A program made the translations under genes and the position numbers. A stretch of 64,000 nucleotides of DNA from Infirmifilum sp. GTDB taxonomy: Archaea > Thermoproteota > Thermoprotei > Thermofilales > Thermofilaceae. The notes beneath the pieces are model-generated. The model saw only the letters and a program-made list of their open reading frames with translations. It searched no databases and had not been told where the DNA came from. Of this stretch, positions 1-64,000 are shown piece by piece (within the stretch, counting starts at the first letter, position 1; the number at the start of each line of letters is the position of its first letter). The stretch lies in NCBI GenBank assembly GCA_041287245.1, contig JBEULP010000003.1, positions 1 through 64,000 of the forward strand, read 5' to 3'.

Positions 1-105
1 CTATGTGTAGCGGGCACGCATAGCCCAGAACCCTTGAAAAATAATCCCTCTGCATGCATACAACAAAAAGTTTAAGCGCGCGACATGTTGAAAAACTAAC
101 GAAGA

Positions 106-204
<99 letters not shown>

Positions 205-418
205 CTACTTTTAGACTTGACAGATTTCTGTAGAACATCCTCTTCATCCCTGCACCTTGAGAAAAGCCATAGTTTTGAGGAGTTACTTTTCGGGAAGGTT
301 TGGTTCTTGTGAAACTACTTTCAGGATTTTTGGCTAGGGTATTTGTTCTACATTAGTATTCTAGACTTAATACCCCTCCTTGGAAAAAATCAGGTAATGC
401 TTAAGGGGGATAGTAGGG

Positions 419-676
419 ATGGTGATGTTGAAGCAGTCTGATGCTCTTGGTGTGTTATTTGTAGACGATGGAGAAGAATCCAAGCTTTTACTTTCAAAGC
501 TCGGGGATTACTCGAAACAATTCAAGATCGTCAACGTGACGAAGAACGGGCTGCGAGGCTGGCTGGTTATGGAGTATGGAACCACAGATGTTCCACTGCT
601 AGTCACCGAGAACATCGTGGTAAGTGGGGCGAAAAACATAGAAGAACAACTCCGGAAACTCTTGCTTAAAAGCTAA
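419..676 (+). CDS. Small hypothetical protein, possibly glutaredoxin/thioredoxin-like fold without CxxC
   Basis: 85-aa ORF after a TATA-like site; 'YGTTDVPLLV' resembles the glutaredoxin cis-Pro motif. Confidence 0.6.
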   Translation: MVMLKQSDALGVLFVDDGEESKLLLSKLGDYSKQFKIVNVTKNGLRGWLVMEYGTTDVPLLVTENIVVSGAKNIEEQLRKLLLKS

Positions 677-711
677 AAATATTTTTATTTTTTCTTTAGG
701 TTTAACACTTA

Positions 712-1230
712 ATGTTCAGCTATGAGACGCTCGAAAAGGCTATTCTCTGGATACTCCCAGCTTACGTAGCCAACGGAGCCCCGGTTGTAATCGTCTTCCT
801 AGTCAGAAAAATGGGTAAAAAAACTCATCCAATCGATCTTCGAAGAATCTTCATAGATGGAAAAAGGATATTAGGCGACAACAAGTCTATCGAGGGGTTC
901 CTCGGGGGAGTCATCATCGGCTCCACTTTAGGAGCACTGCTACAGCTGCTGGGGCTCCACAACGCTTTTTCAGCATTAATCTTATCTATTGGAGCCCTCA
1001 CCGGAGACCTTACAGGCGCATTTATAAAACGAAGACTCAATCTGAAGCCAGGCGACCCTGCACCGCTACTAGACCAGCTAGACTTTGTTTTCGGGGCTTT
1101 TGCCTTCCAGCAGCTCTACAACCCAGTACCCCTTGACTACCTAGTTATAGTTGTAGTCTTAACCCCCCTTATACACTTATCAGCGAACCTAGCGGCCTAT
1201 ACCTTTGGTCTAAAGTCCAAACCCTGGTGA
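712..1230 (+). CDS. carS: CDP-archaeol synthase (DUF46)
   Basis: Motifs PAYVANGAP, PID..R.FIDGKRILGD.K, GDL.GAFIKRR, LLDQLDF. Confidence 0.92.
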   Translation: MFSYETLEKAILWILPAYVANGAPVVIVFLVRKMGKKTHPIDLRRIFIDGKRILGDNKSIEGFLGGVIIGSTLGALLQLLGLHNAFSALILSIGALTGDLTGAFIKRRLNLKPGDPAPLLDQLDFVFGAFAFQQLYNPVPLDYLVIVVVLTPLIHLSANLAAYTFGLKSKPW

Positions 1231-1236
1231 CACGTG

Positions 1237-2205
1237 CTAGAAGTCAGAGCAACTAAGAGTCTTCTCTCTTAAACCTTTAAGATAGCTGGGCTCCGGCGGG
1301 TCTTCCTCGTATAGAACATTCCTGTAAGCCTCCAATAACGTTGCTTCAAAACCTGCGATCTCACTATACAAGCTGAACTTCGCTTTCGGAGCATATAAGT
1401 CCAAGACACTTCTCCAATCGGGATCTCTGAGAATGTGGTGCGAGAGAATGTTTAGACGCTCAACCTCCAGAGCTCTAGCGAGGTTCTTCATTCCCTCCTC
1501 TATCCTCTCCGACGACTCCTTACGGGAAAGGTAAATAGGGGGCCCGCCAATAACGGCTATTTTAAACCCGCCTGTTAAAAGCACCCTCAGAGCCTCCTGT
1601 GAAACTGGACCTTGAACATCCGGTAAAAACACTAGCACGGGTTCTCCAGACCTGTAAACCTTGAAGCACAGGACCCATCCTAGCTTTTCTTCACCGTGCG
1701 GCGCTAGAAAACCCTCTACAACAGTATCCCCCAGGCGGAGAGTCTCTGAGTCGAAGAATACCATGCGTGCATTCGCATTTGCTTTTTCAAGTGCTTTTTG
1801 AAGCGAGAAAGCCCTCTTCTTCTGGTTATAATTTATCTTGCTCCTCGGCGACTTAGCTAGTAGAGTCTTCCCGTAGTAAATCTCCAGGAAAGTTTTCTCC
1901 TCAGTGCACTCGTAAAGAGACGGGTAGGGTGGTGTGAAATGATCACGGTGATAGTGGGAGATCGTGATAACCTCGGCTTTCTCCGCGTACTCGAGAACCT
2001 TCAGTCTAAGTTTCCTGAGAGCCCTGAACTCCTCTGGGTGCGGCGGCAGACTATACCGGAGGGGGCCGAGGCTTACCCCGGCGTCGAAGAGAATCCGCAC
2101 ATCGGGAGTCTCGACGAAGAGGGCCATGGACCTAACTCCTAGGCTCTCGTCGGCAATAGGGGTAACACTTACTCTCGCAGATCCCTGCATCTGTGAGCGC
2201 CGCAC
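1237..2205 (-). CDS. Metallo-beta-lactamase fold hydrolase (UPF0282-like)
   Basis: ESLGVRSMA, SHYHRDH metal motif, HHILRD; start could be Met at 2187. Confidence 0.85.
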   Translation of the reverse strand: MRRSQMQGSARVSVTPIADESLGVRSMALFVETPDVRILFDAGVSLGPLRYSLPPHPEEFRALRKLRLKVLEYAEKAEVITISHYHRDHFTPPYPSLYECTEEKTFLEIYYGKTLLAKSPRSKINYNQKKRAFSLQKALEKANANARMVFFDSETLRLGDTVVEGFLAPHGEEKLGWVLCFKVYRSGEPVLVFLPDVQGPVSQEALRVLLTGGFKIAVIGGPPIYLSRKESSERIEEGMKNLARALEVERLNILSHHILRDPDWRSVLDLYAPKAKFSLYSEIAGFEATLLEAYRNVLYEEDPPEPSYLKGLREKTLSCSDF

Positions 2206-2236
2206 CCCAGGTGGTTTAACACATAGCTAAAAAATG

Positions 2237-2761
2237 TTAGATGGTAAGCCCCTTCTCGCGTAGAGCTTCTAGGAGCAGTTTGAACATGCCGGGCATGGCT
2301 TCAGGGTCTGTCCCAGTTATGATGTTACCGTCACGCACAAAGTTCTCCCCCATTACTTCGGCGCCAGCATTTCTCAAGTCGTCATGTATCGAGAAGAAAC
2401 CTGTAACTTTTCTCCCCCTCACTAGGCCTGCCGAGATTAAAACCCAAGGGGCGTGGCATACCGCTGCTATAATACCCTTCTTCGCCGTCTTCCTCACAAG
2501 CTCAAGTATCTCTGCGCTTCTCCTGAGCCTGTCCGGCGCATAGCCTCCCGGTATCCAAAGCACAAGGTAATCGTCATTGAGCGCAGACCTAGCATCCAGT
2601 GTAGCCTTAACCCGAAGCTCGCTCTTACCCTTGTACTCCTTCGCCTCGGGGCCCACAATATCTACTTGAAAACCAAGCTCTTTGAGCCTGTATAGAGGAT
2701 AGATAAGCTCGCGCTCGTCAAACAAGTCTTCAACTAAAACAGCTGCCTTCATCAACAACAA
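2237..2761 (-). CDS. pfpI: PfpI/DJ-1 family cysteine peptidase/deglycase
   Basis: FDERELIYP, IPGGYAPDRLR, AVCHAPW nucleophile elbow. Confidence 0.92.
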   Translation of the reverse strand: MLLMKAAVLVEDLFDERELIYPLYRLKELGFQVDIVGPEAKEYKGKSELRVKATLDARSALNDDYLVLWIPGGYAPDRLRRSAEILELVRKTAKKGIIAAVCHAPWVLISAGLVRGRKVTGFFSIHDDLRNAGAEVMGENFVRDGNIITGTDPEAMPGMFKLLLEALREKGLTI

Positions 2762-2791
2762 TATATCGTTGGCTGCTTTTATTTTTATACG

Positions 2792-4402
2792 CTAGAGCCC
2801 AGGAGAGGCTTTACTCTTCTGCTGCCGCTCATATTTCCTCCAAAGCTCCTGTAAAGTCGTTACGTCCTCAGGTGACTTGTCAGCACGTATTCTCTTGATC
2901 CTAGCGAATCGCAAGGCTAGCCCAGAGGGATATCGAGAGCTTCTCTGAATCTCAGAATACTCAACCTCCACTACTATTTGAGGCTTCACGTGAACGACCC
3001 AGCCCTCCTCCCTAACTTTTAAAGCCAAGAGCTTCCGAGTCATCTCCTGAAACTCAGCGTCCGTAAGCCCTTTGAAAGTCTTTCCTACGACGGCGAAGTC
3101 CCCTGTCCTCTCATCCCTTACAGCCAGGTAGTAGTCGCTGAGCCAGCCGCTACGCCTGCCGTGCCCCCACTCCGCCGCCGTTACAACGCAGTCCACAGTC
3201 TCAGCGTTTTTCAGCTTCAGCCACTTTCTTCCCCTGTTTCCAGGCTCGTAGTTCGAGCCCGGATGCTTGCAGACGAGACCCTCGTGACCGTTGTCTAGAG
3301 CTTCTTTGAACGCTCTTTCAAGCTCCTCTGGTGTTTCAACATAAACCTGGCGTGCAAGGAGCTCTGGGGGTAAAACTTCTTCCAGCATGCTCCTTCGCCG
3401 CGAGTAGGACTCGTCTATAAGCATTTTCCCATTGAGGTAAAGAAGATCGAAAAAGTACACGCGTAGAGGAAGCGTTTTCAGGAAGCTTTCAAAATCATTT
3501 TTCCTCCTGAACCTGCGGGCGATGTCTTGAAAGGAGATCGGCCTATCACCGACCAACCCGAGAGCCTCGCCGTCTAGGACTCCAGACTCAGCCTTCAGGT
3601 TTGCCTTAACAGCTTCAACGACGTCCGGGAGAAAACCTGTTATCCGGTTCATTCTCCGGGAGAAAACCTCTATCCTCCCATCTTTGACATGCACCTGAAC
3701 CCTTAACCCGTCGTATTTATACTCGGCTGAGGTATAGCCCGAGTGCTCCCGTAGAACCTCGAGGGGTGTATATGCCATGTCTGCCAGCATCGGCTTTACG
3801 GGCCTGAAAAGCTCCAGCTTTATATCTCGTATGTTTATCCCACCCACAACTCTTCTCGCCAGCTCTCCGATATCCCCAGTCAGCATGTAGGCACGCCTAA
3901 TCTCCTCCTGGCTATAACCCCCTACCCTGGCGAGGGCCTCGAGAACAATCCCGACGTTCGCACCTATCCTCGGCTCGCCAAAGATGATTCGAAGTAGATA
4001 CTCTAGCTCTTCAGCGTCTAGCCTAGCGAACAAGCCTCGTAGCAGATTCACCTTTTTGTTTCGCGCACCCTCCCCGCTTACCGTGGAGACTTTATCGAGA
4101 GTATGATAAACTTCCCAGAGCGACGGGGACCCACTGAACAGCGGCGCTATCCTGCTAGTCTTCAACTGCTCCACCACTTCCGAGACTGTTGAGAAGCCAA
4201 CTCCTAGTTCACGAGCATCCCCCTCGGGAAAAATCCTACCTGTGAGAAGCAGGACGGCAGTCTTCGCCTCTTCGGGGTCAAGGGACCCAATAAAGGACGT
4301 TAAAACCTTAATCTTTTCGAGCTTACTGCGCATACGCTCGACCTCCTTAGCGACGCGCACAAGCTCCTGGAAACTAACCATCGAAAACTCTCTACAACCC
4401 AA
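2792..4402 (-). CDS. lig: ATP-dependent DNA ligase
   Basis: Motif I EYKYDGLR, LDGE, FDLL, EGLVCK, WLKLK, LRFARI; probable start Met at 4381. Confidence 0.95.
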   Translation of the reverse strand: MGCREFSMVSFQELVRVAKEVERMRSKLEKIKVLTSFIGSLDPEEAKTAVLLLTGRIFPEGDARELGVGFSTVSEVVEQLKTSRIAPLFSGSPSLWEVYHTLDKVSTVSGEGARNKKVNLLRGLFARLDAEELEYLLRIIFGEPRIGANVGIVLEALARVGGYSQEEIRRAYMLTGDIGELARRVVGGINIRDIKLELFRPVKPMLADMAYTPLEVLREHSGYTSAEYKYDGLRVQVHVKDGRIEVFSRRMNRITGFLPDVVEAVKANLKAESGVLDGEALGLVGDRPISFQDIARRFRRKNDFESFLKTLPLRVYFFDLLYLNGKMLIDESYSRRRSMLEEVLPPELLARQVYVETPEELERAFKEALDNGHEGLVCKHPGSNYEPGNRGRKWLKLKNAETVDCVVTAAEWGHGRRSGWLSDYYLAVRDERTGDFAVVGKTFKGLTDAEFQEMTRKLLALKVREEGWVVHVKPQIVVEVEYSEIQRSSRYPSGLALRFARIKRIRADKSPEDVTTLQELWRKYERQQKSKASPGL

Positions 4403-4455
4403 GGCTAATAAAGTCTATTTACACTTTTCTCGGCCTTCAATATATAAGTTGATGG

Positions 4456-5478
4456 TCAGCGAAAGCTGTCCAGTGATACTTGTTTCCTCTTTTTCCACAG
4501 CAGTGTAAGCCTGTCTAAAAGAAGCTTAACCCTTTCCTCTGAGAAGTTGTTCTCATCGACTAGAAAGTGCTCTAACTCATCATAGGCTGGCTCGCCATAT
4601 TCTATAGTGTAGTTTTCCCGGACAGCGGGGTTCATGAAGATCTCTATAATTTCAGCGTAGTTGGGGATTTTCTCCCGTATACTTCTGGGAAGCCCATCGA
4701 TACCGCCATATCTCTTCACAAGCTTTAAGGCTCTCTTAGGGCCTATCCCCCTAACCCCCTCGTTGTAATCGGTGCCGACTAGAATAGCTATCTCGACAAG
4801 CTGTTTCCTCGTAATCCCTAGGCTCTTCAAGGTAATCTCTAGCTCTACAAGCTCAGGCTCAAGTTTTCTAGCCTGCCCCTTGCTTGGCAGCCACTCCGTA
4901 CCGGTTATTGTTAGGTAGCGGAGCAGTCGAGGAGAGCCGTAGAGAATCGCGTCCCAGTCAAGGGTAGCTGTAGCCCATGCTTCCCCCCTTGATGCGATAT
5001 AAGCAGCCTGTGCCTCCGCGTCATGAGGTGCGTCCACAATGGGCCAGCCCATAAGCCTGAGGAGCTTCTTCGAGCTCTCAATAATCCAATCGTCAACCGA
5101 GACTGCCACTACGGCTTTTGAAAAAGCTTTTTCAAACTCTTCGCGGCTTAGTAGCTCGTGGAACTCCTTCTCGGCTTTCTCGCGTACCATCCTCCTTTTT
5201 TCAAGCTCCTTGAGCTTTAACGGTAGAGGGGGGCCGTCGAAAACGAAGATGAAGCTACAGGCGTTTTCAAGGGCTAGCCTGGAGTAGCGGAAGGCTAGGC
5301 CAACTAGGTGTGAGGTTATCCTGCCGTTCCTCCCTTTGAGAGGCTCTGCTTTAGGCGTCCGCACGAGCGCTAGGAACTGGTATATAGAGTTAAGAGCGTC
5401 GACCGCTAGAGTCTTATACGCTACCTCCGAGAGACCTATAGTCCGGCGCGGAATTATTGGTGTTAAATATGTTCCCAC
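4456..5478 (-). CDS. fen: Flap endonuclease 1 family
   Basis: AVDALNSIYQFL, TSHL.G, FVFDG, DAEAQAAY, H3TH ILVGTDYN..GIGPKRAL, C-terminal PIP-like KQVSLDSF. Confidence 0.93.
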   Translation of the reverse strand: MGTYLTPIIPRRTIGLSEVAYKTLAVDALNSIYQFLALVRTPKAEPLKGRNGRITSHLVGLAFRYSRLALENACSFIFVFDGPPLPLKLKELEKRRMVREKAEKEFHELLSREEFEKAFSKAVVAVSVDDWIIESSKKLLRLMGWPIVDAPHDAEAQAAYIASRGEAWATATLDWDAILYGSPRLLRYLTITGTEWLPSKGQARKLEPELVELEITLKSLGITRKQLVEIAILVGTDYNEGVRGIGPKRALKLVKRYGGIDGLPRSIREKIPNYAEIIEIFMNPAVRENYTIEYGEPAYDELEHFLVDENNFSEERVKLLLDRLTLLWKKRKQVSLDSFR

Positions 5479-5512
5479 AATATTTTAAGCACGGGGTTTA
5501 TAGTTAGTTTGT

Positions 5513-5839
5513 ATGCTTCGAGATGTCACGTTGCAGGAGGTCGACGGAGAGATAAGAAGTGGGAAAACTGTCGTGCTTGACTTCTACGCTGAGTGGTGTA
5601 TACCTTGTAGAGCCGTTGATGATGTGCTCACACAAGTGTCGAGGCTGCTCCGCGAGTCCAACCGGGTGGTCTTCCTGCGTGTCAACGTAGATGTCGAAAA
5701 AGAGGCGGCTGAAAAGTTCGAGGTCTATGGGCTACCTACTGTGATAGTATTCCATAAGGGGGTGGAGGTGAAGAGGTTCTCGGGTGTCCCGAGAAACTTT
5801 GCAGTGGAGCTTCTACGGCTCCTTAAGAGTCTATCCTAG
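5513..5839 (+). CDS. Thioredoxin
   Basis: DFYAEWCIPC active site, GLPT. Confidence 0.9.
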   Translation: MLRDVTLQEVDGEIRSGKTVVLDFYAEWCIPCRAVDDVLTQVSRLLRESNRVVFLRVNVDVEKEAAEKFEVYGLPTVIVFHKGVEVKRFSGVPRNFAVELLRLLKSLS

Positions 5840-6154
5840 GAGCTGGTGGATATCTTTTAGCAGCCCTTTTCTCTCAAGTCTTTGAACCTCCGTCGAAGTA
5901 TATCTGTAGATGATGTCGCCCCTCTCAGGCTGGAAGTCCCAGGGGGCTACGAGGACTAGATCCCCTACTCGCATCCACATACGCTTCTTCAGTTTGCCGG
6001 GTATTCGACAGAGCCTGACCTTGCCGTCGCTACATAAGACCTTAGCCCTGTCAAAGCCAAGGAGCTGTTGTATTACGCATAGAAGCGTTGTTTGACCGTC
6101 GGGGAGTGGAACTTCCTCTTCTTTCTCTCCCTGTTCTTTGTTATTTTTACTCAT
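5831..6154 (-). CDS. eif1a: Translation initiation factor aIF-1A
   Basis: RLCRIPGKLKKRMWMRVGDLV, GDIIYRY. Confidence 0.95.
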   Translation of the reverse strand: MSKNNKEQGEKEEEVPLPDGQTTLLCVIQQLLGFDRAKVLCSDGKVRLCRIPGKLKKRMWMRVGDLVLVAPWDFQPERGDIIYRYTSTEVQRLERKGLLKDIHQLLG

Positions 6155-6192
6155 ATATCGGTAGAACCGCGTGTGTACTTATAAAACTTTGT

Positions 6193-6561
6193 TTACCTCT
6201 GAGAAGCCTCCCCGCTTTCCTTGACGACGACCATGTTTATCTGTACAATATCATCTGTTATAGTATTCCCGCGAACATATCTACGCCGCCTCTCGCCCTT
6301 CTCCTTGGGCCTATAGCCTGGGGGGCCGGAAAGCAAGAAATAGCCTTTTCTAGCGCCGGGAATATCGGGTCTCATTGGCTCGCCAGCCCTCCCCGAACCG
6401 CCTCTAATCTGGAGTTTTATTCCAGGCTTGCCCACCAGCTCTCCGTCTATAGTGTCCCCTATCTTGAGACCTATGAGCCTCGCGGCCTGGTCGCCTTTGA
6501 GCTCAACCTGTTCAGCTTTGCCAGTAGCTGGATCTGATATGACTAGCTTAAACTCCGGCAT
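6193..6561 (-). CDS. rps6e: Ribosomal protein eS6
   Basis: FKLVISDP, LQIRGGS..GEPMRPD, GERRRRYVRG. Confidence 0.96.
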   Translation of the reverse strand: MPEFKLVISDPATGKAEQVELKGDQAARLIGLKIGDTIDGELVGKPGIKLQIRGGSGRAGEPMRPDIPGARKGYFLLSGPPGYRPKEKGERRRRYVRGNTITDDIVQINMVVVKESGEASQR

Positions 6562-6666
6562 GTCCGACTCAGACGTTCAAGGCGTATCTATACCTAAAAA
6601 TTTATCGTTCTTCTCAAATGAGCGTGCGACAAGCCTTTTTAATTGAGCCTTGGATTATAGTTCTAC

Positions 6667-6837
6667 GTGGCTAAGAAAGTAAAGAGTGACATCGTGAAGG
6701 TCAACTTCAGGGTTACTGAGCGTGAATACCTTGAGATGAAGAGGCTCGTCGACAAGGAGATCTACTCCTCTATGTCCGAGCTTGTCAGACACGCTATTGA
6801 GTTGCTAGTTGAGGAGTATTCCCGGGTAAAGGTATAA
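6667..6837 (+). CDS. Ribbon-helix-helix (CopG/Arc-like) DNA-binding protein, 56 aa, absent from the ORF track
   Basis: Hand translation from GTG: MAKKVKSDIVKVNFRVTEREYLEMKRLVDKEIYSSMSELVRHAIELLVEEYSRVKV; alternating beta strand then S.SELVR.AI helix; TTTTTAAT about 25 nt upstream. Confidence 0.85.
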   Translation: MAKKVKSDIVKVNFRVTEREYLEMKRLVDKEIYSSMSELVRHAIELLVEEYSRVKV

Positions 6838-7903
6838 GATAGGTTTTTTCGCCGTGGAAGAAAAGCTTCACCCTCTCAGAGCCGAGGAGCCTGTCAACCG
6901 CACTCTCCAAGCTAAAGTAGGCCTCTATAGTCCTGTACGAGCCTAGCTCAAGCACCTGTATAAAGCTGCCGCTTTTAGAGACAACAAGCCCCTCGGGGAG
7001 ATCCTTCTCATGGGCAACGACACTTATCTTCGAAGTTGTCTCATGGTTTAATGGTAGGCGTGTCGTGGTGTAACGCTCCAGGTCTAATAGCTCAACATAT
7101 CTACGCGTGAGCCGCGCGACGTAATAAAACGAGCCGCCGAGTGTAACGACGTCTCCCTGAACAAAGCCGGGCAGGAGAAGCCTTATCGTTCTCTTAAACT
7201 TTCCATGCCCACTCTCATCCACGCCGATGTGCTTGCTTGTCTCCAGAACCTCCATATAGACACGTCTCTGCAGAGCTTCTGCAATCTTCCTAGCCGCAGT
7301 ATACTCGGAAAAGTACAGATCTAGGCCTTCAGGTTTCTCCTCAACTTCAACAGGAACAGCCAAAGGATCCTTCATCGACACCTCGGACACGCTATCCTCC
7401 ACCAATTTGACAACATTGTTCAGCTCTGTCTGCTCGAGCTTCCTGCCCTGGGCCCTAATCTGTATTATTGCGTTCTTTTTCTTCGAGACATGTCCAAGAC
7501 AAACATTGCAGATAGTCTTCTTAACCGAAACCTTTAGCGTGTACTCTTCTGTATAGTCCTGCTGAAGCTCGGGAGACGCCCTGCCAGTTACTTTAAAGAC
7601 AACCAAGGAAAGACTGCTCGGCAACTCCACCTTCACGTAACGTATTTGCCCTTGGGAGCGCGCGAGTCTTGGAAACATCCTTCTCAGCTCCTCCGCCGCT
7701 TCATCTCGCGAAGAAACCCACTTCCCCTTCTTGAACCTTAAGGAACCGCAAATCCTGCAAACCTCCAGCTCTACATGATCTGTCTTCAACTCGAGTAGGG
7801 GGTGTTCTCTACGGTAACACTCCTCGCATAGCCCGTTAACTAGTCTCTCAACAGTCCTACCGCAGACTGGGCATCTAGGAGACTCACGCATTACAAACCA
7901 CAC
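6794..7903 (-). CDS. NMD3 family ribosome biogenesis protein
   Basis: CPVCG..GLCEECY, VCRICG, ICNVC, AIIQIRA. Confidence 0.88.
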   Translation of the reverse strand: MWFVMRESPRCPVCGRTVERLVNGLCEECYRREHPLLELKTDHVELEVCRICGSLRFKKGKWVSSRDEAAEELRRMFPRLARSQGQIRYVKVELPSSLSLVVFKVTGRASPELQQDYTEEYTLKVSVKKTICNVCLGHVSKKKNAIIQIRAQGRKLEQTELNNVVKLVEDSVSEVSMKDPLAVPVEVEEKPEGLDLYFSEYTAARKIAEALQRRVYMEVLETSKHIGVDESGHGKFKRTIRLLLPGFVQGDVVTLGGSFYYVARLTRRYVELLDLERYTTTRLPLNHETTSKISVVAHEKDLPEGLVVSKSGSFIQVLELGSYRTIEAYFSLESAVDRLLGSERVKLFFHGEKTYLIPLPGNTPQLATQ

Positions 7904-7908
7904 GCCTG

Positions 7909-8223
7909 CTAGGGGGTGGGTATCTTAAATATTTGCACATGAGGAACACCCCCAATGTCTACAGCTGCATCATGAACGGAGGGGAAAAGCTCAGCCAGCC
8001 TCTCGACGCATACTCTTCCAAACGCTGTCACGCAATCGGCTCCTAGGATCATAGCCTCCAACTCTGGCGAGCTGTCCTCCATGATCACACCGCCAAAAAA
8101 CTCGCGTGTAATCTTCACTCTTACTCTACCGTGGATAACCTCCTTGCCGAGGAGCTCCTCATCGCAGAGAGCTACTAGCCTGTACTGTCCGCTTGTGTGA
8201 AGCTTCACCGCAACCCGTGGCAC
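7909..8223 (-). CDS. DUF424 family protein
   Basis: LVALCDEELLGK, EFFGG, IGGVPHVQI; start moved to GTG at 8223. Confidence 0.8.
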   Translation of the reverse strand: MPRVAVKLHTSGQYRLVALCDEELLGKEVIHGRVRVKITREFFGGVIMEDSSPELEAMILGADCVTAFGRVCVERLAELFPSVHDAAVDIGGVPHVQIFKIPTP

Positions 8224-8322
8224 GACAGCGCTTCCCCATGCATCAACCCAACCTGGATAGTAAAAAAGTTGTCTACGCAACGCTCGAAACGTTTTTAGGA
8301 TGAAAAACGCTATGTATCGCGG

Positions 8323-8371
8323 ATGATGACGGTTGGTATTTACGAGCGGTGAGTTATGACATCAGGACTGA
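8323..8371 (+). ncRNA. Candidate box C/D methylation guide sRNA
   Basis: C ATGATGA, 12-nt guide, D' ACGA, C'-like GCGGTGA, guide, D CTGA; TATA-like TTTTTAGG upstream. Confidence 0.7.
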
Positions 8372-8590
8372 CGATCACGTGAGAAGAAAAACAGTTTATC
8401 AACAGGAAAAACCTTTTTTACAGCTCTGCATCTATCTTCTACGGCTCCATTATTAACTCGTAAACTATTCCTTCTTCTCAGTGCGCACGACCGCCACGAG
8501 GCAAGTCTCTACACCCTAGCCCGCCGCGAAATAGCCAGATGAAAGGCAACGTCCACAAACAAAGGTTTAGGGCGCGCGCAAGGGAGGAAG

Positions 8591-9472
8591 TCAGGCACGA
8601 ACTACTTCGCTGAGTCTGTTTTTGACGACGATTCCCTTCCCTTTTTCTATCTCGAAAACGAATATGTCAGGCGGTACTGGACGCCAACGCATCTTTCTTA
8701 TGAAGAGAGTCCGGTAGAAGGTGTTTTTCACCCTCTCGAGTCCTAGGACGAAAACACCTGCCGCGAGAAATTCTTCCACTCCGAAGCGACTTAGCGCTGT
8801 GCTGCCGGTGGGTATCTCTGAAACTATTAGGTTTGTAGTACCTATCCTCTTCTCAAGGTTTATGATCAAGTTTTTAATGTACTCGCGGGTCCAGGCGACG
8901 TCGCCCTCATTCACCATTAAAGGAGCGATAGGATCTATTACCAGCCTCCTAGCGTCAATTCTCCTGGTCTCCTCAAGGATGCCATAGACTATCGAGTCTA
9001 CAACGGTGTTGGCAGGCTTATTCTTCAGCTTCTCGACAAAGTCAGGCATTAAGGTTAACACGTTAAGCATCCCCTGGCTTATCAGGCTCTCTATATCCCA
9101 GCCGAAGTCGTACGCGCCTTTCACGAAGTCGTCGTAGTCCTCGTCCACAAGCACGTAGACACCCGGCTCCCCCATTTGAATCCCCTGGATAAGGAACGTC
9201 ATCGAGAAGAGAGTCTTCCCCGTGCCTGTCTCACCCGTTACTAGATACGATCTTCCGCGCAGGAGTCCACCTATCCTCTCATCTAGCCCAGTAATACCTG
9301 TCTTTGCAAGCTCATAGCCTTGACGGGCCCCGCTCACTCCCTCCTCATGAACCACTTCCTCTCTAACCGACACCTGCTCCAATGGTAGTTGTTCCTGCGG
9401 TTCTTGTTCTTCTCTTGGGGGCTGTGCCTTATCGTAACGTTTGCGGCTGAACATATTAAGCCTTAAAAACAA
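8591..9472 (-). CDS. KaiC-like RecA-superfamily ATPase, single domain
   Basis: TGITGLD, GETGTGKT, RLVIDPI, EEFLA.G, IRKMR; probable start Met at 9454. Confidence 0.9.
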   Translation of the reverse strand: MFLRLNMFSRKRYDKAQPPREEQEPQEQLPLEQVSVREEVVHEEGVSGARQGYELAKTGITGLDERIGGLLRGRSYLVTGETGTGKTLFSMTFLIQGIQMGEPGVYVLVDEDYDDFVKGAYDFGWDIESLISQGMLNVLTLMPDFVEKLKNKPANTVVDSIVYGILEETRRIDARRLVIDPIAPLMVNEGDVAWTREYIKNLIINLEKRIGTTNLIVSEIPTGSTALSRFGVEEFLAAGVFVLGLERVKNTFYRTLFIRKMRWRPVPPDIFVFEIEKGKGIVVKNRLSEVVRA

Positions 9473-9496
9473 AATCCGCTAAATAAGCGAATCGCC

Positions 9497-11029
9497 ATGG
9501 GCTTCATTGAGATAAACACGATACGCAAGAGCGTTAAAAGGTCGACCCTTAGAGTGGGGATCCTCTACCCTAGCTACTATCTTGTCGCAGCAGACTCCAT
9601 CGCTTATCAAATGCTATACCACTATCTCAACCTTCAAGAGGACGTCTACGCAGAGCGCTTCGTGATGAGCCAGGAGGGCCACCCTGTTGTCAACAGCCTG
9701 GAAACTGGAACGCCGCTAAATCACTTCGACGTCGTCTTCATCTCAGTACACTACGAGCTCGACTTTGTCAACATCCTGCGATTCATGCTCAATGCGAAAA
9801 TCCCCCTAAGATCCGAGGAAAGGTTTAAGCCTATCTTCGTAGCAGGGGGACCCCCTGTAATATCAAACCCGGTTCCCCTGTCAGATTTCATAGATGTCTT
9901 AGCCGTGGGTGAGATAGAGTCCATCATACCTATTTTCCTAGAAAGACACATGGAGGAGGGCAATGACAAAAAGAGACTTCTCGACACACTTGACCCTCTT
10001 CAAGGATTCTTCGTCCCCTCGGTGAACAATGGAGAGCCCGTAAGGCTAACATTTCCTCTTAAACTTCCCAGAGAGTTTCACCCAGCTGCGCAGTTCCAGC
10101 CTCTCGAGTACCCAGGGTGGAGGCGGCGGACCTCCGTTGAAACTGCAAGGGGGTGCTATCGGGGTTGCCGGTTCTGCCTAGAGGGGCGCATCTTCAACGT
10201 TATGCGCGAAAGGCCCGTAGAGGATATCTTGAGCATCGCCCGGGAGGGGCGCGAGTATAACAAGTCGTCGCTTGTCAAGCTTGTAAGCCTCTCGTTCTTT
10301 GACCACAGCAACGCGAAGAGAATTCTTCAATCTCTGCTTGAAGAGGGATTTCGCTTCTCTACCCCTAGCTTCCGTGCCGAGACGCTAGATGAGGATGGAC
10401 TTGAGCTTGTAAGGAGAGGAGGACAGAGAACTCTCGTCGTGGCTCCTGAGACCGGCTCTAAAAGGATTGCTTTAAGCATCGGGAAGTATGTGAATATGGA
10501 TAGAGTACACGAGGTTGCCGCAGCCGCCAAGAAGCTGGGTTTCACGGGGCTGAAAATGTACTTTATGGTTGGCTTGCCCGGCGAAGCCGAGGAGGACGTT
10601 AAGGAATCCATAAACTATGTTTTACGAGTATCTCAGGCCTCAGGCTTCAGAGGTGAGCGGGCTTTGAAAGTCACGGTGAGCCCCTTTGTGCCTAAGCCTC
10701 ATACCGCTCTACAGGACGCTCCCTTCATAGGTTTGGAGGTAGCTAGAAGGCGGATCAAACTGCTACGTGAAGGGCTTGCAGGTGTTGCAGATGTGCGCGA
10801 GTATGATCCGAGGCTCGCTTTAATTCAGACGGTTATCGCGCGTGGGAATCGAGAGGTGGGAAGACTACTTCTAGAGTGGGCACAACTGGGGGGTGGGATT
10901 GGCTCCTTTAGGAAAGCCGTTTTAAACAGTGGCGTCACCGTGAAAAAGTATATCGGCCACCAGGAGCCCCCGCATCCCTGGGACTTTATCCAGCTAAATC
11001 CCAGAACTCTCTGGATTAAGAGTACGTAG
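9497..11029 (+). CDS. Radical SAM protein with N-terminal cobalamin-binding-like region
   Basis: ARGCYRGCRFC (CxxxCxxC), AGGP, APETGS, YFMVGLPGE, FVPKPHT. Confidence 0.9.
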   Translation: MGFIEINTIRKSVKRSTLRVGILYPSYYLVAADSIAYQMLYHYLNLQEDVYAERFVMSQEGHPVVNSLETGTPLNHFDVVFISVHYELDFVNILRFMLNAKIPLRSEERFKPIFVAGGPPVISNPVPLSDFIDVLAVGEIESIIPIFLERHMEEGNDKKRLLDTLDPLQGFFVPSVNNGEPVRLTFPLKLPREFHPAAQFQPLEYPGWRRRTSVETARGCYRGCRFCLEGRIFNVMRERPVEDILSIAREGREYNKSSLVKLVSLSFFDHSNAKRILQSLLEEGFRFSTPSFRAETLDEDGLELVRRGGQRTLVVAPETGSKRIALSIGKYVNMDRVHEVAAAAKKLGFTGLKMYFMVGLPGEAEEDVKESINYVLRVSQASGFRGERALKVTVSPFVPKPHTALQDAPFIGLEVARRRIKLLREGLAGVADVREYDPRLALIQTVIARGNREVGRLLLEWAQLGGGIGSFRKAVLNSGVTVKKYIGHQEPPHPWDFIQLNPRTLWIKST

Positions 11030-12178
11030 CACGTCATTCAAGCACTCTCTAAGCTTCGCAACAAACTCACTCTTCGTATAGATTCTCAAGGGTGAGATTT
11101 TGAATGATTTCACGAGATGAAGGAGGCTTTCCTGGGCTTCAGGCAGCTTGTAAAGAGCGTTGTCTTTCACAATGAGTAGATTGTCTGGGTCTTTTATAGG
11201 AACCAGCTTCGGGAGATAGGGCAATATCCACTCTTCTGGCACTCTGCAAGCGGCTGCTTCTCTAATATTATTAACAACCTCTTCTACAGTGTTGAGCGGT
11301 ATAAAAAGTTCGGCAACCATGACTGGAATTTCTCCGCGGAGAAAAGCCTTTGAGGCTTCTCCTAGCCAGTTTTCTCTCTTAGCTAATGTCTTCAGCGTCT
11401 CGATGAGAAAACAGTCGTCAAAACCGCACCAATCTCCGTTCTCTATTATTTCGAGGGGGGTAGGAATCAGGTTCTCCTGGAGCATGACGTTATAGATCTT
11501 AGATAAAAGTGCCTCTAGGCCTGTGACGTGCTTGTGGTGGTATACTCTCCTGAAGAGCTCAAGCCTCGTAAGGATTAGTGACTCCACCGCAACCTCTGCT
11601 CCAGTGGTGAAGGCAAGAACCCATCTTCTTTCATATCGTGCAAGCCTAGCATGCCTAATAACGCGTTCTAGGTCTACCCCTCTGTAAGGAAGGCCTAGAT
11701 GGTGCGAGTCCCGTAGTAAATAGTCCATTCTGTCCGCATCTACTTCTCCTGAAATTATAACGGAGAGCCTATCTTCTCGCATTAATATACGTGTGAGAGC
11801 TTCTAGATAGCCCGAAAGCTCGTTCTCGAAGTAATTCTTTAAAACACGGATGCCGAGAGTTTCGTGTTCACTTGACAGGGCATGAGAGAAGGGCAGATGT
11901 CCAATGTCGTGGAGAAGCCCCGCAAGGCGAACCAGCTGCCTCTCATCATCACTTTGATCCTCGACAGCTGCAGTGTAAAGCCTGTCAGCTATCCGTAGCG
12001 TTCCTATAGAGTGAGCAAACCTCGTGTGCGTCGCCGACGCGTAGACAATATATGCAGGGCCAAGTTGGTGAACACGGTGAAGTCGGGAGAATGCACAGTT
12101 TTGAATGATTTTTGCCTCTAATTCCGTCAGGTCTATGAATCCGTGGATCTCATCGAAGATTTCCCGCACGAATCTCAT
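10994..12178 (-). CDS. HD-domain phosphohydrolase (SAMHD1/dNTPase-like)
   Basis: RL..VHQLG, HTRFAHSIG, LLHDIGHLPFSH, DADRMDYL.RD, VYHHK; start set to Met 12178 because the longer ORF runs into tRNA-Cys. Confidence 0.9.
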   Translation of the reverse strand: MRFVREIFDEIHGFIDLTELEAKIIQNCAFSRLHRVHQLGPAYIVYASATHTRFAHSIGTLRIADRLYTAAVEDQSDDERQLVRLAGLLHDIGHLPFSHALSSEHETLGIRVLKNYFENELSGYLEALTRILMREDRLSVIISGEVDADRMDYLLRDSHHLGLPYRGVDLERVIRHARLARYERRWVLAFTTGAEVAVESLILTRLELFRRVYHHKHVTGLEALLSKIYNVMLQENLIPTPLEIIENGDWCGFDDCFLIETLKTLAKRENWLGEASKAFLRGEIPVMVAELFIPLNTVEEVVNNIREAAACRVPEEWILPYLPKLVPIKDPDNLLIVKDNALYKLPEAQESLLHLVKSFKISPLRIYTKSEFVAKLRECLNDVLRTLNPESSGI

Positions 12179-12279
12179 TATCCCCTTAAGACGCACGTCT
12201 GTTAAATATAGCTTCTCGCATAGAAGATACGTGAAGGAGACAATGTTTTTATAGTCATCGTGTATTTTTCTAGTAGGAA

Positions 12280-12390
12280 GCCGGGGTGGCCGAGAGGTCA
12301 AGTGGCTTGGAAGCCTGGCACGCGTCGGGCTGCAGTGGTACCTAGCCGGTGATACCCGATTATTCCCGGGTTCAAGTCCCGGCCCCGGCT
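12280..12390 (+). tRNA. tRNA-Cys(GCA) with two introns (D-arm 12303-12321; anticodon loop 12336-12353)
   Basis: GCCGGGG/CCCCGGC plus U73; removing both segments gives TCGGG-CT-GCA-GA-CCCGA; first intron has BHB GTCA/TGGC. Confidence 0.9.
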
Positions 12391-12576
12391 CTACCTTGGA
12401 GGGTTATGGATGAACGTTGTTTACCCTAAGGCCAGTGTTCTCTACGGCTATTATAACTCTGGTATTTTGTATTAAAACAGTGGTTTATTCAAATATATTA
12501 TTGTTTTTGTTGAATAAAACGATGGTTTGTTTAAGTATAACGAAAACTTTTTAGACTTGTTGTATGTTTTTAAGGA

Positions 12577-12684
12577 GGAAGCTGCACGCGTATTCCACCA
12601 GCAGAGAGCACCTCGAGCTTAAGACGGTGTACCGTCTCCAGCCGTGAAAGGGTGTGTTAACTGGTGGGTACAGCGTGCAGTTTT
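12577..12684 (+). ncRNA. Candidate H/ACA-type guide RNA inside a long hairpin
   Basis: CCACCAG/CTGGTGG lower stem, pocket CAGAGA/GTTAA, GCACC/GGTGT upper stem, kink-turn (TCGA / CGT-GA), ACA at 12670-12672, 14 nt from the upper stem. Confidence 0.65.
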
Positions 12685-12722
12685 ACGCTAATCAATCATA
12701 ATAGGTAGAAAGGTGGGTTTAC

Positions 12723-14009
12723 ATGGGAGGTTTACCTGTCGCAGCAAAGTACGTGATAAAGGCTAGAATAACTGTTTCGGGAGTTGTGGACAAGCATGAC
12801 ATAGTTGGTGCTATTTTCGGTCAAAGTGAGGGTATTCTTGGGCGTGAGCTGGATCTTAGAGAGCTCCAGAAGATTGGACGCGTGGGTAGAATAGAGGTTA
12901 CTACGCACGAGCATGACGGTAAGCTCATAGCTGAGGTTGAGATTCCCTCCAATCTAGACATGGCTGAAACTGCTATAATTGCTGCTACTATTGAGACGAT
13001 CGACAAGGTTGGTCCTTATAACGCGTCTGCTGAGATCTTGTCGATTGAGGATGTTAGAGCTGAGAAACGTAGAAAAATCATCGAGAGAGCTGTGGAGCTT
13101 TACAAGAAGCTTGCCCAGACTGTTCCGGAGTCAAAGGAGCTCGTCGAGGAAGTGTTGGAGAAGGTAAGGACAGCAGAGCTGACTGAATGGGGTGAGGAAA
13201 AGCTCCCCGCTGGTCCAGACGTTGAGACGTCAGATAGTCTGATTCTTGTTGAGGGACGTGCAGATGTTCTAAACCTTTTAAAACATGGCTATAGGAATGT
13301 CATTGCAATAGGCGGAGCCACGATCCCGAGAAGCCTTAAGGAGCTCTGCAAGAACAAGAAAGAGGTTGTTTTATTCGTGGACGGCGATAGAGGGGGTGAG
13401 CTGATAGCTAGGAACATTCTTAACGTCATCGATGTCGACTATATTGCTAGAGCACCGCCAGGAAGAGAAGTTGAGGAGCTGACCGGTAAGGAAATCGGGA
13501 AGGCTCTCCAAAACAAGGTTCCCGCTGATGCTTTTCTAGAGTCTCTCGAAAAGGAGAGAAAACCACAGAAAGAAGTGAAAGCTGAGGTTGTGATACCGCC
13601 GTCTAAGCTTATTAAATCTTCAAAGAATAATCCGTCTGTGACTCAAGAGGTAGCCGTACCGTCCGAGGTCATAGAAGTGATCGAGCAGTTTAAGGGTACA
13701 CTGGAGGCGGTTATATATGATGAGGAGTGGAGAGAGGTAGCTCGCGTACCTGTTAAAGAGCTTGTCGACAGGTTAAAGGAGCTTGACGGGGCCAAGCACA
13801 TTATTCTCGACGGAATAATAACCCAGAGGCTTGTTGACACTGCTTTCTCGAAGGGTATTAAGACTCTTATAGGGGTGAGAGTGGGGGAGATAATTAGGAA
13901 GCCTGAGGATCTTATTATAACGACTTTTCAAAACGTGAAGCCCCTTGAGAAGCCGCCGACGGAACAACCGCAGGAGCAGCAGCCTTCACAGGAGCAGCCG
14001 GTCACATAG
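12723..14009 (+). CDS. dnaG: Archaeal DnaG (exosome-associated TOPRIM protein)
   Basis: DIVGAIFGQSEG, ILVEGRADV, FVDGDRGG, LDGIITQRLVD. Confidence 0.96.
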   Translation: MGGLPVAAKYVIKARITVSGVVDKHDIVGAIFGQSEGILGRELDLRELQKIGRVGRIEVTTHEHDGKLIAEVEIPSNLDMAETAIIAATIETIDKVGPYNASAEILSIEDVRAEKRRKIIERAVELYKKLAQTVPESKELVEEVLEKVRTAELTEWGEEKLPAGPDVETSDSLILVEGRADVLNLLKHGYRNVIAIGGATIPRSLKELCKNKKEVVLFVDGDRGGELIARNILNVIDVDYIARAPPGREVEELTGKEIGKALQNKVPADAFLESLEKERKPQKEVKAEVVIPPSKLIKSSKNNPSVTQEVAVPSEVIEVIEQFKGTLEAVIYDEEWREVARVPVKELVDRLKELDGAKHIILDGIITQRLVDTAFSKGIKTLIGVRVGEIIRKPEDLIITTFQNVKPLEKPPTEQPQEQQPSQEQPVT

Positions 14010-14177
14010 GATTAAAAGGCTCCTTGGAGGTGCATATCATCACGAAGTCAGCCCAGGTCAATCTAGTCATTGCCAGTAGGTATTCGCGCGTTGAATATTA
14101 ACCTTTACCGTTGCGCGCGGGTTCTGGGCTATGCGCGCGAAAATAATATATTGGTTTGAGTGTTATCTGGCGCTTAG

Positions 14178-14366
14178 GTGGTTGGAGTGCCTAGAATGCT
14201 TTACTGCTCGTTTTGCAAGAAGCCTATCAAGCCTGGAGAAGGATTAATGTATGTGCGGCTCGACGGCACGATTGAACGGTACTGCTCGACTAAGTGTTAC
14301 AAAAGTGCTTTGAAGCTACACAGAAACCCGAGAAGGACAAAGTGGGTTGTTAAACAACAGGCTTAG
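14178..14366 (+). CDS. rpl24e: Ribosomal protein eL24
   Basis: CSFC..I.PGEG.MYV..DG..YCSTKC..RNPR..KW. Confidence 0.95.
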
Positions 14367-14425
14367 GTTCCTAGGTTGACACAACCTATATTTTGTCCCC
14401 GTGAATTTCTGTCTTGTGGTGTTTT

Positions 14426-16225
14426 ATGGAGCAGCGAGAAACCTATATACGTGCTCCTATTGTCGTAGTTTTGGGACATGTCGACGCTGGCAAGACCACC
14501 TTGCTAGACAAGATTCGAGGCACAGCGGTTGCGAAACGCGAGCCTGGCACTATGACGCAGCATATAGGTGCATCGTTTCTACCATGGAAGGTTTTAGAGG
14601 AAATTTCGGGGCCTCTGTTAAACCAGCTTAAGGCAGAGATAAAGATACCAGGCTTCCTTATGATCGACACGCCTGGTCATGAGTCTTTCTCGAATCTGAG
14701 GAGGAGAGGAGGCAGTATCGCCGACATAGCGATTCTCGTAGTCGACGTTCAGAGAGGATTAGAGCAGCAAACCTTTGAAGCTATAGAGATACTTAAGAAC
14801 AAGAAGGTTCCCTTTGTTGTGGCAGTTAACAAGGTAGATAGGATCCCGGGTTGGAGACCCCAACCGAACAGACCTTTTGTTGAATCTATAAAGATGCAGG
14901 ATGACGCGGTTGTCTTAAAGTTGGAGGAGCTTCTCTCATATATTATTGAACAGTTCAGGTCGCTGGGGTTTCGGGCAGACCGCTACGACCGTATAAAGGA
15001 CTTTACCAAGATTGTTGCGTTGATACCAGTTAGCGCTTTAACGGGTGAGGGTTTACCCGACCTTCTCCTGGTTCTCGCTGGGCTTTCACAGCGCTTCCTG
15101 ATAAAGAGGTTGGTTGCGCGGAAGGCGCCGGCACGGGGAGTTGTCCTTGAATTAAAAGAGGAGGTGGGTCTTGGGACGACGGCAACCGTGATCATCTATG
15201 ACGGTGTTTTAAAGAAGGGCGACCTTGTCACGGTCGGAGGACTTGAAAAGCCACTTGTTACACGAGTGAAGCTTCTACTCATGCCTAAGCCTCTCGACGA
15301 GATGCGTTCACCCGAAGACCGTTTTTTGGAGGTAGACGAAATATCTGCGGCTGCAGGGGTTAAGGTTGTTGCTGAGGGGCTCGAAAAAAGCGTGCCGGGC
15401 GCACCATTCCTCGTAGTGCCCAGTGAAAGTTACCTCGAGAAAATATTGAGCGAGGTTCAAGAGGAGGTTCAAGCCACACGCTTCCAGAGTGATATCGCAG
15501 GGGTTGTACTTAAGGCGGATACGCTTGGAACACTAGAGGCGCTTGTAGGGTACTTAAGGCAAAACAATGTGCCTATAAGGTTGGCTGATGTGGGGCCGGT
15601 TGTACGCAGGGATGTTGTAGAGGCAAGCTTCGTCAAAAATCTGGATCCAAAATATGCGGTCATCCTAGCTTTTAACGTTAAAATAACACCGGATGCTAGA
15701 GATGAAGCGGCTCAGAAAGGCATACCGATTTTTACCGAGAAGATAATCTACAGGCTTGTCGACAACTTTATGCAATGGTTCGAAGAACAGAAAGCGCTGG
15801 AGAGACGAAAAATATTTGAAAAACTCACTCCTCCAGCAGTCGTTCAGATACTTCCAGGGTATGTATTTAGGAGAAGAGACCCTATCATAGTTGGGGTGCG
15901 CGTGATAACCGGCAGGATACGCCCAGGGATAAAGCTTATCACGGGAGACGGGAGAGAAATCGGCGACGTCATGCAGATACGGGAACATGATAATGTGCTG
16001 GAACAGGCGGAAGAGGGGGCAGAGGTTGCAATATCGATTAGAAGCAAAGCAATGGTCGGGCGGCAGGTTAACGAAGGCGACTATCTCTACTCCGATGTTC
16101 CTTTAGAAGAGGTCAATCTCCTTCTTGAGAAATATGCTAATGAGCTGAAAGATAACGAGAAAGAATATCTTCGAAAACTCCTAAAATTTAAGCTTAAACT
16201 TTCAAGCAGCATAGAGTTTCCCTGA
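14426..16225 (+). CDS. infB: Translation initiation factor aIF-5B (IF-2)
   Basis: RAPIVVVLGHVDAGKT, TQHIGA, DTPGHESF, NKVD, KADTLGTLEAL; start at MEQ. Confidence 0.97.
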   Translation: MEQRETYIRAPIVVVLGHVDAGKTTLLDKIRGTAVAKREPGTMTQHIGASFLPWKVLEEISGPLLNQLKAEIKIPGFLMIDTPGHESFSNLRRRGGSIADIAILVVDVQRGLEQQTFEAIEILKNKKVPFVVAVNKVDRIPGWRPQPNRPFVESIKMQDDAVVLKLEELLSYIIEQFRSLGFRADRYDRIKDFTKIVALIPVSALTGEGLPDLLLVLAGLSQRFLIKRLVARKAPARGVVLELKEEVGLGTTATVIIYDGVLKKGDLVTVGGLEKPLVTRVKLLLMPKPLDEMRSPEDRFLEVDEISAAAGVKVVAEGLEKSVPGAPFLVVPSESYLEKILSEVQEEVQATRFQSDIAGVVLKADTLGTLEALVGYLRQNNVPIRLADVGPVVRRDVVEASFVKNLDPKYAVILAFNVKITPDARDEAAQKGIPIFTEKIIYRLVDNFMQWFEEQKALERRKIFEKLTPPAVVQILPGYVFRRRDPIIVGVRVITGRIRPGIKLITGDGREIGDVMQIREHDNVLEQAEEGAEVAISIRSKAMVGRQVNEGDYLYSDVPLEEVNLLLEKYANELKDNEKEYLRKLLKFKLKLSSSIEFP

Positions 16226-16265
16226 GCATTAAAAAATATAGGTGATGGGTAAATTTGGAGAAAAG

Positions 16266-16313
16266 ATGATGAAAATTCGCCTTCGGAAAGATGAAGAACA
16301 GGAGTACCTCTGA
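16266..16313 (+). ncRNA. Box C/D guide sRNA
   Basis: ATGATGA-aaattcgcctt-CGGA-aag-ATGAAGA-acaggagtacct-CTGA. Confidence 0.85.
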
Positions 16314-16413
16314 AATTCCTGATGCGTTTAATTTCAGGTGGGGCTTTCTCGTAAAAACGCATACGCATTGCCGCGGCTAGAATATTTATAGCCCCTATAC
16401 ACTTAAGGATTGA

Positions 16414-16466
16414 ATGACGACTTTGCCGAGTCCTGAGTAATCGATGATGAGGCATTCATGCTCTGA
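16414..16466 (+). ncRNA. Box C/D guide sRNA
   Basis: ATGACGA-ctttgccgagtc-CTGA-gtaatcg-ATGATGA-ggcattcatgct-CTGA; TTTATA about 25 nt upstream. Confidence 0.9.
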
Positions 16467-16557
16467 CCTAGTTTTTAGAAACATGAAAAGGTAACCTCGA
16501 GAGGAGACGAGCTCGCCAGGGCTCGTAAAAAACTAGGCAAAACATAGGGAAAGCACT

Positions 16558-18780
16558 CTAAAAATAAACGTCAAGCCCTTGCTCTGCGGCCTCAGGGATA
16601 GGCTGATCTATCTCTGTTTTCTCGTACACCTCTTCTTCGGTGCCCAGCTGTTTCTTTATGGATTTAGCCAGTGTTCGCCCGATCCCAGGAACCTTAGCTA
16701 GGTCCTCTTCGGAAGCCATGACTAGGTCTATGAGGGACTTGTAACCGTTATTGTAGAGGTTGCGTGCTCTGACCCTACCGATTCCCTTCAACGACACGAG
16801 CTCTAAGAGCTCCTCTTTAACTCCATGTTCTATTCTTTTGCTTAGGACGGCTAGTTTGACAGAATGTTCTGTAAATCCTGTAAGCTTGGCTATCTCGGAC
16901 AAGGCAAAGGCAACCCATTCGGCCGTTTGGGTTAGGGAATAAATGTCTCCTGGGCCTACATCGTACCTATCTACTATAAAGTCCTCGGGAACCTCGTTGA
17001 TCCAGTCTTCTAGAAGTAGGGCTGTCTTCAGATATTGGAGGAAAAACTCATATTCTATCTCATCTGATGGTGGTTTAAAAGCCAGCTCGGATTTCAGCTC
17101 CTCAAGTTTTTCTTCAAGCCATTCTTCATCTCCCCTCCTGAGATGTATCGTTGTGGCGTCAGGTGTGGAAGAAATCAAGTAGAGGTATGAAGTAGTTGAC
17201 GCGGAGCTAACTCTGTTGAAAAAGTCTAAGCCGGTTATTGCTGTCTCTGGGTCTATGTATAGCTCAGTCACTCTAACACCAAGCTGCGTCGCTCTTAGTT
17301 TTTCATCTATTACCTCTACAAACCCCGCGCTTGCAAGACGTTTGAGAACGTGTTTCGCACGCTCAACCACGAAGTAGTAATCCCTGTTTTGGAAAGAATA
17401 GAAGGTACTAGTAAGAAATTTCTCGAGAGAAGAAAAACTGTTTATCCCCTCAGAGGTCGCTATTACTGAGAGTATATGAGATCGGAGCACCGGCTCTGAC
17501 GCCAGCTGAGAGCTAAGCTTTTCCGGCTCGGCGTTTATATATTCTTTAAAGAGAAACTCGAGCTCCTGTAGTGAGCGGGCTACGAGCACCGCTTCCCCCA
17601 TCTTGTCGTAGCGCGGTCTTCCAGCTCTACCCGCCATTTGCTTGTACTCCATGACAGGTATCTTCTCATAATATCCCATTTCCACGTTAAACCGCCTGTA
17701 GTCTGTAATAACCACTCTCCTCGCCGGCAGGTTGACCCCTGCAGCTAAAGTTGGGGTTGCAACTATGACCTTCAGAACCCTCTCGCGAAAAAGCTTCTCG
17801 ATAGCTGCTCTCGCCTCAGAGCCGAGCCCAGCGTGGTGAAAGGCAACTCCTCTTGAAAGCAGGTCTAAAAGCTGTAGTGTAACCTTGTCACTATAGGAGG
17901 ATTTGAGTTTCCTTACATACTCTCTAATAACCCTCTGCTCATTAGGCGTTAAGAACTTGCTGGTAACCGCTGATAGTTTCTTAGAGTCGCTCACGCTTAA
18001 CCTTCGAGTAGGGCTGAAGATGAGAACCTGGCCGTCGTCTTTGAGAACATCATATACCAGGTCGAAGAGCGGGTTCCCGTGGTTCTCCAAAGGCTCGGAA
18101 CTTCCATCGTTATAGAAGATCTCGCCGTCATAGTATACCCCCTCGCGAAGCGGCACTGGTCTCCAGTTTACTCTAACAGGCTTCGCACCTAACCATTCGG
18201 CAAGTTCCTCTAAGTTTCCAATTGTCGCGCTGAGCCCTAGCAGTTGGGGCTTCTTAGACGTGAGTTTTGTCCTAGTTAGAAGAACTTCCAGCGTCGCGCC
18301 TCTTTTATCAGACCCGATGAGGTGGATCTCGTCAGCAACTATAAGCGAAATCTTATCAAACCAGGGTGCCTTGTGACGTAGCAAACTGTCCGCCTTCTCG
18401 TTAGTCGTGACTATAACGTCGTATCTTCCGAGCCACGAGTCATCACTGTCAAAATCTCCTGTGCTTATAGCGGTTCTATACCCGAATAGTCCGAAAAACT
18501 CTCTGAACTCCTCGTACTTCTCGGAGGCGAGAGCTCTAAGCGGTGCCATGTAGAGCACCTTGCCGCCATCCATTATGGTCTTTAACATTGCAAGCTCGGC
18601 GACGAGGGTTTTACCCGAGGCGGTCGGCGCGGCTAGAACGACGTCTTCACCCTCGAGCACGCCATTCTTTATTGCTTCAATTTGAGTGGGGTAGAGCTGT
18701 GTTATCCCGATCTTATTCTTTAGACTCTCGACAACACTCGCGGGAAAGTAATTCAATAGCACGTCGACGGCGCGTTGCAT
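16558..18780 (-). CDS. hel308: Hel308/Hjm Ski2-like DNA helicase
   Basis: APTASGKT, DEIH, LSAT, AFHHAGL, QMAGRAGRP, C-terminal HhH; start at MQRA. Confidence 0.95.
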   Translation of the reverse strand: MQRAVDVLLNYFPASVVESLKNKIGITQLYPTQIEAIKNGVLEGEDVVLAAPTASGKTLVAELAMLKTIMDGGKVLYMAPLRALASEKYEEFREFFGLFGYRTAISTGDFDSDDSWLGRYDVIVTTNEKADSLLRHKAPWFDKISLIVADEIHLIGSDKRGATLEVLLTRTKLTSKKPQLLGLSATIGNLEELAEWLGAKPVRVNWRPVPLREGVYYDGEIFYNDGSSEPLENHGNPLFDLVYDVLKDDGQVLIFSPTRRLSVSDSKKLSAVTSKFLTPNEQRVIREYVRKLKSSYSDKVTLQLLDLLSRGVAFHHAGLGSEARAAIEKLFRERVLKVIVATPTLAAGVNLPARRVVITDYRRFNVEMGYYEKIPVMEYKQMAGRAGRPRYDKMGEAVLVARSLQELEFLFKEYINAEPEKLSSQLASEPVLRSHILSVIATSEGINSFSSLEKFLTSTFYSFQNRDYYFVVERAKHVLKRLASAGFVEVIDEKLRATQLGVRVTELYIDPETAITGLDFFNRVSSASTTSYLYLISSTPDATTIHLRRGDEEWLEEKLEELKSELAFKPPSDEIEYEFFLQYLKTALLLEDWINEVPEDFIVDRYDVGPGDIYSLTQTAEWVAFALSEIAKLTGFTEHSVKLAVLSKRIEHGVKEELLELVSLKGIGRVRARNLYNNGYKSLIDLVMASEEDLAKVPGIGRTLAKSIKKQLGTEEEVYEKTEIDQPIPEAAEQGLDVYF

Positions 18781-18812
18781 TAGGATTTCACACTCTAAGA
18801 AAAAGAGGATGG

Positions 18813-20906
18813 TTAAAGGTTTACTGGTTTTATACACTCCCTCCTAGGCATCATGAGTTCCCCTTCTCTAAGGAAGCTGTCTATCACTTCCCGTACAAGG
18901 CTTTCATCTATGCCCCTGCCAGCAAGCTCGTTGACTACTTCTTCTATCTCTACGCACTCGCCTTTTCTATCACTTACAAGATGCCTAATGGTGTCCAGCA
19001 CTGTTATAATCTTCTCACGTTTAGACTTTGGCTGTCCTGTCATTATGGTGTCGATGTCTATTGTCTTTGTTTGAGTGTCAATGCCGACGTTTCTTAGGAA
19101 AAACTCCATAAGCTCTACAGCAGTTTCAGCGTCTTCCCCTGTGACCACCGTCCTAAGGTGTAGTCTCGCACGGGCCTCTGCTAGTCTTATTAAGGCTTCC
19201 AGCTGACGCGGAGTTATCGCTATAGGGGAGCTTGGATCCTCACTCTTAGACCGCATCGTAACATAGTATTCAACTATCTTTGCTTTGGCTTCAGCTGAGA
19301 GCTTAGGCTTGATGTTTTTACGGGCGTAGGCGATGTATTTCTTCAACAAGTCTGCCGGTATGGTACGGCCTAGGGCTTCTGGGTATGACTCACCGTGAAA
19401 ATCTACAACGTATTGCGCCAGCTCCTTGTCTCTCTCTCTGTTGGGAATATCCTTTATAACAAATATTAGGTCAAACCTTGACAAAATTGTCACCGGTAAG
19501 TCGATGTTTTCTGAAATGTTTCGCCCTAGTAGGTACCTCCCGAAGACAGGATTGGCCGCTGCTAGAATAGAGGCACGGGCGTTTAAGGTAGCCACAATAC
19601 CCGCCTTTGCTATGCTGACGGTTTGTTGCTCCATAGCCTCGTGGATGCTTACCCTATCCCGAGCCTCCATCTTGTCAAACTCGTCGATACAAGCAACCCC
19701 TCCGTCTGCAAGAACCAAAGCGCCGGCCTCCAGGTAAAACTCTCCAGAGTTCTTTTCACGTACAACCGCGGCCGTTAAACCTGCTGCTGAAGCGCCTTTC
19801 CCGGAAGTGTATATACCCCTCGGCGCGAGCGACGCGACATACCTTAGAATCTGACTCTTGGCAGTGCCTGGATCACCAATCAGAAGTATGTGTATGTCAC
19901 CCCTGACCCTGACCCCGTCCGGGTATATCTTGGGAACTCCTCCGAAAAGTAGTAGTGCTATTGCCTTCTTAATCTCTTTATAACCATATATCGAGGGGGC
20001 GATAGAGTTAAGTACAAGCTCCTCAATGTCCTCTCTCCGTGAAAGTTCGAGTATCTTCTTCTCATCGTCCGGCGTAATCTCGATGTCTAGGCTCTCCTTA
20101 GTAGCCACCTCTATGAAATTCGCCTCTATGTAGGGGTGAAAGATAGGCGGTGCATTCTTTAAGAGTTTTTTATCCTCCTCAACTTTCATAAAACCAATAA
20201 TCGTGGCTCTGTCCCCAGGGCGAACCATATCTGCTAAATCCTCCCTGACGACGACGTCAATCGACCTCGGGAGCTGGCCTGGGGGTAATTCTTCCGGCTT
20301 TTCCTGTAAAACAAACTTCTGTATGTCCACAAACTTACTCTTTTCTATAACAAGCACAAACCCCTGAGATTTTCTCCCCTCCTCCTCGCACTTTGGACAA
20401 AAAGTAGGCCTCGTGTAACCCTCGGCCTCCTGTACGACCTCCTGTTCATAACCGCAGGTCTTACATTTGAAAACCCCTAGCACAAGCTCGTGTTTTACAG
20501 GGGAAATCTTCGTAACTATTCCTTCAATAGCTAGAAGCTGGCCGAGGTGCTTAGCCCGTATGTCCCTGATCTTCACATGGTGGCTCTCTGGAAGCTTCCG
20601 AATCCGAACATGAAACTCACGTACCTTCTGCGCGTACTCCGGGTTTTCAATGCTCATTACTTCGTATACTGCCTTAGATGCATTTTCCAGGAAAGTCAAT
20701 GGAGTGTCAATAAGAGTGTCGGCTAAAGTCTTGTCGTACTGTAGTATATCCTCGAAGTCTATAACAAGAGAAATGCTGTTCTCAGCACTCATTCGCCGTA
20801 TCATTTCCCTATACTTTTCTCTGCCGTCAGAGGAGCGGAAGTCCTTAAGAAACTCCACTAGTCGTTCAACAAGGGGGAGACTTTCCACGACAACCTGGCT
20901 AGTCAT
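18813..20906 (-). CDS. mcm: MCM replicative helicase
   Basis: Zn finger, GDPGTAKS, IDEFDKM, SRFD, ITPRQLE; start at MTSQ. Confidence 0.97.
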   Translation of the reverse strand: MTSQVVVESLPLVERLVEFLKDFRSSDGREKYREMIRRMSAENSISLVIDFEDILQYDKTLADTLIDTPLTFLENASKAVYEVMSIENPEYAQKVREFHVRIRKLPESHHVKIRDIRAKHLGQLLAIEGIVTKISPVKHELVLGVFKCKTCGYEQEVVQEAEGYTRPTFCPKCEEEGRKSQGFVLVIEKSKFVDIQKFVLQEKPEELPPGQLPRSIDVVVREDLADMVRPGDRATIIGFMKVEEDKKLLKNAPPIFHPYIEANFIEVATKESLDIEITPDDEKKILELSRREDIEELVLNSIAPSIYGYKEIKKAIALLLFGGVPKIYPDGVRVRGDIHILLIGDPGTAKSQILRYVASLAPRGIYTSGKGASAAGLTAAVVREKNSGEFYLEAGALVLADGGVACIDEFDKMEARDRVSIHEAMEQQTVSIAKAGIVATLNARASILAAANPVFGRYLLGRNISENIDLPVTILSRFDLIFVIKDIPNRERDKELAQYVVDFHGESYPEALGRTIPADLLKKYIAYARKNIKPKLSAEAKAKIVEYYVTMRSKSEDPSSPIAITPRQLEALIRLAEARARLHLRTVVTGEDAETAVELMEFFLRNVGIDTQTKTIDIDTIMTGQPKSKREKIITVLDTIRHLVSDRKGECVEIEEVVNELAGRGIDESLVREVIDSFLREGELMMPRRECIKPVNL

Positions 20907-20908
20907 AG

Positions 20909-21457
20909 CTACACAACACCTACTAGTTTCTTCATAGAGTCGCTCCACGAGCTTATTACGTTGCAGAGCTGTACATAGAGCAACTGTTCTTCTCGCGTCA
21001 TGTTCTTCATCTTTTCGCGCTCGACCTGCTGGCTCGCCATGGCGAGCTCGACGATCTTCTTAAGTCTTAGGCGTAGGAGGTCTGAAAAGGATATCCTGGC
21101 ACTTTTAAGCTCAGCTTCATATTCCACATTGCCTTTAGAGACTTCAGACTTGAGGAACAATATATACAACATTAGCTTTAAGTAGAAACCATCTTCAAGG
21201 GGCTGTAGCGTCTCGCTTCTCTCCTCGTTCCAGCACAGCTTCTTCAAATTCAGACTGGACTTAAAAGCTTCGACGTCGACTCTAGCCTCGTCCTTAGAAA
21301 TGAGTTCTAGAGCATGAGTATATGGAAGCTTAATCTTCATTCCCGGTTTCAACTTGAGCTCGAGCCCTCCTATGTTCTCCTTCCCCTCCTTCTCAACAGT
21401 CAGCGGTATTTCAATATCCGAGTAAAATAGAGAGTCGAGCAGGCCAGGAACAATCAC
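20909..21457 (-). CDS. GINS subunit Gins23
   Basis: Directly upstream of mcm; LQPLEDGFY, RLKKIV..A, NMTREE..LY. Confidence 0.85.
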   Translation of the reverse strand: MIVPGLLDSLFYSDIEIPLTVEKEGKENIGGLELKLKPGMKIKLPYTHALELISKDEARVDVEAFKSSLNLKKLCWNEERSETLQPLEDGFYLKLMLYILFLKSEVSKGNVEYEAELKSARISFSDLLRLRLKKIVELAMASQQVEREKMKNMTREEQLLYVQLCNVISSWSDSMKKLVGVV

Positions 21458-21555
21458 ACCATAATGTCGCTATATGGTCTACATCAATTTTCCACTTTGA
21501 AAACAGCGAAAGTAAAACATCGCTTAGCTGTAATATAAACGTACTACCGCGCGCT

Positions 21556-21774
21556 CTAGCGCGTCGCAAGCTTTCTCGCTTCACGCTCAGTCTCGCGCAA
21601 GAGCACAATATCTCCAACCCTAACAGGTCCTCGGACGTTCCTTGTGAGTATTCTACCCTTGTCCCTTCCTTCAAGTACTCTGACTCGAACCTGTGTAACC
21701 TCTCCTGTGACTCCAGTTCTCCCGATCACCTGAACTACCTCAGCTGGGGTAGCATCACTCCACTTGTCTGCCAT
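21556..21774 (-). CDS. rps28e: Ribosomal protein eS28
   Basis: [33 protein letters not shown]. Confidence 0.97.
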
Positions 21775-21855
21775 ACTACCTTCTCCCTCCACTTACTCAA
21801 CAAGCGAGTTTAAAAGTTTTCTATTTAGGGAAAAAATATCACGTGCGATAGAATC

Positions 21856-22236
21856 TTATGCTGAGACCTTAAGCCTATTTACCTCCTGAACAACCTCGTC
21901 AACAAGGGGTTTTGCTTCACCGGGGTCCACTATCGCCGCGGCTGAGGCGCCAACGTTTATGCCCGCTGCCTTCCCAAGCCTCTCTTTCGAGGGGACATAA
22001 ACGTAGGGAACCTTCTTCTCTTCACAAAGCAGTGGAAGATGCGCGACAACCTCTGGAGGATCAACGTCCTCCGCAATAAGTACTAGCACAGCTTGACCTC
22101 GCTCGATCGCTTTAGTGGTTTCGTTTACTCCTTTTTTAATTCTTCCTTTCTCCCTGGCAGTTGACAAGGCTTGATATGCTTTTTCTGCAACTTCCGCCGG
22201 TACTTCAAACTTCACATAATACGGTTTTTTAGACAT
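21856..22236 (-). CDS. rpl7ae: Ribosomal protein L7Ae (kink-turn binding)
   Basis: [29 protein letters not shown]. Confidence 0.97.
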
Positions 22237-22604
22237 ATATCGCTCACCTTTCGCTCATCTATTCTTGACTGAATCCAGAACACACTTTATAAATCTTTGC
22301 TTTACAAAGCGCCTCCTTAGAACGCTCCTCTATGTGCACTTTTTGTGGGTTGTCCTCCCTCTCACTGCTTCACAGCCGGAGGCCTGCACACGAACCCGCT
22401 CCGCTCACCCAAGTAGCCCTACGAGGCCCACGCGTAAGCTCATTGCCCGCTCCTCAGCTCGAGGTGTATGAGGCCAGCCGCATGACCTGGGAGCACATCA
22501 GCTCTTCAAGCACAAGGGAGGAGCTTAGAGACAAGATCAAGGAGCTTATGGAGGAGCCTAAGATACCAGAGGCATAATTTGACCCGCGCAGGCTTTATTT
22601 AACC

Positions 22605-23771
22605 TTGAATAAAAGAGGTGTGAGGTACACCTTGCTTCCAGAAAGCATGCGCCGGTACCTTAGCAGGTATTTCAGCCTTGGTTACCTCGACAGTCTAGAG
22701 GCTGCGCTAAAAACCCCCGCCTCGAGATACTTTTTACGGGTAAACTCCCTCAAGGCAAACCCCGCCGACGTCGTATCTGTTATGCGGGAAGAGGGATACG
22801 AGGTTTATCAACACTCAATCGTCAGAGAAGCTATCTACACCCTTGTGAAGGGGCCTAACACTGTAGCTGTGCATCGTGGACGGGTTATCGTCGATTGGAA
22901 AACAGCAGAAAGCGCATACGTGGGCGCTAACATTTATGCTCCTGGGGTTCAAAAAGTGATGAACTGTGAGAAAGGTGACTTTGTAACGGTTTTTTCCCCA
23001 GCTGGAGTACCAGTTGCGGAGGGTGTGTTAGAGATGACCCCTAAGGAAATTTTCTCCGAGAGAAAGGGACTAGCTGTCAGAAGTACAAACTCGATTTACC
23101 GAGTCCCTTCTTTCCGCGAACACCCCTTCTACAGGGCGGGTGTATTGTATGCGCAGTCGTTTCCCAGCATGGCTGCTGTAAAAGCGCTCCCGCTAAGAGA
23201 GGATTGGACAGTCCTCGACATGTGTGCCTCGCCCGGAGGAAAAGCTACACATGCCGCAGAAATCATGAAAGATAAAGGTGAGGTGATTGCAGTCGACAGA
23301 AGTGAGAAAAAGGTTAGAGAGATTGAGGAGAATGCTAGGCGTCTTGGTTTACGCTCGATTAAGCCCCTTGTCTATGACAGCCGGTACATCTCCGATGTTG
23401 TCGACTCCAATAGTATAGACGTGGTTATTCTGGATCCGCCTTGTACAACGTTAGGAATCCGCCCAAAGCTAATCTATACTCGCGGAGAAAAAGATGTTTA
23501 TCAATCCGCGGAGTATCAACGCCAGTTTCTCAGTGAAGCATATAAGGTTCTAAGACGCAGCGGTATTCTATTATATACAACGTGCACCTTAACACCCCAC
23601 GAGAACGAGTTGAACATCATCTACGCCGTATCAGAGATCGGGTTCAAGGCTCTCCCTCTCAGTCTTCCTTTCTCGCTTCGTTCCCCTCTCCTGGGCGTTG
23701 ATGGGGGTGTTTTTGACCCGGTGGTGAGCGATACTCCAGGGTTTTTTATCTCAATGCTTGTAAAAAGGTAA
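22605..23771 (+). CDS. PUA-domain RNA m5C methyltransferase (NSUN6/RsmB-NOL1 family)
   Basis: LRVNSLK, GANIYAPG, LDMCASPGGK, LDPPC, YTTCT, ENE. Confidence 0.92.
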   Translation: MNKRGVRYTLLPESMRRYLSRYFSLGYLDSLEAALKTPASRYFLRVNSLKANPADVVSVMREEGYEVYQHSIVREAIYTLVKGPNTVAVHRGRVIVDWKTAESAYVGANIYAPGVQKVMNCEKGDFVTVFSPAGVPVAEGVLEMTPKEIFSERKGLAVRSTNSIYRVPSFREHPFYRAGVLYAQSFPSMAAVKALPLREDWTVLDMCASPGGKATHAAEIMKDKGEVIAVDRSEKKVREIEENARRLGLRSIKPLVYDSRYISDVVDSNSIDVVILDPPCTTLGIRPKLIYTRGEKDVYQSAEYQRQFLSEAYKVLRRSGILLYTTCTLTPHENELNIIYAVSEIGFKALPLSLPFSLRSPLLGVDGGVFDPVVSDTPGFFISMLVKR

Positions 23772-23777
23772 TGTCGC

Positions 23778-24491
23778 TCATAGTTTAGATATGAACTGTT
23801 CTAGCTCGCTCGTTGAGAAGCTTTTGAAGGTTTTATCATGGATGTCTATCTTAGCTAGCTCTATGTTCTCTGCATTGAACCCCTCCTCCATCGACTCTTT
23901 AAGTGCTCTGAGCGCAAGCAAGATGGCTTTTTCAGTAGTTATATCATCAGAGTATTCCTTTGTGAACAAGTCTATTGCCTTCTGGGCTCCGGCGCCGATC
24001 GCTCTAGCCTTGCACCTTAGATATGTGCCTCCGGGGTCTGTCTGGATCAGGTGTACTCCTTTTCTGTCTATTCCTGCGAATAGAAAGGCAACGCCGAATG
24101 GCCTTACCCCTCCATGTTGAGTGTACATCTGTTTGATGTCGCAGATGCGTTTTACAAGGAGCTCGATGGGTACAGGTTCGCCGTAGACGAGCCTATGGCT
24201 TTGAGCAAAGATCCTTGCCTGGTCTATTAATACGCGCGCGTCTCCGAAGAGACCTGCAAACGCTACTGCAACATGGTCATCTATCTTCTTGATTTTCTCG
24301 GTGCCCTCTACCAGTGGGGAGGTACTCCTCTTCTCCACGGCTAGTACAACACCGTCTGAGGCTTTTACGCCTAGGGCTGTCATCCCGCGCTTTACTGCCT
24401 CGTATGCATACTCAACCTGGTAAAGCCTTCCCTCGGGACTAAAGATGGTTATGGCTCTATCGTAACCTGCCATTGGAGCAGTTGGAAACAT
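23778..24491 (-). CDS. psmA: Proteasome alpha subunit
   Basis: YDRAITIFSPEGRLYQVEYA, RPFG. Confidence 0.97.
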   Translation of the reverse strand: MFPTAPMAGYDRAITIFSPEGRLYQVEYAYEAVKRGMTALGVKASDGVVLAVEKRSTSPLVEGTEKIKKIDDHVAVAFAGLFGDARVLIDQARIFAQSHRLVYGEPVPIELLVKRICDIKQMYTQHGGVRPFGVAFLFAGIDRKGVHLIQTDPGGTYLRCKARAIGAGAQKAIDLFTKEYSDDITTEKAILLALRALKESMEEGFNAENIELAKIDIHDKTFKSFSTSELEQFISKL

Positions 24492-24623
24492 GTAGATACA
24501 CCAGATTCAACAAGCATGCCGAAGTTAATAATTCTTTTCGTGCCCCTCATCTACAAGGCTCCGCTTATTCTTTACCTGTAAAACGTCATATTTAATTTAG
24601 TGTAAATATAACCTAATTCTCAG

Positions 24624-25337
24624 GTGCTGGGTTTGTCGAAGAAAAAACTGAGCATAGCTCGGCTCGAGAAAGGTGGTAAAAGATTTGAAGTATTCGTTGA
24701 CGCTGAAAAAGCCTGGGCGCTTAAAAATGGAGAGAAAATCGATGTTAGAGAGATCGTTGAGGGTGAGTTTGTTTACTCTGATGCTAAACAGGGACTCAAA
24801 GCCGCGGAGGGGGATCTCAAAAAATGGTTTGGGACGACTGACCCCTATGCTGTGGCTGAAATAATAATAAAGAGAGGAGAACTATTATTAACAGCGGAGC
24901 AGAGAAAGGAGCTGATCGAGGCGAAGAGGCGTCAAATAATAGAGTTTCTCTCTAGAAACACAATAGACCCTAGGACTAACACGCCGATTCCTCCTAAAAG
25001 GATTGAACTTGCATTGGAAGAGGCTAGGGTTAGCATCGACCCCTTTAAACCCGTCGAAGTGCAGGTTAACGATATCTTGAAGAGTTTGAGAATGGTTTTA
25101 CCCTTGAAAGTTGCCAAGGCAATCCTAGCTGTCCACATACCAGCTTCTCATGTAGGTAAGGTTTATGGCGCTCTTCAGAAGATGGGTAGGGTTCTCAGGG
25201 AAAACTATGGATCTGATGGGTCGCTTAGCGTTGAACTGGAGGTTCCAGCTGGAATGCAGTCCTCTGTTATGGAGATTGTTTCAAGTATAACTAAGGGACA
25301 GGGTGACGTTAAGCTTCTACGAACTGAACAGGTTTGA
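24624..25337 (+). CDS. SBDS/Sdo1 ribosome maturation factor
   Basis: ARL..GG.RFE, IDPRT..PIPP.RIE; exosome operon position. Confidence 0.93.
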
Positions 25338-25351
25338 AAAGGTGAGAGAGA

Positions 25352-26050
25352 GTGACTATCTACGTGAAGGATAGGCAGATCGTCGTACCGGGTGAGCCTA
25401 TAGGCGAACAAGGAAAATTTAGCATTGAAGGCTATGTATACCGTGTTAATAAGAAGTTTTACTCGAAGGTATTGGGGGTAGTGTATATTGACCAGGATAG
25501 GCGCCTTGTCCGGGTTATCCCCCTTAGAGGGAAGTATATTCCAGTCGAGGGACACAAGATAATTGGGAAGATTGTTGAGGTAGGTTTTACGAACTGGATT
25601 GTGGATATCAACTCCCCTTACTCTGCGGTGCTTCCGGTGAGCGAGGTTACCTCTAAGCCTGTAAACATCTCTCGTAATGAGCTTGCAAGAATACTTGATG
25701 AGGGAGATTTGATTCTGGCTAAGGTCGTATCCTTTGACTTCACCAAGGATCCCGTGATCAGTATAAGGGAGTCGAAGCTAGGCAAGATCCCCAGGGGCTC
25801 GCTTGTTGAGATTAGCCCACAGAAGATTGCAAGAATAATAGGAAAGAAAGGCTCGATGATCTCGCTTATCGAAGAGATGCTTGACGTTCAACTTATTGTG
25901 GGGCAGAATGGCAGAGTTGTTGTCGTTGGAAGTGACCCTCTAAAGGAGGAGATAGCAGTTTTAGCTATAAAGAAGATAGACGCAGAAGCTCATATATCTG
26001 GCTTAACTGATAGAATCAAAGAGTTTATCAGGGAGAGGTTGAGAGAATGA
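25352..26050 (+). CDS. rrp4: Exosome RNA-binding subunit Rrp4
   Basis: S1 plus KH domains (RIIGKKGSM, GQNG). Confidence 0.95.
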   Translation: MTIYVKDRQIVVPGEPIGEQGKFSIEGYVYRVNKKFYSKVLGVVYIDQDRRLVRVIPLRGKYIPVEGHKIIGKIVEVGFTNWIVDINSPYSAVLPVSEVTSKPVNISRNELARILDEGDLILAKVVSFDFTKDPVISIRESKLGKIPRGSLVEISPQKIARIIGKKGSMISLIEEMLDVQLIVGQNGRVVVVGSDPLKEEIAVLAIKKIDAEAHISGLTDRIKEFIRERLRE

Positions 26051-26793
26051 ATAAGGCTAAAAGCATTAAGCTACTTGACGAAAACGGGAGAAGAAACGAT
26101 GGACGACTTCCTGACGAGATGCGGCCGTTGAAGATAGATGCAGGAGTTTTAAAGAACGCTGATGGTTCGGCATATGTAGAGCTTGGCAATAACAAGGTCA
26201 TAGCCGCTGTCTATGGACCTCGCGAGGTAACTCCCCGTCACGAGGCTATGAGTGACAGGGCTATCCTCAGGTGCAAGTATACCATGCTACCCTTTAGCGT
26301 GTCCGAGAGAAAAAGCCCTCAGCCATCTCGACGAGAAGTCGAGTTATCAAAGGTTATCCGAGAGGCCTTAACACCGGCTATATTTCTCAACGAGTATCCA
26401 AGGACGACTATCGATGTATTTATAAACATACTGGAGGCTGACGGGGGTACCAGAACAGCCAGTATAATAGCGGCTGCTGTGGCCCTCGCAGACGCGGGTA
26501 TAGCTATGCGGGATCTTGTGGCTGCTATTGCTGTAGGGAAGATAGAGGATATCCTGGTCTTAGACATTAACGGTCTAGAGGATCAATATGGGGACGGCGA
26601 CATGCCGATAGCTATGATGCCCAAGCTAGGCGAGATCACACTCATACAGTCTGACGGGGTTTTCACGCGAGAGGAGCTGGAACAAGCTCTCTCAATGGTT
26701 GCAGGCCCCATCAGGAAAATCTACGAGGTGCAAATGAAGGCTTTAAAAAGCAAGTACGAGTCAATAAGGCAAGAGGTGAGTGAGAGTGAGTGA
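26047..26793 (+). CDS. rrp41: Exosome exonuclease Rrp41
   Basis: R.DGR, ADGSAY, YGPRE, ADGGTR. Confidence 0.96.
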   Translation: MNKAKSIKLLDENGRRNDGRLPDEMRPLKIDAGVLKNADGSAYVELGNNKVIAAVYGPREVTPRHEAMSDRAILRCKYTMLPFSVSERKSPQPSRREVELSKVIREALTPAIFLNEYPRTTIDVFINILEADGGTRTASIIAAAVALADAGIAMRDLVAAIAVGKIEDILVLDINGLEDQYGDGDMPIAMMPKLGEITLIQSDGVFTREELEQALSMVAGPIRKIYEVQMKALKSKYESIRQEVSESE

Positions 26794-27610
26794 CGCGGGT
26801 TCTAAGCTACGTGTGCTGCCTGTAATTAGGAAAGAACTGTTGGTTGCTTCTCTGAAAAGGGGAGAAAGGCTGGATGGAAGAAAGCCAGAAGAGATCCGAC
26901 CGGTATCTATCCAGACCGGGGTTATAAGCAAGGCGGAAGGTTCCGCTATTGTACAACTGGGAGATACGCGCGTGATAGCTGGTGTAAAACTTGGTGTGAG
27001 CGCTCCCTTCGGGGACACTCCTGATGAGGGAGTGTTAATCGTAAATGCTGAACTATCACCTGTCGCCTCGCCCCTTTTTGAACCGGGGCCTCCGGGAGAG
27101 GAGGACATCGAGCTTGCAAGGGTCATCGATCGAGGACTTAGAAGCGCAGAGGTTATAGATATGCAAAGGCTTTCAATAATCCCTGGCTCCAAGGTTTGGG
27201 CTGTCTTCATAGACATATATCCTATTGATCATGCAGGGAACATACTTGACGCTGCAGGACTCGCCGCCATGAGCGCCTTGTTGAAGGCGCAAGTTCCAAA
27301 GGCGAGCGTTGAGAACGGTAAAATAACCATCCTAGAGGAGAAGTCTCCGCTGCCGGTTCGTGGTCGAATAGTTTACGTCACCCTGGCGAAAATCGGGGAC
27401 TACCTGGTAGTCGATCCCACGTTAGAGGAAGAGCTCGCCAGCGACGTTAAAATTACCTTCGGGGTAACAGAGGATCAGAAAATATGTGCAATACAGAAGA
27501 GTGGAGAAGGTTCTCTAAAGCCTTCAGAACTACTTCAGGCGAGAGAAATGGCCTTTGAGGCTTCGAAAAAACTCTTTGAGAAGCTACCCCCTGTTCAGCA
27601 ACACGCGTAA
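26786..27610 (+). CDS. rrp42: Exosome subunit Rrp42
   Basis: RLDGR, AEGSA, ELARVIDRGLR, VDPTLEEE. Confidence 0.95.
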   Translation: MSDAGSKLRVLPVIRKELLVASLKRGERLDGRKPEEIRPVSIQTGVISKAEGSAIVQLGDTRVIAGVKLGVSAPFGDTPDEGVLIVNAELSPVASPLFEPGPPGEEDIELARVIDRGLRSAEVIDMQRLSIIPGSKVWAVFIDIYPIDHAGNILDAAGLAAMSALLKAQVPKASVENGKITILEEKSPLPVRGRIVYVTLAKIGDYLVVDPTLEEELASDVKITFGVTEDQKICAIQKSGEGSLKPSELLQAREMAFEASKKLFEKLPPVQQHA

Positions 27611-27652
27611 AATATATTAAGCGTATTCTACAACCGTAAACGGGATACTCTT

Positions 27653-27931
27653 ATGGGTAAGCATACAAAGATCGTTGGAAGGGCAGGCAGGTTTGGGGCA
27701 CGTTATGGCTCTACTCTACGTAAAAAGGTAGCCGTCATAGAGCACAAGATGAAGTCTAAGCACAGATGTCCAAGGTGTCAGACTGTTGGAAGCCTCAGAA
27801 GGGTTAGTGTGGGAATATGGACCTGTAAAAAGTGCGGCTATACCTTCGCGGGAGGCGCCTATTTGCCGCGCACAGAATCTGGAAGGACGTTTACACCGGA
27901 AGAGTTAAAAGCTCTTGGGCTTAAAGCCTAG
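27653..27931 (+). CDS. rpl37ae: Ribosomal protein eL43 (L37ae)
   Basis: [25 protein letters not shown]. Confidence 0.96.
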
Positions 27932-28720
27932 AAACTCTCTGGATAGAAAAAGAGCCTCCTCGGGAGTGATTTCTTCCACCCGTTTTTCAGGATTTATGCC
28001 TTTCTCGATCAATATTCTCCTTGATGCCTCCTTGTTTATCCTGTATCCTAAAGCTATTCCGCTTGAGAGTTTCTTCCTACGGTAGGGAAAAACTACCCGT
28101 GTAAAGGATTCTAAAGCCGTGACCTCTCCTGGAGTGACCTTCCCCTTTGGAGTCAGCCTTACAACAAGCGTATCAACCTTTGGTTTCGGGTGGTAAGCCT
28201 CCCTGGGAATAATAAAGAGCTTCTCAACGGAGAAGCATAGCTGTGCTATGATGGATAACCTGCCATATTCAGGCATACCTGGTGAGGCCTGAATTCTCTC
28301 ACCTACTTCTAGCTGTACTCCCAGAACAGCATAATCAAGGGATACGTCTTTGCACAACATCGAGATAATCTGGGAGGATAAATAAAAGGGGGTATTAGAA
28401 GCCACGACGTGTCTACTTGCACTAACTTTTAACAAAGTAGCGTCTGCCCTGATCACATCAATATTTTCCATGTCGCTGTAACACTCTTTTAACATCTTCA
28501 CGATAGACCCGTCAATCTCGCTACAAAAAACATAGTCTGCTACCTTTGAAAGAGGTATAGTTAGACTACCAAGCCCGCAACCTATCTCATAGACCACTCG
28601 ACACCTACCCACGGCGTTCACAAACCTCTCTACAAAATTCTCGTCAACAAGCAAATGCTGACCCAGGCGCCTACGCAGCCTAACCCCTTCACCGCGTTTG
28701 AAACACTGCACTCCGCACAA
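27905..28720 (-). CDS. rsmA: 16S rRNA dimethyladenosine transferase KsgA/Dim1
   Basis: [31 protein letters not shown]. Confidence 0.92.
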
Positions 28721-28807
28721 CCAAGAGCCTCCATAAAACCAAAGGTATTAACTATTTCGCGCGCCACGCGCAGTTATCAAATGGTACCAGAGTGATACAA
28801 TCGAAGG

Positions 28808-28884
28808 GGCCCGGGCCGGGATTCGAACCCGGGTTTACTGGCTCCACAGGCCAGCGTGTTAAACCAGGCTACACCACCCGGGCC
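28808..28884 (-). tRNA. tRNA-His(GTG), intronless, G-1 genome-encoded
   Basis: Minus strand G-GCCCGGG...CTGGC-CT-GTG-GA-GCCAG...CCCGGGC-C. Confidence 0.96.
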
Positions 28885-29049
28885 TCTGTATTAAAATGTT
28901 AAAAACGCCTTATTTTATTGTTTTTGTCTTCTTCCACGCTCGGGCGATCTGAGAGAGTTTAGGGTTCTGGGCTATGCGCGCGCCCTTGGAATGATTCGTA
29001 AGTGGTCTTTGATGTGAACCTTTAAAATCGCGTTTTCCTCGTAAATTTT

Positions 29050-29592
29050 GTGGATGGCGGACTTGTCTTACTTGAGAAGGGGCGTGGAGTGCTTTCCTAT
29101 GGTTGGGGGGTTCTAGTTTTTAAGAGTGCTCCTGAGTCTGTTGTTTATTCAATGAATTTGATTAGAAGATTGGGCTTGGGTGGTGAGAGACCCCTTGTGG
29201 TTACTGTTGGAGATGTTGTCTCTCAGAACTTCACCGCCTATGGTTCTACAGACGTGGCTGTGGTCGATGGTGTTACACGGCGCGGTTCGCGGGTTGAGTG
29301 GGGAGTAACTGGCATTGAATATCGTTGTAAAAACCCCGCAGGGACTATATCCTGGGAGTGTTTCCACGTTGTTACAAGGGCAGTTGAGGAGGCGGCGGCT
29401 GGGAGGCGGGGGGTTGTTTATGTTGAGGGAGAGGAGGATCTTTTATCACTAGTAGCTCTCAAGGCCTGTCCCTTGGATTCAGGCTGGGTTATTTATGGTC
29501 ATTGGAAGGGGTTTCTCTGCCTCTTACCCTGTACCAGATTTTTCAAGACAAAGGTTGATGAGTTGCTGGGGAGCTATTTTCAGGAGAAGTGA
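29050..29592 (+). CDS. GTP-dependent dephospho-CoA kinase (DUF359)
   Basis: TVGDVVS, VVDG.T.R, NPAGTI, VEGEEDLL, IYG. Confidence 0.85.
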   Translation: MDGGLVLLEKGRGVLSYGWGVLVFKSAPESVVYSMNLIRRLGLGGERPLVVTVGDVVSQNFTAYGSTDVAVVDGVTRRGSRVEWGVTGIEYRCKNPAGTISWECFHVVTRAVEEAAAGRRGVVYVEGEEDLLSLVALKACPLDSGWVIYGHWKGFLCLLPCTRFFKTKVDELLGSYFQEK

Positions 29593-29624
29593 CCCTCACT
29601 CTTTGATTACTTACTCTCTAGGGG

Positions 29625-30419
29625 TTAATTGAGAAAGCGCTCGAGGTTTGCTTCGAGAAGTAGTGATTCTACAAACGAGATGTTTGCCCTCAACGAGCTA
29701 TAAGGGACTCTAAGTTTTTTTGCAAGGACGTAGAGATTTATGCTAACGCCTAAGTGTCGGAGCACTACGACTGTTACGGCGGCGGCTATATTTCGCCTGT
29801 TATGCCCGGCAGTATACTTCCTTATCCTATCAAGTATAAGTTTAACGTCTTTTTCTACAAGCTCATAAGGGGCGATTTGTCCGACGCGCTCGAGAATATC
29901 TTCAACCTCTCGATCCCAGCCGTCACGTAGAAGGCCGAGCTGTCTAGCCACAGGGATCATTCGGATGAGGTCTCCGAAATGGATTTTAAAACCTCGAGAC
30001 CGCATGATCCGCGTTATCTCTTTTAGGCTCACATACGGGTTTGTGCGCCTGATGTCCAAGTAAACGAGGAGTCCAAGCAGGGCAAGCTTTTTCTCAATAA
30101 GAATCCCACGTCGCGTTGAGAGGGTTACGACCCTCTCAAACTCTTCGACAATCCTTAACCGTCTCTCATAGCTTAGGCCTAAGTCTGCTGAAAGCTTTCC
30201 TAAAACTCTCCATGCATAGCTCGCCCGGAACTTCCCTGTAACCACATTGTCAAGCAGTTGAATGCGGCGGTCAGGCTTCTCATAACCCGCAACCTGCACC
30301 GCAGAGGGTGAGTATATTACACTATCGAAGACCTGCTCGACAACTTTCCCACAGTTGACACAAACGTAGTGGCCCCTTGGGTCTAGAACAACGAAACCAC
30401 CACACTCCTCGCAACGCAT
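29625..30419 (-). CDS. Divergent TFB-like protein (TFIIB Zn ribbon plus helical core)
   Basis: CEECG...GHYVCVNCGKVV; two helical repeats with GHNRRNIAAA motif and C-terminal HTH-like segment. Confidence 0.65.
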   Translation of the reverse strand: MRCEECGGFVVLDPRGHYVCVNCGKVVEQVFDSVIYSPSAVQVAGYEKPDRRIQLLDNVVTGKFRASYAWRVLGKLSADLGLSYERRLRIVEEFERVVTLSTRRGILIEKKLALLGLLVYLDIRRTNPYVSLKEITRIMRSRGFKIHFGDLIRMIPVARQLGLLRDGWDREVEDILERVGQIAPYELVEKDVKLILDRIRKYTAGHNRRNIAAAVTVVVLRHLGVSINLYVLAKKLRVPYSSLRANISFVESLLLEANLERFLN

Positions 30420-30507
30420 AAGCTTGTAGTCTAAACTGCCTGTTTTTTACACTTGAAGGCTGAACCGAGGGGAGGGGGTTAAAAACAAGTATAAAAACTT
30501 TGCTTTA

Positions 30508-30750
30508 TTAAACTTCGACGACAGGCATTGTAAGAGTGCGTTTAACTCCTGGAAGAAGCCTTATCCTGGTTAAAACTGTCTCCCGAACTTCGCGCTCGTC
30601 CTTGCCGGTTATCTTAACTATTATATCGTAGACACCATAAAGAAGATTTGCTTCAATAACACCAGGAACCTTTCGAAGCTCCTCTAACACAGCCCTTTCC
30701 TTCCCGATGTCACAGTTAATTAGAACGTAAGCCGTGGCTCCACTCATCAT
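30508..30750 (-). CDS. Stand-alone Lrp/AsnC ligand-binding (RAM) domain protein
   Basis: AYVLIN, LYGVYDIIVK, GVKRTLT. Confidence 0.88.
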   Translation of the reverse strand: MMSGATAYVLINCDIGKERAVLEELRKVPGVIEANLLYGVYDIIVKITGKDEREVRETVLTRIRLLPGVKRTLTMPVVEV

Positions 30751-30817
30751 TTTATATCCTATGACTTTTAATTTAAAACTTCCGATTCATAAAGCTCCTA
30801 CCGGACACCCACTTTTT

Positions 30818-30947
30818 TCCTGAAAGTGATCAGCGTTATTTTTAGCGTCACACCACCCAAGCCCCTGCCAGTCCTTGAGACTGCAACTGAAGGCAAGTTT
30901 ATGGATGTTCTACGTTCCCATCTAACTAACGCTGATCACTTTCAGGA
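30818..30947. repeat. 130-nt element with perfect 21-bp terminal inverted repeats (MITE-like or structured ncRNA)
   Basis: TCCTGAAAGTGATCAGCGTTA (30818-30838) and TAACGCTGATCACTTTCAGGA (30927-30947). Confidence 0.85.
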
Positions 30948-31016
30948 CTTTCAGAATTTGGCTAGGGCACAGAATTAGAAAAAATTAAATATTGAAAAGA
31001 CTGCAAAAAGTGTAGG

Positions 31017-31111
31017 GCGGCCGTGGTCTAGTCTGGAAGGATGGCGGCCTTCCACGCCGCAGAGCCCTGTCGACGGCGCGGAGAACCCGGGTTCAAATCC
31101 CGGCGGCCGCA
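31017..31111 (+). tRNA. tRNA-Gly(TCC) with 21-nt intron at 45/46 (31063-31083)
   Basis: GCGGCCG/CGGCCGC-A; GCGGC-CT-TCC-AC-GCCGC; BHB CCGC/GCGG with two AGA bulges. Confidence 0.95.
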
Positions 31112-31139
31112 CTTTTCCAACGGTGGGTTTTTGGGGTAA

Positions 31140-31670
31140 TTAGAGAAGACCGTGTAGCTTGTAGATTTTGTGAACTCTTTCTTCGCCTTGTATCGAGTCT
31201 ATTACGTGTGCTGTCTCTGGGGGAACCAGGATCCGCCACTCCTGTCTACGTAAAGCCATGAGCTGTCTGATAGAGGTCCCGGAGTATTTTTCTCGGTCGA
31301 AGAAGGGGATTGGTTTTACCTGGTACCCTGCATCTTCAAGCAGAATCCTTGAGAGCTCATCGTTTGTATAGGCTATGTCGAAACGTGGCGAAAACGTTCT
31401 AATGTTGCACACCCATTTGGAGTGTTCGAATAGAGTGTCTGGGATCATAACTATTAAGACACGGTGAAGTAGCTCTTCTCGTTTCAGGCTTTCCCATATC
31501 ATGAGTGCACGCTCGCCGGAAGTGAAGGGGTTCTTAGGCTCGAAGCTTTGCTGTGCACTGCCAATCGCTACAACGACTTCATGCTCCCGGGAAAGTATCC
31601 ATTTTATCGCGTTTAGGTGTCCCAGATGAAACGGCTGAAAACGTCCAATATAAAATGCCCGCTCGTTCAC
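31140..31670 (-). CDS. nadM: Nicotinamide-nucleotide adenylyltransferase
   Basis: GRFQPFHLGH, GSAQ.S..NPFT.GER, SGTSIR. Confidence 0.93.
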   Translation of the reverse strand: MNERAFYIGRFQPFHLGHLNAIKWILSREHEVVVAIGSAQQSFEPKNPFTSGERALMIWESLKREELLHRVLIVMIPDTLFEHSKWVCNIRTFSPRFDIAYTNDELSRILLEDAGYQVKPIPFFDREKYSGTSIRQLMALRRQEWRILVPPETAHVIDSIQGEERVHKIYKLHGLL

Positions 31671-34600
31671 GCCTCACACCTTGTTTCCTCTATCCTTTGC
31701 AGCTCTATATAAAATTCCTTTAAAACGTCCCTGTAATCCCGCACCCCGCTTTCAACCTCATCCATCCTCTCAATGACGTTCTTCGTAGTATCTTCTGATA
31801 TGTAGTCCTTGAAGCATTCATCGAGAAACTGATAAACACGTTGGCCAAGCTTTGTCGGAACGAGCTTTCCACCCTTAACCTCGATGATGTAGTTACGCAT
31901 GAATAACTTCTTAATTATTTCTGCATAGGTAGAGGGTCTTCCTATATTCTTTTCCTTCATCAGGTTAATCACGTCCGCCTGAGAATATAGGGGTATCAAG
32001 GGCCTCCTCTTATAGTCGACATCCACAATTCTGTACCTACCAGGCACAAGCTTAAAGTTCTGAGACAAGGGTAGAACCTTTAGAAAGCCCTCCTCAACCA
32101 CCTCTGAAATATAATTGTACTCTTTCACGAAATAGTCCGACTTAACTTCAACTACACTCTCCTTTACACGTGCAGGCATCATCTGGCTCGCCATGAATCT
32201 AGCAAAGATAAGACGGTACAATGCGAAGTGTTGACGTGTAAGAGGCAAGGGAAGCTGAAGCAATCCTTGTTGTATCTGCGTTGATAGAGTTTCAGCATCA
32301 ATTGCCCTCGTTGGGCGTATACACTCGTGGGCACCTTCACTCCCCCACCTCCTGGCTACGAACATTTCTGGACCGAACTTTTCAGAGATGTAAGTCCTAG
32401 CGACGTTTAAACCGGCGTCGGATACCTTGGTACTGTCGGTTCTATGATAAGTTATGAGACCGCTCTCGAACAGTTGTTGAGCTATCCTCATGGTGGTGTC
32501 AGCACCCATGCCTAAGAGCCTGTTAGCGTCCTGCAGTAGAGTATCTGTTGTATAGGGCGGTGGTGGGTTAAGAGGCCTTTCCTCCGTTTTCTTTTCTTCA
32601 ATGACAACCTCACTACCTTGAAGAAGCTTGGCTACAGCGCTTGGACGCTTACCGTCTAATTGAACGTTCTCAACAATAAGGTATACATTGTTTTCAAGCG
32701 TGATCTTAAATATGGGCTTAACGCTCTCCATGGACTCCTTATATCTTTTAATAATCCAGCCTAGGACAGGGGTCTGAACCCGCCCAGCCGATAACCACGT
32801 CATATCAAAATACTTCTGTAACTTTTGGCTGAGCGCAAAACCTATCCACCGATCCTCTATCCTACGCACAAACTGTGACATAACGAGGTTTAAGTTGATG
32901 TCACGGGGGCTCTGAAGCGCCTCCTCAAACGCTTTACGCGTAACTTCATGGAACTCTATTCTCCTCAGAACCCTGGTAAATGGTTTAAGTGACATGTAAA
33001 TATCCCAGGAGATTTTCTCTCCCTCTGTGTCCGGGTCTGTAGCCAGAAGTACCTCGTCCACCTCATAGGCTAGCTCTTGAAGCATCTTTACTAGATCCAT
33101 CTTATCCAGAACCCTCTCGCTGCCACAGTAAGGGCAAAGCTTCAGCGTAGACCCTCTTCCCAGAACGTTGTGAGTAGCGCCGTCAGCCTTGAAATCTGTG
33201 AATTGGCGTCCACAGTCAAGACACCGTTTAAGCGAGGTAAAAACAGGTACAAACTCGTTACCCTCAGAATTAACGAGTACGCCATACTTGTTTACAGTGA
33301 AGTTTCTCAGGAAAAACTCCGTAGAAGTTATCAAGTCATAGACATGTCCCTGCGAAGCAACTATCTGGAGAATTCTACCTCCGGTTGAGGTCTCATATAC
33401 TATGATATTACCGAGTCGGCGTTTATTGGGTTTCCCAAAAAAGGAAGCTATTGTTCTAGCCTTCGTAGGTGACTCGACGATAACAAGCGTGGACTTCACA
33501 AGGTCTTTGGAGAGCCTACTTGAAAGCTTTCCCTGTAAAATAGATTCTATGAGTTCTCTTTCACGGGTAATTTCCGCCATTACTTTTTCAAGGTCGATTT
33601 CTTCTAACCTATTCCAGCGCGAATCCCCCGTGTAAAACCTCATCGACCTCATAAACTTCTCAAGCAGCACTGAGTCATTTTCAATCACAAGCGAAAGTCC
33701 CTTTGATATGCCTCCAGCGTAGAGCCTAGAGGTCCTCCCCGAAGCCTGTATGTATGTTAAGACGTCTGGTAACAGGACGTAGTAGTCTGAGCCTTCCATA
33801 ATGATTTTTACAGCAGTTTCCTTTGAAAGTCGCTCTAAGAACGCTGGATCGGAGAGATATCGTAACACAATATCTCGCAGCCTTATGAGGCTTCGCACCA
33901 GAACAGTGTAACGCCTATCAGTGCTTTCCTGAGCATACAACTCTTGGAGAACCCTATACTGTGTCGCGTCAAGCTGTAACATTCGACTCCTTATGTTAGC
34001 AATAAGTCTGTTGATCTCTACTGAGTCGCCTTTCTCGGCGAGCTGGGAAATGTTACTTGCAAGCTGTAAAAGCCTGGTTGGGGTAAGCTCCTCAGGCTTC
34101 AGTCTGAACTTGAACCTAGGTACGCCGACAAAAACGGCATACTTGACGATATGCGGTAAATCCAGCCCCCGCACCAGTAGCCCATAATAGCTTGCAATGC
34201 TTATAAGGACGTCAAGCTCACGACGACCATATCGCTCAAGAACCCCCCTCCTAGCCTTACCATAAATATATTCAGCCCTCAACCCCCTCTCGGAAAGCTC
34301 TGAGGCAAAAGCTGCAAGCTGCTCCTCAGGTGTACCCGTTGGAAAGAAAACAAGCCCTCCGCTTCCAAGCTTTGAAACAAGCTCAACAGCTTTAGCGGTA
34401 GTTTCTTGGTCACTAACAAGAGCATAGACATCTACAACATTTCTCAGCTGTTCACTTCTAGAGCCAATTTCAAACCCCAAGAGCTCACGGAAAAGCTTGA
34501 CCCTATGGCCCCTGGCCCTCCCTGTAGCGGTAGACACCACCAGAACTCCTCTTTTATGTCCATCCGCGAGTATAGAGTTAAGCTTTGATTGAAGTCTTTC

Positions 34601-35446
34601 TAGCTCAGATGAGGCGTCTTCATCCCTATTCTTATACCGGCTTGAAAAAAACAACCTTGTCTTAAGAGTAATGATCTCAAGGGCCGTTGAGATCTCCTCT
34701 TGAGAAAAGCCGAGCAGCATTAGAATCCTATCTATATTCTTCGACGATTTCAAGACAGAGTCGACGTCGTCTACAAAAATAAAGTCAAACTTCACACTTG
34801 CGATATCTTCAAAATGCCTAGCTAAGAACTGAGCAGTAGTAAGCAACATGGAGAACTCTCCCTTCGAAATCTTCTTTATAGCTTCTTCCTTTTCCTTCAC
34901 GGAAAGGCCTGTGTGATAAGCTACAATCTTTTCAGCGTCAAACCCAACCCTTTCAGAAAAAAGGAGGGTCTTTTCGTATACTTGACCTAGAAGAGTTGTC
35001 GTTGGCAATACAAGGTATACCCTGCCACCCCTAGACGCTAGATACAACCCCAAGGTTATACCAAAGACTGTCTTACCCACACCGGTGGGAGCAAGAACTG
35101 CAAAGCTAGAGCCTTTAAACACTCTCCTAGCCCAGGTTACCTGTGCCGACCACGGCTTACTGCCAACAGCCTTCTCAAAGAATTCCACGAACCGTGAAAG
35201 CTCCTCTTCAAGCTTACTGATCTCTCCAATTCTCCCGAGCTTTTTGCTTTTCTCCAAAAGCGACGCTACCTCCCTTAAGAAAGAGGCATACTCCAGCGTT
35301 GTTAGATCGCCCCGAGCCCCTAACCCACGAGGCAACGGGAGACACACGTGGCATGGAAGCCTTAAATCCAGCCTACTATCCGTTACAGAACCACTACAAT
35401 TCGGGCATAACTCGCGGAATATGGCACGTATACTACTCTCCCCCAC
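31667..35446 (-). CDS. rgy: Reverse gyrase
   Basis: N-terminal Zn finger, APTGVGKT, DDVD, QASGRTSR, IVESPTKA, ATDPDTEGE, SAGRVQ, ITYHRTDS. Confidence 0.98.
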   Translation of the reverse strand: MGESSIRAIFRELCPNCSGSVTDSRLDLRLPCHVCLPLPRGLGARGDLTTLEYASFLREVASLLEKSKKLGRIGEISKLEEELSRFVEFFEKAVGSKPWSAQVTWARRVFKGSSFAVLAPTGVGKTVFGITLGLYLASRGGRVYLVLPTTTLLGQVYEKTLLFSERVGFDAEKIVAYHTGLSVKEKEEAIKKISKGEFSMLLTTAQFLARHFEDIASVKFDFIFVDDVDSVLKSSKNIDRILMLLGFSQEEISTALEIITLKTRLFFSSRYKNRDEDASSELERLQSKLNSILADGHKRGVLVVSTATGRARGHRVKLFRELLGFEIGSRSEQLRNVVDVYALVSDQETTAKAVELVSKLGSGGLVFFPTGTPEEQLAAFASELSERGLRAEYIYGKARRGVLERYGRRELDVLISIASYYGLLVRGLDLPHIVKYAVFVGVPRFKFRLKPEELTPTRLLQLASNISQLAEKGDSVEINRLIANIRSRMLQLDATQYRVLQELYAQESTDRRYTVLVRSLIRLRDIVLRYLSDPAFLERLSKETAVKIIMEGSDYYVLLPDVLTYIQASGRTSRLYAGGISKGLSLVIENDSVLLEKFMRSMRFYTGDSRWNRLEEIDLEKVMAEITRERELIESILQGKLSSRLSKDLVKSTLVIVESPTKARTIASFFGKPNKRRLGNIIVYETSTGGRILQIVASQGHVYDLITSTEFFLRNFTVNKYGVLVNSEGNEFVPVFTSLKRCLDCGRQFTDFKADGATHNVLGRGSTLKLCPYCGSERVLDKMDLVKMLQELAYEVDEVLLATDPDTEGEKISWDIYMSLKPFTRVLRRIEFHEVTRKAFEEALQSPRDINLNLVMSQFVRRIEDRWIGFALSQKLQKYFDMTWLSAGRVQTPVLGWIIKRYKESMESVKPIFKITLENNVYLIVENVQLDGKRPSAVAKLLQGSEVVIEEKKTEERPLNPPPPYTTDTLLQDANRLLGMGADTTMRIAQQLFESGLITYHRTDSTKVSDAGLNVARTYISEKFGPEMFVARRWGSEGAHECIRPTRAIDAETLSTQIQQGLLQLPLPLTRQHFALYRLIFARFMASQMMPARVKESVVEVKSDYFVKEYNYISEVVEEGFLKVLPLSQNFKLVPGRYRIVDVDYKRRPLIPLYSQADVINLMKEKNIGRPSTYAEIIKKLFMRNYIIEVKGGKLVPTKLGQRVYQFLDECFKDYISEDTTKNVIERMDEVESGVRDYRDVLKEFYIELQRIEETRCEA

Positions 35447-35520
35447 AGTGTTATCGCTAGAACACCTCCTTTCAACCCCTTAAAGCTTTCGAGTTTAGGT
35501 TAAAAAAGAGGGAAAAACAC

Positions 35521-36456
35521 TCATTGTTGAGAGGCCAGCTTCAAAAGCCTATTCCAGTTCTCCTCGATGTCTTTCTTTATCTCTTCAAGCAACCATCTGT
35601 TTTTCGGTTCTAGAAGAGAGTGGAACCTGCCCTGAAGCTTGAAGTAGTCTTCTACAGGCTTAGGCTCCTTCACTGGAACTGTTATCCTTATCTTACCATT
35701 CTCATACTCGTAGAGAGGCCATATCCTAGTCTGCACGGCTAGCCGGGCAACCTCAATACTCCTTGAGGGGTCAAAGTACCAGCCAGTTGGGCAGGGCGTG
35801 AAATAGTGTAGTACAACAGGACCCTTTACGGTGGCTGCCTTTACAAGCTTGTTATACATGTCGACCGGGAAGGCGGGGTTCATCGTAGCCGCATAGGGGA
35901 TTCCGTGGGCAATAGCTATCTCAATAAGATTTTTCTTCCTCTCAAGCTTCCCGGGGATAACCTTCCCAGCCGGGCTAGTAGTCGTCGAGGCTCCTCTAGG
36001 TGTCGCACCACTGCGCTGAATCCCCGTGTTCATGTAAGCCTCGTTATCATAGCATATGTAGATAAGGTCGTGGCCTCTTTCAAGCGCACCGCTCAGAGCC
36101 TGGAATCCTATATCAAAGGTTCCACCGTCACCGCCAAAGACTACAACCTTTGGCTTGCGCTTTCCATACTTCTTCTCAAGAACCTTGAACGCTGACTCTA
36201 TTCCGCTGGCAACAGCAGCTGCGTTTTCAAAGGCAATATGAATCCACGGCACGCCCCAGCTTGTATACGGAAAGATCGTCGTGGCGACTTCAAGACAACC
36301 TGTAGCGTTGACAACCACCTTAGGATCTGGTACGGCTTTCAAAGCCAGCCGTACAACCTGCGGAATACCACATCCTGCGCAAAGCCTGTGTCCCGGCGCG
36401 AATTGTTCTGAACGCGGAATCTCCTTCAAAGTCTTAATAAATCTTGCTTCTCCCAT
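35521..36456 (-). CDS. porB: Pyruvate/2-oxoacid:ferredoxin oxidoreductase beta subunit
   Basis: GHRLCAGCG, ATGCLEV, GGDGG, YDNEAYMNTGIQRS. Confidence 0.93.
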   Translation of the reverse strand: MGEARFIKTLKEIPRSEQFAPGHRLCAGCGIPQVVRLALKAVPDPKVVVNATGCLEVATTIFPYTSWGVPWIHIAFENAAAVASGIESAFKVLEKKYGKRKPKVVVFGGDGGTFDIGFQALSGALERGHDLIYICYDNEAYMNTGIQRSGATPRGASTTTSPAGKVIPGKLERKKNLIEIAIAHGIPYAATMNPAFPVDMYNKLVKAATVKGPVVLHYFTPCPTGWYFDPSRSIEVARLAVQTRIWPLYEYENGKIRITVPVKEPKPVEDYFKLQGRFHSLLEPKNRWLLEEIKKDIEENWNRLLKLASQQ

Positions 36457-37643
36457 TACTCCTCACCTCTTACACCTACCCATAGAGGCTCCTCAGGGGC
36501 CTCTCCCTTCTTCAAAACTTCTTCAGCCTTACTAACGATCTTCTCCACGTCAACAGGAGTGAAATCCCTGCCTCCAAGACCATAAATGACGTCGAATAAA
36601 AGTGGGTTCCTCTTCGCTTGCAGGAGGGTTGAGGCCACGTCCATGAAGAGCTGCGCTCCAGGGCTGCCGAAGCTTACACTACGATCCATCACAGCCACCA
36701 CTGAGGCGTCCTTCAGGGCCTCACGCAACTCCCTCTTCGGGAATGGTCTATACTGAGTCAGGCTCACAACACCAACCTTTTTACCCTTCTCTGCAAACCT
36801 CCTCGAAACATAACGCACAGTCCCCGCCGAGCTGCCGAGAACCATTAACACTACCTCAGCCCCCTCCACGTTGAATGTTTTAACAGGAGAGTAGCTACGA
36901 CCGGATAGCTCGCCATATTCCTCGAATACCTCTTTTATCACTGGACGCGTAGCCTCGAGCGAAACATATTGTAGTCGTTTATGCTCCATATACCAATCGA
37001 ATAGGTCGAGAGGACCGTACGTCATCGGCTTCTCAGGGTCTATTGGATTAACAGGTTGTTTCTTAGGCAGGAAACGCTTAACCTCTTCATCTTCTAGAAC
37101 ATGGAGCCCTTCGAGAGCATGGGTCAGTATGAACCCATCGAGATTTACAATACTAGGAAACAAGACCCTGTGGTCCTCAGAGATTCTGAAAGCCATCAAG
37201 GTCAAATCATAGGCTTCCTGAACATTCTCAGCGAAGAACTGTAGCCACCCCGTATCGCGTGCAGCATAAGCGTCATCGTGTGAACAGTGAATATTTATGT
37301 TAGGCGACAGAGCCCTGTTCCCCATAGCCATCACTATAGTGGTACGTAGTCCGGCGGCTATCCACAAGATTTCCCACATCAAAGCTAAACCCTGACTGCT
37401 CGTTGCCGTAAAGACCCTGGCGCCAGAGAGAGACGCTCCAATAGCTGCTGAAAGAGCACTGTGCTCGCTCTCAACAGGTATAAAAGCAGCGTCTAACTCG
37501 CCGTTGTTAACGTACTCAGCCAGAGTTTCAACAATTATAGTCTGGGGCGTTATAGGATACGCGGATATTACGTCTACTTCCGCCTGTTTAGCCGCAAAGG
37601 CGACCGCTCTATCTCCATTCATTCCAACAAGCTTACCCTTCAT
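36456..37643 (-). CDS. porA: Pyruvate/2-oxoacid:ferredoxin oxidoreductase alpha subunit
   Basis: YPITPQT, VESEHSA, TATSSQGL, YGLGGRD. Confidence 0.93.
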   Translation of the reverse strand: MKGKLVGMNGDRAVAFAAKQAEVDVISAYPITPQTIIVETLAEYVNNGELDAAFIPVESEHSALSAAIGASLSGARVFTATSSQGLALMWEILWIAAGLRTTIVMAMGNRALSPNINIHCSHDDAYAARDTGWLQFFAENVQEAYDLTLMAFRISEDHRVLFPSIVNLDGFILTHALEGLHVLEDEEVKRFLPKKQPVNPIDPEKPMTYGPLDLFDWYMEHKRLQYVSLEATRPVIKEVFEEYGELSGRSYSPVKTFNVEGAEVVLMVLGSSAGTVRYVSRRFAEKGKKVGVVSLTQYRPFPKRELREALKDASVVAVMDRSVSFGSPGAQLFMDVASTLLQAKRNPLLFDVIYGLGGRDFTPVDVEKIVSKAEEVLKKGEAPEEPLWVGVRGEE

Positions 37644-37944
37644 TCCCTATCTCCCCCATCCTCATCTCTATCGCGTGGACAGGACAAACATTAGCACATA
37701 TCCCACAGCCCTTGCAGTAGTCATAATCAATCCTCACAGAGTCATCCTCGTTTCTTATGATAGCCGGCTCAGGACAGTGAACCCAGCATAGAAGACACCT
37801 GATGCACTTCTTGTTATCCAGCACAGGAGTAATTGCCCGCCAGTTTCCAGTCTTATTATAAAGACTCGTCTTAGGCTCTGGAATAACCCCACCGATAGGC
37901 AGGTCCTTCCAGCCCTTAATCTTTAAGACCAAACTCTCACTCAT
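37633..37944 (-). CDS. porD: Oxidoreductase delta subunit (2x[4Fe-4S])
   Basis: KTGNWR, CIRCLLCWVHCP, YCKGCGICANVCP. Confidence 0.93.
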   Translation of the reverse strand: MSESLVLKIKGWKDLPIGGVIPEPKTSLYNKTGNWRAITPVLDNKKCIRCLLCWVHCPEPAIIRNEDDSVRIDYDYCKGCGICANVCPVHAIEMRMGEIGNEG

Positions 37945-38512
37945 ACTTTCTCACCTGTTCGTAGGCCTTCCTCACAGCCAGGATATTACTCTCTGCGATT
38001 TTAGAGTCCTTGCCAAACCTCCCAGATACAACTTTAACCACCGTCTCTATACTCACTATACCGCTAGCCTTTACGAACGCCCCAAGCATAGGCGTGTTAT
38101 AGAAAGGTCGCCCAAACACCTCCATCGCAATGCTGTAGGCGTCTACAACCCATAGCGAGGCGTTAAGCTTCCTTGCCGCTTCTACGAGCACCATATTAGG
38201 CTCAGTCGCATTCACAACCAAAAGCCCCCCAGACTTCAAACCCTGCGTGATATATTGCGTCTCAGACTGAAGAGAGGGGTCGATGACTATAACCGCGTCG
38301 GGAGTATAAATACTGGAGTGGAGCTCGATTGGATGCGTACTTATACGTGTATATGCCCGCACCGGTGCCCCTCTCCTCTCAGGGCCGAACTCGGGAGCAT
38401 GGTACACGTACTTGCCTTCCTGAAGTGCAGCTAGTCCTAGGAGCTCGCTGGAAGTAACGACTCCTTGGCCTCCACGGCCATGCCAGCGTACCTCGTACAT
38501 CTCCTCTTTCAT
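37937..38512 (-). CDS. porG: Oxidoreductase gamma subunit
   Basis: HGRGGQG, FGPERRGAPV, NTPMLGA; start at MKEE. Confidence 0.92.
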   Translation of the reverse strand: MKEEMYEVRWHGRGGQGVVTSSELLGLAALQEGKYVYHAPEFGPERRGAPVRAYTRISTHPIELHSSIYTPDAVIVIDPSLQSETQYITQGLKSGGLLVVNATEPNMVLVEAARKLNASLWVVDAYSIAMEVFGRPFYNTPMLGAFVKASGIVSIETVVKVVSGRFGKDSKIAESNILAVRKAYEQVRKYE

Positions 38513-38604
38513 TTTCTTTTCGTTTTTATTAAGCAACCGCGGTAATAAGGTTTGCCACTTAGCGCAGTTTATTAATTTCATCCACCAATTCTAACCAGAA
38601 TCCT

Positions 38605-39663
38605 ATGAGTAGACTACTGGTCGTTTACTCCGACGATTTGAGAAGAATCTCATTTACCCCTTTTTCCCTCCGCGAAGCTTGGACCAAACGCATCCAATTA
38701 TTCTACGACGATTACTTGCCCTTACTAGAGAAAAAAGCCGAGGTCGTCAAGGTACCTCTAGAGCCCATAGCAGAGGAGGATCTTTTACTCGCGCACACCC
38801 CCGAGTACGTTGAGTTTGTTAAGAGAAAATCCCAAGAGGGTAAAGGACTCCTCGACTATGGCGACACTCCAGCATATCCTCATGTCTTCGAGGATGCTGT
38901 TAAAACAGTCTCAGCCACACTCACTCTAACGAAGAAACTCGCCCCTAAAGGCGGAGTTGCCTTCAACCCTAACGGCGGTTTCCACCATGCGAGGAGATCC
39001 GCTGCGGGGGGGTTCTGCGTATTTAACGATCTCGCGTTGGCAGCACTTTGGCTGAAGAAAAACGGAGTTAGGAAGATAGCGATAGTAGATATAGATGCTC
39101 ATCACGGTGACGGGACCCAGCAAATCTTATATCGAGAAGATATCCTGAAGATAAGCATTCACGGTTATGGCTATGGATTCTACCCTGGGACAGGATGGAT
39201 CGATGAGATTGGGGAGGGCCAAGGCTATTGCCGAAACGTGAACATTCCTCTGCCTCTAGGATCCGGCGACGATGTATTTACAGTTGCCCTGGAAGAAGTT
39301 ATCTCGCCGGTCTTGAAAAAGTATAACCCAGACTTCCTGATTATTCAGGGGGGCGTTGACGCGCACGCAGGCGACCCCATAGCCGAGCTCCGATTCAGTG
39401 AGGCCTCCTACCTTCGTTTCTCATTACTAATTCAACGTTTTGTAGCCCTGGGAAAACCAGTACTAGTCGCCGGGGGCGGGGGCTACCTGCCAGAAACAGT
39501 GGCTCGAATATGGGCCTTGATGCTTGCTGTGCTGATTGGTCTGGATGCGCGTGATTTCATCGCAGGTGAAGACGAGACGTCGAGCACTAGCTTAATAGTT
39601 AATACGGTGAAAGACAGGATCAACTGGCTAAAAAACACTATAGAAGAAAAGTGCGGCTTCTAG
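38605..39663 (+). CDS. Zn-dependent HDAC/AcuC family deacetylase
   Basis: GGFHHA, GFCVFND, DIDAHHGDGTQ, GVDAH, GGGGY. Confidence 0.93.
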   Translation: MSRLLVVYSDDLRRISFTPFSLREAWTKRIQLFYDDYLPLLEKKAEVVKVPLEPIAEEDLLLAHTPEYVEFVKRKSQEGKGLLDYGDTPAYPHVFEDAVKTVSATLTLTKKLAPKGGVAFNPNGGFHHARRSAAGGFCVFNDLALAALWLKKNGVRKIAIVDIDAHHGDGTQQILYREDILKISIHGYGYGFYPGTGWIDEIGEGQGYCRNVNIPLPLGSGDDVFTVALEEVISPVLKKYNPDFLIIQGGVDAHAGDPIAELRFSEASYLRFSLLIQRFVALGKPVLVAGGGGYLPETVARIWALMLAVLIGLDARDFIAGEDETSSTSLIVNTVKDRINWLKNTIEEKCGF

Positions 39664-39675
39664 CAAGTGCGCACG

Positions 39676-39930
39676 CTAGTAAATATCGATCTCTATGCCG
39701 AAAGCGCTGCCCTGCATGCTCACGATTACATCGACGTCCTTAGTCCCGGATACCTTCATTATTGAGTCGATAAGTCCTCCGATCTTGGAGAATAACTCTC
39801 CTGGGGTCTCACCAACACCATCTATTGCAAGTTTTATTCCTTTACCCTCAACCTGAACCTCGAACTGGGCATCCTTGAAAATGGTCTTTAATTTCTTCTC
39901 AACATCTGCTTTGGATATCACTTGCCTCAC
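39676..39930 (-). CDS. Hypothetical protein
   Basis: 84-aa ORF filling the gap, TTTTTAAG upstream. Confidence 0.6.
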   Translation of the reverse strand: MRQVISKADVEKKLKTIFKDAQFEVQVEGKGIKLAIDGVGETPGELFSKIGGLIDSIMKVSGTKDVDVIVSMQGSAFGIEIDIY

Positions 39931-40084
39931 TAAGAAAGGCGAACCCCCCTTTGCTTAAAAACATATCGCGACACAGGTGCAGAAGGATTTCTACATGCAA
40001 AATGACTTTTATGGGTTTATGACTACTATAACGTGAAAAATATAAATGTAAAAATGTAAAAAATAAATAAAATAGGGTGGTCTT

Positions 40085-40393
40085 GTGTCCGAGAGAACGA
40101 GAAGGGGCACTAGAGGTCTTAATATAGAGTCCCTCCCATACAGGATAAAGGTTTATTCGAACAACCAGGTTCTAATACCAGCCTCCCTCGTGAGAAAACT
40201 CAACCTGCAAAAAGCCGTTAAAGTCGAAGTGAAAATACGATTTGGAGGAGCTGAACACTCCTTTTCAGTACACCTCCTTAAGACCAAGTATACAGATTCA
40301 CGACAGTTCACCATCCCAAAGGAGCTGCGTGAAAAAATCTCCTTGCTTCCAGGCTCTGAGATAGAAGTCGTAGAGATTCGGGCTATAGATTAA
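40085..40393 (+). CDS. AbrB/MazE/MraZ-like swapped-hairpin DNA-binding protein with two repeats
   Basis: NNQVLIPASLVRKLNL and SRQFTIPKELREKISL. Confidence 0.8.
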   Translation: MSERTRRGTRGLNIESLPYRIKVYSNNQVLIPASLVRKLNLQKAVKVEVKIRFGGAEHSFSVHLLKTKYTDSRQFTIPKELREKISLLPGSEIEVVEIRAID

Positions 40394-40400
40394 TGCGCAA

Positions 40401-40811
40401 TCAAACGACGCCGAGTCCCTCTTCTCCCACACTCCGACGCAAGGATGCGACAATAAGAAGAGCCCCCATTATGAAGTTAAAAAGCTCCGAGACCGAACTA
40501 GCGATTAGGCCAACGAGCTGTTCCTTCTCGCCTAGAGCGTAGAGAGGCGAGGAAACATACTTTAAAGCATTCCTAACGCCAATCGCATAGGAATAGGCGC
40601 TCTCGTAGTTTTTCAGCACTTCTTCGCCTATCTTCACTAGATTTGGATCACTTAGGTTAGCTATTATCTCCTCGTTCGCGATCTTTAACAGCTTCTCGAG
40701 GACTTGCAAGCCAAGCTCTACCGCCGCATCGTAGTCCTTCTTCGTAATGTAATCGTTAAACTGCTGGATGTATCTCTTCATGAGCTCGCTTAGCTCAATA
40801 GCGCTTGTCAT
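40401..40811 (-). CDS. Hypothetical all-helical protein
   Basis: 136-aa ORF filling the gap. Confidence 0.65.
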   Translation of the reverse strand: MTSAIELSELMKRYIQQFNDYITKKDYDAAVELGLQVLEKLLKIANEEIIANLSDPNLVKIGEEVLKNYESAYSYAIGVRNALKYVSSPLYALGEKEQLVGLIASSVSELFNFIMGALLIVASLRRSVGEEGLGVV

Positions 40812-40893
40812 GTTTTCAAAGACTGTAGAGGGAAAAACCCATTTTTATTTTTCGCAGCTAGAAAAGAATTTATTGCATGTTAAAAAGTGACTG

Positions 40894-42261
40894 ATGGCGC
40901 ACATGTGGTCGATTTTATACTATTTGAGAAACAACCCTGAGAAGCTCAGGTGGAACTTAAAAGCTAGGTTCATGGATGTTTCGATAGTTGACGAGGCTAT
41001 ACGTATAGACGAGGCTTGGCGCATAAAGAAAAGGGAGTATGACGAGACCAGGCACGAGCTGAACAGGGTTTCCGAGGAGATAAGCAAGCTGCCTCCTGGT
41101 GAGAGGGAGAGTGCTATAGGCCAGGCGAGAAGCCTGCGGGAAAAACTCCAGTTTATCGAGCAGGAGCTTGCCGATCTGGAGAAAAAGAGGGAGGGAGTTT
41201 TACGCAGAATCCCTAACGTTATCCATGAGAGTGTACCCATAGGTCCAGACGACACCTATAATACTCCTGTAAAGTATTGGGGAAAGCCTAAGGTTCCGCG
41301 AGAGTACTTGGAGACCTTCATGAAGGAGACCAAAGATAAGGGGTTCAACGTTGAGTACGAGGTTATTGACTGGAAACCTGTAGGGCACGCAGACTTCCTT
41401 GAGAGCAAGGGGTTGACAGCAACGGAGAAAGCTGCCGAGGTGGCTGGCTCAAGGTTCTACTATACTTTCAACGACATTGTATGGCTTGACATAGCGCTGA
41501 CTATGTATGCTCTTGAAAGCCTGGTGAAGAAGGGGTTCACGATACTGCAGCCCCCACTTATGCTCAGGCGTGAAGCATTGGAGGGTGTTATAAGCTTTGA
41601 AGATTTTAGAGACATGGTTTACAAGATTGAGGGGGAGGAGTTGTACCTCATAGGCACCGCTGAACATCCCATTGCCGCTCTCCATATGAACGATGTCTTG
41701 CCCGAGAAAGACCTCCCACTTCTCTATGCAGGGGTCAGTCAGTCCTTCAGGAAGGAGGCGGGTGCTCATGGGAAGGATATGAAGGGGATATTTCGCGTAC
41801 ACCACTTTAACAAGGTTGAACAGTTCGTGTTTTCTCACCCGGATGAGTCGTGGGAGTGGCATGAGAGGCTCCTGAGGAACGCCGAGGAACTCTGGCAGGG
41901 TCTAGGCATACCCTATCGGGTTGTTAACATAGCGTCTGGAGACTTAGGGGTTGTTGCCGCGAAGAAGTATGATATTGAGGCCTGGATGCCGGCCCAAGGT
42001 AAGTTCCGGGAAATGGTCTCATGCAGCAACTGCACGGACTGGCAGAGCTACAGGCTTAACATACGCTATGCAGAGGCTAAAGGAGCACCTACCAAGGGCT
42101 ATGTCCACACTCTTAACAGCACCGCACTTGCAATTCAGCGTACAATAACGGCCATAGTGGAAAATAATCAGAAGCCAGACGGTGTGGTTGTCGTGCCTAA
42201 AGTTCTCAGGAAATATCTGGAGCCGGTTGAGGATAAGCTTCGAGTCTTTGTTTTCGAGTAG
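40894..42261 (+). CDS. serS: Seryl-tRNA synthetase
   Basis: Coiled-coil arm, GTAE, FRKEAG, E.VSCSNC, HTLNSTA. Confidence 0.97.
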   Translation: MAHMWSILYYLRNNPEKLRWNLKARFMDVSIVDEAIRIDEAWRIKKREYDETRHELNRVSEEISKLPPGERESAIGQARSLREKLQFIEQELADLEKKREGVLRRIPNVIHESVPIGPDDTYNTPVKYWGKPKVPREYLETFMKETKDKGFNVEYEVIDWKPVGHADFLESKGLTATEKAAEVAGSRFYYTFNDIVWLDIALTMYALESLVKKGFTILQPPLMLRREALEGVISFEDFRDMVYKIEGEELYLIGTAEHPIAALHMNDVLPEKDLPLLYAGVSQSFRKEAGAHGKDMKGIFRVHHFNKVEQFVFSHPDESWEWHERLLRNAEELWQGLGIPYRVVNIASGDLGVVAAKKYDIEAWMPAQGKFREMVSCSNCTDWQSYRLNIRYAEAKGAPTKGYVHTLNSTALAIQRTITAIVENNQKPDGVVVVPKVLRKYLEPVEDKLRVFVFE

Positions 42262-42317
42262 TGTTCGTGTCACGCTAAAATTTTTAAGCCGCCGAGTCGA
42301 AGAGAACAGGAGATAAT

Positions 42318-42716
42318 ATGAGTACACGTCCAGAGGAAGCTGGCAATATTAAAGTTGGTTCCTTCGTAGTTATAGACGGAGAGCCCTGCCGCGTAGTCGA
42401 GGTTGAGAAAAGTAAGACCGGTAAGCATGGCTCAGCTAAAGCTAGGATAGTGGGCATCGGCTTCTTCGACGGTGCTAAGAGAAGCCTCGTCGTGCCGACC
42501 GATGCTAGGGTAGATGTGCCGATCATTAGGAAATTCAACGCCCAAGTAGTCTCTTTAACCGGCGACACCCTAATGCTGATGAGTCTCGACGACTACACTA
42601 CAATAGAAGTCCCCATACCCACCGAAGAAGAGATAAAGAGTAAGCTCACCGAGGGAGCCGAAGTAGAAGTATGGGAGGTTATGGGAAGATATAAAATCAT
42701 GCGCGTGAGAGGCTAA
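42318..42716 (+). CDS. eif5a: Translation factor aIF-5A
   Basis: Hypusine motif [11 protein letters not shown]. Confidence 0.97.
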
Positions 42717-42748
42717 ATTTTTAGGTAAGCTCCGCATATTCTCTAGGA

Positions 42749-42805
42749 ATGATGATCCAGGCAGGCCTAGACCGTTCACGGGATGACCGGGATCTTGAGT
42801 GCTGA
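42749..42805 (+). ncRNA. Box C/D guide sRNA; D guide complementary to a tRNA-Leu(CAA) anticodon arm
   Basis: ATGATGA-tccaggcaggcc-TAGA-ccgttcacgg hairpin-GATGA-ccgggatcttgagtg-CTGA. Confidence 0.82.
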
Positions 42806-42966
42806 CCCGAGTGACCTCTTCTCAAGTAGCAAAAACTTGGTAAAAACATCTCCTAAAAAAGGAGGATTTCTATGGGACATGAAAAGTTAAGATTGAAATC
42901 GCTTCCCCCGTATCCCGCATAATCCTTTATTTATTCTTTTATAGTTTATCATCGCGGGGTTCAAAA

Positions 42967-43836
42967 ATGGTGTTTAAGATTCTTGTCTCAGGACTTATCC
43001 CATACGATTCCGGAAAAACATGGTTTACCCTAGGAGCCGCAGCTGCTTTTCAAGCCCGGGGGTTTAGAGTTGCGGTGTACAAGCCCGTCGCGGCTCATAA
43101 CTTGTGGTATAGTCCACGAACCGTTAAGCGGAGCCTTGAGCTTGGAAGCCTCGTTGGAAACGACATCCTGTTATACTATGATAGGGGGCTAGTTGAAAAC
43201 ATCGTTAGCGCCAATCCCATAGCTATTGCAACTGCTCCAACGGATCCACTCAAGTACAAGGCTTTCGAGGACTATGCGCGGGATCTCGAGCTTCTCGACA
43301 GGATAGCCGTCCTATCGAGAGTACATGAGTGCGGTGCGGGTAAAACCACTCATTATATTCACCCTGAGAATCTTGGAAAAATGACCTGGAAAACACTGAG
43401 AGTAATCGAGATATTGAGAAAAAGGTTACAGGCTGACACGTTGCCCTTTTCAGAACTTGTGAGGTATCTTTCCTCTGTCGATGCTGGGAGCAATTTAGAG
43501 TCATGCCTCGAACAAATCCAACTTAATAAGGACATCGTATTTGTTGAGAGTTTTAACGACGCGGTAGCCCCTTTTGGCTCATTGGTCGATAAAATAGAAT
43601 TGGTCGTCATCGTAGCGCCTGGAAAGGTACTCGTATACCGTGATGTTGAGAAACTCGGAGAGACCCTGGCGAGGACTGTTGAAAAGCTTGGGCAGGAAGG
43701 GTTCAGGAGTAAACATTTAATCACCGTTGGAAAACCGTGGCTCACATTATCATTAAACTACACTTCCAGCCCCATAGCTCAAAAAGCACATGAGCGTTTC
43801 GTTGAGAAAGTTGCGCCTCTCGTCGCCCGCGCTTAA
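42967..43836 (+). CDS. Predicted P-loop NTPase (dethiobiotin synthase/CobQ-like fold)
   Basis: GLIPYDSGKT, YKPVAAHN.WY, VESFND. Confidence 0.75.
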   Translation: MVFKILVSGLIPYDSGKTWFTLGAAAAFQARGFRVAVYKPVAAHNLWYSPRTVKRSLELGSLVGNDILLYYDRGLVENIVSANPIAIATAPTDPLKYKAFEDYARDLELLDRIAVLSRVHECGAGKTTHYIHPENLGKMTWKTLRVIEILRKRLQADTLPFSELVRYLSSVDAGSNLESCLEQIQLNKDIVFVESFNDAVAPFGSLVDKIELVVIVAPGKVLVYRDVEKLGETLARTVEKLGQEGFRSKHLITVGKPWLTLSLNYTSSPIAQKAHERFVEKVAPLVARA

Positions 43837-43850
43837 AAACATATATTTCT

Positions 43851-44138
43851 GTGCTTGAAGCATTAACCATGATGCTTATCCGTGAGCTGTTGGGAAAAAA
43901 AGTTGTAACAGTTGATGGTTTGGATGTAGGCGTAATTGAGGATGTCCAAGTGTCAGATGACTGGAGGGTGCAAGGTCTTATTCTACGCTTGACGCGGGTT
44001 GCTGCTAAGGAGATTGGTATTCGTCTATCTCTTCGCGCGCGCGGCGTTGTCGACACATCTCTTGTAAAAGGTATTGGCGACTACGTCACTGTAGGTGTTG
44101 AACGTTCGAAGCTGAGAGAGTTTGTCAAGCCTCTCTAG
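43851..44138 (+). CDS. PRC-barrel domain protein
   Basis: ELLGKKVVTVDG..VGVIEDV, VKGIGDYV. Confidence 0.85.
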   Translation: MLEALTMMLIRELLGKKVVTVDGLDVGVIEDVQVSDDWRVQGLILRLTRVAAKEIGIRLSLRARGVVDTSLVKGIGDYVTVGVERSKLREFVKPL

Positions 44139-44141
44139 GCC

Positions 44142-44621
44142 GTGCGGTACATGTCTCATGAGAAAACTTTCGCTTGTAATAAGCCTTGCAGAAAGGGAGT
44201 TGTAGGTGGAACTTTCTCACTGCTACATGAAGGTCATAGGTTGCTTCTTCGAGTCTCTGCTGAAAACTCTTGCAGCCTTTTAGTGGGTGTTACCTCAGAT
44301 GAATATGTTGCGAAGAATAAGAAACACCCTGTAGAGCCATTTGACGAGCGGGTTAAGACAGTACTAGAATATCTACGGGGAGTGGATAAAAGCTTGGAAG
44401 TTCAAGTAGTAAGGATTGGTGATGCTTTTGGCCCTTCAGTTGAGGATGCCGAGGCTGATTGTATATTTGTATCTGAGGAGACACTCTATGGTGCATACCT
44501 CGTGAACCTCCTGCGAAAGATCAGGGGGTTAAGGCCCCTCCGCGTATACTGCATCGAGACACTCACATTCCATGGAGTAAGGCTATCCAGCTCGCTTCTC
44601 TGGTCGATGAGAAAAAACTAA
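44142..44621 (+). CDS. coaD: Archaeal phosphopantetheine adenylyltransferase
   Basis: GGTFSLLHEGH, GVTSD, FGP, VSEET, RLSSS. Confidence 0.85.
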   Translation: MRYMSHEKTFACNKPCRKGVVGGTFSLLHEGHRLLLRVSAENSCSLLVGVTSDEYVAKNKKHPVEPFDERVKTVLEYLRGVDKSLEVQVVRIGDAFGPSVEDAEADCIFVSEETLYGAYLVNLLRKIRGLRPLRVYCIETLTFHGVRLSSSLLWSMRKN

Positions 44622-44839
44622 GAGTTTAGCCTAGGGAGAAAACTCTTCCTTAGGTATTCTGCGAGAACAACAGCTAGTACGATAAAGAGCACTAATACCC
44701 CGAGACCCATTATAGATCTCATAATGCCTGTAAAATTCCTTGAGACCAGCTCTGCAACTAGCACTAAAGCAAGCAGTATAACCCATGCTACGGCGAGCAG
44801 AGCTCCAACGGACAACACAACTCTCCCGGTCTTCAACAA
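44618..44839 (-). CDS. Small two-helix membrane protein
   Basis: Two hydrophobic segments; GAGGTGA SD; coupled to the upstream gene. Confidence 0.7.
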   Translation of the reverse strand: MLKTGRVVLSVGALLAVAWVILLALVLVAELVSRNFTGIMRSIMGLGVLVLFIVLAVVLAEYLRKSFLPRLNS

Positions 44840-44842
44840 TCA

Positions 44843-45853
44843 TCACCTCATAAGGATGGCTGATATGATGGCAAGTCCGGCGGCGACAGACTCTATCCAA
44901 ATATAGACTCTCGCAACCTCTGGTTCTGTGGCGGGGCCACCTATCGTCAGGATTAACCTCGTGAGTGAAAGAGGAGCATCGGGGTCTCTGCTCGCCGTGA
45001 GCACGCCCCTCTCGTCGACGTGGATTGGTCTCTTCTTCACCTGGCGGTGCTCCTTGAAGCCTCGGAAGCTTACCAATATAAAGAAGCCGTTGAGGAGGTG
45101 GGGGAGTAGGAGGGTTAGAGCTATAAATTCAAGGTGTTCGACAACTGCTATCGCTCCTATGACTGCGCCTAGAAATAGGCTTCCACTATCACCGTTGAAT
45201 ACCCTTGCAGGATACGCATTGTACTTGTAGTAGGCTATTAAAGCTCCGAGCATTATGAGAGAGATCGTGAAGGCTGCATCTCGGCCTAGAATAAGGCTGG
45301 CTATAGCTAGGGCTGTAAAGGCAACAATGGAGGTGCCTGGAACCACGCCATTCATGACGTCAAGCATGTTCACAATGTTAGCGGCTCCCGCTATGGAAAT
45401 CGGCATGAGGAGCCAGTAGATTATGGTTATTCTTAGCCTCCCGATGAAGGGTAACTTTGGACGACCCCACTCTATAATATTTGGTGTGAGGACCCCGGCT
45501 GCTAGGACGGGGAGGATTCCTAGAACCGAAAGAACAGTCTTAATCTCTCCCTTAAGTATCTTAACGTCATCGATAAATCCTACAGCGAAACAAATCGCCC
45601 CGCTTAGAAATATTACGAGAGCCTTAATGGCTGTCGAGACTTCACTTGTAACAGCCAGTGCAAGGAGAAACGACACCGCCGTGCTGATGAATAATATGAC
45701 CCCGCCACTATGAGCGACGGTGGGATGCCCTGGCTTATGAGCGTCTGGTCTTACGATGCTCTTCTTATGTAGAAGTCTTATCAGCGGCTCTGAAATCAAA
45801 AATGTGACAATCAGAGAAACAGTAAAACCCAGGAAAGGTGGGAGCAACTGCAC
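44843..45853 (-). CDS. UDP-GlcNAc:dolichyl-phosphate GlcNAc-1-P transferase (GPT/AglH, glycosyltransferase family 4)
   Basis: DAHKP, GFIDD, N.VNMLDVMNG, NAYPARVFNGDSG. Confidence 0.88.
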   Translation of the reverse strand: MQLLPPFLGFTVSLIVTFLISEPLIRLLHKKSIVRPDAHKPGHPTVAHSGGVILFISTAVSFLLALAVTSEVSTAIKALVIFLSGAICFAVGFIDDVKILKGEIKTVLSVLGILPVLAAGVLTPNIIEWGRPKLPFIGRLRITIIYWLLMPISIAGAANIVNMLDVMNGVVPGTSIVAFTALAIASLILGRDAAFTISLIMLGALIAYYKYNAYPARVFNGDSGSLFLGAVIGAIAVVEHLEFIALTLLLPHLLNGFFILVSFRGFKEHRQVKKRPIHVDERGVLTASRDPDAPLSLTRLILTIGGPATEPEVARVYIWIESVAAGLAIISAILMR

Positions 45854-45854
45854 A

Positions 45855-46835
45855 CTATATCACCCCAAGCTCCCTGGCTACATAACCGATAATGGCAGGG
45901 AAGATTATTGTCGCGTCCCCAGGTACTGTGACATGACTTGCCCTAGGCTTTATTTTTCCCCAGCTTATCGCTTCACGTGTCCGGGCGCCACTCAGGCTTC
46001 CATCCCACTCGGGAGCTGAGGTTATAGCCACAGCGTAGTCCAGGCCCCCTCTGAACTGGGCCCACCATATTAGGTGATGTTTTGAGATTCCACCTCCCAG
46101 CATGAGTCCTCCCAGCTTTTCTGCCGAGTATACAATATCAGCTATCTTCCCCAGATCTCTAATAAGGTCAAGCTGTATAGGCTTTAGGGTAGAGCTTGCA
46201 CGCCCTTTCTCGTTGAACGTGTAGATAGCTGTGCCGAAAGCACCGTCCACGATACCTGGCGCGAAGATGGGGACATTTTTAGAGTAGGCTGCGTGGAGAA
46301 TCGAGTATGGATCACTCAGCCTTCTGCCGGCTTCGAAGGCAAGCTCACTGGGAGACCAGTCTGTCTTAGTCTTTGATAGTTCTTCAAGCATCATGTGGGT
46401 AAAACTCTCAACAGGGGGGCCATAGTTCTCAGAGGGCACTAAAATATTACCGAGACGGTGTATCTCCAATTCTTTCAGATACGCGTCGTCGAACTCGAAC
46501 TCTCCTATGTAGTATTTGTATCCCAGCCCTCTTGCTATATCGTGGTCGAAGGTTCCGCCCGTGGTTATCACTGCATGCGCCAGCCCATGCCGCAGAAGAT
46601 CTGCAAAGAGCCCCCTCAACCCTGTAGCTACAAGGTTAGCTGGAAAGCTAAACATGACTACAGCTCCACTCCTATACATCTCCAGCAGTGTCTCCGCGCT
46701 CCTTACAAGGTATCTCGCCGAAAAACCCCCCAGCTTACCCAGCAACCCGACAAGCCCTCCGGCGTTCTCTGCTGCCTCCTCCAAGCTGATGTCTTCAACC
46801 GGCTGCTGGAGCAGCGAGCTTCTCGTTTCGTCCAT
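45855..46835 (-). CDS. dys: Deoxyhypusine synthase
   Basis: ANLVATGLR, HRLGN, GGGISKHH, DGSLSGARTREAISWGK. Confidence 0.95.
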   Translation of the reverse strand: MDETRSSLLQQPVEDISLEEAAENAGGLVGLLGKLGGFSARYLVRSAETLLEMYRSGAVVMFSFPANLVATGLRGLFADLLRHGLAHAVITTGGTFDHDIARGLGYKYYIGEFEFDDAYLKELEIHRLGNILVPSENYGPPVESFTHMMLEELSKTKTDWSPSELAFEAGRRLSDPYSILHAAYSKNVPIFAPGIVDGAFGTAIYTFNEKGRASSTLKPIQLDLIRDLGKIADIVYSAEKLGGLMLGGGISKHHLIWWAQFRGGLDYAVAITSAPEWDGSLSGARTREAISWGKIKPRASHVTVPGDATIIFPAIIGYVARELGVI

Positions 46836-46839
46836 AGCG

Positions 46840-47064
46840 TCACCGTACCTTCAAGGCGTAAATTCCTGGCTTCGGAATCTTCAGCAGCTCTCTGATGCTT
46901 GAATTCTCAAGAGAGATTATTGCAACAAACCCGTCCCAGTCGTCTGAGAACTCCTTCCCGCCACAGATTGGGCACACTTCAATCTCATCTGGAACTAGAG
47001 CTTTACAGTTTGTACATGCCTTAAGTGGGAGCTTCCTCTTCCTTTTATGAGGCGTCTTTATCAC
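46840..47064 (-). CDS. spt4: Transcription elongation factor Spt4 (RpoE'')
   Basis: KACTNC..CPICG..FSDDW.G..PGIYALKV. Confidence 0.93.
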   Translation of the reverse strand: MIKTPHKRKRKLPLKACTNCKALVPDEIEVCPICGGKEFSDDWDGFVAIISLENSSIRELLKIPKPGIYALKVR

Positions 47065-47620
47065 CCTTCTTCTGCTTCTCTATAAGCTCCTTAATATACT
47101 CTAGCTTGCCCAGGTATGGCTGGCGCATTGTAAGCCTTACCCGCAGCTGCCCCTTCTGAACATCATAAGTAAAACCTGTTACGCGAGCCCGCACAACGTC
47201 GCCCCTCCTTATTATTCTCTTACCACTCTCAGCTATAACAACACCTTGATCCCTTTCATAAATAACGTCCTTCGTAGCGAAAACCTGAGAACGGTGTACA
47301 AAGCCGTCCACAGCTCCCAACCTTACTGTAAGGCCTATGTTTTCAACTAAAACAACCTCTCCCTCAACAACCTCCTGGTTCACAGGGCTGAAGACAAGAG
47401 CTGTGAACTGAGCCCTGTGATAAGACCCTGCCTCCCCGAAAGTCAGGTAACCCTCCTCAGAAGCCACAGCATCCAGAACCGAAACCACAAGTCCTATTCC
47501 CTCTAAAACCCTACCCTCAAAGCTTTCGCGAAGTATCTCTAGAGCCGCCTCATTAAGGGGCTTCCCGAACAGTCGTGGGGGAATTCTGATCACATCCTCG
47601 AGCCTCATTATCTTATACAT
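47045..47620 (-). CDS. rpoE1: RNA polymerase subunit Rpo7 (E')
   Basis: D.IRIPP..F, EVVEGEV, DGFVHRSQ, LTMRQPYLGK. Confidence 0.95.
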   Translation of the reverse strand: MYKIMRLEDVIRIPPRLFGKPLNEAALEILRESFEGRVLEGIGLVVSVLDAVASEEGYLTFGEAGSYHRAQFTALVFSPVNQEVVEGEVVLVENIGLTVRLGAVDGFVHRSQVFATKDVIYERDQGVVIAESGKRIIRRGDVVRARVTGFTYDVQKGQLRVRLTMRQPYLGKLEYIKELIEKQKKGDKDAS

Positions 47621-47739
47621 AAGAACCCTAATGCCTCAGACACACCTCATTATATTTATTTTTCTAACACCCAAGCCTGCATGAAAAGCGTCGTCCGCCG
47701 ACGGCTAGTTTTTAATACCCTTTGCCACATAAATTCTAT

Positions 47740-48064
47740 GGGCCCGGCGGGAGCCCCGGGGGGCTAGCCCTCCCCTGTAACCGCAAACGGGCTAAAGGCG
47801 GGGGGCGTCAACCTCCGGAGGCGCCTGCAAGCCGCGCGTCTAGGCGTGAGCGCCTGCCGATGCACCCCGAGACTGCGGGACGCTCCGCTCCGTGCTAAGC
47901 TCCTCGTAGGGGGAGCGAAGCACGGCTAGGCCGAAACGGGTTAGGCCCGGGAGGGAGCGGCCCTAAGGCCGGCGGGGTGTGTTCGCAGAAACTCGGGGCA
48001 AGTAGCAGGCGTTCATGCCTAGACACGCTGGCCCAGGCTACTCCGGGGGGACGCCGCCGGGCTC
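47740..48064 (+). ncRNA. ffs: SRP (7S) RNA
   Basis: Terminal helix GGGCCCGGCGG/CCGCCGGGCTC, Alu-domain TGTAA, long helix 5, helix-8 motif TAGG-CCC-GGAG-GGAGCGG. Confidence 0.93.
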
Positions 48065-48189
48065 GCTTGGGTGTAACCGTGTAAACCTTTTCCTCCTTAT
48101 ATACCCATTTAATTGTAAGGGTTGAAGAGCTGGGTCTCAGCTCCGGGCATAGCTAAAAGTTTAAGCATAGCCTCGCCAAATCTCTCATG

Positions 48190-48494
48190 GGCGCGGTGGG
48201 CCACCGGGCGGGCGCCGGCCAGCCACGGCGACGGGCTGGCTGTGGAACCCCCTCCCCTCCGCGGTCCGTGGCTGCGTAAGCAGCTCGGCGAAAAGCCGAG
48301 GGGGAGCGAAGGCCCCCAGGGTGGATGAGTATGACCTCCGGTAAAGGAGAGAAGACGCTCTGGGTATGCGTGAAATGCCCTCCCCACGGGGTTAGGGTCA
48401 AACAGGCCCTGTGAGGCACCGCGGTGAGGGCCGGGTAGACCCTTAGACGGATCCCGCCTAAACAGAAGAGGGGGTACGAGTGGCCCACCGCGCC
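48190..48494 (+). ncRNA. rnpB: RNase P RNA, type A-like but divergent
   Basis: P1 GGCGCGGTGGGCCAC/GTGGCCCACCGCGCC, P2 GGGCGGG/CCCGCCT, CR-V AAACAGAA, P4 ACCCCCTC/GAGGGGGT, P15 GGGTC/GACCC preceded by GGTA, CR-IV AG-N4-AT. Confidence 0.9.
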
Positions 48495-48559
48495 AAAAAT
48501 AATCGCGCATATAGCCCAGAACCCGAAAATAATTAACTCCCTCCTGGTGTGTATACAGC

Positions 48560-49516
48560 GTGTATAGAGTTATTGACCTATTCTGCGGGGCTGGGGGGTT
48601 TTCACGGGGGTTTAAGGAGGAGGGATTTTCGATTGAGCTGGGAGTGGAGAGCATGGAGGTTGTCGCCAAGACATATGCTGCTAATTTTCCGGAGGCTAAG
48701 GTTTTACCTGTTGATATAAAAGAGGTTCACTCGCTCGACCTTGCGAAAATTGTTGAGAAACCTGACGTCATAATAGGCGGTCCTCCATGCGAGGCTTATA
48801 CGCGTGCAAATCCCCGGCGCCGCGAAGACCCCTACGAGAGGCTCTACGACGACCCTTTAGGCTCGCTGGTGCTTCACTTTATAAGAATTGTGGGAGACTT
48901 TGAACCGAAGGTCTTCGTAATGGAGAACGTTCCCGGCATAATGGATGACGGCTTAGATAATGTGCTTAGAAGAGAGTTCGCAGAGGTTGGCTACAGCAAA
49001 ATATACTTTAACATACTTAGGGCAGAGGAGCATGGCACTCCTTCACATAGAACACGAGTGTTCGTCTCTAACATACCTATTGAGCCGCCTAAACAGGAGA
49101 AGGTGGTTGTTATCCAAGCTCTGGAGGGGCTGCCGCCTCCAGACGAATATTATAACATTCCAAACCATGAAGTCGTCCCCTTAGGGCCTCACCGTCTTAA
49201 ACGTATTGCAAGGCTCAGGTGGGGAGAGCCGCTCGTGAGGTACAGAGGGTATAAAGGCAGAATCCTGGGAAATATTGTCAGACTCCACCCATACAGGGTA
49301 GCACCGACTGTCATGGGGTCGTCTAGATTTGTCCACCCCTTCGAGAATAGGCTTCTCACAGTGAGAGAGCAGGCGCGTCTCATGGGCTTCCCAGACTATC
49401 ACGTATTCCTCGGCGGCAGGGATTTACAGTTCAACCAGGTTGGCGAGGCTGTTCCTGTGCCTTTGGCAAGGGCGATTGCACGCGAAGTTAAAAAATACCT
49501 AGACTTGATGAATTAA
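48560..49516 (+). CDS. C5 cytosine methyltransferase (Dcm family), no adjacent endonuclease
   Basis: DLFCGAGG, GGPPC, MENV, R.R.F, RLMGFP, GEAVP. Confidence 0.92.
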   Translation: MYRVIDLFCGAGGFSRGFKEEGFSIELGVESMEVVAKTYAANFPEAKVLPVDIKEVHSLDLAKIVEKPDVIIGGPPCEAYTRANPRRREDPYERLYDDPLGSLVLHFIRIVGDFEPKVFVMENVPGIMDDGLDNVLRREFAEVGYSKIYFNILRAEEHGTPSHRTRVFVSNIPIEPPKQEKVVVIQALEGLPPPDEYYNIPNHEVVPLGPHRLKRIARLRWGEPLVRYRGYKGRILGNIVRLHPYRVAPTVMGSSRFVHPFENRLLTVREQARLMGFPDYHVFLGGRDLQFNQVGEAVPVPLARAIAREVKKYLDLMN

Positions 49517-49647
49517 ATGTCGCATCATGTACCAATAATAGTGAGATACCCCGGAGATAACACTAGCCGCAACATCTTCGCTTGGCAGAGTTTTTCTTCA
49601 CACGCAAAAAGTTTAATGCTATCATGAGAAAATATAAGGCGAGGAAT

Positions 49648-50139
49648 ATGGGAAACTTTACTGTGATACCGGTTCTACACAACACCTCCAGCGCTCAACG
49701 GCTCGCAGAAGTCGCGCGAACCGTTTATGGCTTAGGCTTTAACCACTTTATCGTCACAAAGGCTGTAGGCTCCGCCGCCCAGGTCGGTGTTCCTGAGGCG
49801 CAGAAACTCGCATACAAGTCCGGGAAGAACCTCTTGGTTTTAGCAGACCTTCCAGAGGCTGTAGAACTGCTACAACCTAAGAAGGTTTTACTAGTTATGC
49901 CCGGAAAATACGGCGGTAGAAGACTACAGGACACTCTAGCAGAGCTTGAGAAAGACACAACTGAAAACAACAAGGTATTCATAGTCTTCGGAGGGGCAGA
50001 ACCCGGCTTGTCCCAGCGAGAGCTAAGGCTGGGTGAGGTTGTAAGCCCAGAGGGAATAGAGGAAGATATCGGCACAGTAGCTCTTGCCGCAATAACGTTG
50101 TATAAGATTCGCGCGCATCTACTTAGCGGGCAACCTTAA
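49648..50139 (+). CDS. DUF2122 / SPOUT-like putative methyltransferase
   Basis: LHN.SS.QRL, G.AAQ.GVPEA.KLA, FGG.EPG; start at Met 49648. Confidence 0.7.
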
Positions 50140-50316
50140 CCGCGTGACAGTCTTCTTATTCTTCCAATCATAGCTTCGCATTCTCTTGGATCGGCCGAAG
50201 CCGCAGTGGGCACAATAGCCTTTCTTCACGTTGAAGCTGTGGTGTCCGCATCTTCTACATCTAATGTGTGTTTTTCCTGAGCCTCTCTTACCAAACGAGG
50301 TCGTACCCTTTACCAT
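50119..50316 (-). CDS. rpl37e: Ribosomal protein eL37
   Basis: [24 protein letters not shown]. Confidence 0.96.
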
Positions 50317-50328
50317 GGAGCCTCACCC

Positions 50329-50550
50329 TTAGGAGGTGGCGGGGCTAATTAAAACAACATTGTCGCCCCTGACAACAATAGTGCCGTATTGTCTTGTCCT
50401 GTTGCCCCTAACCTCCTCAGCATTCTCTAATATGAGGTTCAAGTGATAGTCGAAGCTCTTGAGAATTCCTCTTATTTCCCGGCCACCCTTGAGCTTTACG
50501 AGCACACTTTTACCCACAGAGTCAGCCAGTATGTCTACAGTTCCCTCCAT
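50329..50550 (-). CDS. Sm-like (Lsm/SmAP) protein
   Basis: VLVKLKGG..RG.L.SFD.HLNL.L, VVRGDNV; conserved position before rpl37e. Confidence 0.93.
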   Translation of the reverse strand: MEGTVDILADSVGKSVLVKLKGGREIRGILKSFDYHLNLILENAEEVRGNRTRQYGTIVVRGDNVVLISPATS

Positions 50551-50634
50551 ATTTGACGCCTGCATTTCTTCGAATAAACTACCCTTTAAAGTTTTTCTTA
50601 ACCCTACACGCGCGAAGCTCGGGCGGTCAAGCGT

Positions 50635-50709
50635 CGATGTGTTTATAACCACTCCAGCTTTATTATTTTGACAAACCGAGAAGCCGGGGTGGCCGAGCGG
50701 ACCAAGGCG
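50635..50709 (+). repeat. 75-bp exact direct repeat, copy 1 (promoter plus 5' end of tRNA-Ser)
   Basis: Identical to 53050-53124. Confidence 0.95.
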
Positions 50710-50785
50710 GCGGACTCGAGATCTCGTCTACGTGAAATCCGTTGCCCGCGAGGGCGCCCGGGTTCAAATCCCGGCCCCGGCGCCA
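50683..50785 (+). tRNA. tRNA-Ser(CGA) with 16-nt intron (50721-50736), CCA encoded
   Basis: GCGGA-CT-CGA-G|intron|A-TCCGT, long variable arm, G73. Confidence 0.94.
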
Positions 50786-50912
50786 TGTTCTAGCGCGCGT
50801 TAGGTTTGGGTGTCAGCCTTATTCTAGGCAAGGGTTGTTGCGTGCCCCCTGGTTCTCATCCAGGTCTAGGGTAACTTTAATTAAGAAATTCTCTTTGTTC
50901 TTCTAGAGTTAT

Positions 50913-51662
50913 ATGAGGAACATTGTCTTATTCCTTGGACCTGCGGGAAGCGGAAAGACCTCGTTGACAGCGGCGTTTGGAAGGTGGTTGAGGACGAAAA
51001 TGCTGTTGCCCACCACAATACTTAATCTGGATCCTGGCGTAGAGTTCCTGCCTTACCAGCCTGACGTCGATATAAGAGAGTATGTAACAGTGGATCAGGT
51101 AATGAGGGAGTTTATGCTTGGACCAAATGGGGCCCTATTGAAGAGCGCTGAGATAGCTTCGAAGCATCTGGTCGAGATGAAAGAGAAAATCAAGAGGCTG
51201 CCATCACCATACCTCCTCGTTGACACTCCTGGGCAAATGGAGCTTTTCCTCTACCGAGACTTCGGTCCACGCTTCGTAGAAGAGTTCCGTGAAATTGGCT
51301 ATATAATTGGCGTGGTTATAGTCGACCCTACCCTTGCCTCCATGGCGCAGGATGTTGTTTCCCTGAAGCTTCAGACCTTAATCGTACAGCTCCGCCTAGG
51401 CATTGACGCGATTGCGGTTATAAACAAGGCTGACACGCTCACAAGCGATCCTAGACTTTTCGCCGACACCGAGTACCTTCAATTAAAGCTTCGGGAGAAC
51501 AAGGGATTGGCGGCAGAGATCTCCGAGAAAATCCTCAACCTGCTTGCCGACTACAAGCTTGCCACTAGAACACCACTGGTTTCAGCCACGACGGGAAAAG
51601 GTTTAGAAGAACTCTACGACATGCTTCACGAGATTTTCTGCACCTGTGGAGACCTCACTTAG
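50913..51662 (+). CDS. GPN-loop GTPase
   Basis: GPAGSGKT, NLDPG, LGPNG, DTPGQME, NKAD, C-terminal CTCGDL. Confidence 0.92.
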   Translation: MRNIVLFLGPAGSGKTSLTAAFGRWLRTKMLLPTTILNLDPGVEFLPYQPDVDIREYVTVDQVMREFMLGPNGALLKSAEIASKHLVEMKEKIKRLPSPYLLVDTPGQMELFLYRDFGPRFVEEFREIGYIIGVVIVDPTLASMAQDVVSLKLQTLIVQLRLGIDAIAVINKADTLTSDPRLFADTEYLQLKLRENKGLAAEISEKILNLLADYKLATRTPLVSATTGKGLEELYDMLHEIFCTCGDLT

Positions 51663-51702
51663 ATTACGCGTGAACCATTGAAATAACTATTTAAGCCGAG
51701 CT

Positions 51703-52896
51703 TCACGTATTCTCTAGCAACGTTTTAATAATGGCATCGCTGGTAAGGCCTTCTTCGACGTTCTTCAGCGGCACTCCTATGGATACCACCTTAGTTCTAC
51801 CGTAGCGTCCAAGGCTTATAACTCTTGCATTGATTATGCCTACAATATCCAGTTCGTTTATAACATCGCTGATTCTCCTTGAAGTGACAGGCTCCATGCC
51901 GATCTTGTTGACGAGTTCCTTGTACTTATCATAGACGAGCCCTGTAGTTATCATTTTAGAGCCTTCATTCCTCGATAAAAGATATATTGAGGCTAGAACA
52001 AGTTTGACGTGAAGAGGCATTGTTTTTATAATGTCGACGGCGAGGTTTTTCTCTATCTCGTTCCGAGCCTTGTCAACATGGACGTGAGTGATTGCCTCTG
52101 CGCCATCCCGATCAGCGATATCAGCTGCCTTGAGCAATATGTCTAGCGCCAGCCTGCAGTCCCCGTTTTGCCGGGCCGCGATAGCAGCCACTTTTTTGAT
52201 CACGTCATCTGTAACAGCGCCTTCCTTAAGGGCTTCCCGTGCCCTTCTCTGTAATATGTCTTCAAGCTGAACCGCATTATAGGGTGGAAATACAAGTTCT
52301 TCTTCTCCCAGGCTGCTCTTCACACGGGCGTCGAGAAACTCTGTAAACTTCAAGTCGTTTGTGATTCCGATCAAGCTCACCTTCGAGTTCGAGAGCTCCT
52401 CATTCACACGCGTCAGAAAATATAACACATCGTCTCCCTGCCTTTTAACAAGATTATCAATCTCATCTAAGACCACGATGACTATGCTCCTTTGTCTCTC
52501 CAGGCCTTGTATAACCCGCTTCATAACCTCGCCAAGAGCAAGCCCGGTGAAAGGCACCTTCACGCCGAGAAACTTCGCAAGCTCTGCCAGAACCCTATAG
52601 CTCGTGTTATTCTGGCGACAGTTAATGTAGACGTAATCGATTTTTCTCTGAGCCTTTTCACGAATCTTCCTCAAAACATATTTCGTAACGGCTGTTTTTC
52701 CCGTGCCGGTTAAGCCGTAGATAAACACATTAGACGGCCTTGAACCGCTGAGGGCGGGTGCAAGAACCCTGGCAAGAGTTATTATTTGCTCATCCCTATG
52801 AGGCAACTCCTCAGGAATATAATCGGGGAGCAGTTTCTCCCTATCCTTAAAGATCTTCGACTCTAGATACTGGTGAAAGATCTCCTCCACAGACAC
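51703..52896 (-). CDS. cdc6: Cdc6/Orc1 replication initiator
   Basis: YIPEELPHR, GLTGTGKT, LDEID, RVKSSL, FPPY, winged helix SLGRYGRT. Confidence 0.96.
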   Translation of the reverse strand: MSVEEIFHQYLESKIFKDREKLLPDYIPEELPHRDEQIITLARVLAPALSGSRPSNVFIYGLTGTGKTAVTKYVLRKIREKAQRKIDYVYINCRQNNTSYRVLAELAKFLGVKVPFTGLALGEVMKRVIQGLERQRSIVIVVLDEIDNLVKRQGDDVLYFLTRVNEELSNSKVSLIGITNDLKFTEFLDARVKSSLGEEELVFPPYNAVQLEDILQRRAREALKEGAVTDDVIKKVAAIAARQNGDCRLALDILLKAADIADRDGAEAITHVHVDKARNEIEKNLAVDIIKTMPLHVKLVLASIYLLSRNEGSKMITTGLVYDKYKELVNKIGMEPVTSRRISDVINELDIVGIINARVISLGRYGRTKVVSIGVPLKNVEEGLTSDAIIKTLLENT

Positions 52897-53049
52897 TTCA
52901 TACCCCTAAGATTTATATTCTAAGGTAAAGATAATTTTAGCAAACAAGTTACAAAGAACCGATCTCCATCTTTAATCCCTTCTACTTATGCTTGTATTAC
53001 ATAACCCTACACAAGAACCCTCGGTACAAATGCGCGCGTATAAAGACAA

Positions 53050-53124
53050 CGATGTGTTTATAACCACTCCAGCTTTATTATTTTGACAAACCGAGAAGCC
53101 GGGGTGGCCGAGCGGACCAAGGCG
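53050..53124 (+). repeat. 75-bp exact direct repeat, copy 2
   Basis: Identical to 50635-50709. Confidence 0.95.
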
Positions 53125-53198
53125 ATGGCCTGGAGAAGCCGCTACAGGAAGCCATTGCCCGTCAGGGCGCCCGGGTTCAAATCCCGGCCCCGGCGCCA
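53098..53198 (+). tRNA. tRNA-Ser(GGA) with 14-nt intron (53136-53149), CCA encoded
   Basis: ATGGC-CT-GGA-G|intron|A-GCCAT, long variable arm, G73. Confidence 0.94.
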
Positions 53199-53259
53199 TT
53201 TCTATCCTCGTAGCAGGTAAAGAAAAATTTATCAGGAATTACCGGTTGTTTTTAGGCGA

Positions 53260-53352
53260 GCCCCGGTCGTCTAGCCCGGTCAACCTGCGCTTGGCTGAAA
53301 GGATAACGGCCTTTCGAGCCGTGGATCCCGGGTTCAAATCCCGGCCGGGGCA
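53260..53352 (+). tRNA. tRNA-Glu(TTC) with 17-nt D-loop intron (53283-53299)
   Basis: GCCCCGG/CCGGGGC-A; ACGGC-CT-TTC-GA-GCCGT; BHB-like CGGT/GCTG. Confidence 0.93.
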
Positions 53353-53543
53353 CTGTCTTATTTTTACTCCTTTTCACTGGTTTCAACTGGCCGGATTAAA
53401 GTCTTACATGCAAAAACGCATAGTGCGGCTTTAATTCTCCCATCTGATTATTCATTCGAGCTCGCGCGATGGTTTATTTTAGCGGTAAACTAAGGCTTTA
53501 AAACCTGGCTGAACGTATAAGGGGCTGAAGCGCGGGTGATAAC

Positions 53544-54692
53544 ATGTCTCAAGAAGGCTACAGTGTCACGCCTTGGGAGGCTGAAGGTAAAATAGACTAT
53601 GACAAGCTTATTCAAGAATTTGGAGTTGAGAGGCTTGACGATAGTCTTATTACGAGAATAGAACGACTAGCAGGAGGCCTCCACCCGCTACTACGGCGGG
53701 GATTCTTTTTCGCTCACCGTGACCTTGGCGCAGTCCTAGACGACTACGAGGCTGGGAGGGGGTTCTTCCTCTATACGGGACGTGCACCGAGCAAGGCTCC
53801 TATGCATATAGCGCACATCGTACCGTTTATCGCGACAAGCTGGCTTCAACGCTCGTTCAACGTCAACGTCTATATAGAGATTCCCGACGAGGAGAAGTTC
53901 CTTGCGAAAAAGATTGACTCACTCGAAGAAGTCGAGCCGTTTGTCAGACAAGACATTCTCAACATAGCAGCCTTGGGATTCGATGAGAACCGCACTTTTA
54001 TCTTCCGAGACAGCGAATACATAGGTAAAATGTACAAGCCCGCGGTTCTCGTAGCTAGACACATAAACTTCTCCACGGCGAGAGCCGTATTCGGGTTCGA
54101 CAACGAAACAAGCATAGGGCTTATCTTCTATCCAGCCCTCCAGATTGTGCCTACACTCTTCGAGCGCCGACGCCCCCTCATCCCATGCGGTATAGACCAA
54201 GACCCTTATTTTCGCCTCCAACGTGACATAGCGCCTAGACTAAACAGGTACAAGACATCGGAGCTTCTCGCCAAGCTTGCATGGGGCCTGAAAGGACCTG
54301 AGAGTAAAATGTCAGCATCCGATCCGGACACCGCCATACTGCTCAACGATTCGCCAGAGCTTGTCAAGAGAAAAATCATGAACGCATACACGGGTGGCAA
54401 GGCAACAGTCGAGGAGCAACGACAACTCGGAGGAAACCCCGAAGTATGCACAGTTTTTCACTGGTACACCCTTCTCTTCGAAGAGGATGACAAAAAATTG
54501 GAGGAGCGCTACTGGGCGTGCAAAACGGGAAAACTCCTATGCGGAGAGTGCAAGGCAGAGCTTGTGAAAAGAATAAACAACTTCCTCGCACTGCACAACA
54601 AAAAAGTAGCCGAGGCCGAGAAAAAAGTAGAGAAATTCATGTACGACGGAAAACTTGCTCAAGAAATGTGGAACTGGAAATTCGAGTATTAA
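53544..54692 (+). CDS. trpS: Tryptophanyl-tRNA synthetase (archaeal/eukaryal type)
   Basis: VTPW, YTGRAPS..MHIAH, DQDPYFR, KMSAS. Confidence 0.96.
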   Translation: MSQEGYSVTPWEAEGKIDYDKLIQEFGVERLDDSLITRIERLAGGLHPLLRRGFFFAHRDLGAVLDDYEAGRGFFLYTGRAPSKAPMHIAHIVPFIATSWLQRSFNVNVYIEIPDEEKFLAKKIDSLEEVEPFVRQDILNIAALGFDENRTFIFRDSEYIGKMYKPAVLVARHINFSTARAVFGFDNETSIGLIFYPALQIVPTLFERRRPLIPCGIDQDPYFRLQRDIAPRLNRYKTSELLAKLAWGLKGPESKMSASDPDTAILLNDSPELVKRKIMNAYTGGKATVEEQRQLGGNPEVCTVFHWYTLLFEEDDKKLEERYWACKTGKLLCGECKAELVKRINNFLALHNKKVAEAEKKVEKFMYDGKLAQEMWNWKFEY

Positions 54693-54828
54693 CACACCTG
54701 TTAACAGCCCATCTACCAGCACAAGACCATTATTATCAATCCCCCATTCCCAAGCAGCCCCACAAATACAACCAGGCAACGCGCGCAGGAGAGGAAGCCA
54801 GAACTAGGCAACAAGTAAAGAACAGTTA

Positions 54829-54920
54829 CGGGCCGGCCGGGATTCGAACCCGGGACCTACGGGTTAAGAGCCTCGACCTTCAGTGGCGACCGCCGCTCTA
54901 CCTAGCTGAGCTACCGGCCC
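54829..54920 (-). tRNA. tRNA-Lys(CTT) with 18-nt intron at 30/31 (54872-54889)
   Basis: GCGG|intron|G-CT-CTT-AA-CCCGT; BHB CGGC/GTCG. Confidence 0.94.
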
Positions 54921-54967
54921 TTTTCAGAAGGTAGTGTAGGTTAAAGGGTATTAATTTTTTTCGAGTC

Positions 54968-55666
54968 TTAAAAAAGACGTGGCTGCCTAGGAACTTGGAA
55001 AACTATCGGCTCTATTTCACTTAAAATGACTGTTAGAGCATCGTCGGAGCTTAGCTGTAAAACTGTTTTCAGATCAATCACTATGGTGTTCGCATAGACG
55101 CTAACGCGAGGTTTATAGAGGGATACTATAGTGGGAAGCATCCGATAAACGCCTGGCTCGACAGGTATCGGCAGAACGGTTTGCTCAAAAGCTCTGGCCA
55201 GAGATGCGCAGCGGTCGGCTTGCGCCACCGCCGCCCTGTGCAGAAGACTTTCACGCAGCCTCTGCCACCTTTTGCAGTCTATGCATAAAGCCACACCTCT
55301 TTTCAACGCAAGCACATCTACCTCGTAGCGCCTCCCTAGCAGCTTGAAGCGGATCGTCCTGTAAGATGTGAATCCGGCCTCGGAGAGAGCCTCTGCCACG
55401 AGTTCCTCAAGCGTGCTCCACCCGGAGTTTAGGGATAAGGTAATAACGTCATAGCCCGCTAACCATGCTCGAAGCAAGAAGACATTAAGCCTTGTATTAA
55501 CCAACCCCTCCTTAACTTCTACACCTATATTCTTAAAAAGCTCCTCGATGAAGATCCTGTTGACACCAGTGTTTTCCGATATCTCATCTAAAGTAATTCT
55601 CGGGCTTTGAGATAAAAGACGGATGGTAGCGCTGAGGACTATCTCGGCCCTCAGTAAAGAAGACAA
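54968..55666 (-). CDS. PD-(D/E)xK nuclease (Mrr/NERD-like) with N-terminal HTH
   Basis: LEELVAEAL..AGF, EVDVLA, IDCKRW, Q..R. Confidence 0.75.
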   Translation of the reverse strand: MSSLLRAEIVLSATIRLLSQSPRITLDEISENTGVNRIFIEELFKNIGVEVKEGLVNTRLNVFLLRAWLAGYDVITLSLNSGWSTLEELVAEALSEAGFTSYRTIRFKLLGRRYEVDVLALKRGVALCIDCKRWQRLRESLLHRAAVAQADRCASLARAFEQTVLPIPVEPGVYRMLPTIVSLYKPRVSVYANTIVIDLKTVLQLSSDDALTVILSEIEPIVFQVPRQPRLF

Positions 55667-55681
55667 GAGGATAACCTTCGG

Positions 55682-56107
55682 CTAGATTATTACAGAGGCC
55701 ATCGGAGGTAGCTTAGGCCATCGTTCCGCAGCCTCTTTTGCCAGCGGGCCTCTGATCTCAGTGCCCTTTGGGTCTCCCTCAGGTGTTATTATTACGACGG
55801 CGTTGTCCTCGAAGGCTATCCAGGTGCCGTCCGCCCTCCTGTAAGGTCTCCTCTGCCTTATCACGATTGCCCGCATGATCTGCTTTCTCAGCTCAGGCTT
55901 CCCGGCCCTTATAGATACAACAACCATGTCACCCACCGCGGCACCGGGAACCCTACGCCAAACCGCCTTATAGTGTGGAACCCCTATAACCTTGGCTAGG
56001 GTTGCTCCTGAATTGTCTGCTACCTTTACCAGGCTTTCCATGAAGATGCCTGGAGTCAGTCCAAGCCGGTATGAAACTCCAACTGTCTTTGGACCTCTTT
56101 TCGCCAC
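55682..56107 (-). CDS. rpl14p: Ribosomal protein uL14
   Basis: [20 protein letters not shown]. Confidence 0.97.
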
Positions 56108-56121
56108 TCACGCCACCCCTT

Positions 56122-56448
56122 TTAAGCCTTCCCGAGAACTACAAATGCCACCGACTTTGCGAGGGGCCTTGTCTCCCCGATGACAACCTCGTCTCCAGGT
56201 TTTACCTCTATGCATGGAGGTACCCTTACATGCTTCTTCGTTCGTCTACGCTCATACCTTTTGTACTTCTTGTTGTAATAGAGATACTCGTGTACCACCA
56301 CTGCCGCTCTATTCATCTTGACGTCTTCAACCCTTACGCGCAGTATCTGTCCCCTGACGGACAGTTTGCCGTGCCAGGGGCATAGCGGGTCGTCACACTT
56401 TTTTTCTGGGGGTTTGAGCCCCGGAATCCCTACATGCCTTTTAGCCAT
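56122..56448 (-). CDS. rps17p: Ribosomal protein uS17
   Basis: CPWHG.L.VRG, KYKRYERR, ETRPLAK. Confidence 0.97.
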   Translation of the reverse strand: MAKRHVGIPGLKPPEKKCDDPLCPWHGKLSVRGQILRVRVEDVKMNRAAVVVHEYLYYNKKYKRYERRRTKKHVRVPPCIEVKPGDEVVIGETRPLAKSVAFVVLGKA

Positions 56449-56514
56449 AGCTAATACACCAGACTAAAAGTGCCAATACACAAGAGTTTTTAAAACTTTG
56501 CGATGATCCCAATC

Positions 56515-56799
56515 TTAGTAGTAGTAAAGCCTCCTCTTTAGCCTCTCTTCAGACCGCCCCACGAGATATCTTCCGTCAACCCGGACTTTGCTCCCGCCAG
56601 GTAACTCGAAGAGGAACACTGCTTGAAATTTTAAGACGACCCGCTTCCTGCCTCCGGGCTCTCCGATCACAAGGGTATTCTTAGTCTCATCTAGCACTAA
56701 ACCTTTAACCCCTATAAGACTTGGGTTTCTAGCCTCAACAACTTGGACTGGAAGGCCTATAAGCTCGTGCCGTAATATGTTTCGGGGGGTTATCCTCAT
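56515..56799 (-). CDS. rnp1: RNase P protein Rpp29/POP4
   Basis: HELIGL.V, G.V.DETKNTL, RSEERLK. Confidence 0.93.
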   Translation of the reverse strand: MRITPRNILRHELIGLPVQVVEARNPSLIGVKGLVLDETKNTLVIGEPGGRKRVVLKFQAVFLFELPGGSKVRVDGRYLVGRSEERLKRRLYYY

Positions 56800-57011
56800 C
56801 AGGCTTGAGCCTTAGCTGCTTCTCGCTCCACGGTCAGTATCATTGCTATTGTCCGCCTAGTTTTCCTGATGAGAGATGGTTTTTCAAGGGATCCTCTAGC
56901 CGCCTGGCTTCGCAACCTTGCAAGCTCTGCTTTAAGCTCCTCTAGCTTCTTTCTCCTGTCCTCTGGACTCATCTCTCTAATCTCCTTGATTGTGTAGAGC
57001 CCCTTTGGCAT
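56799..57011 (-). CDS. rpl29p: Ribosomal protein uL29
   Basis: EIREMS..L.ELK.EL, RRTIA.ILT. Confidence 0.95.
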   Translation of the reverse strand: MPKGLYTIKEIREMSPEDRRKKLEELKAELARLRSQAARGSLEKPSLIRKTRRTIAMILTVEREAAKAQA

Positions 57012-57043
57012 CCAATCACCTCATCATTTCTGAAAACCCATGT

Positions 57044-57670
57044 TTATAAAGTGTTTTTTGCTTCGCTAAGGGTTTGCGGCGCTTTTAGCTCAATAGTATC
57101 CGGCATCTTCGAGGGCCTCATTATCCTGACCTTAACCCCGTACATGCCAAGCTTTAACAACACGTGAACACATGCTTCGTCGACAAGAGCCTCTCCGGGC
57201 TCACCCGACTTGGGCAGGTACCCTCTTGTGAACCTCTCAGTCCTATGCCTCTGGCTTGTGAGCTTACCGCTTATGACTACCTCTGCACCCCGCGCCCCCG
57301 CCGCCATCATCCTGTTAAGCGCGATCATCGCCGCCCTGCGGAACCTGACCCCCCTAACGAGAGCCCTTGCTATCCTATATGCCATTATCTTCGCGTTTAA
57401 GTCCTGGTTTGGCACCTCTACAACGTCAACCTGTGGGTTTTCAAGGCCAAACTCCCTCTCCAGAACGTCGGCTAAAGCTTTAATGTTAGCACCCCTACGG
57501 CCTATGACCATTCCAGGAACTCCCGCATAAATGATAACCTTGGTCCCGATCGGAGTCTTAAAAACCTGGGTGTGAACATAACTTGCACGTACAAACTGCC
57601 TCTGAATATACTCGTGAAGCATCATGTACTGGAGGCCTTGATTTATCGTCTTACGAGTAACCGTCGACAT
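57044..57670 (-). CDS. rps3p: Ribosomal protein uS3
   Basis: PGMVIGRRG, GAEVVISGK, GVKVRIM. Confidence 0.96.
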   Translation of the reverse strand: MSTVTRKTINQGLQYMMLHEYIQRQFVRASYVHTQVFKTPIGTKVIIYAGVPGMVIGRRGANIKALADVLEREFGLENPQVDVVEVPNQDLNAKIMAYRIARALVRGVRFRRAAMIALNRMMAAGARGAEVVISGKLTSQRHRTERFTRGYLPKSGEPGEALVDEACVHVLLKLGMYGVKVRIMRPSKMPDTIELKAPQTLSEAKNTL

Positions 57671-57679
57671 CTAACCACC

Positions 57680-58135
57680 CTAAACTTTTTCCTCCCCAAT
57701 TATCTCAACATGAACAAGCTGATCATAATAAGGCGTGGCTCTCCCAAACGCCCTCGGGAGGTAATTCCTAATCTTAATGCTCTTGTGCGCCGCGGCGTGT
57801 ACAATCCAAATGTTCTCGACATCAAGTCCCTTGAACTCCGCATTACTCTCCAGGTTATGAAGCAAAACAAGGAGATTCTTAGCAACCTTCACAGGAAAAC
57901 GTCCAGGACCACTGACACCACTCTTATGACCCACCTTCCCGTTAAACCGCCTATAGGGAACTGGCCTCTTCATAGCCTTAATCTCCTCCAGTATTTTCTT
58001 AGCCTCGCTCAACTTTTTCCCCTTAATCAGCTTTAAAGTCTCAACAGTAGCCTTGTACGACATGCTGACATCCCTCAGTGAAGCCTTCACAGTTCTCGCG
58101 GGATCCAGCTCTACACTATATCGCCACGTAGGCAT
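57680..58135 (-). CDS. rpl22p: Ribosomal protein uL22
   Basis: GRFPVKVA, PRAFGRATP; start at Met 58135 after GAGGT SD. Confidence 0.96.
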   Translation of the reverse strand: MPTWRYSVELDPARTVKASLRDVSMSYKATVETLKLIKGKKLSEAKKILEEIKAMKRPVPYRRFNGKVGHKSGVSGPGRFPVKVAKNLLVLLHNLESNAEFKGLDVENIWIVHAAAHKSIKIRNYLPRAFGRATPYYDQLVHVEIIGEEKV

Positions 58136-58294
58136 ACCCAAACCTCATTCCCTACCTTACCAAAACAATATAAACATTTTTGCCATCTTCCGCACGCGGC
58201 ATCAAACCGAACTTACTCGCGCGCGCAGGGAGAAAGTCGCTGGGAAAATTGAAGAAATACTTTTAAAAACAGACTAAGACTCTTTAATACAAGC

Positions 58295-58409
58295 GGGGCC
58301 GTAGTCCAGCCTGGAAGGATGCCTGGCACGCTCTCAAAGCGCAGGACTCGGGCTCACACCCAAGTGACAAGAGCCCAGGTGGTCCCGGGTTCAAATCCCG
58401 GCGGCCCCA
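58295..58409 (+). tRNA. tRNA-Pro(CGG) with two introns (32/33: 58328-58347; 37/38: 58353-58373)
   Basis: GGGGCCG/CGGCCCC-A; spliced arm CCTGG-CT-CGG-GC-CCAGG; BHB1 CCTG/CAGG, BHB2 CTCG/CAAG. Confidence 0.92.
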
Positions 58410-58624
58410 CTAACTTTTAACCTTCAAGAGGAGTTTTCCCCTCATATCATGGTGTGTTAGAACACACGGACGTTTTCGCGTACTAGAAAAACTATTTGTA
58501 CCATAGTTTCCTCTTAAAAGTCTGAGAGAGTCCTCTCAATAAGGGCTAAGAAGCTCCCTTCTTGGCTTGTAAACGCTACTAGCAGTAGGACACAAACTAT
58601 CCCGAGACCCACAACAAATATGAA

Positions 58625-58714
58625 CGGGCCCGCCGGGACTTGAACCCGGGACCTACGGCTATCCCCGTGCGGTTCTCCGAAGGCCGCCGCGCCTCCTGAC
58701 TGCGCCACGGGCCC
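58625..58714 (-). tRNA. tRNA-Arg(TCG) with 16-nt intron (58661-58676)
   Basis: GCGGC-CT-TCG-G|intron|A-GCCGT; acceptor GGGCCCG/CGGGCCC-G. Confidence 0.94.
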
Positions 58715-58719
58715 TTTGA

Positions 58720-58778
58720 GGCGTCTCTTCACCTCCTTGTCATCACCTTTTCAGTTGTCAACGCTTCAGTCATCCGCC
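58720..58778 (-). ncRNA. Candidate box C/D-type sRNA directly 5' of tRNA-Arg
   Basis: Minus strand GGCG-G-ATGACTG-aagcgttgacaa-CTGA-aaag-GTGATGA-caaggaggtgaa-GAGA-CGCC; two 12-nt guides, 4-bp terminal stem. Confidence 0.68.
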
Positions 58779-58827
58779 TATATTCTATGCATCAATATTG
58801 TTGAATAAAAAATTGCTGTATGTGTAA

Positions 58828-61743
58828 CTACTTTACAATTATGGCGGGCCTTGCGGGTAATGCTTGTCGAGCTTTAGAGGTGTCGGAAGCCTCATCCTCG
58901 TGGAGCATGATTATCTTCTTTTGTGTCACTTGCTCGAAGAATTCTCGCGCGTCGAATAATGCTCTTTCCTCTAGATCCGGGTTGACTAGGAGGTCTAGGA
59001 TCTCGCTGTTCTTGACTATGATTTCTATGAGACTCCCAGCTTGCTTTTGACTCTCGGTTGGCAGCTGTCTAAGGGCCTCGCGTATAGCTTGCTGGAGTTT
59101 CCCGTGAGTTTTTAGGTTGCTTTTTATTCTTTCCAGGAAGTCATACTTCCATCTACTGGGTAGCACTATGACGAGTTCATTTATCTTCTCGCTTCCCACC
59201 ACCTTGAGTAGCTCCTGAATGTCCTCTAAGACCTTTTGCACTATCTTCTCAGCCCTCTCGGCCTCTTCGTTTATTTTACTACTGTCCGCGACCGGCCAAT
59301 TTTCAAACTGGATTAGGGTCTTCTTACCGAGCCTCTCCCATATTTCTTCGGCAATGTGAGGCGTAATGGGGGCCAGGATTAAGGTTTGAACTTCTATGAA
59401 CCTCTGGAGAAGTGTTTTATTTGGAACGCCGCGCCTCTTCAAGTACCATTTAAAGGAGTTTTGAAGGTGGAAGAATCCTTCTGTAATCACGTTTTTCATG
59501 TTGAGCTTCTCATACTCTTCTTCGATAATTTTCAGTGTACGGTTTAAAACACTTTCAAACCAGTCGTCTATGAACTTCCTCTGCACATCGCCCTTGCCGT
59601 AGTTCTCAACCGCGAAGCTATACCATTCGTAGAGAATATTGACCGCGTTAGACGCAAACTCAGGCTCAAAGTTACCGTCGTCTAGGCCTGTATTACCGGC
59701 GTACGCGTTGGTAAACCTTGTAACATCCGCTCCCCAGTAGTCTAGCGCCTCCCTTAACAGTATGAAGTTGCCCTTCGATTTCGACATCTTTTCTCCGGCA
59801 ACGTTGATCCAGCCGTTTATTGCAATGCCCCTGGGCCAATGCTCAGGTGGGAAGATAGCGACGTGGTGCATTATGAAAAACACTAGGTGGTTCGGAATAA
59901 GGTCCTTGCCTGAGACGCGTAGGTCAACAGGATACCAGTAGAGGAACTCTGCGCGTATTTTCTTCAAAAGCTCCGGGTCTATGCCGAGCTTCTCAGCAAC
60001 AGCGTTTAAGTCCCCCCTCCCGAGGAACACATAGTCATAGAAAGAGCGGTCTATACGGTCCCAATTTATCCCATAAGCCTCAGGGTGCTGGAGATACTTC
60101 GAAATAGTGTAGTAAGCCATGTAAATGGTTGAGTCGCTTAGTGACTCTAGAACCCACTTCTCATCCCAGGGCAAAGGAGTCCCAAGCTCCCGCTCATGCG
60201 TACAGGCCCAATCTTCGTACCAATCGACCAGCCTGTGGAACTCGCTCTTTAGCTCTGGTGGGAGAAATAGCATCGCCTCTATACATTTATGCGCCTTAGC
60301 CTTCCACTCTGGGTCACTGTAGCGTAAAAACCACTGATCCTCGACGATTTTTACATGTGTACGCGTCCCACACCGACAGTAGACTGGCCTGGGGAGTGTG
60401 TAGTGACGCAGAGCATAGCCGCTCCTAACAAGAAACTCTATAACCTGCTCCTTAACCTCAAAAACCCTCTTCCCGCCCCACTCCTCGCCATACACCTCTT
60501 TTCGGAGAACCCCATTATAGAACTCTTTCGAGTAAATCTCCTTAGTAGCCTCCTCTAGTTTTTCTTTCTCGCCCTGGAATACTATCCCATGTTTCCTAAC
60601 TATAGTCTCCGCGGGATATTCACCGTAGCCTTCGAGCACTATTAAGCTGACCGGCTTAACCGCATCAATTATTGTCGGGTCTACCCCATACTTGTCTAGA
60701 AGGTTGGGATCCCTCCTTAGATCCTCCAAGGCAACCCAGTCGTAGGGGGCATGAGCCGGTACCGACATTACAACCCCAGTCCCCGCCTCAGCATCCACAA
60801 ACGTTGCTGGGAGAACAGGTATCCTCGCCTTAGTGACAGGATTCTCTACAAACCTACCTACAAGCTCGCGCCCCCTTATCCTTCCGAGCACGCTAACCCT
60901 ATGCCCCTGATCGGCCAGTTCTGAAGCTCCATAACTGCCTAAGACAAACCTCTCGCCGTCAACGTTAACAACCAGATACTCCGAATCGGGGTTAACCCAA
61001 ATGTTCACCGCGCCGTAAACCGTCTCAGGCCTGTAGGTGAGGCATGGATATGTAAGCCCATCCTCCCCCTTGAACTTGATAATTACAACTTTCTCTGGAC
61101 CTATACCTGCATACTCATCCGGCCTGTCATGGTCGCCCACAACTTTATGCTCCTTTGGACACCATACCACCGGGTGGGATCCCCTGGTTACATAGCCGTT
61201 TTCACGCAAGACGCTATACTGCCACTGGATGAACTTGTTATACGGAGGGTTAAGATACGTGGTGAAAAACTCTCTCCTCCAGTCCACTGAGAGGCCATAC
61301 CTTGTGAAGTCCTCTCTAAACCCCTTGGAGAAGAACCGGACCCAGTACTCCGGGTCCCTAAACCTGGGAATCTCGTCATCACTAATCCCCATGGACTTCA
61401 AAATACCAATCTGCTTAGGATCCCCCTCCCTAACCCTCAGCGCTGCCGCCACAATCGGTCCTCCTGTAGCATGCCAGCCCTGCGCAAAGAGCACATTGTA
61501 GCCCTTCATCCTCTTGTAGCGTGCAACTATGTCTACACGAAGAACAGTATACGCCGTGCCAAGGTGGGGGTAAGAATTGATATACGGGTAAGGGAAAGTG
61601 ATGAAGAACTTTGGCTTCGAGTCGTCAGGCTCTGCCTCAAAAACCTTGAGGTCGGACCATCTTTTTTGCCACTTAGCCTCAATACTCTTCAGAAAATCCC
61701 TCCTTTCAACGTTGACCGGTGGGAATTGTAGCCTTCTAGCAAT
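58828..61743 (-). CDS. leuS: Leucyl-tRNA synthetase; start lies upstream of the tracked ORF at a non-canonical codon (ATT 61743 or CTG 61692)
   Basis: Frame stays open for 78 codons above Met 61509 and encodes IEAKWQKRW and FFITFPYPYINSYPHLGT (HIGH region); downstream CP1 GTGVVMSVPAHAPYD, ESLSDSTIY, KMSKS. Confidence 0.95.
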   Translation of the reverse strand: MARRLQFPPVNVERRDFLKSIEAKWQKRWSDLKVFEAEPDDSKPKFFITFPYPYINSYPHLGTAYTVLRVDIVARYKRMKGYNVLFAQGWHATGGPIVAAALRVREGDPKQIGILKSMGISDDEIPRFRDPEYWVRFFSKGFREDFTRYGLSVDWRREFFTTYLNPPYNKFIQWQYSVLRENGYVTRGSHPVVWCPKEHKVVGDHDRPDEYAGIGPEKVVIIKFKGEDGLTYPCLTYRPETVYGAVNIWVNPDSEYLVVNVDGERFVLGSYGASELADQGHRVSVLGRIRGRELVGRFVENPVTKARIPVLPATFVDAEAGTGVVMSVPAHAPYDWVALEDLRRDPNLLDKYGVDPTIIDAVKPVSLIVLEGYGEYPAETIVRKHGIVFQGEKEKLEEATKEIYSKEFYNGVLRKEVYGEEWGGKRVFEVKEQVIEFLVRSGYALRHYTLPRPVYCRCGTRTHVKIVEDQWFLRYSDPEWKAKAHKCIEAMLFLPPELKSEFHRLVDWYEDWACTHERELGTPLPWDEKWVLESLSDSTIYMAYYTISKYLQHPEAYGINWDRIDRSFYDYVFLGRGDLNAVAEKLGIDPELLKKIRAEFLYWYPVDLRVSGKDLIPNHLVFFIMHHVAIFPPEHWPRGIAINGWINVAGEKMSKSKGNFILLREALDYWGADVTRFTNAYAGNTGLDDGNFEPEFASNAVNILYEWYSFAVENYGKGDVQRKFIDDWFESVLNRTLKIIEEEYEKLNMKNVITEGFFHLQNSFKWYLKRRGVPNKTLLQRFIEVQTLILAPITPHIAEEIWERLGKKTLIQFENWPVADSSKINEEAERAEKIVQKVLEDIQELLKVVGSEKINELVIVLPSRWKYDFLERIKSNLKTHGKLQQAIREALRQLPTESQKQAGSLIEIIVKNSEILDLLVNPDLEERALFDAREFFEQVTQKKIIMLHEDEASDTSKARQALPARPAIIVK

Positions 61744-61776
61744 CAGCCCTCACCCTAACCCCCTATACCATTTGTT

Positions 61777-62025
61777 TTAAAAAGTATTTTGACCCCCCTT
61801 TTCCTGAACCACGCCGAGGTAGTCGTAAATATCTCCCTTTCGCACCATCTCCTCATAAACATGCCAAACACGCTTCGGCGTGACGAGCCCCGAGTAAAAC
61901 CCCTTCTCCTCCAGCTTTTCACGAACCCGATCGACGAAATCATCCGGCTTTACGAGAGGGTCTCTTCCTAAAACCTCCAGTATAACCTCACGTATATCTT
62001 CGTTGTGCGGATAAGGTTTCTTCAT
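61777..62025 (-). CDS. Small hypothetical protein, possibly winged helix
   Basis: 82-aa ORF with TTTAAATA upstream; same strand, directly ahead of leuS. Confidence 0.7.
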   Translation of the reverse strand: MKKPYPHNEDIREVILEVLGRDPLVKPDDFVDRVREKLEEKGFYSGLVTPKRVWHVYEEMVRKGDIYDYLGVVQEKGGQNTF

Positions 62026-62081
62026 AAACCTTAATTGCTATCCGAAAAATATTTAAATTTCGTTACGCGAGGATTCTTATA

Positions 62082-62675
62082 ATGGAGTTTATCCGAAAAC
62101 TGCACGATTTTATTCACTTCCGTATTCACACCCCCTTTGGCAGAACTCTCCTTCCAGGAGTTGCGAGGAGATATATAGCTACCAACCTTTACGACGGAAC
62201 CCTGCTAGCCCTTGGCACCGTCGTAAGCTCATTGCTTCTCAAACTCCCACCAAGGGAAACTGCGTTTAACGGAGTAGTTATAGGCTTCTCTTCTCTCGTC
62301 TCCGGCTTCATGGGCGCTTTTCTAGTAGAGAGAGCGGAGCTCACCCGCGAGATCAGCGAACTTGAAAAGCACCTCTTCATCCGCATAGGGAAAAGACACG
62401 TATATATGACAGGGATTATCCTCAGCTTGCTCAACGCGGCTAGCACTTCAACCCCCATATTCCTCTCAATGACACCCTATGTCCTAGCCTATTTTGGATT
62501 CCTACCCGTAGAGCTCGCTCCCCCAGTGGCACTGATAATAACCTTGCTGCTTCTATCTTTGCTAGGTTTCTTTCTAGGGCATATCGCCAACGAAAACCCC
62601 GCGCGCACGAGTGCGCTAACGATCCTGTCCGGCCTCGTAATATTACTCTTCGAGATGCTTCTTGAGGGACGTTAG
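62082..62675 (+). CDS. VIT1/CCC1-like membrane protein (TIGR00267-like)
   Basis: RRY...N..DG.L, SG..GA.LVERAE...LE; several TM helices. Confidence 0.8.
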   Translation: MEFIRKLHDFIHFRIHTPFGRTLLPGVARRYIATNLYDGTLLALGTVVSSLLLKLPPRETAFNGVVIGFSSLVSGFMGAFLVERAELTREISELEKHLFIRIGKRHVYMTGIILSLLNAASTSTPIFLSMTPYVLAYFGFLPVELAPPVALIITLLLLSLLGFFLGHIANENPARTSALTILSGLVILLFEMLLEGR

Positions 62676-62712
62676 CTTTAATAAAAGACTGCTCGGATAA
62701 GTTATTACCGGT

Positions 62713-62973
62713 ATGGGCACGCCGAGAATCACCCGAATGGTTATCGACACTTTAAAACCGCGCGATGTCTCGATCGTCGAGATAGCACATTCCCTAATAA
62801 ACCTAAACTCCATCACCCACGTCGAAATCAACGTCGCTGAGATCGACGTGAAAACGGAAACCCTAAGGATTACCCTCGTCGGTGAAAATATCGATCTCAA
62901 GGAAGTCGAGAAAACACTCGAAAAACATGCTGCAGTGATTCGAAGCATCGATTTTGTAGCCGCGGAAAAATAG
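62713..62973 (+). CDS. DUF211 family protein
   Basis: R.VID.LKP, EIDV.T, G.NID, AVIRSID.V. Confidence 0.85.
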   Translation: MGTPRITRMVIDTLKPRDVSIVEIAHSLINLNSITHVEINVAEIDVKTETLRITLVGENIDLKEVEKTLEKHAAVIRSIDFVAAEK

Positions 62974-63879
62974 GTGGTTTTCCTGTCGCTTCTCGATGTA
63001 TATTTCTCGCCTCCCAGCCCGCCTCTCTTCGGCAGGTATGGTGGTAAAGACGAGAAAGTCGTCGTCATGGGAGTGCCCTTCGACTCCGCCGCTACGAGAA
63101 CGCCTGGACAGAGGTTTGCTCCAAGAAAGATACGCGAAGTCTCCGTTGAGCTGGAGACTTTTTCCCCGGAGCTTGGCGTATATGTGGAGGAGCTGGGATA
63201 TAGCGACGCGGGGGACTTGCCTATACTAACGGACTTTCAGGTAATGGATGAGGTTGTCTCAAAAGTGGTGCGAGAACTTATTGAAGCGGATAGGTCTACG
63301 ATAGTGCTGGGCGGGGACCACCTTGTGAGCTTTCCTGTTATTCGCGAATACGCCCTGCACTTTGAAAAACTCCTTGTTGTGGTTTTTGACGCCCACCTAG
63401 ATCTCCGCGATGAATATCCTCTCAGAACCAGGTTTTCACACGCGACGGTTATGAGAAGACTACTTGAAAGTACCGAGAATATCTCTATAGCATATTTCAG
63501 CCCACGCGCCTTCTCGAAGGAAGAATACGAATACGCCAGGAAATCTAAACGTGTTTATCTCGTGAAAACCGCCTCGGAGCTTGAAAAGCTCCTCGGCTCT
63601 TTTAATAATGTATATGTCTCGCTAGATATCGACAGCATAGACCCAGCTTTTGCTCCTGGAACAGGAACTCCAGAGCCTATAGGGCTAACACCTCAGACGG
63701 TTGCCAGCGTCTTGAAAATTATAGCTGAGCGCTCTAGAAGGGTTGTTGGTCTTGACTTGGTGGAGGTTAACCCTCTTGTAGATTGCAACGATATAACCTC
63801 TCTTACAGCTGCAAAGCTAATAATGGAGTTCCTCTTTTCGTTTGCCGCAACGAGAAGCCTGCGTGCACTCACAGGATGA
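62974..63879 (+). CDS. speB: Agmatinase (ureohydrolase family)
   Basis: GGDH, FDAHLD, SLDIDSIDPAFAPGTGTPEP.G, DLVEVNP. Confidence 0.93.
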   Translation: MVFLSLLDVYFSPPSPPLFGRYGGKDEKVVVMGVPFDSAATRTPGQRFAPRKIREVSVELETFSPELGVYVEELGYSDAGDLPILTDFQVMDEVVSKVVRELIEADRSTIVLGGDHLVSFPVIREYALHFEKLLVVVFDAHLDLRDEYPLRTRFSHATVMRRLLESTENISIAYFSPRAFSKEEYEYARKSKRVYLVKTASELEKLLGSFNNVYVSLDIDSIDPAFAPGTGTPEPIGLTPQTVASVLKIIAERSRRVVGLDLVEVNPLVDCNDITSLTAAKLIMEFLFSFAATRSLRALTG

Positions 63880-64000
63880 GGAGGGGGACCCAGCTTAGAA
63901 AGGCTATAACCGCTAAGAGTAGCCCGTCACGAACGTTGTATTTTGTGGCGACCGACAGGCTTTTCAGCCTGGAACCGTCCATGAAGAGGGTGTTTACGGG

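Follow-up and report, generated by a model that had tools for sequence, protein, structure and literature searches.

A box C/D sRNA gene in the probable leader of tRNA-Arg(UCG) of an Infirmifilum genome and its predicted targets in 16S rRNA

The 59-nt unit (58720–58778) upstream of tRNA-Arg(UCG) on the minus strand of the window, i.e., the whole 64,000-nt stretch of Infirmifilum sp. DNA analyzed here, is almost certainly a real box C/D sRNA gene. Taken as a whole, the likely explanation is that this sRNA methylates C1535 of 16S rRNA through a 3' (D) guide complementary to the anti-Shine-Dalgarno (anti-SD) tail and, probably, C967 through its 5' (D') guide. An archaeal box C/D guide aimed at the anti-SD is an already described type and no new system; the C1535 register, the coupling to helix 31 and the position as a tRNA 5' leader were not found in open full texts. 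For a lineage for which no rRNA modification map was found, Cm1535 and Cm967 are exact predictions. Cm1535 would lie inside the mRNA-pairing CCUCC core, one base past the measured anti-SD marks at 1533 and 1534, and Cm967 would fall on a P-site base that Thermococcales modify on the base by protein enzymes. The core of the first-pass annotation, namely a C/D sRNA with an anti-SD guide at C1535 and a promoter shared with the tRNA, is supported by sequence analysis.

Architecture and conservation of the sRNA gene

The boxes follow each other in the order C, D', C', D around two 12-nt guides (Table 1), which is the arrangement of an archaeal box C/D methylation-guide sRNA, with 4 nt between box D' and box C'. 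Kink-turn geometry is present, i.e., a stem, a 3-nt bulge followed by GA, and GA opposite. The TATA box, GGCG/CGCC stem, 3-nt bulge, GA/GA, CTGA, GTGATGA and two 12-nt guides described in the first-pass annotation were all found in place on the minus strand. The outer boxes, which it had called degenerate, are ATGACTG and GAGA and depart from the consensus (RUGAUGA and CUGA) at three of seven positions in box C and two of four in box D. The C5-D2 position is a C-A mismatch in the source genome, and activity at the degenerate box D could be low. Across the syntenic copies described below, the GA/GA of the outer boxes is retained in 9–10 of 10, and the flanking C/D positions are paired in 70% of cells.

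Table 1. Features of the sRNA and tRNA-Arg region, in positions of the window.
Feature	Position	Strand	Evidence or remark
Box C/D sRNA gene, 59 nt	58720..58778	-	Kept in genus (8/8) and in 2/3 genomes of genus g4; stem covariation
Terminal stem, 5' strand GGCG	58775..58778	-	Partner CGCC at 58720-58723; 5/6 stem pairs with two-sided changes, 10 copies
Degenerate box C, ATGACTG	58767..58773	-	Kink-turn GA is its GA; ATG invariant, following A in 9/10 copies
D' guide AAGCGTTGACAA, 12 nt	58755..58766	-	8 bp to 16S helix-31 loop; N+5 = C934 of own 16S
Box D' CTGA, canonical	58751..58754	-	Sequence and 10-row alignment
Box C' GTGATGA, canonical	58740..58746	-	Sequence and 10-row alignment
D guide CAAGGAGGTGAA, 12 nt	58728..58739	-	10 bp to 16S 3' tail 1532-1541; N+5 = C1535
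Degenerate box D, GAGA	58724..58727	-	CTGA/CCGA at the same place in 19/29 family members
5-nt spacer, predicted tRNA 5' leader remnant	58715..58719	-	Sequence
tRNA-Arg(UCG), 16-nt intron	58625..58714	-	No TATA-like box 18-50 nt upstream
TATA-like box TTTTTATT	58804..58811	-	25 nt before 59-nt unit; predicted sRNA-tRNA promoter
Leucyl-tRNA synthetase gene leuS	58828..61509	-	Class I synthetase with leucyl editing domain; upstream neighbor, synteny marker

ARAGORN called 58625–58714 as Arg(UCG) when introns were allowed and miscalled it as Pro when they were not; the unit ends 5 nt before this tRNA, as had been annotated. A genome scan for the four boxes gave 32 candidates, compared with 5 and 14 in two shuffles. 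Both guides matched rRNA in 8 of the 32, the tRNA-Arg-leader sRNA included, and in 0 and 0 of the shuffled candidates; this filter was set after the element was known, and it calibrates the scan without being an independent test. No Rfam gathering score was reached at the sRNA, the best scores being those of sR1 (13.5 of 45 bits), sR52 (14 of 50) and snoPyro_CD (11.5 of 45), and the sub-threshold overlaps at its coordinates were with archaeal C/D families. The isolated 59-nt RNA folded no better than shuffled sequences (z -1.34). Genes for L7Ae, Nop5 and fibrillarin are encoded in the genome, and an archaeal RNase P RNA lies within the window (48196–48488). The assembly, in which the window is contig C49, also has archaeal 16S and SRP RNAs, and its many tRNA genes with several introns fit a Thermofilum-like member of the Thermofilales.

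The same scan gave further four-box candidates with both guides directed to 16S/23S rRNA, located at 14010–14070 (minus strand) and 16414–16470 (plus strand) of the window and at C29:31904, 177452, 211171 and C64:1563. The outer boxes of the candidate at 14010–14070 (C49:14070) are as degenerate as those of the tRNA-Arg-leader sRNA.

The unit was found in all eight genomes of the genus, including the source genome, each time directly after leuS. It is also carried downstream of leuS by two of three genomes of genus g4 (G016 and G019), giving 10 syntenic copies in total; these genomes are related, so that their agreement does not equal 10 independent events. BLAST retrieved the unit in five of the seven same-genus relatives and in one genome of another family, and a pattern search retrieved the remaining two. 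In the 10-row alignment GCGTTGA, AAGGAGGTG and the box nucleotides are invariant and the spacers are variable. The stem and C/D pairs covary, with two-sided changes in 19 cells. The covariation value of 0.581, from rows that are kin and with the structure taken from the source-genome copy, compares with 0.176 in shuffles and was attained by none of 500 shuffles and by no slid control (the best gave 0.319). Conservation had been named in the first-pass annotation as a test, and boxes, stem and guide are indeed kept in relatives.

Beyond these copies, a C'-guide-D pattern (at most one mismatch) was found in 27 of 41 genomes of the order (reversed control, 4 of 41) and in 9 of 79 other genomes of the class. 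The resulting family has 29 members in 29 of the 41 genomes, picked by eye from the pattern matches listed after matches lacking the four boxes were dropped; one contributing search had 129 further matches beyond those listed, and the membership is at least 29. Box D is CTGA or CCGA in 19 of the 29 members, and thus the odd outer boxes are a feature of the source genus. Elsewhere in the class, in a different family, four genomes (G074–G077) have the anti-SD guide with an unchanged register, in what was read as the 5' position. A strict C1535 pattern gave five matches in a 401-genome sample of the phylum, all within the source class, which is a lower bound, as this pattern fails on the source genome itself. 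In a pattern scan across GTDB, the 10 matches all fell in bacterial-titled records and were taken as chance; close relatives may be outside the searched set. What the family shares is its anti-SD guide; the D' guide varies from genus to genus and, outside the 10 syntenic copies, frequently lacks a clear target. With one guide fixed and the other swapped, the 29 genomes form a natural set for examining whether binding of the anti-SD by C/D sRNPs has any importance beyond the methyl group.

Pairing of the two guides with 16S rRNA

The D guide forms 10 Watson-Crick pairs with the 16S tail of its own genome (duplex of -17.1 kcal/mol at 37 °C), and equal pairing to 16S, 23S or 40 pre-tRNAs was reached by 7 of 300 shuffled guides. 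Its N+5 position is the counterpart of E. coli C1535, as the first-pass annotation had proposed; the tail numbering was checked against the available text of PMC5389701 (U1528–U1532, A1534–C1535). Of 27 parsed members, 26 have the register C1535 and the remaining one, G004, has A1534; 28 members were given to the parser, G038 was left unparsed and G012 was not among them, and scoring used the own 16S for 11 members and the source-genome 16S as stand-in for 16. In G002 and G003 a guide A has become G, turning one pair into G-U, and the G012 guide has a mismatch opposite C1533. One compensatory event is seen in G025, where CCUCCUA of the 16S is matched by UAGGAGG of the anti-SD guide. That the anti-SD is the target of the D guide can be held with great confidence. 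Since the register is fixed, methylation is favored over masking alone, and Cm1535 is likely to be made. The anti-SD reading was thus supported, but it is less surprising than it had seemed in the first-pass annotation, such guides and anti-SD ribose methylation being already published.

If AAGGAGGTGA were the plain Shine-Dalgarno (SD) sequence of a present or lost mRNA, the boxes would be chance or a by-product. As a sequence it is a perfect SD by definition, the genome contains 83 copies of GGAGGTGA, C/D sRNAs are reported to overlap gene starts frequently (PMC7994747, available text), and in 3 of 29 members a start codon 11–12 nt downstream opens a frame of 90–99 codons. However, the other 26 members have no start codon 3–15 nt downstream that opens at least 60 codons, a tRNA occupies this place in the source genome, and the four boxes, the covarying stem and the second conserved guide are unaccounted for by an SD. 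Among the 23 AAGGAGGTGR sites of the genome, one has a C'-like box before and NNGA after it at the same spacing. It had also been annotated that no real ORF follows, and the one frame there, of 72 codons, has its GTG start in the guide, extends across the tRNA and gave no match in Pfam. With downstream frames absent in 26 of 29 members, the SD-of-mRNA reading is largely refuted and hardly credible.

Bases on either side of the anti-SD, in the trailer and just before it, are complementary and can close a hairpin with the anti-SD in its loop (L001:2985–3015). This hairpin is the lowest-energy fold in 4 of 16 pre-16S ends (source genome, G006, G007 and G016), and 7 of the 16 genomes have the sequence potential for it. 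Such a loop would let the guide nucleate in pre-16S, and the hairpin is not general.

A second C/D-like sRNA of the source genome (G000:C94:21020–21085, plus strand, L195) has an anti-SD guide at the 5' position, with register C1533 and 12 bp including one G-U. It was found in at least six of the eight genus genomes and in G016, and it resembles the D guide of Pfu sR26 and the mark at C1533 (Cm1533) known from measurement in I. hospitalis. Anti-SD guides also occur in C/D frames at L082, L083, L084, L085 and L092 (G025, G027, G034, G009 and G032, respectively); these are longer 3' guides ending GATC(T/G), probably with other registers near 1531–1533.

The match of the 5' guide to the helix-31 loop of 16S rRNA had been missed by the first-pass annotation. 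In all 10 syntenic copies, this loop is the best rRNA site of the D' guide, with 8–10 bp (8 bp in the source genome) and the same C throughout. This C is C934 of the source 16S, which we take to be the equivalent of E. coli C967. The target site is invariant in all inspected 16S genes, and each change within the guide core retains or gains a pair with helix 31 in the 10 copies. Guide position 11 forms an A-C mismatch with helix 31 in 7 of the 10. The 8-bp length, weak by itself, is attained by 6–30% of shuffled guides in roughly parsed tests; the D' columns of the 27-member parse are only rough, with the D' box misplaced in many rows, and 16 members were redone. For the D' guide, no competing site was found in 23S, the 23S used aligning end to end with that of a closed relative.

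In six other genomes, D' guides with an ACCCCT or ATCCCT core were observed (L069–L072, L063 and L064, from G020, G022, G021, G015, G024 and G037, respectively). They have several equally good rRNA sites and no single common target.

The best match of the D' guide in the source genome is located elsewhere, with 11 bp (one G-U) at the intron-exon junction of pre-tRNA-Lys(UUU), on which the D' guide of a real sRNA might act in place of helix 31. Of 300 shuffled guides, 2 reached this match, and the guide A that is mismatched on 16S is paired here. However, the duplex requires a C at its middle that, among 20 tRNA-Lys matches listed from 13 genomes, occurs in the source gene alone, and N+5 of the duplex falls on an intron base, while the helix-31 site is unchanged across the inspected 16S genes. 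Pre-tRNA-Lys(UUU), with the top score in the source genome but not conserved, was rejected as D' target, and action there is very improbable. For helix 31, the sequence comparison tips the balance slightly towards the D' guide directing 2'-O-methylation at C967 in the P-site loop (Cm967). The modified U adjoining the target C is presumably position 966. In other archaea, the U beside the target C carries m1-Psi or m1acp3-Psi (PMC7005279, PMC11698992), and protein-made base methylations at C967 are described for Thermococcales in the available text as m5C939 (PMC7005279) and m4,2C918 (PMC11551388).

Promoter and link to tRNA-Arg

A purine-rich BRE-like stretch precedes the TATA-like box, and the G005 copy has the same TATA-like element upstream. 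The upstream regions of the 40 tRNA genes of the source genome were rated by an ad hoc, crude AT-box score, by which 32 of 40 score 9–10 and 38 of 40 score at least 7. The region upstream of the sRNA scores 9 at 23 nt. tRNA-Arg(UCG), which had been annotated as having no TATA of its own, scores 6, the second lowest of the 40, and the 18–50 nt upstream of it are the body of the sRNA. In G001 and G004, where tRNA-Arg(UCG) is unlinked, a TATA-like box is present before it (scores 9 and 8, respectively); among the six linked genomes, this scoring covers the source genome alone. A TATA box missing in the linked source tRNA and present in two unlinked genomes fits the proposed promoter shared with tRNA-Arg, and the sRNA and tRNA-Arg probably share one transcript. 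In the predicted fold of this precursor, the sRNA stem and the tRNA acceptor stem are separate. A sigma-70 promoter/terminator scan, a model unsuited to archaea, gave one hit on the opposite strand.

In 6 of the 8 genomes of the genus, tRNA-Arg starts 6–13 nt beyond box D, with the anticodon UCG in five and CCG in G003 (loops read by eye), and none of the 21 other family members abuts a tRNA. The link is local and thus not required for sRNA function. The 16S tree groups G001 with G004 (90/97), which is compatible with one loss or two gains of the link. In family f2 (four genomes), about 45 nt that include an AT-rich stretch separate the sRNA from the tRNA-Trp downstream, and the two probably have separate promoters. 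In T. pendens, all 44 non-permuted tRNA genes are reported to have promoters 30–49 nt upstream (PMC3218864, available text), and thus the sRNA-tRNA link is not general in that genus.

The sRNA and the tRNA might also be mere neighbors, the tRNA being transcribed from a cryptic promoter inside the sRNA or both being cut from a leuS read-through transcript, in which case no sRNA end would be made by RNase P. The link is missing in two of eight genus genomes, the TATA score is crude, and sRNA ends can come from trimming around a protein-protected core (PMC7994747, available text). However, the score of the region before the tRNA, the ordinary TATA 25 nt upstream of the sRNA and the own TATA of the unlinked tRNA-Arg orthologues make this quite unlikely.

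Apart from tRNA-Arg(UCG), tRNA-Asp(GUC) (G000:C60:9237–9348 and about 90 nt upstream, minus strand, L196) is the sole tRNA gene that lacks a TATA-like box in the 50 nt before it. Its leader contains a long hairpin (9-bp base, internal loops), preceded by an AT box about 85 nt upstream, and is possibly a second small RNA in a tRNA leader. The 46 nt upstream, TATA box included, are identical for the tRNA genes at 50683–50785 and 53098–53198 of the window, which suggests a recent duplication.

Mode of action and comparison with known sRNAs

Transcription would begin about 25 nt after the TATA box and proceed through the sRNA and tRNA-Arg (about 155 nt), and an RNase P cut at tRNA +1 would release the sRNA with a short 3' tail. 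With the sRNA first and a tRNA TATA box only where the two are unlinked, this would be RNase P making an sRNA 3' end. L7Ae/Nop5 on the kink-turn and K-loop would protect the released sRNA, and the sRNP would bind pre-16S, in which the tail is unpaired or exposed in a loop. Fibrillarin would then 2'-O-methylate C1535, the first C of the CCUCC core, by the N+5 rule, and Cm1535 would stiffen and protect the mRNA-pairing strand at high temperature. Cm967 adjoining the modified U966 would be the least certain step.

The sRNP might instead mainly hold the anti-SD tail of pre-30S, and in the genus also the helix-31 loop, with methylation secondary or absent; in this way it would keep immature subunits off mRNA or time the trimming of the 3' end. 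Consistent with holding, the anti-SD guide is fixed family-wide while the D' guide varies by genus, another sRNA directed to this tail is retained in the genus (C1533; G000:C94), guide pairing extends to 1541–1542, at or beyond the usual mature end, and the outer boxes are degenerate in the source genus. A similar role has been proposed for sR13 (PMC5389701, available text). However, neither the N+5 register in 26 of 27 parsed members nor CTGA/CCGA as box D in 19 of 29 is needed for pure masking, and the genome encodes an RsmA/Dim1 homologue, so that the Nanoarchaeum rationale for a substitute checkpoint is not applicable. A 2021 review reports that no archaeal sRNP with a modification-independent action is known (PMC8339473, available text). 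Holding as the main function is therefore unlikely. We give little credence to the wider proposal of an order-wide sRNP guarding the pre-30S anti-SD, with C1533 and C1535 sRNAs on the tail, one of which, in the source genus, clamps it to the P-site helix-31 loop and is cut by RNase P from a tRNA leader. If true, the mRNA-docking and initiator-tRNA sites would be freed together only after methylation, as an RNA-based licensing of initiation.

Guided methylation, the preferred reading, has precedents in the literature. The N+5 rule and double guides to distant sites have been described (PMC4644070). Anti-SD ribose methylation has been measured as Am1534 in N. equitans, via sR13, and as Cm1533 in I. 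hospitalis; the former was confirmed by mass spectrometry and RiboMeth-seq, and sR13 is abundant (PMC5389701). In open full texts, no mention of Cm1535, of Cm967, of a helix-31 guide combined with an anti-SD guide or of an sRNA from the source lineage was found, subscription papers, the target calls of PMC4644070 and the modification table of PMC11698992 being outside that search. The text of the Pyrobaculum sRNA supplement has 0 occurrences of either guide motif, and an sRNA sharing its promoter as a tRNA 5' leader was not found in print in open full texts.

Dicistrons of tRNA and sRNA are reported for N. equitans (tRNA-Val/sRNA8 and tRNA-Gly/sRNA3), I. hospitalis (tRNA-Ser), T. tenax (tRNA-Pro) and Pyrobaculum (tRNA-Met/sR44) (PMC3491384, PMC7994747, PMC6009581). 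They are alike in that the sRNA lies a few bases from the tRNA, a single promoter is used, as is predicted here, and the link is gained or lost within a genus. In the published accounts available, however, the tRNA comes first and the 5' end of the sRNA is made by tRNA 3' processing (RNase Z), whereas here the sRNA comes first. N. equitans sRNA14 precedes tRNA-Gly, but at a distance of about 33 nt and with an AT-rich box between them (PMC3491384, available text).

The helix-31 guide has a counterpart in Ignicoccus hospitalis sR81/sR82, where a 12-nt guide before CCGA is one base off the helix-31 guide of G016/G019 (PMC4644070). By eye it has the same register, but, in the part of the source available, no coupled anti-SD guide; the I. 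hospitalis sRNA with this near-identical guide is expressed (PMC4644070).

For the anti-SD guide, Nanoarchaeum equitans sR13 (sequence in supplement file 1 of PMC4644070) is alike in having four boxes and a 3' (D) guide that pairs with 16S 1531–1540. As far as the available text describes it, sR13 marks A1534, in contrast to the C1535 predicted here, and its other guide is directed to A1408 in helix 44 rather than to helix 31. It has canonical boxes, its own promoter and no terminal stem, whereas the element described here has degenerate outer boxes and a stem, and RsmA/Dim1 is missing in N. equitans, in contrast to the homologue in the source genome. Pyrococcus furiosus sR26 is alike in having GGAGGUGAU within its D guide, which in vitro directs methylation of a substrate with GAUCACCUCC; the available text does not give the 16S tail as its target (PMC4836650, PMC7089733). 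It differs in its D' guide and in its register, for which our own N+5 count gives C1533, and its closer counterpart in the source genome is the second sRNA, on contig C94. Thus, the element would work like sR13 and sR26 but is not classed as the same gene, having another target nucleotide and another partner guide.

Follow-up and report, generated by a model that had tools for sequence, protein, structure and literature searches.

In bacteria, T-box riboswitches and leader-peptide attenuators set the level of a synthetase by the charging of its cognate tRNA, which is read through a specifier codon, and both need a long structured leader. Autoregulation can also work through a change of reading frame. 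In prfB a slow A-site stop codon reports the gene's own product and the outcome is a +1 shift, with a Shine-Dalgarno (SD) sequence adjacent. This autoregulatory frameshift (PMC10798248) and that of antizyme (PMC5009743) have been joined by descriptions of -1 slippage of a single P-site tRNA at hungry codons (PMC8211752). As of a 2021 review the only demonstrated cellular -1 frameshift in archaea was that of fucA1, which is internal to the gene (PMC8211752), and a starvation-specific trans-frame product was not known at the time of a 2016 review (PMC5009743). Slippage of the initiator tRNA at start codons has been described as well (bioRxiv 2023.02.15.528768). Here, under the name SCARF, the initiator tRNA sits on the start codon with the A site in another frame, often -1, and the event goes up in amino-acid starvation; it is presented as noise that occurs globally in human cells, is under the control of eIF5B and yields out-of-frame junk (bioRxiv 2023.02.15.528768). 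Two further precedents concern the start codon itself. The overlapping AUGUG and GUGUG starts of E. coli share one SD and split initiation between frames (PMC9841429), and infC, a translation gene, has a conserved AUU start that is subject to IF3 feedback (PMC5499595). A search of openly accessible main texts did not find any start codon with an amino-acid sensor programmed into it.

The window analysed here is a stretch of 64,000 nucleotides from a hot-spring archaeon, and a stop-to-stop frame of 973 aa on its minus strand (58828-61749) is leuS. Inspection of the open reading frame found no ATG, GTG or TTG over the 80 codons above ATG 61509, the first canonical start, which comes 80 codons after the capping TGA and 78 after ATT 61743; an earlier note on this DNA had described the frame in the same way. 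The product is an archaeal LeuRS, scoring 973.7 bits against TIGR00395 (cut-off 648.5) and covering positions 2-937 of the 938 in the profile. Because this match begins at residue 22 of the frame, the region above ATG 61509, with its PYINSYPHLGT, is coding, and the 78 codons do encode the LeuRS N-terminus with the HIGH-type motif, as had been claimed. A start at ATG 61509 cannot yield an active enzyme, since it is below that motif. This leuS was the only LeuRS gene found in the 119 contigs of the genome; earlier work reportedly dealt with duplicated LeuRS in Sulfolobales. At least 20 coding-like codons above the first canonical start were seen in 37 of 1668 predicted genes, and the gap in leuS was the second largest. 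An exact look-up of two predicted proteins in a sequence collection matched neither. ARAGORN found 19 tRNAs in the genome, tRNA-Leu(UAG) included, a set that is clearly incomplete.

The elements around the start are listed in Table 1. The spacing of GGTGA from ATT was correctly given in the earlier note, as was its recurrence in GGTGA-GGCTCC-ATG at 50327; the ORF behind that ATG is small and basic, and rpl37e is the earlier note's label for it. Where SDs of the GGTGA type lead ATG, GTG or TTG starts in the window's genome, the distance is 4-7 nt and in most cases 5-6 nt. The position of the TATA-like element suggests an mRNA leader of only ~12-15 nt, which would begin near the SD. At the leuS 5' end a stable RNA structure was absent (folding z 0.78), an Rfam scan gave no family, the only matches being tRNAs downstream, and inspection by eye of the 5' ends of leuS orthologs, made with an mRNA intron in mind, showed no conserved upstream ATG.

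Table 1. Features at the 5' end of leuS, with positions in the window
Feature	Position	Strand	Remarks
leuS CDS from in-frame AUU	58828..61743	-	971 aa; predicted to begin Met-Ala-Arg-Arg-Leu; only LeuRS found in the genome
First in-frame ATG of leuS	61507..61509	-	Downstream of the HIGH-type motif
In-frame AUU, predicted landing site of initiator tRNA (productive frame)	61741..61743	-	6 nt from GGTGA; conserved in orthologs
Out-of-frame UUG start, +1 frame, overlapping AUU	61740..61742	-	Preceding +1-frame codon is TGA
Predicted sensor codon CUA (Leu), decoy-frame codon 2, overlapping in-frame GCU (Ala)	61737..61739	-	Leu kept in the order
Decoy ORF, +1 frame, 17 codons + TGA	61689..61742	-	2-24 codons in relatives; length and sequence not conserved
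Shine-Dalgarno GGTGA	61750..61754	-	6 nt from AUU, 7 nt from UUG
TATA-box-like TTTTTAAAA	61775..61783	-	40 nt above leuS ATT
CTG, alternative start proposed in the earlier note	61690..61692	-	GGAGG 6 nt before; not conserved

Conservation of the site was assessed in leuS orthologs after removal of L045-L049 and L051 (sequences identical to loci already included), L028 (read as L044), L030 and L193 (no 5' end or duplicate) and L076, L088 and L119 (no anchor). All 29 full-length orthologs from Thermofilales, the window's order, have [A/T]TT-G[C/T]T at the start site (ATT GCT in 23, TTT GCT in 5 and ATT GTT in 1). The site is separated from the conserved core by 19 to 28 codons, and an SD-like motif precedes it where the contig extends far enough. 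Conservation in relatives, single-contig genomes included, means that the ATT is not a sequencing error, and a variant at the site was found in none of three contig sets, which come from one study that is possibly the window's own source. An assembly error, whether ATG to ATT or an indel, is very hard to believe given that ATT GCT is repeated across many independent genomes, including the single-contig G001, G005, G006 and G007. The same negligible probability attaches to initiation at CUG 61692, the second start put forward in the earlier note. Its GGAGG is indeed at a distance of 6 nt, but the codon is CTG in only 9/28 orthologs and the leuS frame is conserved farther upstream.

The pattern of conservation extends to the overlapping frame. 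All 29 orthologs have T at the wobble position of the in-frame Ala/Val codon; of 109 comparable four-fold columns that are conserved across these genes, none has an invariant third base, the maximum being 72%. In the 13 tree leaves where the in-frame Ala has become Val (GTT) the next base is G in every one, so that the +1 codon stays Leu (TTG). Parsimony on the leuS tree gave 3 Ala/Val switches and 5 Leu-codon changes; the tree is without L043 (too short) and its counts are without L209, L212, L213 and L222 (internal chance sites with no SD) and the ambiguous L053. The Leu codon after UUG is CTA, CTC or TTG in Thermofilales, with CTT and CTG found in a second order, that of genome G087, labelled Desulfurococcales. 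The conserved unit of leuS is SD, 5-6 nt, N-UUG and a Leu codon (CTA, CTC, CTT, CTG or TTG). It was also considered whether the UUG might code for Leu inside a longer ORF that begins upstream. This was excluded in the window, where TGA is directly 5', and at 34/52 leuS and 26/52 cysS sites, which have no upstream start in the +1 frame; at the other sites such codons are scattered and many are within the SD.

The site in each locus was chosen as the best SD-led N-TTG, with codon 2 disregarded. On this basis leuS of Thermofilales had a site in 32/37 loci and codon 2 was Leu in 32/32, figures to be read with the motif having been defined after leuS was seen and the genomes being kin. The five loci without it comprise L007 (contig end), L038 and L039 (ordinary ATG), L041 (in-frame GTG) and L021, in which ATT GCT is present with a weak SD and an in-frame ATG two codons up. 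In the second order a site was found in 24/75 leuS loci with Leu in 19, and 2 of the 5 misses adjoin an ATT GTT G site. Outside these two orders, 3/40 loci of the window's class had a site, with Leu in none, as did 3/62 loci of other archaea, with Leu in one (the ambiguous L053). The background of Leu after internal out-of-frame TTG was 48/489.

The codon is different in cysS. There a site was present in 33/41 loci of Thermofilales, with Cys in 32, and in 21/33 loci of the second order, with Cys in 20, against a background of 4/242 for Cys after internal out-of-frame TTG. The cysS of the window's genome, on contig C82, reads A TTG TGT (Cys) 6 nt behind GGTGA and is among the 42 sites returned by a scan of this genome for SD + N-TTG near gene starts; a stricter scan left 22 candidate sites, and only at leuS and cysS did the codon match a synthetase. 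For ileS, Ile was predicted after one case (L342). In the 61 loci examined (60 being the top 30 hits from each of two queries) a site was found in 23, with Ile (ATT, ATC or ATA) in 18, a count without a matched background, and the Ile sites occur in all three orders. The other 20 synthetase-like genes of the window's genome, its ileS included, have ordinary in-frame starts, and in five further genomes the class IIa-type and valS genes appeared by eye to have ordinary starts, with one unclear. On the sequence evidence the leuS start site is a real and strongly conserved feature, and the codon after UUG matches the enzyme in each of three synthetases.

The geometry of the site is similarly constant. 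Measured from the SD to the base ahead of TTG, the distance has its peak at 5-6 nt in leuS and at 6 nt in cysS, which puts the in-frame NUU at the SD optimum and UUG a base further on, with both still within range. The base before TTG is A in 46/52 leuS, 41/52 cysS and 18/18 ileS cognate sites and is otherwise T or G, never C, so that the 52 leuS sites comprise 46 with ATT and 6 with TTT; the out-of-frame start at cognate sites is TTG. The earlier note had proposed AUU initiation, and this was right in so far as the protein frame begins at ATT 61743, which is conserved and lies 5-6 nt from an SD, but the overlapping UUG-Leu unit was missed. Its guess that leucine was relevant to the start has held up, in the form of the Leu codon conserved after UUG.

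The earlier note's view of the ATT amounts to a plain weak AUU start that tracks initiation fidelity, as in infC, with the overlapping UUG incidental. It would fit the preferred distance of ATT from the SD, the infC precedent (PMC5499595) and the existence, in the second order, of a clade in which 11 leuS genes start with SD-ATT/ATA and a Ser codon, the overlapping UUG being absent. Yet it fails to predict the invariant wobble T, the changes that preserve Leu and the TTT variants (5/29), it gives no account of a +1 N-TTG followed by a cognate codon or of the Cys and Ile units of cysS and ileS, and it is contradicted by codon 2 specifying the enzyme's own amino acid in three genes. A synthetase also has no obvious tie to initiation fidelity, and a genome-wide survey for other SD + ATT/CTG starts, which the earlier note had called for, gave no clear enrichment behind GGTGA. 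We consider tuning to initiation fidelity decidedly improbable.

The reading that we prefer, at a probability of about 0.6, is that the AUU/UUG-Leu layout of leuS is a feedback switch in which the initiator tRNA slips to AUU when Leu-tRNA is scarce. The SD would set the P site over A-UUG, a step visible in the sequence as distances of 6 nt to AUU and 7 nt to UUG. The initiator tRNA would then settle on the canonical UUG, placing CUA (Leu) in the A site. When Leu-tRNA is plentiful CUA would be decoded and translation would run through a junk peptide of 17 residues to a stop. When it is scarce the A site would be left empty and the initiator tRNA could re-pair one base back on AUU, keeping the central pair and trading the third pair for the first; GCU (Ala) would now occupy the A site and full-length LeuRS would be made. 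More LeuRS should restore Leu-tRNA and close the switch, which amounts to negative feedback on the synthetase. Control of cysS and ileS would follow the same scheme, the Leu codon being replaced by one for Cys or Ile.

AUU and UUG each give two pairs with the initiator anticodon, and among canonical starts only UUG has a -1 neighbour that retains the central U for the CAU anticodon. Where UUU is the landing site (6 leuS and 9 cysS sites) one Watson-Crick pair is left for the initiator tRNA. The proposed mechanism at the start site may in these respects be called well constrained by sequence. The 11 leuS genes with SD-ATT/ATA and no UUG indicate that AUU is apparently able to work alone and that the slip is not strictly needed.

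A related route, which we think unlikely though clearly worth entertaining, senses the cognate tRNA just as slippage would but dispenses with the slip. AUU and UUG would compete under one SD; with plentiful Leu-tRNA the UUG complexes would drain the mRNA into the decoy frame, and with scarce Leu-tRNA they would stall and be recycled, followed by re-initiation on AUU. All of the conservation data are accounted for equally well in this way, and the favouring of the AUU register by SD spacing and the clade with plain SD-ATT/ATA starts are on its side. Initiation factors check the start codon, and a de novo start at UUU, as 15 sites would demand, is hard to credit; a complex stalled on UUG would, moreover, cover AUU too. 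That both of two overlapping starts can be used under one SD is known from E. coli (PMC9841429).

Another possibility is that sensing of the tRNA by the decoy frame takes effect indirectly, through mRNA stability, coupling to transcription or the exposure of another start, with the enzyme made constitutively from AUU or from a GTG in the SD. Canonical in-frame codons are found upstream at 31/52 leuS sites, mostly as GTG within the SD, and are a possible start in those genomes; 25 leuS sites have GTG in frame at a distance of 2-4 codons upstream. The layout of cysS forces an in-frame GTG, which would be usable as a start either directly or via a +2 move. The in-frame residue after this GTG is Leu in 42, Ser in 6, Gln in 2, Tyr in 1 and Phe in 1, its codon always beginning with a pyrimidine; for comparison, SD-led GTG starts of the window's genome have a pyrimidine-first next codon in 22/88 and TT before GTG in 4/88. 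Indirect action is nevertheless improbable in our view. A canonical in-frame start above the conserved core is lacking in 14/51 leuS loci, namely the window and 13 others, the 5' end has neither a stable structure nor an Rfam family, and the one-base overlap of the decoy and productive starts would be left without explanation.

Returning to slippage of the initiator tRNA, two related layouts deserve mention. In leuS of other orders of the class there is a short out-of-frame ORF of the form Met-x(1-3)-Phe/Ile-Leu, from which a +1 shift enters the LeuRS frame (12/14 loci inspected). In ileS a mirror layout of SD, 4-5 nt, ATT and an Ile codon, the enzyme being read in the +1 frame, was present at 13/21 picked sites.

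Compared with the systems described above, the start-site layout lacks a defining feature of each. It shares with prfB and antizyme the logic of an essential translation gene split between frames, in which a slow A-site codon permits P-site re-pairing. As in prfB, a canonical in-frame start cannot supply the gene, an SD is adjacent, and a conserved A-site codon reports the gene's own product, Leu, Cys and Ile each matching the enzyme. What is absent is a peptidyl-tRNA that moves by +1 while an upstream ORF is being elongated, since here the productive frame is -1 from a UUG that is the first codon after a stop. The proposed shift would be a -1 shift at the start codon with initiator tRNA, in an archaeal host, and its sensor would be neither a stop codon nor polyamine but a sense codon that the enzyme's own tRNA decodes and that is swapped among three genes. 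The leuS layout would be compatible with a change of frame at the start codon beneath the initiator tRNA, as in SCARF; unlike SCARF, layouts of the leuS type are conserved gene by gene, involve one amino acid and have a real protein in the shifted frame. The frame change of fucA1 is inside the gene, whereas that proposed here is at the start codon. Two starts beneath one SD are a likeness to AUGUG and GUGUG of E. coli, in which, however, the offset is two bases, both starts are canonical and the choice is set by spacing, with amino-acid sensing not mentioned, and the word starvation not occurring, in the available part of that source (PMC9841429). A conserved AUU start is shared with infC, but the product is LeuRS and not an initiation-fidelity factor; infC senses an initiation factor and lacks the overlapping start and the cognate codon. 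The purpose would be that of T-boxes and attenuators, from which the device differs in being ~20 nt long, with no structure and no Rfam match.

Taken over the three hot-spring archaeal orders, and with the same confidence as for leuS itself, these sites are probably a portable 20-nt start-site switch in synthetases, worked by a one-base slide of the initiator tRNA when charged tRNA is missing. Together with the mirror and early +1 forms they would play in archaea the part of T-boxes and attenuators, and would represent the first case of a start codon with a programmed change of frame.

If the proposed switch is real it would be a minimal answer, made of a few nucleotides with a sensing codon swapped gene by gene, to the question of how archaea, lacking T-boxes and classical attenuation, adjust their synthetases to the supply of amino acids. 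It would also be a new recoding class, that of programmed frame choice at initiation, in a domain for which the 2021 review gives one demonstrated cellular -1 frameshift (PMC8211752), and it would inform how firmly the initiator tRNA is held after subunit joining. The switch might further serve as a compact amino-acid-specific biosensor for thermophilic archaea, and the annotated N-termini of three essential genes would be corrected across many genomes.

The arrangement at leuS, in which an SD motif precedes an N-UUG and a Leu codon in a short out-of-frame ORF (the decoy) overlapping the in-frame AUU, recurs at cysS of the same genome with a Cys codon. When sites are picked by SD and N-TTG, 32 of the 41 cysS loci in the window's order, Thermofilales, keep it, as do 20 of 33 in the second order, that of G087. 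At ileS an SD followed by A TTG and an Ile codon was found in 18 loci from three orders (L374-L376, L384-L398), and the window genome's own ileS is without this layout. A mirror layout also occurs at ileS, where SD, 4-5 nt and ATT are followed by an Ile codon and the enzyme frame is +1 (TTA TCY); a decoy-frame ATG lies upstream in some of these loci and is absent from others.

Four further genes of the window's genome have a coding-like 5' end without a canonical start and an SD-like motif ~6 nt ahead of a near-cognate codon, and from their sequences these codons are possible starts.

Features and groups of loci (L numbers). C numbers are contigs of G000, the window's genome; other coordinates are in the window.
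Feature	Position or loci	Strand	Remark
cysS (L125)	G000:C82, about 21387	minus	SD, 6 nt, A TTG TGT
CTG behind SD-like motif	G000:C25, 15798-16349	minus	
ATA behind SD-like motif	G000:C29, 232701-233093	plus	
ATA behind SD-like motif	G000:C70, 566-2587	plus	
ACG behind SD-like motif	G000:C61, 40085-40453	plus	
82-aa ORF	61777-62025	minus	upstream of leuS; no NCBIfam match
Membrane protein	62082-62675	plus	upstream; TIGR00267-like, score below cut-off
86-aa ORF	62713-62973	plus	upstream; no match
Agmatinase	62974-63879	plus	upstream
tRNA gene	58625-58714	minus	directly 3' of leuS; ARAGORN: Pro-CGG, 90 nt
Second tRNA match	about 58300-58409	plus	downstream of leuS
ileS, mirror layout	L354-L363, L365, L367, L405		
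leuS, Met-x-Phe/Ile-Leu ORF	L180, L182, L184, L186, L187, L223-L229		out of frame
leuS, SD-ATT/ATA-Ser	L073, L212-L215, L217-L222		no UUG overlap

Around leuS, the stop codon of the upstream 82-aa ORF falls inside the TATA-like element, and the adjacent tRNA gene may contain an intron, so that its anticodon is uncertain. The HIGH-type motif, HLGT (61555-61575, minus strand), is a lineage variant rather than decay, judging by its orthologs in the order, which show HLG[TS].

Other start forms were found at leuS in relatives. In one, the LeuRS frame is reached by a +1 shift from a short Met-x-Phe/Ile-Leu ORF, four such loci having an in-frame ATG downstream as well. The more distant LeuRS L037 (G033:C19), like L036, keeps the ATT GTT G form of the main leuS site, on a much shorter N-terminus with 9 codons above the conserved core. 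Elsewhere SD and 5-6 nt lead to an ATT or ATA start and a Ser codon, as in L073, from a record titled Saccharolobus. The L212-L222 genomes carry a second LeuRS-like gene, and the decoy was possibly lost from the ATT/ATA-start genes after duplication.
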